Below are positions 1-64,000 of a stretch of DNA of 64,000 nucleotides, piece after piece. Below the pieces are notes generated by a model, which worked only from the letters and a program-made list of their open reading frames with translations, did not search any database and was not told where the DNA came from. The position numbers were made by a program, and so were the translations under genes. The stretch covers positions 3,562,799 to 3,626,798 of the forward strand of contig MU053588.1 of NCBI GenBank assembly GCA_013239625.1, written 5' to 3'. This DNA comes from Lama guanicoe (lineage: Eukaryota). Numbering within the stretch: position 1 is the first letter of the stretch; every line of letters starts with the position of its first letter.

Positions 1-609
1 TTCATGTATGGTTGCTAGTCTAGACCACTAAGCCTGGCACGCCAGACCTCCATGACCAGAAGCCTTTCAGCCTCACCTCCTCCTGTTCCAGCAGTTCCTC
101 CAGGCCTCAGCCTCACCTGCTCACCATGCCCAGTCCACCATTTTGGACAGAATAATTCTCAGCCTTTCTTTTCTGTCCCTTCTAGCTCTCTCCAGGGTTG
201 TCACTGAGCTTTTTGAAGGCACCCAGGTTCCCCAAATAGAATGGAAGTTCATTGAAGGCAGGCCCCTCTCCAGACTTCAGCAGGCAGCTTGGGTCCACAG
301 AGAAAGCTTTGGGCTGGGGTCAGGAGACCAGGTTTGCCACTGCCTTGCTATACGCCCTCTGGCAAGTCCCTGTCTCTCTCTGGGCCTCACTTTCTTTAAC
401 ATCAGGGCACTGAATATTTGCTTTTGAGCACAAAAAGGATAAGATGGATCCACTGAACAACTCTCAACTGCAATTCCAGTTGAGAAGCCTGGAGCCTGGC
501 ATATTCAACCTGCTGACACCCTGATCTCCTTAGTTAGTCCCTGTTTGCTCCAGTACCTCCATTTGCCAGTCATGCCTATCCCATCCTCTCCTTTTAGGGA
601 ACAGGTTAC

Positions 610-3255
610 CTGAGGGGCCACAGGGATGGAGCAGGGAGATCCAGGCAGGGTTGGCGGGAACAGAAGGGGTCAGGCGGGGAGCCTGAGGCGAATCTTTCAG
701 CCCCACAAGAGCCTCAGCTGCCTCCCGCTGCAGCTGCCTCTCAGAGTGGGCAGAGGTCCAGGCCAGGCGAGAGGCTCCAGGGGCCTGCAAAGGAAGGGAG
801 AGAAGCAGACTGGGAACCCCACTTCTGCCCATCCTCCAGGTGCTCCCTCTGCCCCTGGTTACTTCACTATCCCCTGGCTCTTCCCTTCCCCGGGGTGCTG
901 GATCCCACTTCTTTCCCAGGACCTGTGGCTGCAGCAGAAGAGGGTCTGGGGTGCCACAGGGCTGCAGTATCAGAGTCGAGCATCTAGAAACAAAGAGAAA
1001 TGATGGCAGGGGGATTAAACATGGACAGATATACACATAGAAAGAGGGGCAGGATTTTGCTATATTCTGATCTGGGAATCTGAGCGCCTGTTGTGTCATT
1101 AGGCTTTGTGGCCTCTGTCTTGGCCTGCTTTGTTTTCTATAAAATGAAAATTTCTGCCAGTTCCTTCCTCCCAGGGCTATTGTGAGAGTTATGGGAAATC
1201 ACTGGTGCCAGTTTTTTAAAAAACTGACAAAATGTCTAGAGTGAATGGATGACTGTTCCTGTCCTACCAGAGTCTGGTTTCCTTCCCCACTAGTTCCCCG
1301 GTCCCCATGGAACTCCAGAAGAAGCTTGGGCCACCTTTAGGAAGCTTTCTCTAAAGGCTTCTGGCCTCTCTCCTAGGCCTCTGAGGCTCTTGCCATGTCC
1401 CCCACCCCATGCCCCCATTTCAGCAGGCAGTTCAACCCCATCTTATCTATTAAAGTGGATTTACTAGCAACTATTTGGTCAAGGCCAGGGACTGTGCTAG
1501 GTGTAGTCCATACATTATTGCTAATTCTCAGTGACAACCTGAGAAGTAATAGTGCCTCCAATTTACTGATAGAAAAACACAGCTCAGAGAGGTAAAGATA
1601 CTTGTACAGAAGTTCGCAGCCAGGCAATGGCAGAGCTAGGAGAGCTCTGCTTCACCCATTAATCTGAGACCTTTTCTTTTTTCTCATCTACTATGGTGTC
1701 CAGCATAGTACATCATAAACACATATCCTTCTCTCCCTACTCACGTGTGGGGCAGGGTAGAGGGCCCTTGGGATTCTCCAGAAAGAGGAGCCATCAGTAT
1801 TGGGCGAGATCCTGGGCAGGCTGGGAAGGGCCCATGAGTGGGCAGCCGGAGGGCAGTGCCAGGGTCAAAACCTAAAGAGGATAAGAGAATGTGCAGTGTA
1901 TAGAGGTCCTCCCACTTTCTACCCTGTATCCTTCTCCTCTTCGCTTTCTGATACAGTGGTATAGTCATTCAACTATCTGTTGGATTAATGTTGAATTCAT
2001 CTTACCAGGGAAGGGATGCAGAGGGACAGCAGGTTCTTGGCACAGCAAGCGGCACACCACTGGGGTTGGCATGGAAAGGCCAGGAGATAGCCAGTGTCCA
2101 GGGGCCCAAGGGCCTGGAGGCAGTGGAGTCCAGGGCAAAGGCAAAGATTCTGTGGGACGGCTGAGGAGCAGAGGCCCCCGGAAGTTCTCCTGCAAGGGCA
2201 GGGGGCATAGGCTGGAGTCAGGTAAGCTGGGGAAGGAATAAGTATGTACTAGGATGGGAGTAGAATCCCAAAACTTCAGAGCTTGAAAGGTCATCAAATC
2301 CCACCCCTTCATTTTGCTCATGGGAGAAAAGTGATTTGCCCAAGATGTTATAAGAAGTCAGGGCCGGACCTAGAACTCAGGTGTTAAGGGCACAGAGGAA
2401 AGGGTACGAGCAGCGTCCAGGCTCTCCTTACCTTCCCAGGGGGTGTCAGTGCCAGTGGGACTGCCCTATGGGAGGTCTGAGGCTGGGGTGCTATGTTCTC
2501 CTTTCCCGCTGTGAGGGACCAGAGAGAGCTTTGGTGAGTTCTTTCCCCCATCCCACCCCAACCCCAAACTGAATTTTTATCTCCCCTTGTCCCTTTTCTA
2601 CCCACAGATCTCAATGCATCCTCCCAACACTTGATCACATTTTATAGTTGGGGACGGTGAGGCCCAGAGAGTAGTAACAGCTTGCCCAAGGTCACACACC
2701 AATTCAGTGGCAGGACTGGGACTCTTTCCCCTTCTTATGCTTTCTTTGCCCAAATCCCTGCCCCGGCCCTGGCAAGAGAAACTCACAGTGGACCCCTGCT
2801 CGAATGACTCCCTTCTTGACTCGGCTGGGAGCTTTGGGAGGGGCTGTGCCTCTCCTCATTAGTCCCTCAGCCAGGTGCTTCTTTAGCTGCGCCTCCTGCT
2901 GCCTACGCAAGGCCACCTGGGCAGCCGTGACCCTTCGGCGCTCCCTAAAGGAGGGGTGGCAAGTCAAAAGTTAAGTTAGTCACCTTTTACATGAGGTCCA
3001 TCCTCTTCCTTTCCCTGGACCTCATACTCACAAGATGAGGACACACTTGTGACACTTGCAAGCCTGAAAGAGGCAGAGGCGCTTGTGGCCCTTGAGGTGG
3101 GCAGTAACACCATGGTTGCGGCAGCGGGCGCAGGTTGGAGAGCGACTGACAGCTCTCCTGGGGATAAGCTCCATGCCCTGGGGGGCTCTGGTCTCACCCT
3201 CTGTGGCAGAGTCTGAGGGGCAGTGGTGGACAGTAGGCATTTCATTGGGTTCCAT
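610..3255 (-). CDS. DMRTC2: Doublesex- and mab-3-related transcription factor C2 (DMRT7); partial, final coding exon lies left of the window
   Basis: Coding exons (minus strand): 3255-3032, 2944-2787, 2508-2432, 2189-2006, 1871-1745, 983-923, 784-610. All are GT-AG flanked with matching phases. DM zinc domain [42 protein letters not shown]; Pro-rich middle; [18 protein letters not shown] motif typical of DMRTC2. Confidence 0.96.
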
Positions 3256-3949
3256 GGATCTAGGGGCAGGAGTGGTGGGTCAGGATGGCCACATGGGCCC
3301 TCTCCTGACCAGCCCTCCTGTCTCTGGGAGGCCACACCGGAAGGGTTTTCCATTGTGCCCACCCCCGGACTCAGCTTTCACCCTCATTCTCCCCAGGCTT
3401 TCTCCTTTTTTTAACTCCTCCTCAGGCATCCTTCTTCCCAGGCACTCTTCCTTCCCAAGAACCTCTCTCCTTTTTCCTTTCTTAAGGCTCTTTCAATCCA
3501 AACATTATTCTCCTCTGCTCACCTGTATCCTCCCAAGCTCAAATCCCAGTTTTAGGCATACTTCCGTACTCTCGTGCCCCCTTCAACAGTTCACACCCGC
3601 TTTCCAACGACACCCCATTCCAGCAGTTTCCCTGGTGTCCTCTTCAACAGGGGTCATCCTTCCCTCCTGCATTTATCCAATTTCTACACATATTTTTATG
3701 CTCGCCTTTCAACTCTTAGCCTTATGTATGAGCTGCAATTCAATTTCTCCCGGCACCTCTTTTAATCAGATCACTCCTTTGTATCCCAGTAATTACATTA
3801 TTCTCATGGATCCTTTCCCCCACTTTCAAGAATTATGTTCATTCACTCAGCAAAGGTTTACTGAGCCGCTTCCATGTGCCAGGCCCTGATATGGACCCTA
3901 GTCCTCTCCCTGCGGCCCGAATTCCTCTCTTGCACCACATGCCTTCCAA

Positions 3950-4860
3950 ACAGAGGCAAGCTCGTGCAGCCGCTGCGCCCGGCCTTCACGGGCCTATCCC
4001 CACACCCAACAACTGGCCTCACGCCTCGCCCGCCCCACCTCCCCACGCAGCTGTTCCTCGCGTGCACCCTCTTCTGCAGCTGTCCCCATAAACGCTGTGC
4101 CCGCGGCCCCGCCCCGCGCCAGGGTCCCAGGGAGGGGGCGGGGGGCGGGGAGCGCGCTGGGGGGCCGCGGGGTGGCGGAGGTGGAAGGGGGCGCCAGGAG
4201 CTCTAGAGGGAGGCAAGCGGTTGCTTCGGCCGGATCCAGCGCCAGAGAGGGAGGGGAAGGGACAGGGAGGGGAGGGGTCGTGTTTGCGTCGTCTGCCCGC
4301 GGTTACCACAGCCTCGGGCGGAGTCAGACTCAGTCAAGAAGAGGCGAAAGGTGGCAATGAGCCTGTGGCGTTAGAAACCGCCGCACTCGCGACACTTTTC
4401 CCGCCCCTTCTCACAAGAACCAATGAACTCTAAGCGCCGCCTCCTCCTGCCAGGCGAGCGACCAATGCGCTTCAAAATCCTGCACTGACAGCCCGCCCCT
4501 TACCTCTGGCCCACTTCTCCTCGCGCTGGACTATCAGACCAGCCAATAGCGCGTCGAGTTGAATCTTATGCCCTTTCTTCCTCCCCGTGTGATTTGCCTT
4601 TCCAGATTGTTCTTCGCCTTTTGAGGGAGGTGGCCAATGGGGCGTCGAATACGGCTTCTAGGACAAGGCTGGCCCTTCCCCCCAGGAACGGCTATCCGGC
4701 GTTGACCGGGACCCACTCGCGCACGCGCAGTCTCGCCCTCCCTCCTACAGTGCAGGGCTGCGCGTCTTCAGCCTTCGGTCTTGACTCCGCTCGCGGTGGG
4801 GGTCGGGGTCCTCGACGCTGCGTGAACGCCTGTTTTCTCTCATTTCTCTCCCGGTGCCCC
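3950..4860. promoter_or_regulatory. CpG island and bidirectional promoter between head-to-head DMRTC2 and LYPD4
   Basis: High CpG/GC content. CCAAT boxes at 4420, 4462, 4543, 4634; E2F-type TTTCCCGC at 4397-4404; GC boxes; CHR-like TTCAAA at 4471-4476. Candidate donor of non-coding DMRTC2 exon 1 (GTG|GTAACC, minus strand) at 4307. Confidence 0.8.
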
Positions 4861-7594
4861 AGCTCCCGATCTACCCTTCTCCTTTTGTGCTCCCCATCCT
4901 GCACTATCCCCGTTTCCTTCCCGAGTCCCACCTTTTCAGCTTGCACCCCTTTCCTTGTGTCTTGTCATCCCTGTCCGTGTCGGTGCTGATTTTGCTAAAT
5001 TTGACTTTTCCTTCTCTCAGAGACTCTGCCTATCCATCCTGCTGATTTTCCGACCCCCTTTCTGTACGTCTCTGATTCCCTTATAGCCTGGCCCCCTTTC
5101 CGCCTTTCTTCCATTCCTGAGACGCTCTGTAGTTTTCCTGTTGTCTTAGCCGTTTCCACCCTCTGTGTTCATCTTCCTCCCGATTTCACCCCATTCTCAG
5201 GGCTCCACTCTGTAATTAGCCTTCTCCATGCCCCTCTGTTAGATCCATTTCACAGTTTCCCTGCCATCCTGTGTTGTCCCCTTTTCTCTACATCTCGCCC
5301 TGTCTCCTTTTCTGTCTTTCAGCCTCTAAGATTGTCTCCTCTTTTCCCTGAGAACCCGGTCTTTGTGGCCAGCTCCTCACTTTTCTGCCACTCCCCAATT
5401 GTGAGCTCTCTGCTGCTCCTCTGTCTTCCTGCAGATTTCCGTTCTATCAGTTTGCTCTTCTTTCTTTCTGTGGTTTCACTTTTGTAGATGTAGCATCTCC
5501 TCTGACCACTGCTCTGTCCTTTTTCCCTTGGGGATTTCATCACACTCTTCTGGTTGTGTCCCTGTTTGTGCTCAGATTGTTGGGTCCTGTCGTTTTGCGG
5601 TCTGGGCTGGTGTGGGCCATCTTCTCTGCTTGGCCCAACGCCTTTGTGTGATCCTTCATCAGCCTTCATTCCCCCTTTCTGTGTCCCATCTTTTCTGCAA
5701 ATCTCGGCCTCTTAGTTTGCCACAGATTTCTGGGTTGCTGAGCCTGTGTGCCGGGCATTCTGGACAGAAAAGTGTGGCAGAAGCGACCTCTAGCTGGACT
5801 GCTGCACAAGGGAGCAGTACTGAACAGTTGGCAAGGTTGTTTGGGGCCAATCTAGGGGTGGAGGGTGGGGGTGTATGTGAGGCTTGAATGCCAGCAAAGA
5901 GGTTAACCTTGATCCTTTAGATACTGGAGAGATAGGGGAACCAACATTTTTGGAGAGCTTAGAACTTGCCTGGCACTTCATACTAATAATCTTTTTAATA
6001 TTCAACAGTGACTCTATGAGATGTGTTATTAATACATTTTATAAATGAGTTCAATATGATGCACAAGATTGCACAGCTAGTAAGTGGAGGGGTAAAGATT
6101 TCAACCTTGATCTACCTTTGAGTCCAAAGCCTATGAATTTGTACCACCTACAATGTTTTATTTCTTTCCAGTAATCCTCAATTCCCAATTTTTATTCCCT
6201 AACTGTCCCATAGATACTCATTTCAGGTGGGTGATGCGTATCTTTGGTTTGTGTGTGTTCTTGTGAGATGTGCAGTGTTTTATGTCCATGAGGTTTTAAT
6301 TTATGCAAGTGATAGTGTTATTTACTATTTAAAATAATCAGCACTGTGCCTTTATGTCCATGCATGTGCATGTGATGCCTACATCTAACCAGTTGTTTCT
6401 ACGTGCTGCATGCTATTCCCTGGTGTACAACCCCTGCGTGCTGGGTGTTTACTAGGTCTCCCGTTGCCTTCAGCTCACTGTCACCACAACAATGTTGCAT
6501 CCTCATATGTGTTCCTTTGTAGTTGAAGGTGGAAATTGCTGCTCTGTGTACCTCGGATGATCAGAAAAGGCTATTTGTAAACCTAATTTGACTAAGTATT
6601 GCCAGACTCCTCCATACGATGAATGATACTTTGGGCCTGTGACATTGATCCGAACTCTCAACTCCCCCATTCTTCAGGGTCAGGAGAGGACCCTATCCCC
6701 CGCCCCAACTACTCCCATGAGCAGCAGTGCACGAGTGTCTCTAGCCCCGCAGTCCTACCAGTGCTTGTATTCTTCCAGCTTTTTGAGTCCTCACCAGTCT
6801 GAGGGCTGTACGTTGGGATATATTGCATTTCTCTGATTATTGTTGAGCACCAGTGTCTCTTCACATGCTTGTTAGCCTTTCTGGTTTGCTCTTCTGAGAA
6901 GTCTCTCTTCGCACGCTTGGCCCATTTCCCTACTGGGCTTGCTCTCTTTTTTCTTGTCAATTTGCCTGAGATCCTTGGCCATTCTCATTGGTTTAAGACA
7001 TTGCATATGCTCTTCTTATGCCAACTTTGGCGTTTCATATATTTTAGAAATTTATCCACTTCATCTGGGTTTACAAATTTATAAATGTAGAGTTGTTAAT
7101 GATACTTTTATTACTTTTAGAACATACGATGTCTGTTAATTCCTATTTTTCCCTTTGTATTTTATTTGCATCTTCACTTTTTTCCCTCTTGATTAGATTT
7201 GCTGGAGAATTATCTCAATAATCTTGTCAAAGAATGAATGTTAGCTTTTTGTAATTTTTTGTTGTTTTTCTATTTCATCGATTTCTGCCATTATTTTTAT
7301 TTATACCCCCCTTTTGGTGGGGGGATGCTTTGTTGCTCCTTATATAACTTCTTAAGTTAACTCATAAACATTTTAATGCTTCTGATAAATGCATTTAAAT
7401 TATAGACTTACATCTAAATACTGATCTAGTTGTTTCCCAAATTTTGACATGTAGTTTAAAAAAAAACTTTTGATTTTGAAATTATTATTGGCTCACAAGA
7501 AGTTGCAAAAATTGTTCACAGAGTCCCTTAAATCCTTCCTCTGGTCCTGCATGGGGCCATTCTGTACAGCTGTAATAAGCAGGAAATTGACATT

Positions 7595-7642
7595 GTAACT
7601 AAACTTAACTAAATTACAGTAACTAAACTTAACTAAATTACA
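7595..7642. repeat. Perfect 24-bp tandem duplication
   Basis: gtaactaaacttaactaaattaca x2. Confidence 0.9.
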
Positions 7643-7677
7643 GCTCTTACTCAGTTTTCACCAGATTTTACATACAC

Positions 7678-7679
<2 letters not shown>

Positions 7680-7713
<34 letters not shown>
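7680..7713. repeat. (TG)n microsatellite
   Basis: About 17 TG units, directly visible. Confidence 0.95.
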
Positions 7714-7716
<3 letters not shown>

Positions 7717-8174
7717 TGTAGTATGTTTGCTATTATTCAGTTCTAAATACTTAAAAAAATTTTTTTTCAAATCAAGAGTTATTTAGTAATATGTCAGTTG
7801 ACTTCCACACACACATTTGTTGTTCTGGTCTCATTGTCTCTGGATAGAGAACAGCCTGTATAATAGTGATCCTTTGAATAAGCCAGCCCCATGTTCAGTG
7901 GCAGGACCTAAGCAGGAGAGAGAAAGTCATTACTTGAGAAGCTAACGTGGTGTTTGGGTTAGGTTGGAGGGTAACTTTGGAGATGGGAAGACCTGTATCC
8001 CTGAAGGTCTCAGGGAGTCTATGTCACAAAAACTGACAATCAACTTTCTGCTCCAGAAACAGTGACCCAGAGGCAGGTGGACAGCGAATTCAGGGACTGA
8101 CAAGAACCGAGCTTGAGACCTAGACTGAAGTTGATTCTAGACTGATCTCAGCATTGAGGACCCAGGCACAGGAC

Positions 8175-9847
8175 ATGGGACCCCAGCATCTGAGCCCTGT
8201 GCAGCTGCTCTGTCTCCTAGGGGCCATCTCCACTCTGCCTCGTATGATCTGAGGGGCTGGATGCTTAAGGAACGTGTTGGTGGGGGAGGGGGGGAGGGCG
8301 GGGTGCTGGATTCATGTCACTGGTGGGAAGGAAAGTTGGATATCTAGGTTCCTCGGGGGCAGGATCTGTGGAGGCTGAGCTCTTGATGGGCATTTCAGGG
8401 GCTGAGAAGGCAATGTGAGGGGCAGATGACTGGAATAACATTCTCTCTTTAGGGGCTCGAGCTCTTCTGTGCTATGAAGCAACAGCCTCACTCTTCAGAG
8501 CTGTTAGTCTCCATAACTGGAGGTGGCTTCTGATGAGGAGTGCGGTGTGTAGGCTGAGCGAGGGCTGTGAGGAGACATTGGTGTTCATCGAGACAGGTGA
8601 AGGGGAGTGACTGTGCTCATTTTTTTGTTTCGCTTGCTCTTTTGACCCCCACCCTCATTGCCAGCACCCAGGGACCCTGCACTTGAGTTCCAGTTATTGA
8701 CCCTGTTATATCTTTGGGGACAACATTAAGATACCAACCCAGCTGGTTGTGATGGGGGCTGGATAAGAGGGCAGAACCCAGGAGAAGGGGGGAACTCTGG
8801 GAGAGAAGAAAAGTCTGGGACACAAGGGAGAGAGGAGCAGAGAGGCTCCTGTGGGGTGAGGAGTAAGGAGAGACAGCTGGAGACCTGGGGATCTGGGCCC
8901 TGTGTCTCTGCAGGGGATGGACACTGGGGTAGGGGAGGCAAAGTTGGTGACAGAGCAGAGTGAGCAGGAGGAGCAGGGTGGAGGGGGAGGTTGGGAGATT
9001 GGACCAGGTGTGGTCAGCGACACTGATCGGAGCTCTCTCATCTTCTGCTTCTCAGGGACCAGAAAGGGAGTTGTGGGTTTTAAAGGCTGCAGCCCAGCCT
9101 CATCTTACCCCGCGCAAGTCTCCTATCTTGTTTCACCGCCCGGATTGTCCATTGCCTCCTACAGCCGCATCTGCCGGAAGTATCTCTGCAATAACCTCAC
9201 CAACATGGATTCTTTTGTGAAACTTGAGGCCAATACCCCCAAGACTTCAGCATTTTCTTCCCATGGCTGCCCAACTTGTGTGGGCGAGCACTCTAAGAGT
9301 TGCCTCCCAAATTTTGTCAACACTGAGCCTTGCCCCAGGGATGCCACCAAGTGTTACAGTTCCACCTTAAAATTTCAGGCAGGTGAGAGGAAAGAAACGT
9401 TCTTTCTGAAAAGCCTGCTCTGTGCTAGGTGCAGTCTGGTGCTTTCCCATCTCTGAGGGAGGCAGGTGGGATTTGGACAGGGGATTGGGGTTGCAGCACA
9501 TCATTCCATGGAGGAGGGGGGAAGGTGACTGGTGCCCAAGTCTTTGCTGGGAGAGTGGGTGTCCTAGTTTGTGAGGGGTGTCTGGGAGGAGAAGGGCATT
9601 TGAATCTTGAAAGTGTCCCTCACTCCTCCTCCTCTTCCTTACAGGTTCCCTCAATACCACCTTCCTCCTCATGGGCTGTACTCGTGAACATACCAGAGCT
9701 TTAGCAGATTTTCACCATATTGGGAGCATCAGAGTGACTGAGGTCATCAACGTCTTAGAAAGGGTCCAGCCTGCTGGCGCGGAGCCCTCTAGTCGGAGTC
9801 CTGCTTGGGGCATCCTCTTAGGGCTCCTGCTTGCCTTCAGGGACTGA
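8175..9847 (+). CDS. LYPD4: Ly6/PLAUR domain-containing protein 4 (sperm acrosomal LU protein), intact, 246 aa
   Basis: Exons 8175-8241, 8453-8596, 9056-9382, 9645-9847 (741 nt in total). Protein MGPQHLSPVQLLCLLGAISTLP...GVVGFKGC...YLCNNLTN...CPTCVGEH...AWGILLGLLLAFRD*. AATAAA at 9895-9900. Confidence 0.97.
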
Positions 9848-10257
9848 CGATCCAACTGGACCAGACAAGCACCCATACCCCTTTCATGTAGCCAAATAAA
9901 GTTATAATAGAGTTGCCTTTCTGCTTTGTCCTGTGGTCCATGAGGGTTATGGAGGTGTGACACATCTGGGGAGGGTGAGACAGGACCAGGGAGGTGGGGG
10001 CAGGGGGTGGGGTGGGAGAAGGGCAATGGGCAGTGCTTGTGGTGAAGGGGGCAGGGAGCTGGGGATGAGGATCACTGGCCAAGTGACAGTGTCATGCCCA
10101 GCATCCAAGAAGAACCCAAACATTCCCCTTCTCCTCCTCCTGCTGGAGACCTGAGCTCTAGCCTGGGTTACGCTACTGACTTAGAGATCCTGGCCAAATC
10201 TCTCCCGTTTTCTGGGCCTCCATTTCCTCCCCTTTAAGATGAAGGCCTTGGGGATTG

Positions 10258-10420
10258 GTGGGGAGGGTATAGCTCAAGTGGTAGAATACAAGCTTAGCAT
10301 GCATGAGGTCCTGGGTTCTATCCCCAGTACCTCCATTAAAAATAAATAAATAAACCTAATCACGTCCCCCCAAAAGCAAAATTTAAAAAACAATAAAAAA
10401 CATTAAAAAACTCAAGAGAA
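10258..10420 (+). mobile_element. tRNA-Ala-derived SINE (camelid Vic-1 type)
   Basis: gggagggtatagctcaagtggtaga...cttagcatgcatgaggtcctgggttc..ccccagtacctcc followed by an A-rich tail. Confidence 0.85.
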
Positions 10421-10982
10421 AAATATCCGAATGGGGTGATATCAGCCTAAGGGAGTTCCTTCGGAGGTGGAAAGGGGGAAACTTAATTCTTTAGACCTGG
10501 AATCACATGGGGACAAGTAACAACTACAATACAGCAGTAATGAAACTCACAAATACTGAGCCTGACTGTGCGCCCGGCACTGCTCTGAGCACTTTAACTT
10601 TCTTAATTCTCACAGTGATAACAAGGGGTAAATACTATTATCATCTCCCTCATTTTTCAGAAGAGGAGACCGAGAGTGACTTGTTAATATGAGTGTGTAT
10701 CCACAGAGTTTGGGGGGACCCCTCAGCATTAGCACCCCAAACTTGTTTTCCCAAGTTGCTGCCTTATAACAATCCTTGCCTGCTTCCCATCCTGCAGCCC
10801 CTTGCAAAGCCCTGGGCCGGGCATTCTGGAGTACTTTACACAAAGCTGTGACTAGATGAAGTATTCCTGGCTCAGGGTTCTCAGAAGTTTGGCATTTTTA
10901 AAAATGTATGCCATTAGACAGCTTCCTTAAGGAAAGAACTGATGAAATCCACATACGGAAACATCAAAAGGTAGCTTAGGAA

Positions 10983-11485
10983 TGTGGTCCAAAGAATAAT
11001 GACTCCCCAGTGATGTCTTAGTCCCTGGAACCTGTAAATAGGTTACTCTACAGGGCAAGAAGGACTTTGCAGATCTGACTAGGTTAAGGACCTGGAGATG
11101 CGGAGATGATGCTGGATTATCTAGGTGGGTCTGTTCTAATCACACGAGTCCTTACAAGCAGTGAACTTTTTCTGGCTGTGGTCAGAGGGAAACAGGATGA
11201 TGGAAGAAGGGTCAGCCAGATGCTACATTGCTGGTTTTGAAGATGAAAGAAGGAGGCCACCAGCCAAGGAATGCAGGCAGACTCTGGAAGTCAGAAAAGG
11301 CAGGGCTATCGGTTCTCCCCTAGAGCTTTTGGAAAGGAACACAGCCCTGTTGACACCTTGATTTTAGCCCAGTGAGACCTTTATCAGACTTTTGACCTCC
11401 AGAAAAATGTAAGAGAATAAACTTCACTGTTTAAGCTGCTAAGTTTGTGGTGATTTGTTATAATAGTGATAGAAAATTAATACAA
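10983..11485 (+). mobile_element. MaLR (MLT1-type) solo LTR
   Basis: Typical MLT1 motifs: ttaaggacctggagatg...gattatctaggtggg, gccaaggaatgcaggcag..ctggaag, gacaccttgattttagccc, aataaa...taagtttgtggtgatttgtta. Confidence 0.75.
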
Positions 11486-11499
11486 AGAGATAACCCAGG

Positions 11500-13820
11500 C
11501 TTCCCATTCTGGAACAAGATTGCTTCTCTCTTGCCCCCAACCCGCCCCCACTAATACACTCACTTTTCCCTGCTCCTCTCTTTCAAATACAACAAAATAT
11601 CTGGGAATTGTTCAATAGACATCAGAATTCTGATAGCTGGAAAGAAGAAGGCAGACAGGCAGTGAGTTCTTTGGCTTTTCTTTTTTATCGCCCAAATGCC
11701 TGAGAATAGGTGTGGGTGAAGCCTGCAAATTGGAACTGCCAACAGACATAGATAGAAACCCCCCAAAGCCTTGTCTATTTGGCTAAAAGACCGGTAAGGG
11801 GGAAGCCTAACAGAGACCTAGTGGGGAGCCTCAACCTCCTCTCCACAACTGAGGCACCTGCAGGATGGTGATCGATTAGCAGCAGCTGCAGCAAGAAGCT
11901 CTGTTAGACAGTCCCAGACCCCACTTGACAACCAGGTCACTGGCAGTGGTTTGATCCACCTACAAGGGTTTCTCTGCCCTCCTTCTATCAGCATAGGAAA
12001 CTCAGGCTCAACAACTTCTGCTCCCCCACTTCCCCACTGGCCAAAGGTAGCCCACACGCAGCCAAAGAAAACCCCTTCCACCTCTGCAAAGAACAGGCAG
12101 GGATTGAGCGGAAGCTATGGTAGTGCTGGAGACCAAAGTAGACCAGGACAGCAGTGCAAAGGCTCTGTGATTATACCATCATGGGAATGAAAGCCCATGA
12201 AAGTAGGCCAGCATCCATCTACATGCTGAACTGAAACAAGGATACTGTTTGCTAAAACTGAAGATTTAAATACAATCAAGGCTGCTAACACAATTGCAAA
12301 AATGTCCAAGATTCAAAAAAAAAAAAAAACAAAGAAAAAAAACCAAACCAAACCACCAATCATCATACCAAGAAACAGGAAACTCATAGTTTGAGTGAGA
12401 AAAGACAATCAAACGACTCCAATTCCAAGATGAATCAGATGTTGGAATTATCTGACACAGATTTTATAAGGCAATCATCATAAGAAATACTTCAACAATC
12501 AATTATGAATTCCTTTGAAAAAATGGAAAACATCAGAAAAATATGTTATAAAAAGGAACTAAATGGAAATTATAGAACTGAAAAATACAATAACTGATAC
12601 ATCTATATTTCACATATATATACATATAAACTGCATTGGTGGACTCAGTAGTAAAATGGGGATGGTAAAAGATAGAACCAATGAGCCTGAATACAGATCG
12701 ATAGAATCTACTGAAAAATAGAGAGAAAATAGACAGAAAGAAAATGAGCAGAGTCCCAGAGCTCTGTGGGGCAAAAACAAAAGGCTCTTAACTTTGGTAC
12801 CATTTTAGTACCAGAAGCAGAGCAAAAGAAAACATGGACATGGACTGAAAAAGTTTTTTTTTGGGGGGGTAACTAGGTTTACTTATTTATTTATTCCTAG
12901 AGGAGGTACTGGGGATTGAATCCGGGACCCCATGTATGCTAAGCATGTGCTCTACCACTTGAGCTACACCCTCCCCCAAAAAAGTATTTGAAGAAATAAT
13001 GGTTCACGAAACTGAGTGAAACTCAAAATAGGATAAACCTAAATGAAATTCACACTAAGACACATAGCAAACTTCTTTCAAAAATCCAGAGAAATGACCC
13101 ATTTCCTCTTAAGGAACTCGAATTTAAATGACAGTAGATTTTGTATCTGAAAACATGGAGGCCAGAAGGAGTGGTACATTTTTCAGTGTTGAAAAGAAAG
13201 AACTGTCAGCTAAGGATTTTATAGCTGGCAAAATTGTCTTTTGGGAATGAAAGAGAAATCAGGACATTCTCTGATGGAGGAAGACTACGAGAATTTGTTG
13301 CTAGCTGACCTATCCTTAAAGAATAGCCCAGAGAAGGAATGTCCAATTCATCCTGTTCTGTTGCTTAGGCTTAGTGTCATATCTAAAACTTAACCAAGTT
13401 TAAAATAATTTAAATCTCTGGCAATAATAGACCACACTAGAAATCAGTAACAGAAAAACAGCAGGAAAATCTCCAAAACACTTGGAAAGTAAACAACATA
13501 TTTCTAAATAATCTATGGGCCAGAGAGGAAGTCTCAAAGGAAATTTAAAAAATACACAGAATTAATATGAATAAAAAATAAAATTCCCGGGTTTCGGCAC
13601 CAGAAAAAAAAAAAGAAAAAAAAGAAAATAATTAATATGAATTTTAAATAACACCACCATTTGTGGGATGCAACTTATGTAGTGCTGAGAGGGGTATTTA
13701 CACAACAAAATGCTTACATTAGGAAAGAGTAAAGTGCTCAAATCAATCATCTAAGTTTCTACCATAGGAAACTAGACTAATGAGAGCAAAAGGAACCTAA
13801 TTCAAACCAGAAGAAGCACG
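11500..13820 (+). mobile_element. Degenerate L1 (5'UTR/ORF1/ORF2 pieces) with a nested antisense SINE at about 12856-12977
   Basis: A-rich, with L1 ORF1-like stretches (cagatgttggaattatctgac, catggaggccagaagga) and ORF2-like stretches (tttgtgggatgcaac...aatgcttacattagg). SINE consensus on the minus strand. Confidence 0.7.
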
Positions 13821-14959
13821 AGGTGACCCTTACACTAGATACCACAAGGGGACGAACGGGGCCCGAGCCACTGAGAGGGGCAGGGCTGAGTCTGGAGGGT
13901 CAGCATTGGTTTTGTGGGTGGGATGTGATTGGGAATGAGCGAGGGGGGGATGCCTGTGAGGGCCCCAGTCTTCCTCTTCATTCACCTGGCATTGGGGGTG
14001 GGGTGGGTCACAGGCAGATGGAGAAGCCCTCAGGTGTTAGGTTTTACCCGGGAGATTTGTCTTCATGTTCCACTAGACTCTCGGGAAAAATGTTTGCTCT
14101 GCTAGGAAGGACACCAGGTACGGGGCTCAGCCTGGGAGAGTTTTCCAGAGGCTCTTCTCAGCCCTGCTGTCTGGGGAGCTCAGCTGGGGCTCCAGAACAG
14201 GAGGCTGTGCTCAGTGGGTGCTCCAGGCTGGGTGATAGGTATGTTTCTAAGGTCAGGCACCGAGGGTCAGGTGTTAATCATGAAATGGTCCCTCCATGTT
14301 GTAGGTAAGACAGTTGCCTGACACTCAGGGGTGGGGAGATTCCCTGGGAGGCCTGTGCAAGCTCTTGGCTTCCCCAGGGCCACACTCTGGGTGCAGCCTT
14401 CAGTCATGTGGGAAGTTGTAATGGATGTATCAAAAAGTTAATATCCAGACAGGTGCAAAGGGTTCACAATTAATAAATAAGAGTAAGTCAAATTATCCCT
14501 TTAAACATTCTGCCTCACTGTGTTTTTCTCATAGAAAGAAGAAGAGAAGAGAAATGGTGGGGGTGGGGAGCATGTCCAGCCATCCCTTCTCCTTGTGTCC
14601 TCCTTGCTCAAGCCCCTGGGATGAGCACAGCAGAGACACTCTCCTTGGTGCTGACGAACGCGAACTACCCAAGGGCTTGGCTGTTGTGATCTTTGATTTG
14701 CATCTGCTTTCTTTTCATTACTAAAAAATGAGCATCACTAGAAAAGAAGAGGTGAAGAGAGCTGCAGGGAGTGTGGACTGGCCTCATCTCCTTTTTGGGG
14801 GGCAGTGAGGGTGCTGTAGACTTCATGGAAGGATGTGACACCTTCCATGAAGGATGACCAAGTCCAGGCTGCCCATGAGCAGTTTGTAGTGAGAAAAGAT
14901 GATGACCATGGCCTTGGGAGATGGGGTAGACAGAAGAAAGCTCCGTCAAGGGTGTCCAC

Positions 14960-15360
14960 GTTCATTCCCAGAATGTAAGAATATGCCCCATGATAAAATG
15001 AACCTATAGATTAAATTAAGGATCATGTGATTGGGAGATTATAGTGGATATCTGGCTAGACCCAATATAATCACTTTATAAATGAAAGAGGGAGATAGGA
15101 GAGGCAGAACCAGAGAAGGAGATGTGATGATGGAAGCAGAGCACCAAGAGACTTCAAGATGCTTTGCTGCTGGCACTTTAAATGTGGAGAAAGGGGCCAC
15201 AAGCCAAGGAAAGCAGGTAGCTTCTAACAGCTTGAATGGCAAGGAAACAAAAGTCTAGCCTGGAGCCTCCAGAAAGAACAGAGCCATACTGACACCCTGA
15301 TTCATGTGAGTTATGCCACTAATGTTGTGATAATTTGTTACAGCAGCAATAAGGAACCAC
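14960..15360 (+). mobile_element. MaLR (MLT1-type) LTR
   Basis: ggagatgtgatgatggaagcagag, gggccacaagccaaggaaagcagg, gagcctccagaaagaaca, aatttgttacagcagcaata. Confidence 0.7.
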
Positions 15361-16836
15361 AAGAGGTGTCACTTTGTCTAATCCAAGATTGTGTGCATGT
15401 GGAGTCAGGAGTAATTTAGATCTAAATCATGATGCGAAACTTTGCAGGTTTTTCCCTTTCCTCTCATCTTACGAAAAATGATACTTGGGCATTGAGAGAA
15501 CATTCTTGCGAACTGTGGGTTCTGCACCTTAGTGGGAAGACTTACTTTATTTGTGCAACTGTGGGCACCTGATCCAAGTGAACCTTGATCCAAGTGAACA
15601 GCACCTATCCCAGGGCCCTCAGGGAAGGACTGAGAACTGCTGACCCAGGTGTGTGGTGGGGGCTGCAGGTAAGGCATGGGTGGAGAGGGCCTGTGGGACA
15701 CTTCAAGGAAGAGACAGTTTGCCCCGTTGCCATTGGAGCCAGGGTGAGCTTAGGTAGAAGGAGCCCCGCACTAAGTCGTGGGCTCACGTGTGGGGAGAAG
15801 GCTCAATTCACTAAGATCCACATCAGAGAGCAAATTGGAAACCCATGGGAAGTAGATGGTAGAGGCCACGGGAAGTGCCTGGAGGGTCTTGCTCAGGGTA
15901 TGAATTCTGGGTCCCACCCACCTTGGTTACTTTGATACCTTCTGTATTCCCCCAGAGGGTACGATGTCCTGAGGGTTGGCCTAGGGACACAACAGAAGCC
16001 CATGGACAGAGTAGGCATCTTAGATCTTGGATTTGGGGACAGGCAAGTTCATCTGATGCAGCCACCAGTCAGGGCCACCAGGGCGTGGTGAGGAGGGCCA
16101 ATGTGTTCAGGTCACCAAGGGGCTGCAAAGGGGCCTCACCAATCATATCTGCCCAGCCCATGGCTGCTCCTTCCTGGCTTCTGTTCTAGTGGCCCTCAGA
16201 TGGCTCCACATTCTGTGTTCCAGAGACTCAATGAGCATTTGCCAATGAGCAAACACTGGGAGGTGTTCATGACCCCAGGCCAGTGTGAGGACAGCTGAGA
16301 GCCCTCCTGGCTGGGCAGGGGCTCTTGGGATCCTCCCTGTCCTGTTAACATGGTCCCACCTCATCTCTACACACTCACCCCAACCTCTTTTCCAGGGAAT
16401 AGATAGGGATGTGTGGTAATTTAGAGCTAATACTTTCGCTGTGGGACCCAGGAGAGGATGGAACACAGTTTCAGGTGAATTTCTGCCCAGACAAGATCCC
16501 ATGTGCAGGAAAATGGCAAATGAGAAGGAGATCTTTATTCAGATCTCTCAGGGGGCCCCTGTGGTCGCAGGCCACTAACTTCTCACTAACTTCTCACTAA
16601 CACTAACTTCCTCACTAACCTGGGAAGCACCCACTTTTGGGGGGGATGGGAGTATGAGACCTGGTCCATCCAGGGCTCAGGGCAGCCTGTTGGGTCTCCA
16701 AATTCCAGGAGGGACCCTGACCCTGGGCCCAGGTTCCCGAATATCCTCCAGGCTCAGAGCTGGTTATCTGGCTTAGGCTCTACCTCCTGATCCTACCTGG
16801 AGTCTGGGGTCTCAGCAGGGTCCCTCCCTGCCACCC

Positions 16837-19800
16837 CTAAGAAGCATTTCTAGGAAGAAATGAGGAAGCCACATCTGCTTTGTGATTGAGCCCACAGTAA
16901 ATGTCTCTGTCGGAGTGTAGTAGTTCCTGTAAAAGAAAGAAGAGGCTTCTGAGCTCATGCAACCTTCTCAGAACATGACCTAGGAGCTCCCAGGCCCTGG
17001 GCCCCCAGGGCTGCTCTGCCGGGGGCCTAGTTGTGTCGGAGGCTCTCTGGCCCCAGACCCCTCTCTCCTCTTCATCCCCTTTCCATTTCTGCTGCTGTTT
17101 CCTGGACCTCCAAACACAACCAGGGGGCATTTCCTTGGGCCCCTTGGGTCCATGGGACCAGAACATTCATCCCCACACTCACCTGGTAGATGGGAACAGC
17201 TGGCTTGGGGTCAGATTGGGAAGCCTGGGCAAGGGAGAGAGCGGGACAGGGAAGGAGAGTCATTTCTCCTCAGGAGTGACCAGCTCTGCCTCCCGAGGAG
17301 CTGTCTCCAAGCCTGAAGCCCCCACCACCAGCCCCACCTGGGCTGTATCCCCCGTCCTTATCCTGGGACCCCTGCCAGAGGATCCCCATGCCCACTGTGC
17401 TTCTAGCTGGACTCCAGAGTTCTCCTGAGGCCAACAGGGGACCAGTGCAACCTCAGGACAGGGTGGTGGGTGGTTCTGTCCCTGAAGTGGGCCCAGGTCC
17501 TGGCCAGGGTGGGTTTGTCTTGTCCTGGCTACTCCAGGGTGAGGGGTATCTGTGCTGTGCTGCAGGGTTGGACAGTCGTCCTGCCCTCAGTCTGTGCAGC
17601 TGGGACCCTGGGGTGAAAAGACACGGAAGGGATGTTCTTACCAGAGAGACAGAGCTGCCAGAGGGACCATGTCCTGGGAACAGAGACAGGAGTTAGCACC
17701 CAGGGGTGAGGAAACTTAGACCCACCCAGCCAGCAGAGGCTGGGGGTCCAGCTCACAGAAAACCAGGAGAGAAAGAGCACCACCCAGGGAGAGACCCTCT
17801 GCAACTTTAGGGTCCAGTGAGGGCAAGGAGATGACCCATGACTCAGAAGGCATAGGGCAGGCTGAATAGCCAATCAGGGTGCCCCGCGCTGAAGCCCCAG
17901 GGGAAGGGTCAGAGGCCCTGGGGGTGACTGGCAGCGGTGGACACCATGGGGCAGGACCGGCCACTCCCAGGGTGAACAGATACTCACCAGGGGTGGACGC
18001 TGGGGGGCAGCGCACTCTGTTGTTCTGCAGGCAACTATGGCTAGGAAAGATCAGGCTTCTTTGTGAGCAGTGCAGGGAGAGGGCACAGCTCTGGGGTCAG
18101 AACATGGGACAAGGAAGGTCCATTTTCCAAGCAGGGAGTGGGGGAACCTCCTTTCTCCACCAGTGCTGCTTAGGAGAGGAGGGCCCAAAAGAGGGGAACT
18201 GAGGCAAATCCGTAAGAAGCCACACCTGTCCTGGTCCCAGAGGGGAAGGACCCACAGGCCAAAGCAGGTCCAGGAGAAAGTGGCCAGAGAAGGGACAAAG
18301 GATCAAATAAGGAATCAGACCAAAGGCTTTGACTAAGTGGGAGGGTAAGGCCCGCAAAGGAGAGCAGGGCCAAGTGGGGAGCTAGTGCCTCTTGGATCTC
18401 TCTGAGTGCAGTGCCACTGCTCTGACCACCTTCCTTCAGACCAGGGGATGCTAAAATGTGGCCATGGCCTTGACCTCCACCTCTGTCTGCCTGGGAATGA
18501 GGCGTAAAGGACATCCCACGATCTGCTGTCCTGGCACTTTTTTCTATCTCACATGTCAGGGGCTATGGTTAACACATCTGCCACGTGGGGACATTTGACA
18601 CCCCCCCCCGCCCCAGTCTGTCCAGGCTCCACTCCCTGCTGTGTGACCTTGGCCAGGATGACCCTCAAGTCTTGATGCTGTGAATCCCTTTCATCAGGGT
18701 GATTGTATTTAATTAAACAGCAAGAGGTCCCGTTTACTGAGTATTCACTCTCTGCCACACAGCTGCACGTCTGCTCCAGGACAACACTGAGCAGGCGGGG
18801 CCTTCACTGAGCCTAATTTATAGATGAGGAAGGTGTTGAGAAGACGTCCCAGGTCAGCATCTGGTGGGGAGGAGTGAGTGGATGACAGGGAATATCCATA
18901 GGGAAGTTAGGAGGCCGTGGAGAGTAAGGCTCAGAATCTGAGGACTGGGTGTCCTTCCTCCTCAACTAGGGTCAGAGTGGGGGACAGAAGTGGCATCTGG
19001 GAAATGCCATTGTACCTTTTAATCCTTGCAAGGAAATAGAAACATCCCAGGGCAGCCACCAGTACCACTGCAACCAGGATCCCAACCACGATGCTGACAA
19101 TGGCCCCCGTGCTGAGAGCTGGTGTGATTTCTTGCCCTAAAAGGAGGAGAGAGAGAGAGTGAGGGGAAGTGGAGGCCTGAATCCATTGGAGGGAAAACCA
19201 AGAGAAACCTTCTGGGGGAGAGGGCCCAGTAAGGGAGGAAGGAAATGCAACCGAGGTCTGTGTGCAGCGTGTGTGTTTTGTCATCACAATTTCTTCCCGA
19301 CTTTCTCACCGCAGGGCATTGCATCATTTTCTCTTCCTCACACTTGAAATCTTGGACTTGATCTATCTCTTCGTTCTCCCACATGAAGTGAGTTCTATGT
19401 CTTGTTCAGTTTCCGTTTAAAGTCTCTTCTTCTCTCACATCATGTCCCTTCTGTCTGTATCTTCTTTTCCATCACTCTCGATGATCTTAGAGAGCAAGCC
19501 CTTACCAGTCCTCTCAATGCTTATCAGTAACAATAATATTAGCTGACAGTTACCAGGTGCCTTCTGTGTGCCAAGCACATTCATCTGCTCTGATCCTTCC
19601 ACCCCCGTGAAGGAGCGGGATCATCCCTGGTGTGCACACATAGACCCACAGTGCTTAAATCAACCAATGTAGGTCATAGAACTGGGAAGTGATAAAAAAA
19701 TTTTAATCAAGTTCTGCTTGACTTTACAGCTAATAACAACAATGTTAAGAAACAAAATAATACTCGTTGAAAACATTACTTGACTTGAGCCTACAGGCTG

Positions 19801-22800
19801 TTGGGTGGGGCCAGGTCTTGGTGCCAATGACCCAGGCAAGATGTCAGCCTTCAGGAAAGTTCATGCGGCTGAATTCTCCCCGGACTTCTGCCACCAGCTT
19901 TTATGTCCCCTGGGCTCTCCCACTAGTAAAAGCAGCCAAATGATCACCTTTACCTTTGCTAGTGGAGGCGTGGCCACCATTTGGACCAGTGAGACAGAGC
20001 CCAAAATCATATTATTTGGAACTGTGTGGTCCCCCAGAAATAGTGATCCCAAGGGGCTGAAGAAAGAACTAAATGAATTAGTCAGTGCTATTGAAGAACG
20101 TTTTTTCCGGCCACAGAAGTATAACCTGCAGCCAAAAGAAGAGTCAAATATCCCAGCCTCGGACATAATTACATTTACTTACAATTAAGCTGAACCTGAT
20201 TTCTGTTTTTATTAAAGTTATTTACTTATTTTAGTGGAGGCGCTAGGGATTGAACCCAGAACCTCCTGCATGCTAAGCATGTGCTCTACCACTGAGCTAT
20301 AACCACTCCCATGAACTTGATTTCTTAAGCAATAGTTTTGAGGGCCAAATAATTTAAACTATTGCTTAGAGTATTTATATTTTTAAATAGGCTTACATTC
20401 TTCCTTGTTTTATGTTTGAACTTTAAGGTAACTAATGAAAGATGGCCAAATCTAAACAAACAAACAAAAACCCAACAACCCCAAAACCACAAACAAAAAA
20501 AAAGAAAACATTACTTGAGCCCTGACTGTGTAGGACCCTGTCTAGGCTTTAATCTCATTAACTTCCTAGAAATTTCCTTACAATAGCTCTAAGATCCAGC
20601 TGTTCTATTCTGGTTTTACAGATGAGAAAACTGAGGCTCAGGAGGTTGAGTGTCTTGCCCATAGTCAAACAGTTGGTACAAAGAATAACCAAACAATGAC
20701 AGCATTATCCAGGTTTCCCATGCTCAATTAAGCACGTTCTAGAGGCTCTAAATGGAGACTACCCACGTTTTCATTACTTGCATTTATTACACATCCACTT
20801 CCAGTGAAATTACGAGAGAAGCAGTAAAGATGGTGAAGTCACTCACAGCACTCAGCTGGCAGATGGGGTCATAACTGCAGACATTGACCTGGGGGAGACT
20901 TCACACTGGTAAGACCCTGAATCCTCCCTCCTAATACTGCTGATGGTCTCGGGACAGCTTCATCCTCTCAGAGAACCATAAACTCCTGGTCACTGATTGA
21001 TCAAGCACTGTATCACTGGGCCAGTTTGGGTCCAGGCTGGAGGGCTCTCAGGGGAGTTCTGAGGGGAAGGGCTTGACTACTGAAGAGGGTGATCTCTGTC
21101 TGGTTCCTGGTCATGTAGAAGGGGAAGAGTGTATGTCAGCCTTGTGGACAAGGCCAGTCCCTTGATTGATGCCATCTGACAGCTCCTTGAGATAAGCCAT
21201 CACCTTCCTCCCCAGTGTCCACAACTGCTTTCCTCTCTGTCCTGTTTTCCTACTCCAAATGTACTTGTCTGAGATTGACTCAGATCATGTTAAAATCAAT
21301 GCCCATGTCTAAAACATGTCCTTAAGGTGGGAGGATGGCTATCCCCATATTGGGCCTGTCTGAGGAGAACCTCCTTCTCTAGAAGGAAATGTTCTTACTC
21401 TTTGTTAAATGATTTACTCAGGATTGAGGAAAACCTGGAGCTGAAGTGTCAGAATTGAAATTAATAGTTTACCTGATGGGTTCAACTGCACATTTGAGCA
21501 GATAGAAGAAAGGCTCATTGAATATGAAGATAGGAAAAATGAAATTATCCAGACTGGGGAGTAGAAGGTGAAAAAAATGAAGAAAAGTGAACCTAGCCAT
21601 AGGAATATGCAGAACTCCATCAAGTGGACAAACATGCCAATAATGCATTCAAACATTCAAGTTTTCAAAATTGAAAACTATGAATCAACACATCAAAGAA
21701 TGTTAAAGAATGCTAAGAAGAATAACTTAAAGATGTACACAATGTGACACATTATAATCAAAATGTGAAAGGCCAAGGAAAGAAGGAGATGATTAAAGCA
21801 GCAAGAGAGAAATGATTTATCATGTACAATGGATCTTCAGTAAGACTAAAAGCCAATTTCTCATCAGAGACCATAGAGGCCAGAAGGCACAGAGATGACG
21901 TACTTAAAATCCTAAAAGAAAGACTGTCAGCCAGGAAAGCTATATACAGAAAAACTCCCCTTCAAGAATGAAGGACTAATATAAGACATTTCCAGATAAA
22001 CAATAGGCAAAGGAGTCTGTTACTCAGATATGTGCCATATATGAAATGTAAAAGGAATCCTTTAAGCTGATATGAAAGGACATTAAGCAGTAACTCAAAG
22101 CCATGGGAAGAAATAAAGAACACTGGTAAAGCAATTCCATAGGTAAATATATTATTTAAGCCATTATTATTGCCTCTTCCTTGTAATTGTTCTTTTTCTT
22201 TTTTATTTCAAAGGCATTTCATAAGCAACATTTATAAATCTATGGTAATGGGCACATAATGTATAAGGATGAATGAAACTTATGATCCCTAACTGTCTGA
22301 AATGGGAGGAATGCAGATGTAATATATAGTGTTTGTATATTACAGAATCTCATTTGGTATTATTTCAACTAGGTAGTTAAGCATTTCAGATGCTAATTGT
22401 CAGCTCCAAGTCACCACCAAGAAAAAAAACTAGAATAAATATGGGAAAGGAAAGAAGGGAATCAAAATGGCAAATAACAAAAACAAATCAGCTAAATAGC
22501 AGAAAAGTAAGTAATGGAAGAACTGAGGAATAAAAAGCACATAGGACATACAGATAACAAATAGCTAAATGGCAGAAATTACTCCTTATCAGTAAGTATT
22601 TGAATTGTAAATGGATTGAATCTTCAAATTAAAGGTAAAGATTGACAGAATGGATAAAAATTATGACCCATCCCTATGCTTTCTTTAAGATACTCATTTT
22701 AGGTACAAAGACACAGAAGATGGAAGTAAGAATGGAAAAAAATATTCCACACAACAAAAGGAGAGCTAGGGTGGCTATATGCATATCTGATAAAATTATA

Positions 22801-25800
22801 TCTAAGTCAAAAAAGATGATCAGAGACAAAGTAGGGCCTTCTATATCAAGAAAAGTTTCTATTCATCAAGGAAATATAACAATTATAAGAATATATGCAC
22901 CTAACAACAGAGCACCAAAGCTGTGAAACAAAAATTGACAGAATTGAAGGGAGAAATAGACAGCTCTATCATAAGAGTGAGACTTCAACACCCTATTTGG
23001 ATACAATAGCAAGACATAATTTGAATACAGGAAATAGAAGATGTGAAAACACCATAAACCAATGAGATCTAACAGATGGATACAGAACACACCATCCTGA
23101 GAACTGATCTTGTGCAGGGCATAGTACTCAGTGTTCTCACTTCTCATTGCAAACAACCACCGCCTATCCCTGTGAGGAAGTGGTGTCACTTCCCCTGCAG
23201 ATGGTGGTGATGGTGCAAGTGAGGAAGACAAGTGGTGGGACCTGGAGTTGAATGTGACAGTAAGACAATAATAATGACAAAGCCAAGTAACATACTGAAT
23301 ACTTATTGCCTGAATACATGTCTGCTACATGCTTTCCACCTTCACTTGACTGTCTCTTCACAACAATTCTATAAAGCGCATCATAAACACTATTGCACAC
23401 ATAAGAAAAAGGAGATTTATTTACTTATTTTTGTGGAAGGGGAGATAATTAGGTCTACTTAATTATTTATAGAGGTGGTACCAGAGATTGAACCCAGGAC
23501 CTCATGTATGCTAAGCATACGCTCTACCACTTGAGCTATACCCTCCCCCTAGAAAAAGGAGATTTAGACTTTAATAACTTATAGGAGGTGATGAGGGTCA
23601 CTCACAGGTCACATTCAGTCTGAAGGAGTCACTCTTGCTGGAATAGGCCAGGTTGGAGACCTGGCACTGATAATTCCCGGCATCCTCCCTCCTGACAGGG
23701 TGTATGGTGAGGGTGCTGCTGCCCTGGGACAGCTTCATCCTCTCTGTGAGCAATAGACTCTGGCCATCGAAGAGCCAGGAGATGGAGATCCCAGTGTCAT
23801 TTGTAAGACAGGTCAGGAACACGGTATCCCCATGTTCTGTGACAGTGGTGTTGCTAGCTTGGATGGAGGGCTGTCCCACTGGGCTTGTGAATAAACAGAG
23901 GAGGTGACTGGCTGAGAGAGGATTTGTGGCCTGGGGCTGAGCTTCTTCCCCAGAGATCTCAGCCACTCCTGGGATCCAGTCAATTCTGTAAAGGTGACCC
24001 AAAGGATGGCCTGAACCTGTGAAGAAGGTCCTGAGTCTTCATTCAGGTGACAATCTGAAAGATGATTACGCATCCCCTCTGACCTCCAGATCACCTCAGG
24101 GTGACCCTTGCCTGGTCCCCCTAGACGTCTCTGTACTATCAGCACCAGGAACCCCTTTTCAGCCCACGTGCCCAGGAACCTCATCATCAGGTAGAAATTT
24201 TCCCTCACGCCTCCATGTGACCCTTTCCTAAGGTCTTCTGTGACTTCATAATGCCAGCCTCTCTCATCTAGTGTATATACACATCTGTGTATGTCAGGGA
24301 GGCAGGCGCTCCACGTATTGGGCCAGAACAGCTTTACATTATTAGGGAAGGTGTTCCTTTTTGCGAAGTAACTTAGTAGAAAATGAAGATGGTCCAGTAA
24401 GTTTTCATGACCTTAGGACCTGGAGAATTTTCAACTAAATGATTTCTTAATCTGAAGAAATCTCTTATTCCAGGTCTGTGGATTGAATATCACAGTGAAA
24501 GATGTCTCTAGAGAGCAGTGGTTATGGTTTTAACAAAAGACTGTACACTTAATCCTCCTATAAATTATACTTCTTGGCCACTGTCCTGTGGGACACAGCT
24601 TGGTACATAACTAATTTCAGGGTACTTTTAGAAAATCAGAGAGATCTCCACCCAAGGTCAGTCCGAGTAGTCCAGGGACCACTTGCCAGAGACTGACTTT
24701 TCATAAGTGGTGCTATCCAGGCCAGTCACAGAATATAGGATTTGCTATTATGTGGCATGACGCGGGGGTACAGAGCTCCTGTGTGGATTTCTGGGGTCTC
24801 CCTTTGATAAAGCAAGATCATGAGTGGCTGGGATAGAAGCTTGTGGCAGGAGAGGCTGAGGTTTGCCTCTGGATGTTAATAGGAGTCTGAGGGGGAAATG
24901 ACAGGGTATCCCCGCCACTTGCAGCAAAGAGCATAAAACCATGGGTGATGCAATCAGAGGGAAGGGAAGGATCCTGGTTTGTGTTAGGGCCAAAGTGTCC
25001 CTCTGAGCTGGGTCACAACCTTGTCTTAAAAAGTCCCAACCAGACCCCTCATGTTCACTCATCCTGAGTCTGAGACATTAACCTGATTCTCCCATCACAG
25101 GATGGTGATCCTGAGCCTCTCAAGACAGGAGCAGCTGTTCCCTCCCAGTCTTGGCTCAAGGCTAGGCCTGCCAGATTTGCCTGGGCCAGGAAGTCATGGC
25201 CAGCCTGGTATCCACGGGTGACGGTCCATGTACTTGGACCTGAGAGGAGTGGGTGTGGCCTGGCCTCTGGCTGTGTAGATTCGGGCAGGCTACCTGGGCC
25301 ACATAGGAACAGAGATTACTCACAGAGGACGTTCAGGGTGAATGGGTCACTGTGGCCGGCACTCACTGGGTTCTGGGTTTCACACACATAAGGTCCAGTG
25401 TCATTCCTTGTGACATGGAGTAAAGTGAGAGTCCTGTTGTCCTTGGACAGTTCCAGCCTGGCGCTGTCAGGGAGGCTCTGATTGTTGATCCACCACGTGT
25501 AGGTGGTGTTCTGAGTCTCAGGTTCACATGTTAACACTACCGTGTCCTCGTGCTCCACGGGGCTGAGGTTGTTGCTGGTGACGACAGGTGTGGGTAACTT
25601 CGCTGTGAAGATAACAGAGAAAACATTGCCTCTTTTATACTTTTGATTCCTCCAAAAGCATCTTCAATCAGAGTCATCATCTCTTAACGTCTAAGCCAAA
25701 CTGAGTCCGTAAAGAATAAGGCAGGTCTGTGTATCACAAGACAAATGCATGAAACTCTGAGCTCACTGGCCACCTGCTCTATGTCCGGGAGGAAGCACAG

Positions 25801-27954
25801 ACTTCTTCAAGTGTCAATTGTGCAGAAGCATTTAGCTGTGGAAACAATAAGATGGGAGTCAGAGACCATCTGGTGCCTGTCCTGGTTCTTCACTGACCAG
25901 CTTCATGAGAGGGCCCCTGGGCTGAGTCTTGATGGACAGGTTGCTGCCAGGAGTATCTTCTCTCCTCTGCTTCTCTCTGGGGATACTGACTTTCCTTTGG
26001 AGTCTCCAAGGCTCCCAGGGTGGTTGGCTGATGGCCTGGGGATCTCATCCATCTGAGCTCTCCGTACTGAGTTTCAGGTGAAGGACCAGGGTTCACTGCT
26101 GCCCAGATTTGGCTCTTAGGGCTGAGCCCTGGCTGGTGACCAGCTTAGAAGCCTGGAGACCTGGAACAGGCTCCCCAGGGCCATGGAGTCAGGAGCCCTG
26201 GGATTGGGGCTGCGGGGGTGGGGGTGGGGCCTGAGTTTCTCTGCCAGGATCCCAGGGGACCCTCAAGCCAGGCCCCTATTGAGTCCTACAGGGTCTTCCT
26301 CAGGGTCATGGTCACAGGGAGGGGCCCAGGGGGTTGGACTGAGACTCCTCTCCCTCTGCTGAGTACTCCCATCAGACTGGTCCTTCTTTTTGCACAGGGT
26401 GTCTGCAGGGTCCAGATTCTAGGAAAGGATTCTAAACCTTTGAAATTTTTCTCCAGTGTGTGTCTTGCACTAAATTTTCAAACCCCAACATGGGAGTAAT
26501 GCAGAGGGGGATGGAGGCAGTGTCCAAGCCTGTCAGTCCTGTGTGTGTGAATAGAATTCACCCCACCCAATAGCGAGATGTCAGAGAGGAATCACTCACG
26601 GAATACTCGGAGTTGTCCAGATGCTGCTTCAGAGCTTAAGTCATCCGTTGTAACAAGTAAAGTGTAGTATCCTGTGTCGTTCTGAAAGACATTCTGCAAC
26701 AGCAGAGACCCATTGGCGTATATCGTCTCTCGGCCGCTGTATGCAGGCCCTGGTACACTTACTTGAGAGCTTACTATATATGATGCAATGTTTTGGCTGT
26801 TTTCTACTTTTTCTCCTCTGAACCAGCCATAGCCTAGAAGATCCTCTGTCACATTGTAGAGAAGTAGAAGAACATCCGTCCCTTCTGCAGCATTGACGGG
26901 CACTGACTCAATAATGAGTTGGGTAGTGGTGGGCAGGTTCCAGAAGGTTAAGAGTGAGACTAGGAGGGAAGGGAGAGAAAGCAATTCATAATCTCACCTA
27001 TAAATTGGGATGGAAAAAAGAGGCCCTGGGTCCTGAGCAGGTCTCTTCATCCCTCAGCCTTGCTATATGTTTTTATAGTGTGTGTGTGTGTGTCTGTGTG
27101 TGTGTGTCTCCTACTGGTTCACAGTTGGCAGTGTGACCCCCATTACTTCAGCTGCTCTGATCTTGTTATTTCCTCTGTTTGCCCAGGTGCCTGTCCGGCT
27201 CACTCCCTCTCTGCTCTCACGCACCTGCTCACCCTCGGGTAGGGGGGCGTGTTAGGAGATGCCCTCCCTGACCACCTGCTCTAAAGACCCTCTGCCTTCA
27301 CTTTCTGACCTTCCCCTGCTCTGTTTCCTTCATGACACTTGTCAGCACCTGACAGCACATTCTAGATCTCTTTGCTTGTCTGTCTTCTTCCCCATAGAGC
27401 GTGAGCTCTGTGAAAGCAGTACTCTGCTGATCTTATTGTACCCTCAGTGCATGGAACAGGTGCCAAACACCTGGTAATGAAGGAAGGTGTGTTCCCAGGT
27501 CCCTCCACATCCTGGTGTTTACTTGTCAATTTCTAAGGGTGGTCAGTAAGGACAATGTTTAGTGTCCCTGGTTAAGTTGTTTTTTTTCCCATGACAATAA
27601 CAGTGCTTAGTATTGTCATCAGTTTCCAAAATTTATTGTTCAGGAATTTATTGTTCAAAATTTATTGTTTAACTTGTAAAACATACAGTAATTTAGGTTT
27701 TCCTGCCCTTTAGCAATTCTAGTTCATTGAGATTTTCCTGTTGCTGACCCCATCCCTCCATCCTACCCTGCCCCACTGAGGTCCAAACAGAAGCCCTCTG
27801 TCCCCTCTCAGAGCCCTGTCTCCCCACGAGACCCCAGCCAGACTCTGTTCTCCCATTTCTGCCCACTCACTGAAAACTGTCCCCTCTCACCTGCCAGCAG
27901 GACCGTCTGCCAGAGGACGTGCCCTCTGTGGGCAGGGGCTGAGGGGGGCTCCAT
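16837..27954 (-). CDS. CEACAM1-related activating receptor with cytoplasmic ITAM (CEACAM3-like): L-N-A1-(A2)-TM-Cyt1-4
   Basis: Leader 27954-27891; IgV N exon 26959-26600 (360 nt); A1 25602-25324 (279 nt); A2 23878(canonical 23884)-23606; TM 19136-19016; cytoplasmic exons 18040-17988 (53 nt), 17673-17642 (32 nt), 17224-17183 (42 nt), 16926-16837. All phases are compatible. ITAM YQEL-LHSDRDI-YCGL. AATAAA (minus strand) at 16534-16539. 437 aa with A2, 346 aa without. Orthology among CEACAM1 paralogs cannot be named from sequence alone. Confidence 0.92.
19769..20518 (+). pseudogene. PGM2: Processed (retro) pseudogene fragment of phosphoglucomutase-2, 3' end, inside a CEACAM intron
   Basis: Intronless PTSKSSQMITFTFASGGVAT...SDPKGLKKELNELVSAIEERFFRPQKYNLQPK matches the PGM2 C-terminus. 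Followed by 3'UTR-like sequence and a degenerate A-rich tail (about 20454-20503). 15-bp TSD gaaaacattacttga at 19769-19783 and 20504-20518. Confidence 0.9.
20205..20310 (-). mobile_element. tRNA-Ala-derived SINE nested in the PGM2 retrocopy
   Basis: SINE consensus on the minus strand; TSD tgaac(c/t)tgatttct at 20191-20204 and 20312-20325. Confidence 0.88.
20847..21000 (-). pseudogene. Degenerate second CEACAM IgC A-type exon (pseudoexon)
   Basis: Minus strand reads ERMKLSRD...RREDSGSYQCEVS, paralleling A2 (ERMKLSQG...RREDAGNYQCQVS). Ends at a GTGAGT donor (20841-20846). Internal deletion, frameshift and stop. Confidence 0.7.
21415..23100 (+). mobile_element. Degenerate L1 ORF1-ORF2 segment
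   Basis: Endonuclease-like translation ARVAICISDKI...SIHQGNITIIRIYAPNNRAPK; ORF1-like accatagaggccagaaggca. Confidence 0.8.
23420..23550 (-). mobile_element. tRNA-Ala-derived SINE
   Basis: SINE consensus on the minus strand; 16-bp TSD agaaaaaggagattta at 23404-23419 and 23551-23566. Confidence 0.9.
24687..24918 (-). pseudogene. Inactivated CEACAM IgC B-domain exon
   Basis: Homologous to the B exon (ISPSDSY*HPEANLSLSCH...PQKSTQEL). Acceptor changed AG>AA, donor is GCAAGT, with frameshifts and an in-frame TAA. 232 nt versus the usual 255. Confidence 0.82.
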
Positions 27955-28094
27955 GGTGTCTGCTGTCTGCTGTGTCCCTCCCTCTGTGAGAAGAGTTTCC
28001 ACTCCAGAAATGCCCACAAGCACTGCTGTGTGATGTGTGAGCTCTGCTGTCCTTCCCTCCTCTGTGCTGGGCCTCCTCCTGGAGCGCGAGCACA

Positions 28095-28125
28095 TCATGG
28101 GTCATGTGGGCTGGGGGCGGGGTCT
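28095..28125 (-). promoter_or_regulatory. CEACAM proximal promoter: USF-type E-box and GC box
   Basis: CACATGAC (minus strand, 28101-28108) and GGGGGCGGGG (28113-28122), about 150 bp upstream of the ATG, as in TATA-less CEA-family promoters. Confidence 0.6.
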
Positions 28126-28211
28126 GTGCCCAGGACACTCTCTCTCCCTCCCCTCTCAGTCCTGCCTCCCTGCTTCCCTCTTCCTCTTTTCCTTCTCTCC
28201 GTACAGGAGTA

Positions 28212-29462
28212 CAGGCAAACCTCCGAGATATTATGATTTGGTTCCAGACCACCGCAATAAAGAGAGTCTCGTTTTTTGGTTTTCCAATGCCTTTTAAGTT
28301 ATGTTTACACTAAACTGTAGTCAGTCAAATGTACAATAGCATAATATCTAAAGAAACTTACATACCTTAATTAAAAATACTTTATTGCTAAATAAAGCAT
28401 CATCTGAGCCTTCAGTGAGTCATAATTGTTTTGCTTCTGGAGGGTCTTGGCTGGAGCAGTTGATGGCTGCTGACTGAATAGGGTGGTGGTTGCTGAAGGT
28501 TGACGGCTATGGCAATTTCTTTTCTTTTTTTCCTTTTTTGATGATGGAGGAGGTAATTAGGTTGGTTTATTTGTTTACTTATTTTAATGGAGGACTGGGG
28601 ATTGAACCCAGGACCTCGTGCATGCTAAGCACGTGCTCTGCTACTGAGCTATTCCCTAACCCAGCAATTTCTTTTAAAAAAATTTTTTTTTAATTGAACT
28701 ATAGTCAGTTTACAACGTTGTGTTAGTTTTTGGTGTACTGCATGGTGATTCAGTTATACATACATATATACTCCTTTTCATATTCTTTTTCATTATAGGT
28801 TATTACAAGATACTGAATATTTTGACCGACAGGGGCTTCATTTCCAGAATATACAAACAGTTCATATAAGTCAATAACAAAAACACAAACAACCCAATCC
28901 AAAAATGGGCAGAAGACCCAAATCAGCATTTCTCCAACAAAGACGTATACATGGCTAATAGGCACATGAACAAAATGCTCAATATGGCAATTTCTTAAAC
29001 TAAGACAACAATGAAGTTTGCTGCATTGATTGACTCTTCCTTTAGCTTGAATACTTAGAGGACATTGTCGCATTATTAATTGGACTAATTTCAATATTGT
29101 TGTGTCTCAGGGAATAGGGAGGCCAAAGAGAGGAAGACGGGGTAAATGGCCAGTTGGTGGAGCAGTCAGATCACACACATTTATCAATTAAGTGTGCTGT
29201 CTTATATGGGCATGGTTCGTGGTGCCCCAAAACAATTATAGTAGTAACATCAAAGATCACTATAACAAATATAATAATAATTTTGGAAAATTTACAGGTT
29301 TTGCAAAAATATGGTATAGAGACATGTGGTGAATAAATGCTGTTGGAAAATGGTGCCAATACACTTGTTTGATGCAGGGTTGCCGCAAAACTTCAATTTG
29401 TAAAAAATGCAGTATCTGCGAATTGCAATAAAGCAAAGCACCATTCAAAGGAGGTGTGCCTG
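28212..29462 (-). mobile_element. Internally deleted Tigger1-type DNA transposon with nested SINE (about 28524-28663) and 5'-inverted L1 fragment (about 28676-28982)
   Basis: Terminal inverted repeats caggcaaacctc / gaggtgtgcctg with TA target duplications at 28210-28211 and 29463-29464; Tigger1 end motif ggttccagaccaccgcaataaa. Confidence 0.85.
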
Positions 29463-30142
29463 TATTCAGGCCCCTGGGAAGTGCTGAGTCCTCTGCCTGC
29501 TAAAGCAGTGATTCTCTGCCTGCTAAAGCACAAGCCTGGGGCCTCAGAGTCACGTCAGGTTGGGGTGCATTGTAGCCTCTCTCACAGCTCTCTCTCACCT
29601 CATCTGGCTTTCTCTTCAGAGAAAGAGCAGGGGCTACATCAGGAACTCTTGTCACAGGGATGTCACCCCCACTGTGCGTGGGAATCACCTGTGGAACTTT
29701 AAAAAGACTGCAAATGCCCAGGTGATATTTTAGAAATGCTGCTTTACTAGCTGCCCAGGTCATAAGCCTGTCCAGCTAGGCTGAGATCCTATGATGGGGG
29801 TGTGGGGATACATACATGTGTACACACACACACACACACACGTGGAGAGAGAGAGAGAGAGGAAGAAAATGTGGCAAAATGTTAACAATTGGTGAATTTT
29901 GGTGAAGGGGATAGGACATTGATTGTACAATTCTTTCATCTGTTCCATAGACTTGAAAAGTTTCAAAGAAAAGGTTGGAAGATTAAAATGAAAGTATAGA
30001 GGATTATGTATAAGCATGCTACCCTCTTTCAAAAAAGGGTGAGATGCTAATATAGAAACACTTAAATCAGAAATCTCTCTGGCAGTCTATTAGATTTATA
30101 TTACAGCCACGAGTAAGAGAAAAGATGGTTTGATCAATGACC

Positions 30143-30660
30143 TGAAGAGGATGAGAGAATGACACCCCAAAATTTGCTACTTTGGCATAAGGTTTATTTT
30201 GAGCTAAAGACAATTGAGAACCAGTAAATATAGGAAGAGTTATCTGTCTTCCACTTATTGCCAAAGATAGAATATAAACTTCCCTTTTTGAAGGTATTTT
30301 CCCACTATGTACCAGAAAAAGAACAACTCATCACCAGAGACAAGGAATCAGCACAGACAAGTTTGCATAAACAAATTTCCCTTAAAATAACCCTCATCTC
30401 CCATTAATTACTCCATATATTTTCTAGTAACTTCCCCACAATTTATCATCCCTTTAAATCCAAACCTCCTTTCCTTGGTTAAAATAGTACATAAGCCCCT
30501 GAGTCTAGCTTTAGGTTTCAATTTTTTTATGTAAACTCCCATGCACATAAATAATAAAAATTGTCTGCCTTTTCTCCTGTTAATTAATTTGACTTTTGTC
30601 AGTTTAATTTACAGCCCCTAGGCTCTGAATTTAAGAGGTTAGAAGAAAAGAGTTTCCTCC
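30143..30660 (+). mobile_element. ERV-type solo LTR (approximate)
   Basis: Starts tgaag...gacaccccaaaatttgctactttggcataagg; TATA-like motif and aataaa...ttttctcctgttaat, typical of ERV1 LTRs. Confidence 0.55.
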
Positions 30661-31592
30661 CCAAAAGGCCCTCTTCCACAGCAAAACAAACAAACAAACA
30701 AACCCCCATAGGTATCTTCTAGAATACAAATTTGTCAGTTTAAATCTTATGTCCAAGGCAATGGATTAATGGATTTAAGTAAGGCAATTAATCAGAATTT
30801 TAGATTTTGAGAGATTAAGATCTACCTTCACAGGACCAAGTGAAGACCACTAGGGCCTGGGTGTCTTATAAGACTCAGTTGTTAGAAATTATCTTTGTGA
30901 AGACTGTTTCAGGATACCGAATAGGATCTGTTGATCGAAGGTTGTCTAGGAAGATGGGACATTTTCACCTTCTTATCTTGCTGAAATTTCTGTTGCCAGC
31001 AGTTAGAAAGGGCTCTAGTTTCAAAATGTGGGTATATTATTTCTTTAGTTAGCACCAAGAGAAAAAGACGCAGAGCTGAGAAGCTTAAAATTGGACAGAA
31101 ATGGATATAATATTATGATTTTTTAAAAAAAAGAATATGAGAAACATAAAATTTTACATCTTTTGCATTCATTAATCTGTATTCAGAGAGGAGCAGAATG
31201 AAGATGAGAACCATGCCCCCATCTCTGCAATAAATTCCCTAGAATGTCTGGATTTCAGCAAAAATGCTTTTTTGTCTCCTGGAGTGTGTCTGTGAATTCA
31301 AACTCTGAACACTGAAGCTGGAAAAACTGGGTTTTAATCCAAGTTATCAGTGGTCTGGGAAACTCTTATACTTCTGAGACCAAGAATGAGACCTTGTACA
31401 CCTGGGAGGAGCCCTGCACACCTGGCCCTGGAGTCAGACCCCCTAGGTTTGAATCCCAGCTCTGCAACATATTAGCAGAGCTTCCTCTCTGGAAAACGGA
31501 GAGGATGATGTTACCAACCTCAAATGGGGGTTGTGACAATTCGATAATCCATGTTAAGAATTACCAGGGTTGGGCACAGAGTAATGGCTCAG

Positions 31593-31779
31593 TTAATGCT
31601 GTTGTATGATTAATGGGGATTTTTGATGCTAAGATTTGTGTGACAATTTGCGTTGACTGTTACAATAAGTAAAAATTAATGCTGTTGTATGATTAATGGG
31701 GATTTTTGATGCTAAGTCATGGGGATTTATGATGCTAAGATTTGTGTGACAATTTGCGTTGACTGTTACAATAAGTAAA
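31593..31779. repeat. Near-perfect 83-bp tandem duplication with an extra 23-bp internal duplication in copy 2
   Basis: ttaatgctgttgtatgattaatggggatttttgatgctaagatttgtgtgac...aataagtaaa at 31593 and 31676; extra tcatggggatttatgatgctaag in copy 2. Confidence 0.9.
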
Positions 31780-32640
31780 GGCAACTCTCATGACAATAAA
31801 TAACGATTCTCCTCACAGTTAATGGTGATTGACTGTTAGGATAGTTGAGGGCCACTAAGCAGAAATGCCCTTCCAACTAGCAGAAAAGGAATTGATTAAG
31901 GAATATTTTAGGCAGATCACAGAGCTCCATGGGAATCAGAGTAGCAGGCTTGGAGGCCACATGGCCCAGTACAATGCCAAAACTGTAGTCTCTGGGCAGC
32001 TTCAGTTAAGATCTTTTGCCACACTGCTAGGCAGAGAAACCACACATACACTGCACTGCTGAAGCTGGCCCTGGAGTCCAGAAACTTCTGCACTACCAAC
32101 ACCACCACTACCCATGCTCACTCAAAGCAATCAATGTCATGCACCCTTTGCTTTGTGGTGCTGTGTGCTTACAATCTTGTGTTTTGATTGGGAACACCTG
32201 GGTCCCGTTTCTGTGTCATTCCTGCAAGGGATCCTGGGGAAATGAGCTTTCTGGATTTTGCCTTGGAATACAAGGCAAAATACAGTATAGCAAAGGCTTT
32301 TGAAATGTGCTGGGCAGCCAGAACATGAACTGTGTTCATCGCAAAGGTTTCCAATGGGACATCACAGTGGAGATGTCCAATGGGAGCCTGGAATTGAAGG
32401 TCCTGCCTAGAGTTAGAGATTTGAGAGGTATCAGCTTATGGAAGGGAAGTGAAGCCATCAATGTGGATAGAAAGGGACGTGAATAGTGAGAGAAAGGAAC
32501 CAGCATGAACTCTGGGGAATAGCCACATTTACAGACTGGGTGAAGCAGCTTAAGAAGAAGCAGTGGCTAGCAGGGTGATGCCTTAGCAATTTGGAAGGTC
32601 GGGGGTGTTGGGAGAATGTAACTAAAAACAAATGTTTATC

Positions 32641-33500
32641 GGAGGGAGGGTATAGCTCAGTGGTAGAGTGTGTACTTAGCATGCATGAAGTCCTGGGTTC
32701 AATCCCCAGTACCTCCATTAAAACAAACAAACAAACAAACAAAACAAACAAAAACAAAACAAAAAAGCCAAACAAAAATAAAATGTTAAAAAGGTCCATC
32801 AACGAATGCATGAATAAAGATGTGTACACACACACAAATGGAATATTAGCCATAAAAAGAATGAAATACTGCCATTTGCAGCAATATGGATGGACATAAG
32901 AGATTATCATACTAAGTGAAGTAAGTTAAAGAAAGACAAATATCATATGATATCAGTTACATGTGGAATCTGAAAAATGAAATAAATGAACTTATTTACA
33001 AAATGGAAACAGACTCACAGACATAGAAAACAAACTTATGGATACCAAGGGGGAAAGGGGAGGCAGAGGGATAAATTAGGAGTATGGGATTAACAGACTC
33101 ACACGGCTTATTTAAAATAGATAAACAACAAGGATTTACTGTATAGCACAGGGAACTATATTCAATACCTTATAATACCCAATAATGGAAAAGAATCTCA
33201 GAAACAGACTCTCAGACATAGAGAACAAACTTGTGGTTACCAGGGGGGAAGGGAGTGGCAGGGGATAAATTAGGAGTTAGAGATTTGCAGACATTCACTG
33301 ATACATATAGAATAGATAAACAGTAAGTTCATGCTGTATAGCGCAGGAAACTATATTCAGTATCTTTTAGTAACTCGTGGTGAAAAAGAATATGAAAACA
33401 AATACACGCATGTCCATGTATGACTAAAGCATTGTGCTATATACCTGAAATTGACACTTTGTAAACTGACTATACTTCAATAAAAATATATTTTAAAAAA
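32641..33500 (+). mobile_element. SINE (32641-about 32790) followed by two consecutive L1 3'-end fragments
   Basis: SINE consensus with a (caaa)n tail; L1 3'UTR motif gaaacagact(ca/ct)cagacatag at about 33006 and 33201; poly-A end near 33500. Confidence 0.8.
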
Positions 33501-35417
33501 ACAACTAAAATGATGCTAATCATGCAGAAACAAAGCCAGGTTTATAGAGACCCAAGGGGGAAGTAAGCGTGTTTGCTGGAGATACATGTGGAGAAGCCCT
33601 ACCCAAGTGCTACGCAGTCTCCTTTGTCCTCTATAGGTAAATATCTGCAGCAAATTCCAGCATGATTCAGGCTTCTCATACCTGATGAACCCATTGGCTA
33701 GTCCAGAGGGAGAAAGCAGAATAAATCAGTCAAAATGTGGGCTGAAGGGCCCAGAATTGTTCCTAGTTCAGCCACAGCCTGAATCAGAGGACTTGGTGAG
33801 CTTCTCTCCCTCTTTTGGTTTCTGATCTTCTATAAGAGGAGCAAGGAATTGTTGCAATTGTTGCTCCTAATAGGACAAGGAAAGAAAAGGAAAAGAGAAG
33901 AGAAAAGAAAAGATATAGAAGAAATAAGAGAAGAAAAGAAAAGAATCAGCACTGGCAGTGCTGCAGGTGGATGCCTTGGCGCACTTAGCACAAGGCTCCA
34001 TCGTTGTTAGTATTTCTGTTCTTGTTATTTAATTGGCCACCTATGACCCTATGGGCCTCTTTGCCCACTCTTCCTTCCCTTCTTCCTTTGTTTCAGGGAC
34101 ATTGCTTTAGGCCATGCACAACTCCAGAGGGTGCCATTCCCACAGCAATGATGTGAATCACTGGGGAGGGGATGCACAATCCATACAAATGTAGTGATGG
34201 CTCTGTTGCTGTCTTTCCTTCCTTCCTTCCTCGCTCCAATAAATATTGATTGAGTACCTATACTATGCCATGTGAGTGGTGGAGACACAGTTGGAGGTGA
34301 GAGGAACATGCCTCTGTCCCTGTAGCAAATGTTAAACTTGCAAACACAAAGAAAAATGGAATGTAAAAAGATATCAAGGTAAACATAATTGCAAGTTACA
34401 TATTCATTTCTCTTTCTCCTTTACTATTGTTCTTCCTCCTCTCTCCCTTTCCCCTCTCTTTCTCACATCTGGCCTCTGTGGTCACCCAGGGACACGCCCT
34501 TACTTTTCCCTGTCTCTCTCCTCTCCAGTGTGCTAGAGCTGCTTTGTGCAGGTTTGCAGAAGCCAATTGTTAAATATTTAGGGATTTGGTGAGCTGGTTG
34601 TTAAATGGTTGGTAGCTTAAAATCAGACCTGGTAGGAGTATTTACACCATAGAAATAGGCCAATGTTACGAGGCTCGGTTTGTTGATGCTGTTTTTCTGA
34701 AAAGCTGATCTTCTAGCACACCAGTCTTCCCATCTATTTCCGGCAAAGAAACTTTGCTTTGACAAGGAATATCCGAATTCTTCAAAAGACATTCAGTCTC
34801 TGCCGCCATCCCCTCCTCCTGCCATAAGTCAGCTCCCTCCTGGGTGGCAGGGAAGCAGAGATTCTAGGGCTTGTGTTGTGCTGGGAAGGAAGAGGACAGA
34901 GGGAGAGAAAGCAGGAGGGAAAGTCGTGAACCAGAGAGTAACAAGGACAGCAATATAGGGAAGAAGGAGAAAGAAAAGAGAAGTAGGAATCCGCGGGGAC
35001 AGAGGTTAGGGTAAGGAGAGCTTAGGGACCAGCCAAGACCCGCTGCTCAGTGTCCTCACAGGCAGTTGGGTCATTTCACCACCTGGGGCCAGAAGGTAGC
35101 CAAGCTGCTATGAGATGAGGAAACTGCCTTCCAAAATGACCCCGCAACAGAGTGGGGGTGGGGACCCACATAGCTGGGCCCAGGAGGAAAGTGGGCTGCG
35201 GATCCGGACCAGTGGGGACTAGGAGCCAGGATGCCTCAGTCTCGAATGTTGCTGAGGGGGCTGAGGCCCTGGATCCTGGGTCCGGGAAAGGATGGAGGAC
35301 TCAGATTCCTCTGCCATTAAGCTGTTGAGACTCAGAGGGTGGGCCAAGGCTTTATTTAGCAAGACCCTGCTTTCCCCACCATTTCCCTTGGGTGAGGCTG
35401 CCTCGGGTGAGGCAAGT

Positions 35418-35424
35418 TATAAAA
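35418..35424 (+). promoter_or_regulatory. TATA box of CD177
   Basis: TATAAAA about 55 bp upstream of the ATG. Confidence 0.65.
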
Positions 35425-35474
35425 GCGCTGTTTCCTGGGAGAAAGAAAAGGAGAGTGTTCCTGCTGCCCTGATC

Positions 35475-38400
35475 ATGAGCCCTGCCCTGCTGCTGGCCCT
35501 CCTGGGCATCACCCACACCCTGACCGGTGCGTGAGGACCCCAGCCTGGGAGCGGATTCCCCTGGAGGATCGGCTAAGATAGATTTGCTCTTCCCGCCTCA
35601 GGAGTGCACGCCCTGATCTGCAACCACGGGAGGAAGGAAACCGTGAGGGACATATTGGAGCTGCCTCTCCAGTGGACGACCAGCCAGGAGTCCTGTGAAG
35701 ATGGCTGGGGCTGCCAGGAAGTTCTGCTGCTCATTGAGAATGGTGAGAAGGGCCCCATGAGCCCCACGCCTGACCCCCACCCTCTCCTGTGCAGACACCC
35801 CTATCCCCACCCAGTCCTACCTGCATTCTGTCTACAAACTCAGAAGAGACAGGCCATGACACAGACCCTCTTTGCAGGACCCCAGAGTCCTGACCTCTCT
35901 CTCTTTCTCTCTCTCTTTCTGTCCAGAACTCCAAGTGAACTTGCTGATCCTCAAGGGCTGCACCCAGGCGGCGAATCAGGAGGCCCGCGTCACCCAGCAC
36001 AGGACAGGCCCCGGCCTCTCCGCTGTATCCTACACCCACGTGTGCAGGGAGGATCTGTGCAACAATCTCTCCTCCACTGTCCCTCTCCGGGCCCTGCCCC
36101 CACCCACAGGTGCCAGAGGGAGAGGAGGAGGAGGAACTGAAAGGGGCTGTTGGGAGGAGGGGAGCAACGGGACTGAGGGGGTGGGGGAGAGCACACAGGG
36201 ACAGTTCATTTAGAATCCCTCCCTGCCTCTCCCACCCCGTCCACCCCGTCCACCCTCCCCAGCACTCCCTCCCTTAGCACGACTTCTAACAGTCCCGGAG
36301 CAGCAAACTGGACTGGTTGTCTTATGCTCAATCACCCACCTCTGACTCGACTGTGGCGACAGCCCAAACGCGGTGCCCGCCCCTTTTGTCTATGCCATTG
36401 GATTTGGTTTACCTGTGTTCTATTCAGGGTTTGGTACTTCCTCTTCCTAAGTGAAATCGGCTTGTAACTTCCCACTGCCCTTTTTCGTCTGAGATCCTAA
36501 GTCGGGTTCGGAGCGATGGTTGGCATTTCTCTACTCTGTGGCATACTCTGAACACGGGCGCTTGTCTTCTTGGACTGTTGAGTGGAACTTGTGGGGTGAA
36601 GCCAATGGTTCCTCTCAGGGCACCCCTTCTCCACTCGTACTTCCTCCTGTACTCAGTCCCAGGCGCCCCTTCCCAGATCTCAGGGTCCCTCCCCACCTTG
36701 CTCTCTCTCTAGTCACATATCTTGAACTCCCTGCATCCCAGGCCTTCTTAGGAGGAGCCCTAAGATGGCACATTTCAGGAGACTAGGGAGGTTGACTCTT
36801 AGGACCAGCAAAACAGCGCAGTGGGGTGGGTGGGGAGTGGAGGGGTTAAGGAGGAAAGGCAAGCCGTCCAGTCTGAGTCCGGAGCCCTCTCAGTCCTCCC
36901 TCTCTTTCTCTCTCACCTCCCCAGCCCTGGGGTCTGTGCGGTGTCCAGTCTGCTTGTCTACAGCAGGCTGTGGGTCTGCAGCTGAGATGACCTGCCCCAT
37001 CAAGAGCTCGCACTGCTACAGTGGGGTCCTCCTGTTCAGCGGTGAGTGGGACATGGGGGCCCTGTGGGGCACTGAATGGGAATAGGGGGTCTGAGGACCA
37101 TGATCTGAGTCTCTGGGGTGGAAGGGTAGCTGAGTCCTGGGACCCAGAGGAAGATGGGCCTGGCTTCCCAGAGCTGTGCCTCCCCCAGAGGGTTGGCTGA
37201 TCCCAGCGGCAGCATCTCCCTCCCTCTCTCTTTCCACAGGGGCCATCTCTAGCCATCTGAAAGTCCAGGGATGTACATCTCAAGAAGGCTGCAACCTGCT
37301 TAATGGGACTCGGGAAATAGGGCCCATCACTCTGAGGGAGACCTGTGATCCTCTAGGTGAGTGTCACCCCCACAGGACCAAGTGCCCAGTCCCACAGCCT
37401 CGGACCCTGTCCAACACCCCCACAAAGCCAGCTCCCCAAGTCACTCAGATGTTTATCACTCACTCAGGCGGGTGTGATGGGAAGGATTCTCCCAGTAGGT
37501 GCATCAGGTGAGGCTGCCAGTGAGAGGTGTCCAGCCCAAGGGGAGAGAGAGGATGTGTGGCCCAGGGGACAGATCAATAGGACAGGAGCCCACTGGTGGG
37601 TGTTTTCAATGATGCTGAGCTTGACCAAGTTAGGGCAGCCTGTCCAGGTGGGACGGGAGCAGGGGAGCAGGGAGGAAGGTCAGAGGGCAGAGAGGATGGG
37701 CTGCATCGCACATCACCACTTTATCCATGGGATGCAGAAGTGAGTATCAGAATGGAGTGCCTGCTGGTTTCCTAACTGGGAGTGACTCGTTGCTTCCAAT
37801 TCGAACTGTTTTTCCACACCCCTGACTTTGGATAACCTTGGATCTCCCACTTCCCCTGGATCACCCCCACCTGATCCTCACCCATCCCCCACTCATGGCA
37901 CAGGAGCACCCTAGCAAAAGAGAAAAAAGATCAGAGAAAATATGGAGGATGCCCTAGGTATAACAGGGAAAGCAAGAGGCAAATGGGGACACAGGAAGGG
38001 CCCCCACTTACTCATGGAAACCCAGTCTAACTGACACACTGATGGATGAGAGCAGCCCAGACTGTCTTGATGTGAAGCATCCACCGTGGTGAGGAGAGGA
38101 GTAGGGTGATGAGTGGAGCGGGGCCTTGGGAAGTTGGGAGAAGGGCTTTCCCTGTCCGAAATTCAGCGAAAGAGTTGAGTGAGTTCTGCAAATGTTCCTC
38201 TTATTTGAATCTCTCTGGCTAGACTGGGAGCCTTGAGGTCAGAGCCTGGATGTCACTGACACCAAGATTTCCAGCCTCAGGATATTCCTTTTTAATTTTT
38301 TAATTTTTTTACTGGAGGTACTGGGGATTGAACCCAGGACCTCATGCATGCTAAGCATGCGCTCTACCACTGAGCTATACCCTCCCCTGCTATTCTTAAT

Positions 38401-41400
38401 ATATGTCCATATACTGCTAGCTTTCGACATCAAAGTCAGATCTTAGGGGATGGATTTGCCTTTCCTGGTTAAGCTCAGCTCAGTAGCTTAGTAAATATTT
38501 ATCGAGCATCAGCAAGGCCAGGCATCAGAAGCTGGGGTACAATAAGATGGCAGAGGAAAAAAAAAGATAGTAGGGAATAAGTGGAGGACAGAAGGGCATC
38601 CCTGGGAGATAGAACAGATTCTGGAAGGCGTGGGGGTGGGAGAGGACTGGGTGCAAGAGCCCAGATTGCCCCAAATGGGCCACTGCAGGAGCCCATATTG
38701 AAGAAGAACCAAAGAGCTGGAATTTATATAGCCATGACTGCCTTCCTAAGGAATTGGATGATGATCCCAGTGACAGTAGTGGGTGGTCACAATCAGGGAG
38801 AGCATGGGAGTTAAGAGCTTAGTGTCTGAATCAGAGAGACGTGGGTTTCAACTGGATTGTTGTGGTGGTTGTGCAACTCTATACGTTACTAAGAATTGTT
38901 AAGTTGTATAAGTGGGTAGTTTTTATGGCGTGTAAATTATATCTCAATAAAACTTAGGAAAAAAAAAGATGTGGGTTTCTGTCCAGGCTCTGCTGCTGAA
39001 TCAACTTTTGAGGATTACCACCTCTTTGAGCCTCTTTCACCAAGTTCAGGAAGGAGGCGATGATCCCAGACTGTTGGGGGTGACAGAGCATATGCAAAGG
39101 ACCTGGGGTGGGTTTGTGCCTGCCATACATTCAGTGAAGAATCCAGAGGTCAGTGTGGCTCCAGCAGAGTGATTAGGCAGGAGCAGAGCAGGACTTGTGG
39201 ATGGAGAGGTTGGCAGGGGGTGGGTGGGAGCGTAGATCCCGCAGAGCCTTTGGGGCTATTTTAAGGACTTATAATTTTATTCCAAGTGGGATGAGGATCT
39301 ATTGAAGTCTCTTTTTATGGGCATCCTTCTAGCTGCTGATTGGAGAATAGTGTAAAGAGGAGGTGGGCATGGGGGAGGGTACCCCCAGGGAGACTCAGGA
39401 GGAAGCAGGTGAGAGCCTCAGGGTTTGGACCCTGGTAGAAGCAGTGGAGGTGGGGAGAAGTGGGTAGGTTCTGGGGGTATTTTGCAGCTTCAGCCAACAG
39501 GATTTCCTGCTGGGCGCAACATGGGGTGTAAGAGAAAGGGAATTGTCAAGAATGACAGCAATGTTTTCAACTTGAGCAACTGTAGGAAAGGAGGTTGCCT
39601 TTGACAAGCTGGGGAAGATGGGGTGGGTGGGGAGACAGGGGACGAGGCTGGGAGGACAGCGGGAGTCATGATTTTGTCATCCGTGAAGTGGGGAAATGAG
39701 TGGCCCGCCTTCTCAGGGGCTGTTGTGAAGGTTACACATTTGTGGGTGCTGCATGGTCAGCCCTGGGGTTTCTGCATCATGGGATACATCACGGCTGGTT
39801 GTGTGCTGGCCTTAAGAGAAGGTCTAATGGTTTCCCAACTAGACTCCCGAGGGCCACAGGGGCTAAAGTGGCTCAGGATGGACATCCATCCCTCCCTTCC
39901 CCATCATTCACCCCAGGGAGCCAGAATGCCTGAGTTCTGAGCCCAGCTCTGCCAATGGCTAGCAAGCAGGGACAGTGGGCAAGCCACTTAAAAACTCCTC
40001 TGCCTCTGTTTGCCAGCCTGAAAATGGGGATGATGATGATGATGATGACATCGTCTACTTGCAGAGGGAGGGGGTCGCTGTGAGGAAATGAGGCAATCCA
40101 GGTGAGGTGAGCTCTTTGGCAGGCTTAGATGGGTTAATCCATGGAAAGTAATCATGGCAGCTGGAAACACAGTAAATGCTTAGCGCACACAAGGCATTTG
40201 AGTATTTTTGTTTGGAATACAGGATTTCTCAGTTAAAAGGAATATATGATGTCAGGCTACCCTCCTCAATGTCCAGATAAGGACTTTGAGGCCCAGAGAG
40301 AGAAGCAGAGATTGGTCCAGGCTAAGGAAGAGCCATCTGTCTCTCTCATTTCCTCAGGGAAGAACAGCTGTCCTCAAGGGGGGTTGAGAAAGGACGCTGC
40401 AGGTGTTCAAGCAAAAACAGGGTAAAGGAGGGGAGGGCATAGCTCAGTGGTAGAGCATACGCTTAGCATGCACAAGGTCCTGGGTTCAATCCCCAGTAAC
40501 TCCATTAAAAAAAAAAAAGTAGGGTAAAGAATGGGGGTGGGGCTCAGACTTCCAAGGTCCCTTCTAAATCTGAGACTGAGGGACTCAATGGCCAGATTGC
40601 TTGGAGTGTGACTAACAGTGTGATCTCCCCAAGCACAGGACCCTGGAAGGACAGACACAGCTGATCCCTGGCTTACAAAGACCCTGGTAATTCTTTGTCC
40701 ACAGCTCTTCTGTCCTGTCATCGGGGAGTCATGTTGCGGACTTCTGTAAACCTGGCTCAGGAACCGGTTGAATGGACCTCGAATGGGAAGCAGCTGTGTG
40801 ATCCTGGGGAAGTGTGTCAGGAGACACTTCTGCTCATAGATGTAGGTGCGTGAGCTGTGCAGGAGAGCAAGACCCCTGCACGGGGTCCTGGGTCTCCCTA
40901 CCCTGGATTCTTTCTCCTGAATTTCCTGCCTGGTTCTCCTCATCCCAGCAGTTCTAAACTCAACTCTTCCTCTTTCTGTGCCTTGGTTTCCCTTTCAGAA
41001 AACTAGGGGTGAGGTGATGGCAATAATAGTTTGCTGGGTAGTTGCTGGGATATATCTGATGGTCCAGGCAAAGGGCTAAGAACAGAGCTCGCACAAAGTA
41101 AACTCAATGACTTCATCCAAGGTCTAATGAGCGACTTGTTATGTGCCAGGCACTGTGTTAGATGCTGTAGATCCCACTGCATCTGCCTTCTTGCAGCTTT
41201 ATTGCCAGTGGGGAAGCAGGAGGAAAAAAAAAGAGTAAGATACGGGTGTGAAGATAAGAGCTATGGAAAGAAATCCAGCGGGAAAAGGAGATAGGGAGAG
41301 TGAGGTAAAGGTTGCAATTTGAAAACAGGTGCTCAGGGGATGCTCTACTGAGAAGGTGACATTTGAGCAAGAACTGAGAGGTGGCAGATCTGGGAGGCAG

Positions 41401-42394
41401 CTCTGGCCCCAGTCTTCACCCTGCACTCAGCAGGACCTGTGCTCTTGCATTGGGGGGACCGGCGTCCCCCTCCGCCTGCTGAGCACTGAGGAATCCCTGG
41501 TTTTGCCCCTCCCCCAGCGCAGCTTTCACTCTCTCATCTCTCAGGACAGAAATCACTCCTAGTGGGGAGCAAAGGCTGCAGCAAAGCCAGGACACAGGAT
41601 TCCCAGCCTATCTCCATACACTCGAGACCCCCAGGAGTGCTCGTTGCCTCCTATGCCCGGTTCTGCTCCTCTGACGGGTGCAACAGCGCCAGCAGCAGCA
41701 GTGTCCTCTTGAACTCCCTCCCTCGTCCAGGTACGGGATCCCAGCGGGCTGGGTGGGACCAGGGGTATGGACAGGTGGGGCCCCAGAGACACAGACTCTG
41801 GGGGTCCAGGAGGGTGGCTGCTGCTAAGAGCAGAGCTGTGCACCCCAACCTTCTCTCTGCTTTCCAGCTGCCCCTGCCTCAGGAGACTTGCACTGTCCAA
41901 CCTGTGTGTCGTTTTTTGGATCCTGCCCAGAAAACTCTGAAACTGTTAGGTGCCCTAGCGGCACCACTCACTGTTACAAGGGTTACATTGCTCTCCAGGG
42001 AGGTGAGTGCTGCGGGTCAGGTCCCAAGGATGAAGGGGCTGGGGCCTGGCTTAATTGGTCCTCAGGTGGGAGGGTGTTTGAGACTCTGAGTTATGGGGAG
42101 AAGGGGCTGGGGACCCAGGTGTTCTAGGTCTGAGGGAGGATCAGGCTCTTAGCTTGATCTCCTGGTCTGAGGCGGGAGACGGGTGTCTAGGAGTCCTAGG
42201 GTTCAGGAATTTAAGTGTGGGGAAATTTGAGCCCTCTCTGACTCCATGTTCATTCTCTAGGTGGGCTGAGCATCTCATTGAACGTTCAGGGCTGCGTGGC
42301 TCAACCTTCCAGCTCCTTGTTGAACCGTATTCAGAATATTGGGGTCATTTCCGTGGCTGAGAAGCGTGATGATGAGAATGAGCCTCTAGAATGA
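35475..42394 (+). CDS. CD177: CD177 antigen (NB1/PRV-1), four LU domains, predicted 401 aa; stops before the GPI signal because of a last-exon frameshift
   Basis: Exons 35475-35526, 35602-35742, 35927-36109, 36925-37041, 37240-37356, 40705-40845, 41545-41730, 41868-42002, 42261-42394; all phase 1 and [15 protein letters not shown]...LPLQWT...[11 protein letters not shown]...NLAQEPVEW...[38 protein letters not shown] at 42743-42748. Confidence 0.93.
38288..38388 (-). mobile_element. tRNA-Ala-derived SINE
   Basis: Near-consensus antisense copy ggaggtactggggattgaacccaggacctcatgcatgctaagcatgcgctctaccactgagctataccctcccc. Confidence 0.9.
40429..40519 (+). mobile_element. tRNA-Ala-derived SINE
   Basis: Consensus plus poly-A tail, flanked by agggtaaag direct repeats. 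Confidence 0.88.
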
Positions 42395-42899
42395 GTTTCT
42401 ACTCCCAGCTGGAGCTGCTCCTGCCCCCTACCTGGCTTGGGTGGTAGGGCTGGGGCTATCTCTAGCCCTGTGGTGTGGAGCGCCCTCCCTGCTCATCCCA
42501 TTTTCTCATGATTCTTAGCTCCTGCTGACCCCCAGTTCCCAGCCCTCCCTCTGACCTCATAACTAAACAGTCTTGGACACTGAATTATTTCCCCATCCTC
42601 TACACGAATTATCATCCACCCCCATGCCCCGCCCCCCATCACATACTATATGACCTGATGACAACATATGGAAAGGTCTGGAAGCAGCAGAACTTGCCCC
42701 ACGGGTGACTGGACAGTCAAGCAGTGGCCACATGTGAGTGATAATAAAGACATTGTCCTTTCCCTAAATGCTGGGTTTTCTCTATGTGAGGGGAGGGCAG
42801 GACAACCAGAGATCTGGCACAAAGAAGGAGAGGAATCTGGCGAGAGATTCACCATCTCAGGATGCTCCTTCACTGGTCTGGTCCACATCCCCATTGGAC

Positions 42900-45800
42900 T
42901 AGCTTGGTGGCAGCAGAGCCATCAGGATGCTGCAGCCAAAAGTACTTGGGTATCACTGTGACTTGGGAGGTGAAGGTGCATCATGACCAATGAGGCTTCT
43001 ACCCCAGCACAAACAGGGGGCTCACCCCACTTGAATAACTTGACATAAGGGTTGGTATGAAGCAGAGAAACAAGAGGGTTTGCACAGTTTCCTGAGGCTG
43101 ATATCATTGGGTCTGTCATCATCATAGGCCTGAAAAGCTGAGGAGAGGTCATTGCTATTACTAGAATCTCGAGGGATTGGTGTTTAGAGAGGGCTGCTTG
43201 ACAGGAGCTGTGATGTCAGGTGAAAATCTTTCCAGTCTACAGTGATACTGCAGGGAGGGAGCTGGGGAATTAGTACCCCACTATCAGTCAGTGTCCTCCC
43301 TCTGGTCTCCTACTGGAGCTCCCTGTGGACTGAACACAGCTGGGAGGCAGGAGAGCTCATTGGCAGTTCCCACAAGGGGAGAAGGGGAGACAGTGAATCC
43401 AGAGAAGGAAGCAAAAAGTGTTCAGAAGAGTCCTTTCCTTCGTCCAGATGAAAATCAGAGTCCTTAACATAGAAGACACACAATTCACATCCATTACTTA
43501 ATTATGGTGCACTACACCAATCAAGGAATCATACACCCACAGCATTAGATGACCAATTCTTTATGTACCACAGTGAGAGGAAGATGGGGAAAAAACATCA
43601 ACCAAAGCTGCGAAGTGTATAACTGGTGGTAATCAGAGCTGCCATCTTCTACCACCCATTCTGTTTTCTTACCAGCTGCCAACACCTTCTCTGGACAATT
43701 GTGTGATGCAAATTTTCATTCTTATGGGAAGTGAGTGTTTGATGATCTTGTCCTTATTGGCTGTTGGCCACTTTCTGATGAACATGGCCATGGGCAGAGG
43801 AAATATTACCCCCAATGTGTCCCCTGGCTTTCATAGTCCTCCTTGACCCAGCAAGCCAACCTCTCTGTGGTAGTCAGATCCCCTCTGGCGATCAGCAGAG
43901 TGGCCCTCTTCTTTGTCCACTGTTTCAGCGGCACAAGGAGCACAAAATGGCAAGGGGGCAGTCCTGGCTTCCAACTGATTAGAGCTATGATGGGGTTCCT
44001 CACCCACACCAAGCCCAAAGTACAGAGACCAGAAGCAAAAATTCTTTAAGTGGGTTGTTAGGTATACTAGTGGGAGGGGACACTCCCTTACCCTCCCCTT
44101 GCATTCTGGCTATGGGAGAGATGGCATGATAGACTGGCCACTGGTTCGAGTCATACAGCATCTCCTTCTGGGTGGCAGGGTACTGCCTCTCTCCTGGTGC
44201 CCTCATAAGCCATCATGGCCACTCTACCCTTCCGAAAAGCCAACTGTCTCTGTGTAGTGGGGCACCTGGGAAGATCAGTGAGCTCCATGGGTGTGAGTTC
44301 ATTGCCTCACTTCTTTTACCTTAAAATACGTCTCCTAGTTGGAAGCAATACTTCATAGGATACTACAGCAACAGAACAGACATCTTCTAAGATCCCAAAT
44401 GACAGTGTTGACAGAAGCCCTGAGTACAAGGCAGGCAAACCAGAACCTGCAGTATGTATTTATCTCTGTGCGGGAAAAGCTCAGTCCCCTCAAGCATGGG
44501 GTATTTCCAGGCTGAGGGTTGGCCTCTGCCTTTGTTGGTTTGGGCACTGAGCACAGTCAGCAGGCCGGTCACCTTGAGGAGAGTGAGCCTATTTGTTGAC
44601 ACAGCGTGGTGTCTCCACCACCCACATGGCCATTTTACACATGGGCTCAGTGAGCAAGCACCGATGGAAAAGAAGCTGTCTGACACTGTCCACTGGGTAC
44701 CAAGAGCTTCCTGCTCAGGGAATGAGTTCCGGTGGGCATTCCTGTGTGATGTGAACATCTTCACAGTCTGTGCCCAACTGCAGAGGACCATTCTCATATC
44801 TTCTCTGTCTTCATTTTTTGCTTTAATTCTTTCCAAGTACTTAACCAAGTGGTTCACCATAGGTCCATGCAGTAGTGGACCTGAGGACATCTCTCTGTGC
44901 TTCTCGGGGGCCTGAATATAGGCACATCTCATTTGATGGTGCTTTGTAAGGATTAATAAACCTAATTACCTGCACTCCCCCACTCCCCCANNNNNNNNNN
45001 NNNNNNNNNNNNNNNNNNNNNNNNNNNNNNNNNNNNNNNNNNNNNNNNNNNNTTACCTTCTTTGTCTCCTCAGCTCATTTCGCTCATCTCTGTCGGTTGG
45101 CGGCCCCGGGGGGGGGGGGGGTGGGAGGTGTTCCAGTTACCTATTCCTATTATACATTCTGGGATGACATAAATAACAGGATGAGTCTGTGGTCCTATGA
45201 GGCCCATTGGGAAGGAGACTTGAGCCAAAATTCCTTCTACACCATGACCTTGCTCACTGCGGCAATAAGCGTCCACCAAAACCCATCATCCAAATAATAT
45301 TCCCAGGGTCTGAGCACTTATTTCCCTTTAACCAGTGCTCAACTCCTCCAGATAAATGACACCCAGTCTTTCTGGTGTAACGGAAGATTCACTGTCTACA
45401 CCCATGGTTGCATTACAGGGTCCTTCTCAAACAGACCCAGCTTCTCCACTCATTCATGGGGCTCAAGGTCTATGAACTAGCTTGGTCTGGGAACTAGATC
45501 AGTGGTAGATCACATACTTAGCATACACAAGGTCCTGGGTTCAATCCCCAGTACCTCCATTAAAAACAAAAAGAAGTCACAAATTCTCATCATGGTGACC
45601 CATGTTTCCATCAGAGCTAGAAAATTCCCTGCACTTTTAGGGACCCCTTGGTCATTTAGCTTCACCACAGATTCCTGCCTCTCAAAACACTCTGATGACA
45701 TTTTTGCTCTGTGGCTTGTTCCAGTGATTGGGGCCATGTTGTCTCTGCATACCCAGTGTCACCACTTGGCCACTCCCAAGTCCTCTTTTTCCAGCAATTC

Positions 45801-47300
45801 CCATAAGCATCTTCTACCTCAGAGGTGAGCCACGACCAAGCTCTTGATGTCCCCTCCTCTGTTCTTAATGTCTCCCCAGGGGATAGGATAAGGATGTGAC
45901 TGAGGAGGCTGCTCATGACAAACTCATTCCAGCTTTCCCGGGTCCCCAAACTTGGGACTCTATTTCTCTCCGATATGCCAGAGAAGTTCTAGCATTGAGC
46001 CCAGATATTAACTCATTAACCTAGCAGACTAGTAATATTTCCTGGATACGTGAACCAATACCTTCAATCCTATAACCCATGTAAAAGAATTTGGCCCCAT
46101 GAAGCCTTCCTCTTGATCCCATTTGGTCTCACATCCTTAGAATCTGTATCAGTCAGGGTCCAGGCAGGAGTCAGAAATCACGAACTAATTTTAACAGGGA
46201 AAGTTCAATATAAAGAATCATTAACTAGTAACAGAGGACTAGGATTAAGAAGGGATTGGTTACTAAGGGGTAAAGAGGACTTAAAAGGATAGGGAACAGC
46301 AGATCTAGGGAGCAGTCTCTATACCCAGGGCTGCAAGACAAGCGCTTCCTTCTGCAGTGTCCCTCTGGCACCCTCTACTGGCAAAGCCTAGCATTGTGCC
46401 AGGGAGACGAAAAATGCTTGCAAGATTCAGCAGGGCAGTAAAGAGTGGAGTTGAGAGGCAATCAGTGAATAAATGGCATAGAATCTGTTCATGCACATGC
46501 TCCGGGACTCCTGCCAGTGAATGTGGGTGAAGTCCTGTAACGCTCTCAGTATGTGGCATGCTCATGGCAGACCAAGCCCTGTGCTTCTCTGGACTATGTT
46601 GGAAACTCACTCTTGTGGGTGTGGAGGACAAGCCTTCCCCTATGGGGACTCTATCCCATGTCTGAGGATCACACTCCTTTCCCCACCAGCGCCTTTCCCT
46701 TAGCACACACTGGCAGGGTTGAACATTTACCTGGCAGTGCAACTCTGTAAACACTTCCCTCACCTTTGGGCTTGGTCCTCAGCCCTATCTGCTCTGTGAC
46801 TACAGGAGACAAGGGATGCTCTGCCAAGGAAGCTTTCTGATTGTCCATCACGTTTCCATTTGGACAGCCTCATCTTTCAGTTGCTCCTTTTCCCCATGTT
46901 TGGTCTTTAAGGTCATCCGAAGAAACCAGCTGGCTCCACAATCAACCTAGGCACCACTGTTGCCACAGTGACAAAGTGCCACACCCTCTTCAACTCCCCA
47001 AACCTTGCTTCACCTACACTTCTTTCACTGCTATGACCAGTGCTAATTTGAGCAACTGTGAAATTATCGCATGCTTCCCCTATGCTTCTCCTATGTGATG
47101 GAGACGTGATCCCAGAATACAATTTTGTTGGTTTGTTTCTGGGTGCCACTTCTAATCCTAATTATTGAATTGGTCAGGTGTCCAGCAGGAAATGAATGGT
47201 ACACCCAAACTGGGTAACTTGAGTAAAATCTGTTAAAGGAACTGCTGTTTACAGTTGGCAAGTTTGGATCCAGGGAAACCACATAGGATGGTGCAGGAGT
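42900..47300 (-). mobile_element. Degenerate ERVL/MaLR internal sequence with interspersed LTR pieces and a partial SINE (about 45500-45570)
   Basis: Minus-strand pol-like remnants such as WAQTVKMFTSHRNAH (RNase H-like) and THPVIYVIPECIIGI (protease-like). MLT-like segments near 46146 and 47180. Boundaries approximate. Confidence 0.65.
44991..45052. other. Assembly gap (62 N)
   Basis: Run of n characters, with a poly-G stretch nearby at about 45107-45121. Confidence 0.99.
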
Positions 47301-47589
47301 TGGGAGTAATTATGTATTTTATACATATCATTTGTTGTGACAACAGATAACAAGGAGTCAGGGCCATTGTGAATCTAGGTCACGGTGTGCACTGCACAAA
47401 TGCTCTACATCTAGGGGGTGACACACACTTCATTCCTATATAATTGGTAGGAAAAGACTCAATACTGAAACAGGAGGAGAGAGCTCCCTTCTACATAAAT
47501 CCACACTTGAACACAAAGCCAAGCACACCCGTGATGTGCTGGTAAATGTTTAGCAACTGTTTCCCAGAAGGGAGAAATAAAAGCTCTGA

Positions 47590-48945
47590 TTTAACATGTA
47601 AATCAATGAAATTAGAACACATCATACACAAAAATAAACTCAAACTGGCTTAAAGACTTACACATGAGACAAGACACCATAAACCTCCTAGAAGAGAACA
47701 TAGGCAAAACATACTCTCATATAAATAATAGCAATGTTCTCCTAGGGCAGTCTATCCAGGCAATAGAAATAAAAGCAAAAGTAAACATATGGGACATAAA
47801 TTAAACTTATAATCTTTTGCACAGCAAAGGAAACCATAAACAAATCCAAAAGACAACCTACAGAATGGGAGTATATATTTGCAATTGATGTGACTGACAA
47901 GGGCTTAATTTCTAGCATATACAAACAGTTCATACAACCCAAGAACAAAAAAACAAACAATCCAATCCAAAAATGGGCAGAAGACCTAAATAGACATTTC
48001 TCTAATGAAGAATACAAATGACAAATAGGCACATGAAAAAATGCTCAGTATCGCTAATTATCAGAGAAATGCAAATCAAAACTACAATGAGGTATCATCT
48101 CACACTAGTCAGAATAGCCATCATTAAAAAGTCCACAAACAATAAATGCTGGAGAGGGTGTAGAGAAAAGGGAACCCTCCTACACTGTTGGTGGGAATGT
48201 AGTTTGGTGCAGCCAATATGGAAAACAGTATGAAGATTCCTTTAAAAATTAAAAACAGACTTATCATATGATCCAGCAGTTCCACTCCTGGGCATATATC
48301 CAGAGGGAACTCTAATTCGAAATGAAACATTCACCCCAATGGTCACAGCAGCACTATATACAATAGCCAAGACATGGAAGCAACCTAAATGTCCATCAAC
48401 AGATGACTGGATAAAGAAGTCGTGGTGTACACACACACACACACACATATACACACAGTGGAATACTACTCAGCCATAAAAAAGAATAAAATAATGCCAT
48501 TTGCAGCTAAATGGATGGACCTGGAGATTGTTGTACTAAGTGAATTAAGCCAGAAAGAGAAGGAAAAATACATGTTATCATTTATGTGTGGAATCTAGAA
48601 AAATGACACAAATGAACTTATTTACAAAACAGAAACAGACTCACTGATATAAAAAACAAACTTATGGTTACCAGGGGGTAAAGAGGGGATAGAGGGATAA
48701 ACTGGCATTTCAGGATTTGCAGATACACACTACTAATTATGAAATAGATAAACAACAAGGTCCTACTACATAGCACTGGGAACTATATTCAATACCTTGT
48801 AATGGCCTATAATGAAAAAGAATATAAAAAGGATACACACAGAGACACACTCATACAGATATATATAAATGAATCATTATGTTGTACACCCGAAATGAAC
48901 ATAACATTGTAAATTGACTGTGCTTCAATTAGGAAAAAAAAAAAC
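47590..48945 (+). mobile_element. L1 3' portion (ORF2 C-terminus and 3'UTR)
   Basis: [25 protein letters not shown]...[19 protein letters not shown]; ends in poly-A. Confidence 0.92.
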
Positions 48946-49117
48946 AGAAATTGGGTGAAAAAGGGGGGTTTACACTTTCAAGGTTCTTTCTAAATCTGAG
49001 ATTGAGGGACACTGTGGCCAGGTCGCCTGGAGTATGATTCAAGAATGTAATCATCTTCCCAAGCCTGGGACCTGGAGGGACAGACATGGGCTGAGAATGG
49101 GGGCAATTTCTTCCCAG

Positions 49118-49597
49118 ATTCTTTGACGTGGAATCATTCAAAGATGTCAAAGACAGGGTAAGCCTGAAGGCAGAAAATATCCCATGGCTGCCTCTCCCCA
49201 CCGCTGAAGAATCAGATCTGATTCTTACTCTTCTCATAACAGAGTCAGGTGAGTAGGCTTTGGTAGAAAGGGGTGTTCCCTCTGCACACTCACCCACTGG
49301 GATGCACTATATACACCTTGTGTTAACAGGGAACCCTGAATTCAGCTCACTGCTCTGGCCTATTTTCAATCCCCGAGTCAGCCTCCGAGCCCTTGACTCG
49401 CTCCGGGGACACCCCGTCAATCTTACATCTTCACACCCTCCCAACACCAGCCATCAAGGTAGCCACCATGGAAAGCAAAGTCTCCATTGGGAATGACACT
49501 AATGCAGAAGACTTCACAAAATGGTAGCAGGAAGCCCCTGCAGGGCTCGCTGTTCTGCACTCACTGCTTCATCTGCACACAAGTCTCTCTAACATGC
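49118..49597 (+). pseudogene. Relic Ly6/uPAR (CD177/TEX101-like) exon pair
   Basis: Intron-like 48953-49095 resembles CD177 intron 5 at 40521-40665. Pseudoexon 49118-49248 (cccag|AT TCT TTG ACG...CTT CTC ATA ACA GAG TCA G|gtgagt). Second pseudoexon from 49451 (IKVATMESK...EAPAGLAV...). Stops and frameshifts present. Confidence 0.6.
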
Positions 49598-50510
49598 TCT
49601 TATGGGGGGAATTGCCCCCGAATTCGTATGTTGAAGTCCTAAACCCCAATACCCCAGAAAGTGACCTTGTTTAGAAATAGGATCTTCACAGACATAATGA
49701 AGTTTTAGTGAGGTCGTTACAGCAGACCCTAATCCAATATAACAGGTATCTTTATACTAAGGGAAAAACTGGACACAGAAACAAGCATAAAGGAAAGATG
49801 ATATGAAGACACAAGGAGAAGACAGCAAGCTACAAGCCATAGAGAAAGACCTGGAACATACCCTTCCCTCACAGCCCTCAGGAGGAACCAACCCTACTGA
49901 TACTTTGATTTTGGACTTCTGGCCTCTCAGTCTGTGCAGCAGCCCCAGCAAACTAATTAAAAAGCCAAGAGTCTATTTAAGCTAAATGTCCATTGACAGA
50001 TGACTGGATAAAGAAGTTGTATATTTCTACAATGGAATACTACTCTGCCATAAAAATAATAAAATAATGCCATTTGCAGGAACAGGGATGGACCAAGAGA
50101 TCATCATACTAAGTAAGCCAGAAAGAGAAAGAAAAATACCATATTGTATCACTCATATGGGGAATCTAAAAAAAAAAAAAGACACTATGAACTCATCTAC
50201 AAAACAGACACAGACTTGCAGACTTAGTAAACAATCTCATGGTTACCAGGGAAAGGGGGTGGAAGGGGATAAATTTGGGAGTTTGAGATTTACAAATGTT
50301 AGCTGCTGTATATAAAAATAGATTTTTAAAAAAGTTTCTCTTGTATATTACGGGGAACTATGTTCAATATTTTGCAATAGCCTTTAATGGAAAAAATATG
50401 AAAACGAATATACATATGTATGTGCATGACTGGGACATTGTGCTGTACACCAGAGATTGACACATTGTAATTGACTGTACTTCAATAAAAAAAATTAAAA
50501 AAAAATAAGA
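49598..50510 (+). mobile_element. MLT1A-type LTR (about 49598-49960) followed by an L1 3' end (about 49985-50510)
   Basis: aattcgtatgttgaagtcctaaacccc, cagccctcaggaggaaccaaccct; L1 3'UTR ending ttcaataaaaaaa. Confidence 0.75.
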
Positions 50511-51599
50511 TGAACTTCACTACAGGTGCTTGAAGCCAGTTGTGGGGTTAGGACTGAAGAGGCAGGGCAAGTGCTAGTCAGAGAGATGGGAAAGGACGAG
50601 GAGCCTGAAACAAGACTCTGGAGCTCGAAGCAGGTGAATATGTAGCTTCCAACCACCCTCTCTGCCCTCCAGTTCCCCCTAACCCACTGGTCCTGCATTG
50701 GCAATTGTAGCCAAGAACTGAGACCTTGCCCCACACTTATAGTTACACAATGACCCAGGAAAACCACATACTATTACACATCATGGGAAGTGAGAGCTGG
50801 AGGCCTGAGTTCTGAAAAGAAGGGTGGCTCCGAGCCCCGGGTCCTGAGGGACAGCAGAGTCTTTGGGACTAGAACTACCTCTTAGCATATATATTAACTG
50901 TGACTATTTATTTTAATAATAATACTAATAATTATATTCTTAATATTAACAGCCCCAGTTGAAAGTTCTTAAATATTTTTACATAAAATTAAGAGTTTTA
51001 CCAGCATCACTCTTTTTAAAAAAAATTTTAGAACATGGATTCTTTTATTCCCTTCTTTTTCTTTTTAACTTTTTTTTAAATTTAAGTATAGTCAATTTAC
51101 AATGTTGTGTCAATTTCTGGTAACAACACCATTCTTATTGTGGCATTTTCTCTATTAAAAATATATATTCCTTTATACTGTAGAACTCACAAAAACAGTA
51201 CTAAGTCTGAAAGAACACAAAGAGCATTTTTACTTCACGTTACATCTAGAAAGCATATATATGTATACATATGTTTGTATATGTGTATGTGTGTGTGAAT
51301 GTATATATATGTATGTATGTATATATATAAAATAGGATTTTCAGCCACGAACAGGAAATCTGAATGACATATCTTGCTCACGGTACTGGCACCTGCATGT
51401 GTGTTAGATAAGGCAGCAATCTGTCATTCAGGTTGCTTAAAGTAACACTGAGGCCGGCATTCCTTCCTTTAGTCTTCCAGAAGACCACGGAGGGGCTGGT
51501 GCCATGATGTGTTCAGAGGATGAGGCCCGGGCTAAGCAGAAACCACTGCAAGTGAAGGGCAAGGAGGCCAAGTTGCCTCCCAGTGGCTATGGCCACTGG

Positions 51600-52070
51600 G
51601 TCGGGGCTGGGGCAGGGGCCAGGCTGGAAGCGCGAGACGCAATTTAGGCAGGGAGAAACGTTCAGGGGATGAAGGCCAAGGGTGTGACCTCCTCGTGTGG
51701 CTGGAGAAGTTGAGATGCCATAGCCCAATTAAATCAGGTCATTTGCGGACACACTGCCTGCCCCGCACCGCATGCCTCGTGCTGCAAAGACAACTGCGTG
51801 CTCGGCCGCCCAGTTTACCGGCCGCTTGCCATTCCGCGCGTGCGTACCTTCCAAGATTGCCAGGAATAGGCCTCTCCCGGGCCAATGCGGTGTGGCGTTC
51901 CTCTAGGCTCATCCAATGAGCTCATCAGATGCTTTCCAGTCGACCAATGGGGCTTCGAATGATCTGTCCGGTAAATAGGCCCCGCCTCCCGTGCCCTGAG
52001 GAGACTGTAGGTGAAGGCCAGGTTGGGCGAGTGGGGCGTTCGAGGCCGTTCCTTCAGCACCGTGAGATTT
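51600..52070 (+). promoter_or_regulatory. CpG-rich promoter and non-coding first exon region of TEX101
   Basis: Local CpG enrichment; CCAAT at 51725, 51882, 51913, 51944; CHR-like TTCGAA at 51954-51959; GC box; candidate donors at 51970 or 52010. Confidence 0.7.
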
Positions 52071-52749
52071 TTGTGAGATCATCTGGAAGCCAGGAAGGAT
52101 TTTGGTCCCTTTAAGGGAAAAAGGGCCCTGGGGACTCAGATTCTTGGGTCCTGAGGAAAAAGAAGGCTGGGGACTAGGACTCCTGGATCTGAGCGGGGGG
52201 TGGGGGAGGGGCAAGGGGTGAGGGGCTGGGGCCTTGCGCTCGCGGGTCTGAGAGACGGAGAGGCTGGGTGCCCAAAATCATGTGTCCTGCCAGAAAAGGT
52301 GACTGGAACCCTAGGCAGGACAGGCGTGGGACTTCAGAATTCCAGGTTCTGATAAAGTTGGGGGCTGGGGACTGAGCTACTTGGGCCTCAAAAGAGCATA
52401 GGTTTGAACCTGGACGCCCGAGTCTGAGGGAGAGGGAGCCTTTGGGCCAGACTTATGGATCCTGAGGTTGCAGGGCACTGGGCCGTTGAACCCCTTGGTC
52501 TAGGTGGCTGTGTATGAGAATTACAGCTGAGGAAACTGAGGCTTGTTAACTAGTTAACTTTCTTGAACTCACAAGCTAGACAGGGACAGATTGAATTTAG
52601 ACGTCATCGTTTTACATGCCCATGAGCTCTGTCCTGAAGTCAGTACTTGCCAGAACCTAGATTTAACGTCATTCCATCTGGTTGAAAAGTTTCTTCTCCA
52701 TCAAATCACAGATCCTGATCAGTTCTTCCAAACGTCTCTAAAAGAAGCC

Positions 52750-54884
52750 ATGGGGACCTGCTATAACCAGGGTTTGCTGCTCCTCTTTCTCCTAGGAGCT
52801 CCGACCTTGACCTGTATGTACTGGGGCAGTTGGGGGAGGCAGCTGGGTCACAGAGGATAGATTGCTAGTGAGAAAGCAGTGATTTTGGGGCCCACAGAGA
52901 AGGGCAAATTCTTATCTTTATCTCATGTTCTCCCCATTAGTACAAAATTTGAAATGTCAAAAGGCTACATTCAAGGGTATAGAAGAGGATCCAAGAGACA
53001 CCTTTAACTGGACCACAGAGAAAGTTGAGACTTGTGACAATGGGGCACTGTGCCAGGAAACCGTGCTAATGATTAAATCAGGTAAATGCGAAACAGGCAG
53101 TTGGGTTTGCAGTGGGGAGGTGATTATGTCCATATTAATGCTGTTTCCCCCTTGCCCAGGTCAAACTTTAGGCCCCCCACCCACTTTTCTTCCCTTTTAT
53201 CTCACTGCAGGAATCAACACAGTAATTTTGGCCACTAAAGGCTGCAGCTCGGAGGGGACACCAGAAATACTGTTTGTCCAGCACGCTCCACCCCCTGGCA
53301 TATTTGTGGTCTCCTACAGTAACTACTGTGAGGAGCCCCTTTGCAACAACAGAAAGGACTTATATGAGATATGGAGTCCAGAAGAGACCCCAGGTACCTT
53401 GGGAGGGGAGAGACGGGTGCTAAGAGGAACTCTCTGCACCCCTGAAAAATGGTAGGTCTTCTTTCTTTGTGTTCTTACTTGGCTTAGGTCCAAGTGGGCC
53501 ACAGACAAAAGGACCTCAGACCTTTATGCCCGTCTTTCTTCTTCTAAATTGTCACCTTGAGTTCCATAAACTGCTCCGAGCAGAGGGAACTCAGTAAAGG
53601 CTGGAGTGTAAATTGGGTTTTGTGTTTATTAAGCAGTAGAGGTTTCTGAGCAGGGCGGTGGCACCAGCAGTCTAACAGCTATTGCTTCCCCATTGCTGCA
53701 TGACCCCAGCCCAGTTCCCCCATTTGTCCCCACGGCCTATAGTAATTTGGCCCTGTCTATCTTCTCAGCTCATTGCCTTCTCTTCCCACTCTCATTTACT
53801 GTGTTCTAGCTGGGCTAGTATTCAAAATATTTAACCAGTCAGAATGGATGCTGGCTATAAAAAACAGTCCAGCCCTACCTGTGCCCACCAGATGAATATC
53901 AGCACTGCAATTTCTCACAATTCCCCAATCCATCCATCAAGTTGGTTCCCAATGCCAGGCCTTTGTCCTTGTTGTTTCTTTTGCTACCCTCACCCAACCC
54001 CCATTTTCACATAGCTAACCTCTGTTCATCCTCCATCTCAACTCAGGTGTCAGCTGTGTGAAAATACTTAACTGAGTTATTTTAGGTAGTTAGGTACTCC
54101 ACCATTTCTTTGCCCCTACACCTTGGACACCATGCCTACTGAGTTGTATTGTAGTTAATTACTTACATGTCTGTCTCCATCAAGACAATGACCCTATATG
54201 GCAGGAACTGTGTCCTTTTCATTTCTGTAGCTCCACACCCAAGCACAGACTTTGGAAGTCATGTTGGGTTCAGCTGGAGATGGTGGGGAGGTTGTAGTAA
54301 TAGGCCTTGATTAGAGTGGCACCAGCAGGGAAGACTCAAGGAAGTGAAGGCAGCAAGGAGAGACAACGCTAGAGGCAGGCCTCACTCTTAATTGTCCCTC
54401 TCTTTCCCCCTTCAGCTTCCAGCGAGTCAGCAACCCTCTTCTGCCCAACCTGTGTGGCTTTGGGGACCTGTTTGAATGCTCCTTCTCTTCCCTGTCCCAA
54501 TGGTACAAATCGATGCTATCAAGGAAAACTTCAGGTCACTGGAGGTAAATTGAATATCTGATGGTTTCAGAGGCCAAAAAGTGAGACATCTGAGTGTAGC
54601 CCAAAAGATTCTGTCACTCAGGGTCCTGGGAATAGGGAAGATGGGATTCCTCTCTGATTTCCTAAAATATCTATGTGTCTCCCCATCTTTCTTGTTCCAT
54701 AGGAGGCCTCAACACACCTTTGGAGATCAAAGGCTGTACATCCATAACTGGTTGCAGGCTGATGTCTGGGGTCTACACAGTAGGCCCCATGTGGCTGAAG
54801 GAAGTATGTCCGTTCAAGACTCTCACTCCCCGAAAGGTTGAAAATGCAGCCATGTGGCCTCCCACTTCACCTCGGAGGTTAGAG

Positions 54885-54921
<37 letters not shown>

Positions 54922-54938
54922 AGCTGCTTGTCCGTTGA
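52750..54938 (+). CDS. TEX101: Testis-expressed protein 101 (GPI-anchored LU protein), intact, 250 aa
   Basis: Exons 52750-52813, 52941-53081, 53211-53393, 54416-54544, 54703-54938 (753 nt). FNWTTEKVETCDNGALCQET, ILATKGC, PPGIFVVSYSNYCEEPLCN, CPTCVALGTC, GPMWLKEVC. AATAAA at 55052-55057. Confidence 0.96.
54888..54920 (+). repeat. Coding (CTG)11 repeat, poly-Leu in the TEX101 GPI signal
   Basis: CTA followed by 11 CTG codons gives 12 consecutive Leu. Confidence 0.95.
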
Positions 54939-57900
54939 GGAGGTGCTTCTGGTCCCAGTCACTGGACACCTCTTTTGACGTCATCAGCAGGTTGAGGAAC
55001 AGGTGGAGATCTGAGGAACAGAGAGTTTCTGTGGATGTATTTGATATTTCTAATAAAGTTTCTGCTGTGATTTGTGTATGCCTCAAGACTAGAAGTGGAG
55101 TTATAATGCTGAAAGGGCCCTCAAAATCCATCTTCTCCAACCTACACATTTTGCAAGAAGGGAATCAGAGATCTCGAAAAGCACAGTGAATTTCTCACAC
55201 TTACATAGCTATGGGCAGAGCCAAGACCAGAACTTAGATATTTTGACCCAGAGTCTGGTTTTTCTTTCATTTTAATGGGCTCCCTTCTCTTGCCAGCTGG
55301 ACAAGAGACTAACATTATCTGCCTCTAGAATATTCCTAACCCAATTCTTAAGGCCAGAGTCATCTGCTTTGGGGTTCCCTGGGAAGTGTGGCAGAATGAG
55401 AAAAATCAGACCCTAATTCTTCAATTATAATGGGCCCCATCTCCCTCTGTCCTGTTTGTCCCTTGTCCACTTCACATCATTCCTTCCCACCTCTGCTGCC
55501 TACTCAGTGCCTCGTCAGTGGACAGGGGAACTTAGGAGGGAGCTGGGGCTCAGTAGAGTATGAGGAATGTGGGCCTAGAACTATTGCGTGCGGAGATTCT
55601 TTTTCAGATTCTTATGCTTATATATTTACTTATTACTCAAGAATACACAAAGTCTATGTTATTGTAAAAGACTCCAGTGATATAGGAGCTGTAAATGTAC
55701 AGAGCAAAGTAAAAGGTAGAGTAAAGGGAACAGACTTTTTTCATTTTTTTTTAAAAAAGAGCTGTGTTGAGGCTTAATTGACATACAGTAAACTACAATG
55801 GGGGTGGGAGGAGAGGCTTTTAATGCAAACTGTTGACCCCTCTCACAAAGGGCAGGGAAGTCTGGTCACAGTATAGTGACCGTTCTTTCTAGAAAGTTCT
55901 CTAGTTCTAACTAATTCTTTGAGGTAAAACCTCACTCCTGCTAATACTTTATCTTTGTTCCTAGGCATCTAGTTCGTTCTCTACTGTGTCAGTTTGGTGA
56001 ATTTCTCCAAAGAGGGAGAGGAAGTACAAACAAATAAAAATTTAACTTAGTGAGGGGACATATAAAGCTGGGAAATTCCAAGCATCCAGAGCTATGGCTG
56101 GTAAATACTATTTGGGGTAAAACACAAAATCAAAAACAAAAAATCAGAAAAGCCAGGTAGGTGTCTCCCATAGGACACTGGCTTTTTAATGGCACTGAAG
56201 ACAGTTGCAGAAGACATTCCTGAGTGAATGGAGGAGGGTCACAGTTTTCAAAAATGTGGCCTATGAATTGTTCTGATATTTAAAAAATTATATGTATCAC
56301 ATGCCAAAGGGTTTTATGCAGTATTTACACATTTCTCAGGCCACAAACTCAAGTGTGCAAACTTTCTAATATTTTAATATAAATATATAAAATATTTATG
56401 TTATTTGTTTTTATGATAATTTTGTTTATAACAATCTCACATCCTACTTAGTGGTTGGTAGAAACTTAACCAGTTTGTACAAACTTCAGTCATGTCAGGG
56501 TTTTCTCAGTCACTTCAGATTTAAGTTCAGTCAATTCAGGGCTTTTTTTCCTTTCCACTCTCCTCACCCAGGGCTCTGCTATAGTGCTGGTGGGGTGCAC
56601 GAGGTGACTGTCTAGTTTTCACCTCTCATGCTGCTCATAATCAAGTTCTTACTGAAGCCTGGTACTTGGCTTCCATTCCTGCTGGTTTCCACTGGAAAAC
56701 CTTCAACCCCATCTGGGCACTCGTGGACATCCACACAGGTCCTGTAAGCTCTGTTGGCCCTCTCAGCTATTTCAGGGCCTCTTCCAACTGCTCGCAAAGC
56801 CCCCTGAGGTGCTTCAGGAATCTGAGGCTGCATAGGCATCCCATGTGGCTGGTGAAATTCCTCCAAGATCTGGAGAAAAGATAATTTCATAGGGACTTAT
56901 TTTTCTGCCAAGGTACTTGGGAAAAAATGGGACCTAGACTCTGGAATTTTTCACCTACCATATACAGATCACTATCATATGTTCTTCTCAAATCTATTGT
57001 TTTTTGGCAACAATCATGCCACAAAGCCTTCATTCTTAGACTGAAACTTGAAAATTCCAAGTCTAACAAGTCAAAGGTTGGGCCTTTGGAATTCCATCTA
57101 CCTCTACTTCAATTTACATAGCCTAGTTTGAAACTTCAAGGCTGAACACGAAGGTATTTCCGGCTCTTTGCATTTCTACGGTAATAGGCCTACTGACTGG
57201 GGGAGAAGGGGGATGTACAAAGAACCGGGGTGTGGGGAGACAACAGTCATAGTGAAATATAACCCTGCCATATGCCTACTCCTTCACCCACCTGGATTTA
57301 GCCTCTCGTTACACATGACATTCATTACTCCCTTCAGGTTGTGTTTGTGTTCTTTCCTCTCTGAAATTCCATCTCTTCTTCCCACCTACCCACCCTAGAG
57401 GTCTCCACTAGACATCTCACTGCTAACTCTAGCAGACCATTCCTGACTTCTCTGGCACCCACTGAGCCCCCTCAGCATAGCCCCAGCACATCTGCTTGCC
57501 TTACTTCAACATTTGACTGTTTCCCACACAATGCACTGTCTGACAAGGTGACAGCACTTTATGGACAGGCGTCATTTGCAACCGCTTTATAACTTAGCAC
57601 CCATTAGATGTGACTGGCAACTTGATGTTATGAGCCTTCCAGAACTGCTTATGGAAGTGAGCCAAACTTCCGCTACACACGCACACACACTCCTCTCCAA
57701 CAGCTAAACGAACCACCACCAACCATCATCAATTACCTTAAACTTGATGCTGATGTGGAGAAAAAAGGCAGTAAGTTCTGGAGGGTAGACAAGAAGAGAG
57801 GCAGAAGACTTTAAGAAGAATGGGCATTGCAAAAAGGTAAGAATCTGAAAATTCCTCTATCTTGTCAATGATGTTGTAGTGGCTGTGTAGTCACACCCTA

Positions 57901-58199
57901 GTTTGGGGCAGTGATGTCAGAGTGGGAGGTCTGTTTTGAGCCTGAGCTAGGAAACCAGTTGTTCAGATTCTTTTACTATTTGAAAATAATTATCACTTAT
58001 TGGGCAATTAATCTGTTTCCTGCTCTATACCAAAAACTTTAGAAATGCAATTTATATGATTCTACTGTGCATTTTTGTAGGCAATTGGAGGCAACTCAAA
58101 TATTTATTACTAGGGGAACAGATAAGCAAAATGTGGCAGACACATTCTTTGGATGGGCAACATTTATCATTCAAATCACATTACGTTTTTTAAAAAAGT

Positions 58200-61100
58200 A
58201 AGGAATTTCTTTTGCAGCAAAATATCACTTGTATAAATTAAACAATGCTACAATCAGAATACAGAACAGTTTCTTCACCTCAGAAACTCTCTTGACCTAC
58301 TGTAGTCACACCTCTCCTCATCCAAGCCCTTGACAACCACTGATCTGTTCTCTTTCACTATAGATTTGTCTTTTTTAAAATGCCATAGAAATGGAATCGT
58401 ACAGTGTGGAAATTTTTGAGACCAGTTATGCCTTTGAGATTCATCCATGTTATGTATATCAACAGTTTGTTCCTTCTTATTGATAAATATTATTCTGTTA
58501 TATGGACATAGCACCATTTGTTTATCCATTAATGCACTGAAGATGTTGGGTGGTTTCTAGTTTGGGGGAGTTATGAATTAAACTGCTATAAACATTTGTA
58601 CAGGGAGATATATACAAGATCTTGTGGTAGCTCACAGTGAAAAAAAAAGTCACAATAAATATATGTATGTTCATGTATAACTGAAAAATTGTGCTGTACA
58701 CTGGAATTTGACACATTGTAAAATGACTATAACTCAATAAAAAATGTTAAAAAAATTTGTGTACAAGTTTTTATAGAAACATAAAATTGTATTTCTCTAG
58801 GATGAACACTTAGGCGTAGGATTGCTCGGTCATATGGCAAAGAGTGTGTTTAACTTTACAAGAAATTGAGAAACTGTATTCCAGAGTTCTTGTATCTTTT
58901 TTTTTTTTATTCTCACCAGCAATGTATGAGAATTCTAGTTTTATACTTTTCAGAATACAGGTCCTGAACATATATTGTTAGATTCATTCTTATTTCACCT
59001 TTTTGGAGCTATTACAAATGGTACTTTTAAATGTCAGTTTTTAATTTTTCATTGCTAGTTTATGAAATAAGTGCAATTGATTTTTGTGTATTGACCTTAT
59101 ACCCTGCAATGTGGCTAAACTCATTTATCTTTTTTGTGTGTATGTGAATTTCATGGGATTTTCTAAGTAGACAATCATGTCATCTGCAAATAGGGACAGT
59201 TTTTTTTCTTTCCAATATGTAGGCCTTTTATTGCTTTTTTTTTTCTTATTGTAGTGATTAGGACTTCTAGTACAATGAGTAAAAGTAATGAGAGTGGACA
59301 CTTGGGTTTGTTCCCAATCTTAGGAAGTTTCTTAAAAAATTAAACATACACTTACCACAGGATTCAGCCATTCCTTTCCCAAGGACCCCCCAGAAGAAAC
59401 AAAAGCATGTATCCATACAAAGATTTTTATACAAATGTTCCTACAGCTTTATTTATAACAGCCCAAAACTGGAAACAACTTCAGCGCCCAACAACAGTGA
59501 AAGAATAAGTAAAGTATGATACATCTTCATAATGGAATACTACTCAGTGAAAAAAGGAATGAACTATTGATGCAGACAGCGACATGGATGAATCTTAAAA
59601 TAATTATCCTAAATGAAAGAAGCTAGACAAAAAAAAAAAAGAATCCATACTGTATGACTGCATTTATATTAAGCTTTAGAGAATGAAGTCTACAGTGACA
59701 GAAAGCAGGTCTGTGGTTATCTAGAATGGGGCTGAGGCGAGGAATGGATTACAAAGGAGCACAAATTTTTGGAGTGATAGATATATTCATCTCTTGATTG
59801 TGGGAACAGTGAGGTTTCTGGGGTGGTTACATATGTCAAAAATCAAAAGATTGTACCCTTTAAATATGAAACTTATTATCTATTTTATATATAGCAGTTA
59901 GTATCTGCAAATCTCAAACTCCCAATCTATCCCTTCCCATCCCCTTCCCCCACTGGTAACCATAAGTTTGTTTTCTAGTCTGTGAGTCTGTTTCTGTTTA
60001 GAAATACAATTCATTTTAAAATTTATTTTGTACCCTGCAATTTTGTGTGTGAGTCACACTTTCCTGTATCATTGTATGCGTCCAATTTTTTTTTATTGAA
60101 ACCTGGACGTTTTATATATTGTATTGTCCCAGCTTTGAAAACTGATTATTACCTGCCCTGGGCTTCTTGTTGTTTGTTTCGTGACTTGGTTAGACTAGTT
60201 CAGTGATGTCTTTCATCTCTGCAGAGAGCATCTGATGTTGGTACTCACGGGGCATCTCCTTGAGCATACAACCCAATCTCCCTGGAAAAACAGTGTTTCC
60301 AGCAAGGCTGTCTTGTCTGTCTTTTCCCCTGATCTCCCTGTTAAGCTGTCTGCCTCTGCTGTGATCACACCCAGCTGTTAGGTTCCACTAGTTGCTGGCT
60401 GATTATTCTATTGTTTTTAACAGTGCCCTGGGACATAAATTGCCTCACAATCAGATCCTATTAAATTCAGGCAGGGGTTGCTTCTGAGGCCAAGCTTTGA
60501 GGTTTTGTTCGGACCCCAGGAGGACTCCAGTTAGCTGTGTCTTTCCCTAGTTCTCTTTCAGCAAGCCTAGGGTTTAGTTTGTTGACTTCATGGAACTGCC
60601 AATCGCCTCTTCATTGCTTACAACCGAAATCTCCGTTGTTTACAAGAGGGCCCTTAGTCATGAACTTCTCCACCATTCTGTTCCAAAGGAAGTTGTGGAA
60701 AGAACTTTAAATCCCTCTTTTCTTATCTGTATCTCTGAGCCACAGTCTGGGAGCCACAGGCAAGGACAGTGGAGAACTTTTCTCAGAATGCCACTCCTGC
60801 TTCACAAACAGGGCATGGGCAGGGGTGGTAGCCTCTGGTCTTCTTGGCTTGCCTCTCCCAGCATGGAGAATCTTCACCACAAGCAAGCTGGAGCAAGGCT
60901 GATGGAGATCCCAGGATCCTCAGCCTGCTGTTTTTCGGTAGAGCCTTGGCCCTGTGATTGACATTTGGGTGGAGGAGAGAGTCTCTAGCCTCTCAATCAC
61001 ACTTGCCTGAAGTTTTCCTTTGCAGTGTGGAGTTGAGGTGGGTGAGTAAGGCTGGCAGCCTGCCCCACTGGCAGTGATGCTGGAGTCCTTGACTGGGAGA

Positions 61101-61620
61101 TGGGGCAAGAGGGAACCTCTCTTTTTGGATACACCCACACATAATGTTACTTTCATCACCCAGAGCTAGAGGTAGGGGGGGAATCAGAGCTCAAAAACCA
61201 GACTGTCTGCTGTTCTTACTAATATTTAGTGTATTTTTGTGAATAAATGTCTCTTTAAAATCCATTCAGAGTGGCAAAAATTGAAATTTCTTTCTTACTT
61301 TTCTGGAACCACAAGAGAAGATTTCCCGAGCAAACTGTGGTTACCTGGGGGGAAAGGTGGAGGTGGGGGGCAAGGGAGGGATAGGTTAGGAGTTTAGGGT
61401 TAATGGATACACATTACTATATATAAAATAGATAAACAACAAGGACCTACTGCATAGCACAGGGAACTATATTCAATTTCTTGTAATGAGCTGTAATGGA
61501 AAAGAATCTGAAAGAAGGATATTTATGTATATGTATAACTGAATTGCTTTGCTGCGCACCTGAAACTAATATTGTAAATTGACTATACTTCTATAAAAAT
61601 TAAGAATTAAAATTTTTTTT
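58200..61620. mobile_element. Cluster of nested L1 fragments in both orientations
   Basis: L1 3'UTR motifs (tttgagattcatccatgtt, atggatgaatcttaaaataatt, aacaaggacctactgcatagcacagggaactat). Approximate. Confidence 0.7.
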
Positions 61621-63086
61621 TTAAAAAGTGAAGATTTTTTCTAGGCTCCTTAACTGGATAGCCCTTACAATCACCTGGTTTTTAGTTCTAGTCTCAGTTA
61701 CTAACCCCAACATCATAAAGGCCCACGAACGATGACCTCTCTGAACGGTGACTAAAGGGTCATCACCAGGTCCCACAGTCACTATTACATATCTCGTGCT
61801 TATGCACCAGAATAAAGAGTAGGTTTTCTGGCTTTGAGGCACTTTCTTTTTTTTGGGCACCTGTGAATTTAACGTCTCATTCAAGACCAGCTAGTAACTG
61901 AAATATTACTCTTCTAGAATATCTGCTTTTTTTTTCTCTCTTAAGGACAGTAAGTCTTCCAAAAAAGTCTGAGGGCCAAGTCAGTGCCAGGTTCTGCACT
62001 TAGGACAGATGCCAGAACAAACAGGCCAGTCCACCTTGTCTTTCCAAAGATTACATTCCCCCAGGGAAGATGGACAGTTTAATTGCAAGTTGGGAGGGAA
62101 AGAACTGGAAGGGTATGACCAAAGATCCTCATACTGGGGACAGCAATATTACATGTTACAGGTGTACAGTATAGCGAGTCACAGTTTTTGAAGGTTATGC
62201 TCCATTTATAGTTATTATAAAATATTGGCTATATTCCCCATGTTGTACAAATACATCCTTATAGCTTATTTTATACCTAATAGTTTGTGTCTCTTAATCC
62301 CCTACCCCTATATTGCCTCTCCCCGCTGGTAATTGCTAGTATGTTCTCTGTATCTGGGAGAGACTCTCATTTGAAACATAGGTTTCTCTGTAAAAAACGA
62401 AAAAAAGACCACATCTGCAGAGAAAGTGGTTTAATTGATGGACCCATGCACAGCGGGAACGTGGTGGCGTCGCAGGGAAAGGATTGCACCTCTGTCACTC
62501 AGGGCATCACTTTCATACTTGAGATTTCTTGATTTTCATATGCTTGATGGCACCCAAGGCCATGGGTAGGCGCACTGCACAGCAATGGAACGCAGTCATG
62601 GGGTCAGTGGTAATGAATTCTACCTGTTTTCCAGTCAGTCCCATGGAGGGCAAAGGTCTATCTCTCCATCGACTGCCCTCTCACCCCTGCTCAGAAGACT
62701 GCATGTTGTCCTCTCTCTGCCCCTCGCTCACTTTCTCTTCCACCTTTTCTGGTCACGAATCCTTCCCAGATCCTCCTCCTTCCATTTTCCCCCTGCAAAC
62801 CCTCTTCTTCCCTTTTGGACTCTCCTCTCTCCATCTTTTGCATTTTGCCCTTGTCTCTTACTCTCTTTCCATCTTTCCTCCCTTTTCCCCTCTCCCCCCT
62901 CTCTGGACCTCTGCTCCTCACTCTTCCTCCTGCACCTTCCTACCTCATCCTGTCTTCCCACCTGCCTCCTCTTTCCTTCTCACTCCTCTCCGTGGCACCT
63001 CACTCCACCTCTTTATCCAGCTCTGTCTCTTCCCGGCTCACCCCTGTCTTTCCCCATCCTCCCCGGACACTCTTACCCTTTGATTG

Positions 63087-63537
63087 CTAGCAATACTTCC
63101 AAACTTTATCCTCGTCATAGTTTGGAGACAGTGAGCACCAAAGCTTCCCATTAAAACTCCCAAGTGTTGTGCAATTGTTATAAACTTTGTTATGATAGAT
63201 AAAGGGAAAGTAACATCGGGCAAAGTCTGAAAAATAGAAGGAATGGGTGAGAAAATTAATTCTTGTAGGGTTCTTTTAAGTCTTATCAGGAGAAAGGGAC
63301 ATGAATGAAACACGGGGGAGGGGGGGCAGCTGTGTGAGGAGATGCCTGAGGCTTCCATTTGGAGGCAGTCATGGACATTCCCCTTTCATCTGGGAAGCCA
63401 CGTGCTCCTCCCATGAGGACAAGCTGCACACTCACCTTTCCTGCTACAGTATTTCCATCTTCCTATATAATCTGCATTTAGAGAACACTAGTTGTATATG
63501 GAACTACAGTCAGTACAAATAAAAATGCATTTCACCT
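63087..63537 (-). pseudogene. Binder of sperm (BSP / PDC-109 family) gene, FN2-A and FN2-B exons; FN2-A disrupted; 5' exons probably right of the window
   Basis: Exon 63537-63436: (E)VKCIF-ICTDCSSIYN*CSLNADYIGRWKYCSRK, with about a 30-nt deletion and TGG>TAG. Exon 63226-63077: DFARCYFPFIYHNKVYNNCTTLGSFNGKLWCSLSPNYDEDKVWKYC*, stop at 63087-63089 and donor 10 nt later. Possible 3'UTR exon 62574-about 62415 with ATTAAA at 62430-62435. Confidence 0.88.
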
Positions 63538-64000
63538 CTGTAGATGAATGGGAAAATATATTCATTTTCTGAAAGAAGAAAGACATTGTCCACTTCTTTG
63601 GCTCTTAGTGTTTCACGATCTCTGCAGTAACACTGGCAAGTTTCTGTTCAAGCCAGCCCATCATCACCAAGGGCCTGGTGATCATTACAGAGCCCTCTGT
63701 GTCGGTGGTGCGATATTATGTACACACAAACACCGTGCGGAGAGAAGCGAAGCAGTTCTCTGTTAATTGATTTTTAGAAAAGGATTTATATAGAACATGC
63801 ATGGTGCCTCACATATCATCTAAGTTATAACAATGTTAATAATCTTAAGCTATTTCGGTTCCCAGGCTCTAGGTTCCCAGGCTCCTGCAGTAAGCACAGG
63901 GTGTTACATGATCAAGGACAGACTGTTTTAAAGCTCGTCACAAAACTTCATTAAGTAGGCCATCTCTCATCCAGCCGGCTGTGCCTGTCTGAGGTGGTCC

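What the first reader, a model, noticed from the sequence alone, without database searches (positions are those of the whole stretch)
42375..42518. CD177 loses its GPI anchor through a 13-nt tandem duplication, predicting a secreted CD177
Seen: the last exon contains agaatgagcctct|agaatgagtttct (42375-42387 and 42388-42400). This shifts the frame and gives ...[11 protein letters not shown] at TGA 42392-42394. Removing one copy restores the frame into an intact hydrophobic tail, [42 protein letters not shown] (TAG 42516-42518). All four LU domains and all splice sites are intact. Established: CD177 is normally a GPI-anchored neutrophil protein that presents proteinase 3 and binds PECAM-1, and stops in a last exon escape NMD. 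Inference: this allele or species makes a soluble 401-aa CD177, possibly a decoy or PR3 sink. The two copies differ at 2 of 13 positions, which argues against a simple assembly stutter.
Basis: partly seen in the sequence, partly recalled or inferred. Interest (0 to 1): 0.85.

Follow-up and report, generated by a model that had tools for sequence, protein, structure and literature searches.

The report
Anchor-less CD177 in llama-type camelids
In South American camelids a 2-base deletion, not a 13-base duplication, cuts the membrane-anchor signal off the neutrophil protein CD177, which is predicted to be secreted whole, and database gene models suggest that dogs and foxes, water buffalo, hippo and pygmy sperm whale lost the same anchor independently.

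Summary
The nine-exon CD177 ends at E401 (TGA 42392-94). All 5 of 5 DNA runs laid (5 organism labels) match the window with no indel, so this is not an assembly error. Old World camel proteins and two spliced camel-type RNA runs carry both repeat copies in frame (15-nt unit, ENEPL/ENELL) plus an extra AG after 42387. The lesion is therefore a 2-nt deletion inside an older in-frame repeat. The stop lies 7-8 residues before the predicted GPI site and after the solved ectodomain. All 26 ectodomain cysteines are kept, so a folded, secreted product is likely. A PR3 sink is unlikely: the PR3-contact Trp (W in 142 of 149 non-camelid entries) is Arg in all 7 camelid entries and in the window. RefSeq silently 'corrects' this frameshift in alpaca. 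Gene models of canids, buffalo, hippo and Kogia also lack the anchor; canids keep theirs almost unchanged. No RNA or protein of the window allele was seen, so early pseudogenisation remains a real rival. New variant of a known kind; interest 0.5.

The parts
35418..35423 (+). TATAAA box-like hexamer upstream of the start codon
   Evidence: function inferred
35475..35526 (+). CD177 exon 1 (coding part; signal peptide)
   Evidence: hydrophobic N-terminus, max KD13 1.99
35602..35742 (+). exon 2; holds S36L (TTG, 35655-35657), the only difference from the alpaca RefSeq model in residues 1-400
35927..36109 (+). exon 3; holds the PR3-contact loop
36088..36090 (+). CGG (Arg119) at the position of human PR3-contact W120
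   Evidence: coordinate counted
36925..37041 (+). exon 4
37240..37356 (+). exon 5
40705..40845 (+). exon 6
   Evidence: its 3' end is read spliced to exon 7 as loose ends of X15 and X17
41545..41730 (+). exon 7
   Evidence: joint skipping 137 nt GT..AG in X15 and X17
41868..42002 (+). exon 8
   Evidence: joint skipping 258 nt GT..AG in X15 and X17
42261..42748 (+). exon 9 (last exon), to the AATAAA
   Evidence: the X17 RNA contig ends at 42744
42375..42400 (+). near-tandem repeat: 13+13 nt here, 15+15 nt in frame (ENEPL/ENELL) in Camelus
42387..42389 (+). site of the 2-nt AG deletion (AGAG to AG) relative to Camelus-type RNA
   Evidence: table 4
42392..42394 (+). premature TGA after E401
42390..42518 (+). 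stranded, out-of-frame GPI signal with its ancestral TAG (42516-42518); 3 substitutions against Camelus-type RNA, 1 of them non-synonymous
42407..42408 (+). cryptic AG that, if used from exon 8, would enter the GPI frame but drop the end of LU4
   Evidence: not seen used in the two Camelus-type RNA runs
42743..42748 (+). AATAAA poly(A) signal, 349 nt after the premature stop

Best explanation
A 2-base AG deletion in the last exon, carried by every South American camelid-type DNA run examined, stops CD177 seven or eight residues before its predicted GPI attachment site, so the gene likely makes a folded four-domain protein that would be secreted instead of anchored on neutrophils. Shown: the deletion, the stop, the intact exons and cysteines, and the in-frame ancestral state in Camelus. 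Inferred: (1) the deletion arose by slippage at the AGAG where two older in-frame 15-nt copies meet; (2) the mRNA escapes NMD because the stop is in the last exon, 349 nt from AATAAA; (3) with a signal peptide and no hydrophobic C-terminus the protein leaves through the secretory route, as engineered human CD177 1-408 does; (4) the loss was tolerated because camelid CD177 had probably already lost PR3 display (W120R predates the camel/llama split), leaving little need for the anchor; (5) any remaining role is that of a soluble ligand-binder for something other than PR3.
For: Deletion and polarity. Real and widespread: 5 of 5 DNA runs; the alpaca RefSeq model is flagged LOW QUALITY and patched at this spot (XP_072822500.1). 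Whole ectodomain kept: human structure 9IGP aligns to residues 22-394; 26 of 26 ectodomain Cys as in Bactrian camel; human omega site is 408 (PMC11316256 passages), and Bactrian W418 aligns with human W418. Last-30-residue hydropathy is 1.02 against 2.19 in Bactrian camel. Human 1-408 is made as a soluble protein from cultured cells, crystallises and binds ligands (PMC13022285 passages and section 8; PMC11316256 passages). A human GPI-signal variant yields soluble CD177 in serum (PMC10931634 Results and Discussion). Constraint on the core: 0 of 27 window-vs-Bactrian differences fall in 116 highly conserved columns (p=5e-5), and 0 of 10 changes polarised to the window lineage (p=0.026). Precedent: 10 of 13 canid records, from 6 species, end in one identical non-hydrophobic tail with the ectodomain Cys and W120 kept; dog and fox differ at 6 of 411 residues. 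Dog CD177 is listed with 3 unique peptides in a salivary-supernatant table (PMC7222850 passages).
Against: No RNA or protein of the window allele was seen; both spliced RNAs are Camelus-type. The constraint test covers the whole branch since the camel split and cannot date selection to after the deletion. A dead gene would be expected to have collected only about 0.1-1.2 further lesions (with an assumed indel rate), so intact exons prove little. Overall amino-acid change (27 per about 820-860 non-synonymous sites, 3.1-3.3%) is not below non-coding divergence (16 of 875, 1.8%; p=0.06). The window carries S36L at a site that is Ser in 26 of 30 reference mammals. Dromedary models are also flagged LOW QUALITY and carry C369W. 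Contigs hide rare alleles, and only 5 of the 14 runs holding >=0.95 of the words were laid. Salivary CD177 could come from shed or lysed neutrophils.
Confidence: 0.55

Rival explanations
1. Early pseudogenisation: anchor loss made the gene a functional null (little expression, or a secreted product that does nothing), and it simply has not had time to collect more lesions.
For: W120R in all camelids; dromedary models LOW QUALITY with C369W and abnormal exon 4/5 junctions; S36L in the window; few further lesions expected even under neutrality; CD177 is absent from neutrophils in 3-5% of healthy people (PMC10931634 abstract).
Against: No change in highly conserved columns on the window lineage; TATA-like box, splice sites and poly(A) signal intact; canids have kept an anchor-less ORF of identical length across 6 species.
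Confidence: 0.3
2. One reading: the soluble form was selected as a decoy or sink for proteinase 3.
For: Soluble human CD177 binds PR3 at about 10 nM and partly inhibits it (PMC5327412 passages); canid, buffalo and hippo anchor-less models keep W120.
Against: The camelid protein has Arg at the core hydrophobic contact W120; inhibition in solution needed a large excess and reached at most 50%. Camelid PR3 was not examined.
Confidence: 0.07
3. Splicing rescue: a downstream acceptor (AG 42407-42408) or a cryptic intron restores the GPI frame, so some anchored CD177 remains.
For: The AG has 11 pyrimidines in the 19 nt before it and enters the GPI frame from exon 8.
Against: The normal acceptor has 14 of 19, comes first, and is the one used in both RNA runs; the rescue product would lack about 49 residues of LU4, including a conserved Cys.
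Confidence: 0.04
4. The allele is a polymorphism or an assembly artefact, or it arose by a 13-nt duplication.
For: Contigs drop rare variants; 3 of 5 DNA runs are flagged as possible sources of the window; the +AG contigs have depth only 3.7 and 5.2.
Against: Five labels in three studies agree, and the RefSeq alpaca model is patched at the same spot; +AG agrees with protein records of all three Camelus species.
Confidence: 0.04

Closest known systems
Human CD177 (NB1/PRV-1/HNA-2; P0060; PDB 9IGP, 9IGO)
   Same: Four LU domains, signal peptide, 56% identity to the alpaca model, alignment over the whole solved ectodomain.
   Different: No GPI signal in frame; Arg for the PR3-contact W120.
Human CD177 c.1291G>A (G431R) allele (PMC10931634)
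   Same: A damaged GPI signal gives a neutrophil-surface-null phenotype with soluble CD177 in serum.
   Different: A missense polymorphism that keeps PR3 co-localisation; here a frameshift removes the signal entirely and appears fixed in a clade.
Camelus CD177 (P0019/P0082 Bactrian, P0076 wild camel, P0081/P0083 dromedary)
   Same: 94% identical; same 15-nt repeat; same W120R.
   Different: Repeat in frame, GPI tail intact; the dromedary models have other defects.
Canid CD177 models (P0130, P0173-P0181), Bubalus (P0133, P0195), Hippopotamus (P0120), Kogia (P0041, P0084, P0085)
   Same: Complete 26-Cys ectodomain that ends in the last exon without a hydrophobic tail.
   Different: Different end points in separate lineages (independent events, inferred); they keep W120; gene models only, not checked on DNA.
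Secreted Ly6/uPAR proteins such as SLURP1 and SLURP2 (recalled, no call)
   Same: LU-fold proteins without a GPI anchor.
   Different: Single-domain, old dedicated genes; not orthologous.

Membership tests
CD177 orthologue | Best database matches are CD177 | tested here: met
   Exon 7 is 100% identical to alpaca CD177 and 92-93% to dromedary and Bactrian CD177; 399 of 400 residues equal the alpaca model
CD177 orthologue | Four LU domains with their cysteines | tested here: met
   Aligns to 9IGP over 22-394; 26 Cys as in Bactrian 1-401; Pfam PF00021 on the alpaca model, 2 stretches passing on their own
CD177 orthologue | Lies in the LU-gene cluster beside TEX101; single copy | tested here: met
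   tblastn finds one CD177 and two more distant LU paralogs at about 8.4-9.4 kb and 52.9-54.8 kb; CD177-TEX101 adjacency in PMC4557993 passages; the names LYPD4 and TEX101 for these neighbours are my recalled labels
CD177 orthologue | N-terminal signal peptide | tested here: met
   Hydrophobic residues 1-22, identical to Camelus; no dedicated predictor was run
GPI-anchored CD177 | In-frame omega site, spacer and hydrophobic tail | tested here: not met
   Stop after E401; tail out of frame
PR3-presenting CD177 | Hydrophobic contact residues L117, P118, W120 | tested here: not met
   V, P, R at these positions; binding itself was not tested
CD177 orthologue | Expressed in neutrophils | not testable with these tools
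   Only Camelus-type RNA contigs were found
Unitary pseudogene | Further disabling lesions or neutral evolution after the first hit | tested here: inconclusive
   None found, but only 0.1-1.2 expected; conserved columns spared over the whole branch
13-nt tandem-duplication frameshift | Outgroup has one copy | tested here: not met
   Camelus has both copies plus AG

The most novel reading that the evidence does not exclude
CD177 has been converted from a GPI-anchored receptor into a secreted protein several times independently in mammals (South American camelids, all canids sampled, water buffalo, hippo, pygmy sperm whale and perhaps others) by last-exon lesions that spare the whole ectodomain, and selection keeps the soluble form. 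The camelid version, having also lost the PR3-contact Trp, would be a natural probe of CD177's PR3-independent, membrane-independent function.
Probability: 0.4. Interest if true: 0.72.

Novelty: new variant of a known kind. Interest (0 to 1): 0.5.

Why it matters
What CD177 is for is still open: some healthy people lack it. Lineages that naturally make only an anchor-less form separate its surface roles (PR3 display, adhesion, signalling) from any soluble role and make that question testable in llamas, alpacas and dogs. In practice, CD177 would not be a surface neutrophil marker in these species, and the RefSeq alpaca protein, patched to look anchored, misleads. If the gene is merely dying, this is one more ordinary lineage-specific loss.

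Tried and rejected
No whole genome is held for this window, so no genome-wide paralog search was possible; within the window there is one CD177. A search with exon 9 found only the three camelid records and no transcript-derived protein ending at E401, which is weak evidence. Rejected: 13-nt duplication, assembly stutter. Ribosomal or polymerase slippage was considered and set aside because there is no homopolymer run at the site. Tail-less models discounted as threshold near-misses, misalignments or isoforms with tail-bearing siblings: P0002, P0005, P0124, P0151, P0057, P0134, P0159, P0073. My quick exon coordinates for the two neighbouring LU genes were off, so their integrity was not assessed. 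No GPI predictor is available; hydropathy and alignment to human omega 408 were used instead. Camelid PR3 could not be fetched; the myeloblastin+camel search gave nothing relevant. No fold or complex job was sent, since a solved human structure covers the ectodomain. Literature: CD177+camel (27 papers, 20 listed), CD177+alpaca (4), CD177+gene loss+mammals+pseudogene (1), CD177+positive selection+LY6 (39, 15 listed) and CD177+canine+GPI (14, 13 listed) showed, from listings, no report of this lesion or of recurrent anchor loss. One search was swamped by general camelid papers. A 2026 camelid immunity review has 0 mentions of CD177 (PMC13343275 passages). Subscription journals and supplementary gene-loss tables were not seen and may list it.

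Full report
Observation. Joining nine exons (35475-35526, 35602-35742, 35927-36109, 36925-37041, 37240-37356, 40705-40845, 41545-41730, 41868-42002, 42261 onward), all with GT..AG introns, gives a 401-aa ORF ending DDENEPLE at TGA 42392-42394. The hydrophobic tail is open in another frame up to TAG 42516-42518. The protein equals the alpaca RefSeq CD177 model at 399 of 400 residues, so the window is from a South American camelid. That model (XP_072822500.1) is flagged LOW QUALITY and reads straight through into the tail, i.e. the annotation pipeline patched this frameshift.

Is it real? A run search listed 14 runs holding at least 0.95 of the sampled words. I laid 5 of them, one for each organism label A-E, from three studies. 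All 5 span the site in one contig with no indel. Three are flagged as possible sources of the window; X8 and X9 are not. Contigs drop rare alleles, so 'fixed' is likely but not proven.

What made it? Not a 13-nt duplication. Bactrian, wild and dromedary camel proteins read [19 protein letters not shown]: both copies are present, in frame. I laid three RNA-labelled runs. Two cover the site; their substitutions match the Camelus proteins, and both have AG put in behind 42387 (contig depth 3.7 and 5.2; codon effects). With their letters the best period is 15 nt at 14 of 15 identity; in the window it is 13 nt at 11 of 13. So an older in-frame five-codon repeat lost two bases at an AGAG junction on the llama-alpaca line. 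Slippage is my inference. The linker is length-variable in other mammals too, for example in the repeated segments of dolphins and humpback whale. The same RNAs confirm the exon 7/8 and 8/9 junctions, and one contig ends at 42744 beside AATAAA 42743, so exon 9 is terminal.

Consequence. Human CD177 is GPI-linked at residue 408 (PMC11316256, passages). Human W418 and Bactrian W418 align, placing the camel omega site near A408/G409, so the window product stops 7-8 residues short. The solved human ectodomain (9IGP) aligns to residues 22-394, and all 26 ectodomain Cys are kept. The new C-terminus is acidic, with peak hydropathy 1.02 against 2.19 in Bactrian camel. The stop is in the last exon, 349 nt from the poly(A) signal; NMD escape follows from established rules. 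Human 1-408 is produced as a soluble protein from cultured cells and crystallises (PMC13022285, passages and sections 8 and 11 part 1). A human GPI-signal variant gives surface-null neutrophils with CD177 in serum (PMC10931634, Results and Discussion). A folded, secreted product is therefore the expected outcome if the gene is expressed. No RNA or protein of this allele was seen.

Function. The PR3 interface centres on CD177 L117, P118 and W120. Among 156 aligned entries (of 161 proteins of 300 aa or more), W120 is Trp in 142 of 149 non-camelid entries and Arg in 7 of 7 camelid entries; the window has CGG. The change predates the camel/llama split and argues against a PR3 sink; binding was not tested. 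Evidence on selection is mixed. For constraint: none of 27 window-vs-Bactrian differences falls in the 116 columns conserved in at least 90% of 30 reference mammals (p=5e-5), nor any of 10 changes polarised to the window lineage (p=0.026); at an 80% threshold 3 of 27 and 1 of 10 do. Against: overall amino-acid change (3.1-3.3% per non-synonymous site) is not below non-coding divergence (16 of 875, 1.8%); S36L hits a site that is Ser in 26 of 30 references; dromedary models are also flagged LOW QUALITY, with C369W at an invariant Cys and odd exon 4/5 junctions. A dead gene would have gathered only about 0.1-1.2 extra lesions (indel rate assumed). The tests cover the whole branch and cannot date selection to after the deletion.

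Wider pattern. Of 147 database entries with a recognisable LU4 end (14 skipped), 21 fell below a hydropathy cut-off for the tail; at least 8 of these are near-misses, misalignments or isoforms with anchored siblings. The credible cases are as follows. Canids: 10 of 13 cluster members, from six species including dog, jackal, wild dog, two foxes and raccoon dog, share one identical non-hydrophobic tail; the ectodomain Cys and W120 are kept, and dog and fox differ at 6 of 411 residues. Bubalus: 2 of 2 species, one record seen on 11 contigs including Logan. Hippopotamus, and Kogia (3 of 3 records). Minke whale, Amazonian manatee, tenrecs and golden mole are weaker. Their nearest relatives (bear, mustelid, cattle, sperm whale) keep the tail, so the events are independent by inference (tree). 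These are gene models not checked on DNA, and there is an ascertainment bias: genes broken upstream are missing from protein databases. Dog CD177 is listed with 3 unique peptides in a salivary-supernatant table (PMC7222850, passages) and was detected at trace level in platelet preparations (PMC6853320, passage). The protein is thus made in dogs, but these data do not show its form.

Known or new. The frameshift is implicit in RefSeq's flag, and soluble CD177 from a damaged GPI signal is known in humans. My searches (listings only) and a camelid immunity review (passages) showed no description of the camelid lesion, of W120R or of recurrent anchor loss; subscription papers and supplementary gene-loss tables were not seen. 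Earlier scan notes list other South American camelid gene losses in this genome, a reminder that plain loss is common; I did not check them.

Verdict. Real lesion, wrong mechanism, plausible secreted product, unlikely PR3 sink. Expressed, secreted, anchor-less CD177: 0.55. Decaying null: 0.30. PR3 decoy: 0.07. Splice rescue: 0.04. Artefact, polymorphism or duplication: 0.04. New variant of a known kind; interest 0.5, rising to about 0.7 if convergent, selected secretion across mammals is confirmed.

Noticed in passing
proteins P0130, P0173-P0181 (Canidae): Canid CD177 models end in an identical non-hydrophobic tail at 410-411 aa across six species, with ectodomain Cys and W120 kept: a clade-wide anchor-less CD177 that looks conserved.
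   Followed up: partly
proteins P0133, P0195 (Bubalus), P0120 (hippo), P0041/P0084/P0085 (Kogia), P0101 (minke), P0223 (Amazonian manatee), P0070/P0074/P0158 (tenrecs, golden mole): CD177 models that stop at or before the hydrophobic GPI segment; not checked on DNA.
   Followed up: partly
window 36088-36090: Camelid-wide Trp-to-Arg change at the PR3-contact residue (human W120).
   Followed up: yes
proteins P0081, P0083, P0017 (dromedary): Dromedary CD177 models are LOW QUALITY or partial, with abnormal exon 4/5 junctions and C369W: a possible independent loss.
   Followed up: partly
window 35655-35657: S36L, differing from alpaca RefSeq and Camelus at a site that is Ser in 26 of 30 reference mammals; probably a private or segregating variant.
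   Followed up: partly
window about 52750-54940: LU paralog (TEX101-like, recalled label) whose last exon has a run of CTG codons near 54890-54925, likely a poly-Leu GPI tail.
   Followed up: no
window about 8176-9850: LU paralog (LYPD4-like, recalled label) upstream of CD177; integrity not assessed.
   Followed up: no
window about 44991-45053: Assembly gap (run of N) about 2.5 kb downstream of CD177; it does not touch the gene.
   Followed up: no
window 42482 and 43011: Variation among window-type DNA runs: G>A in the stranded tail in X8, and a 2-nt deletion at 43011 in X9.
   Followed up: no
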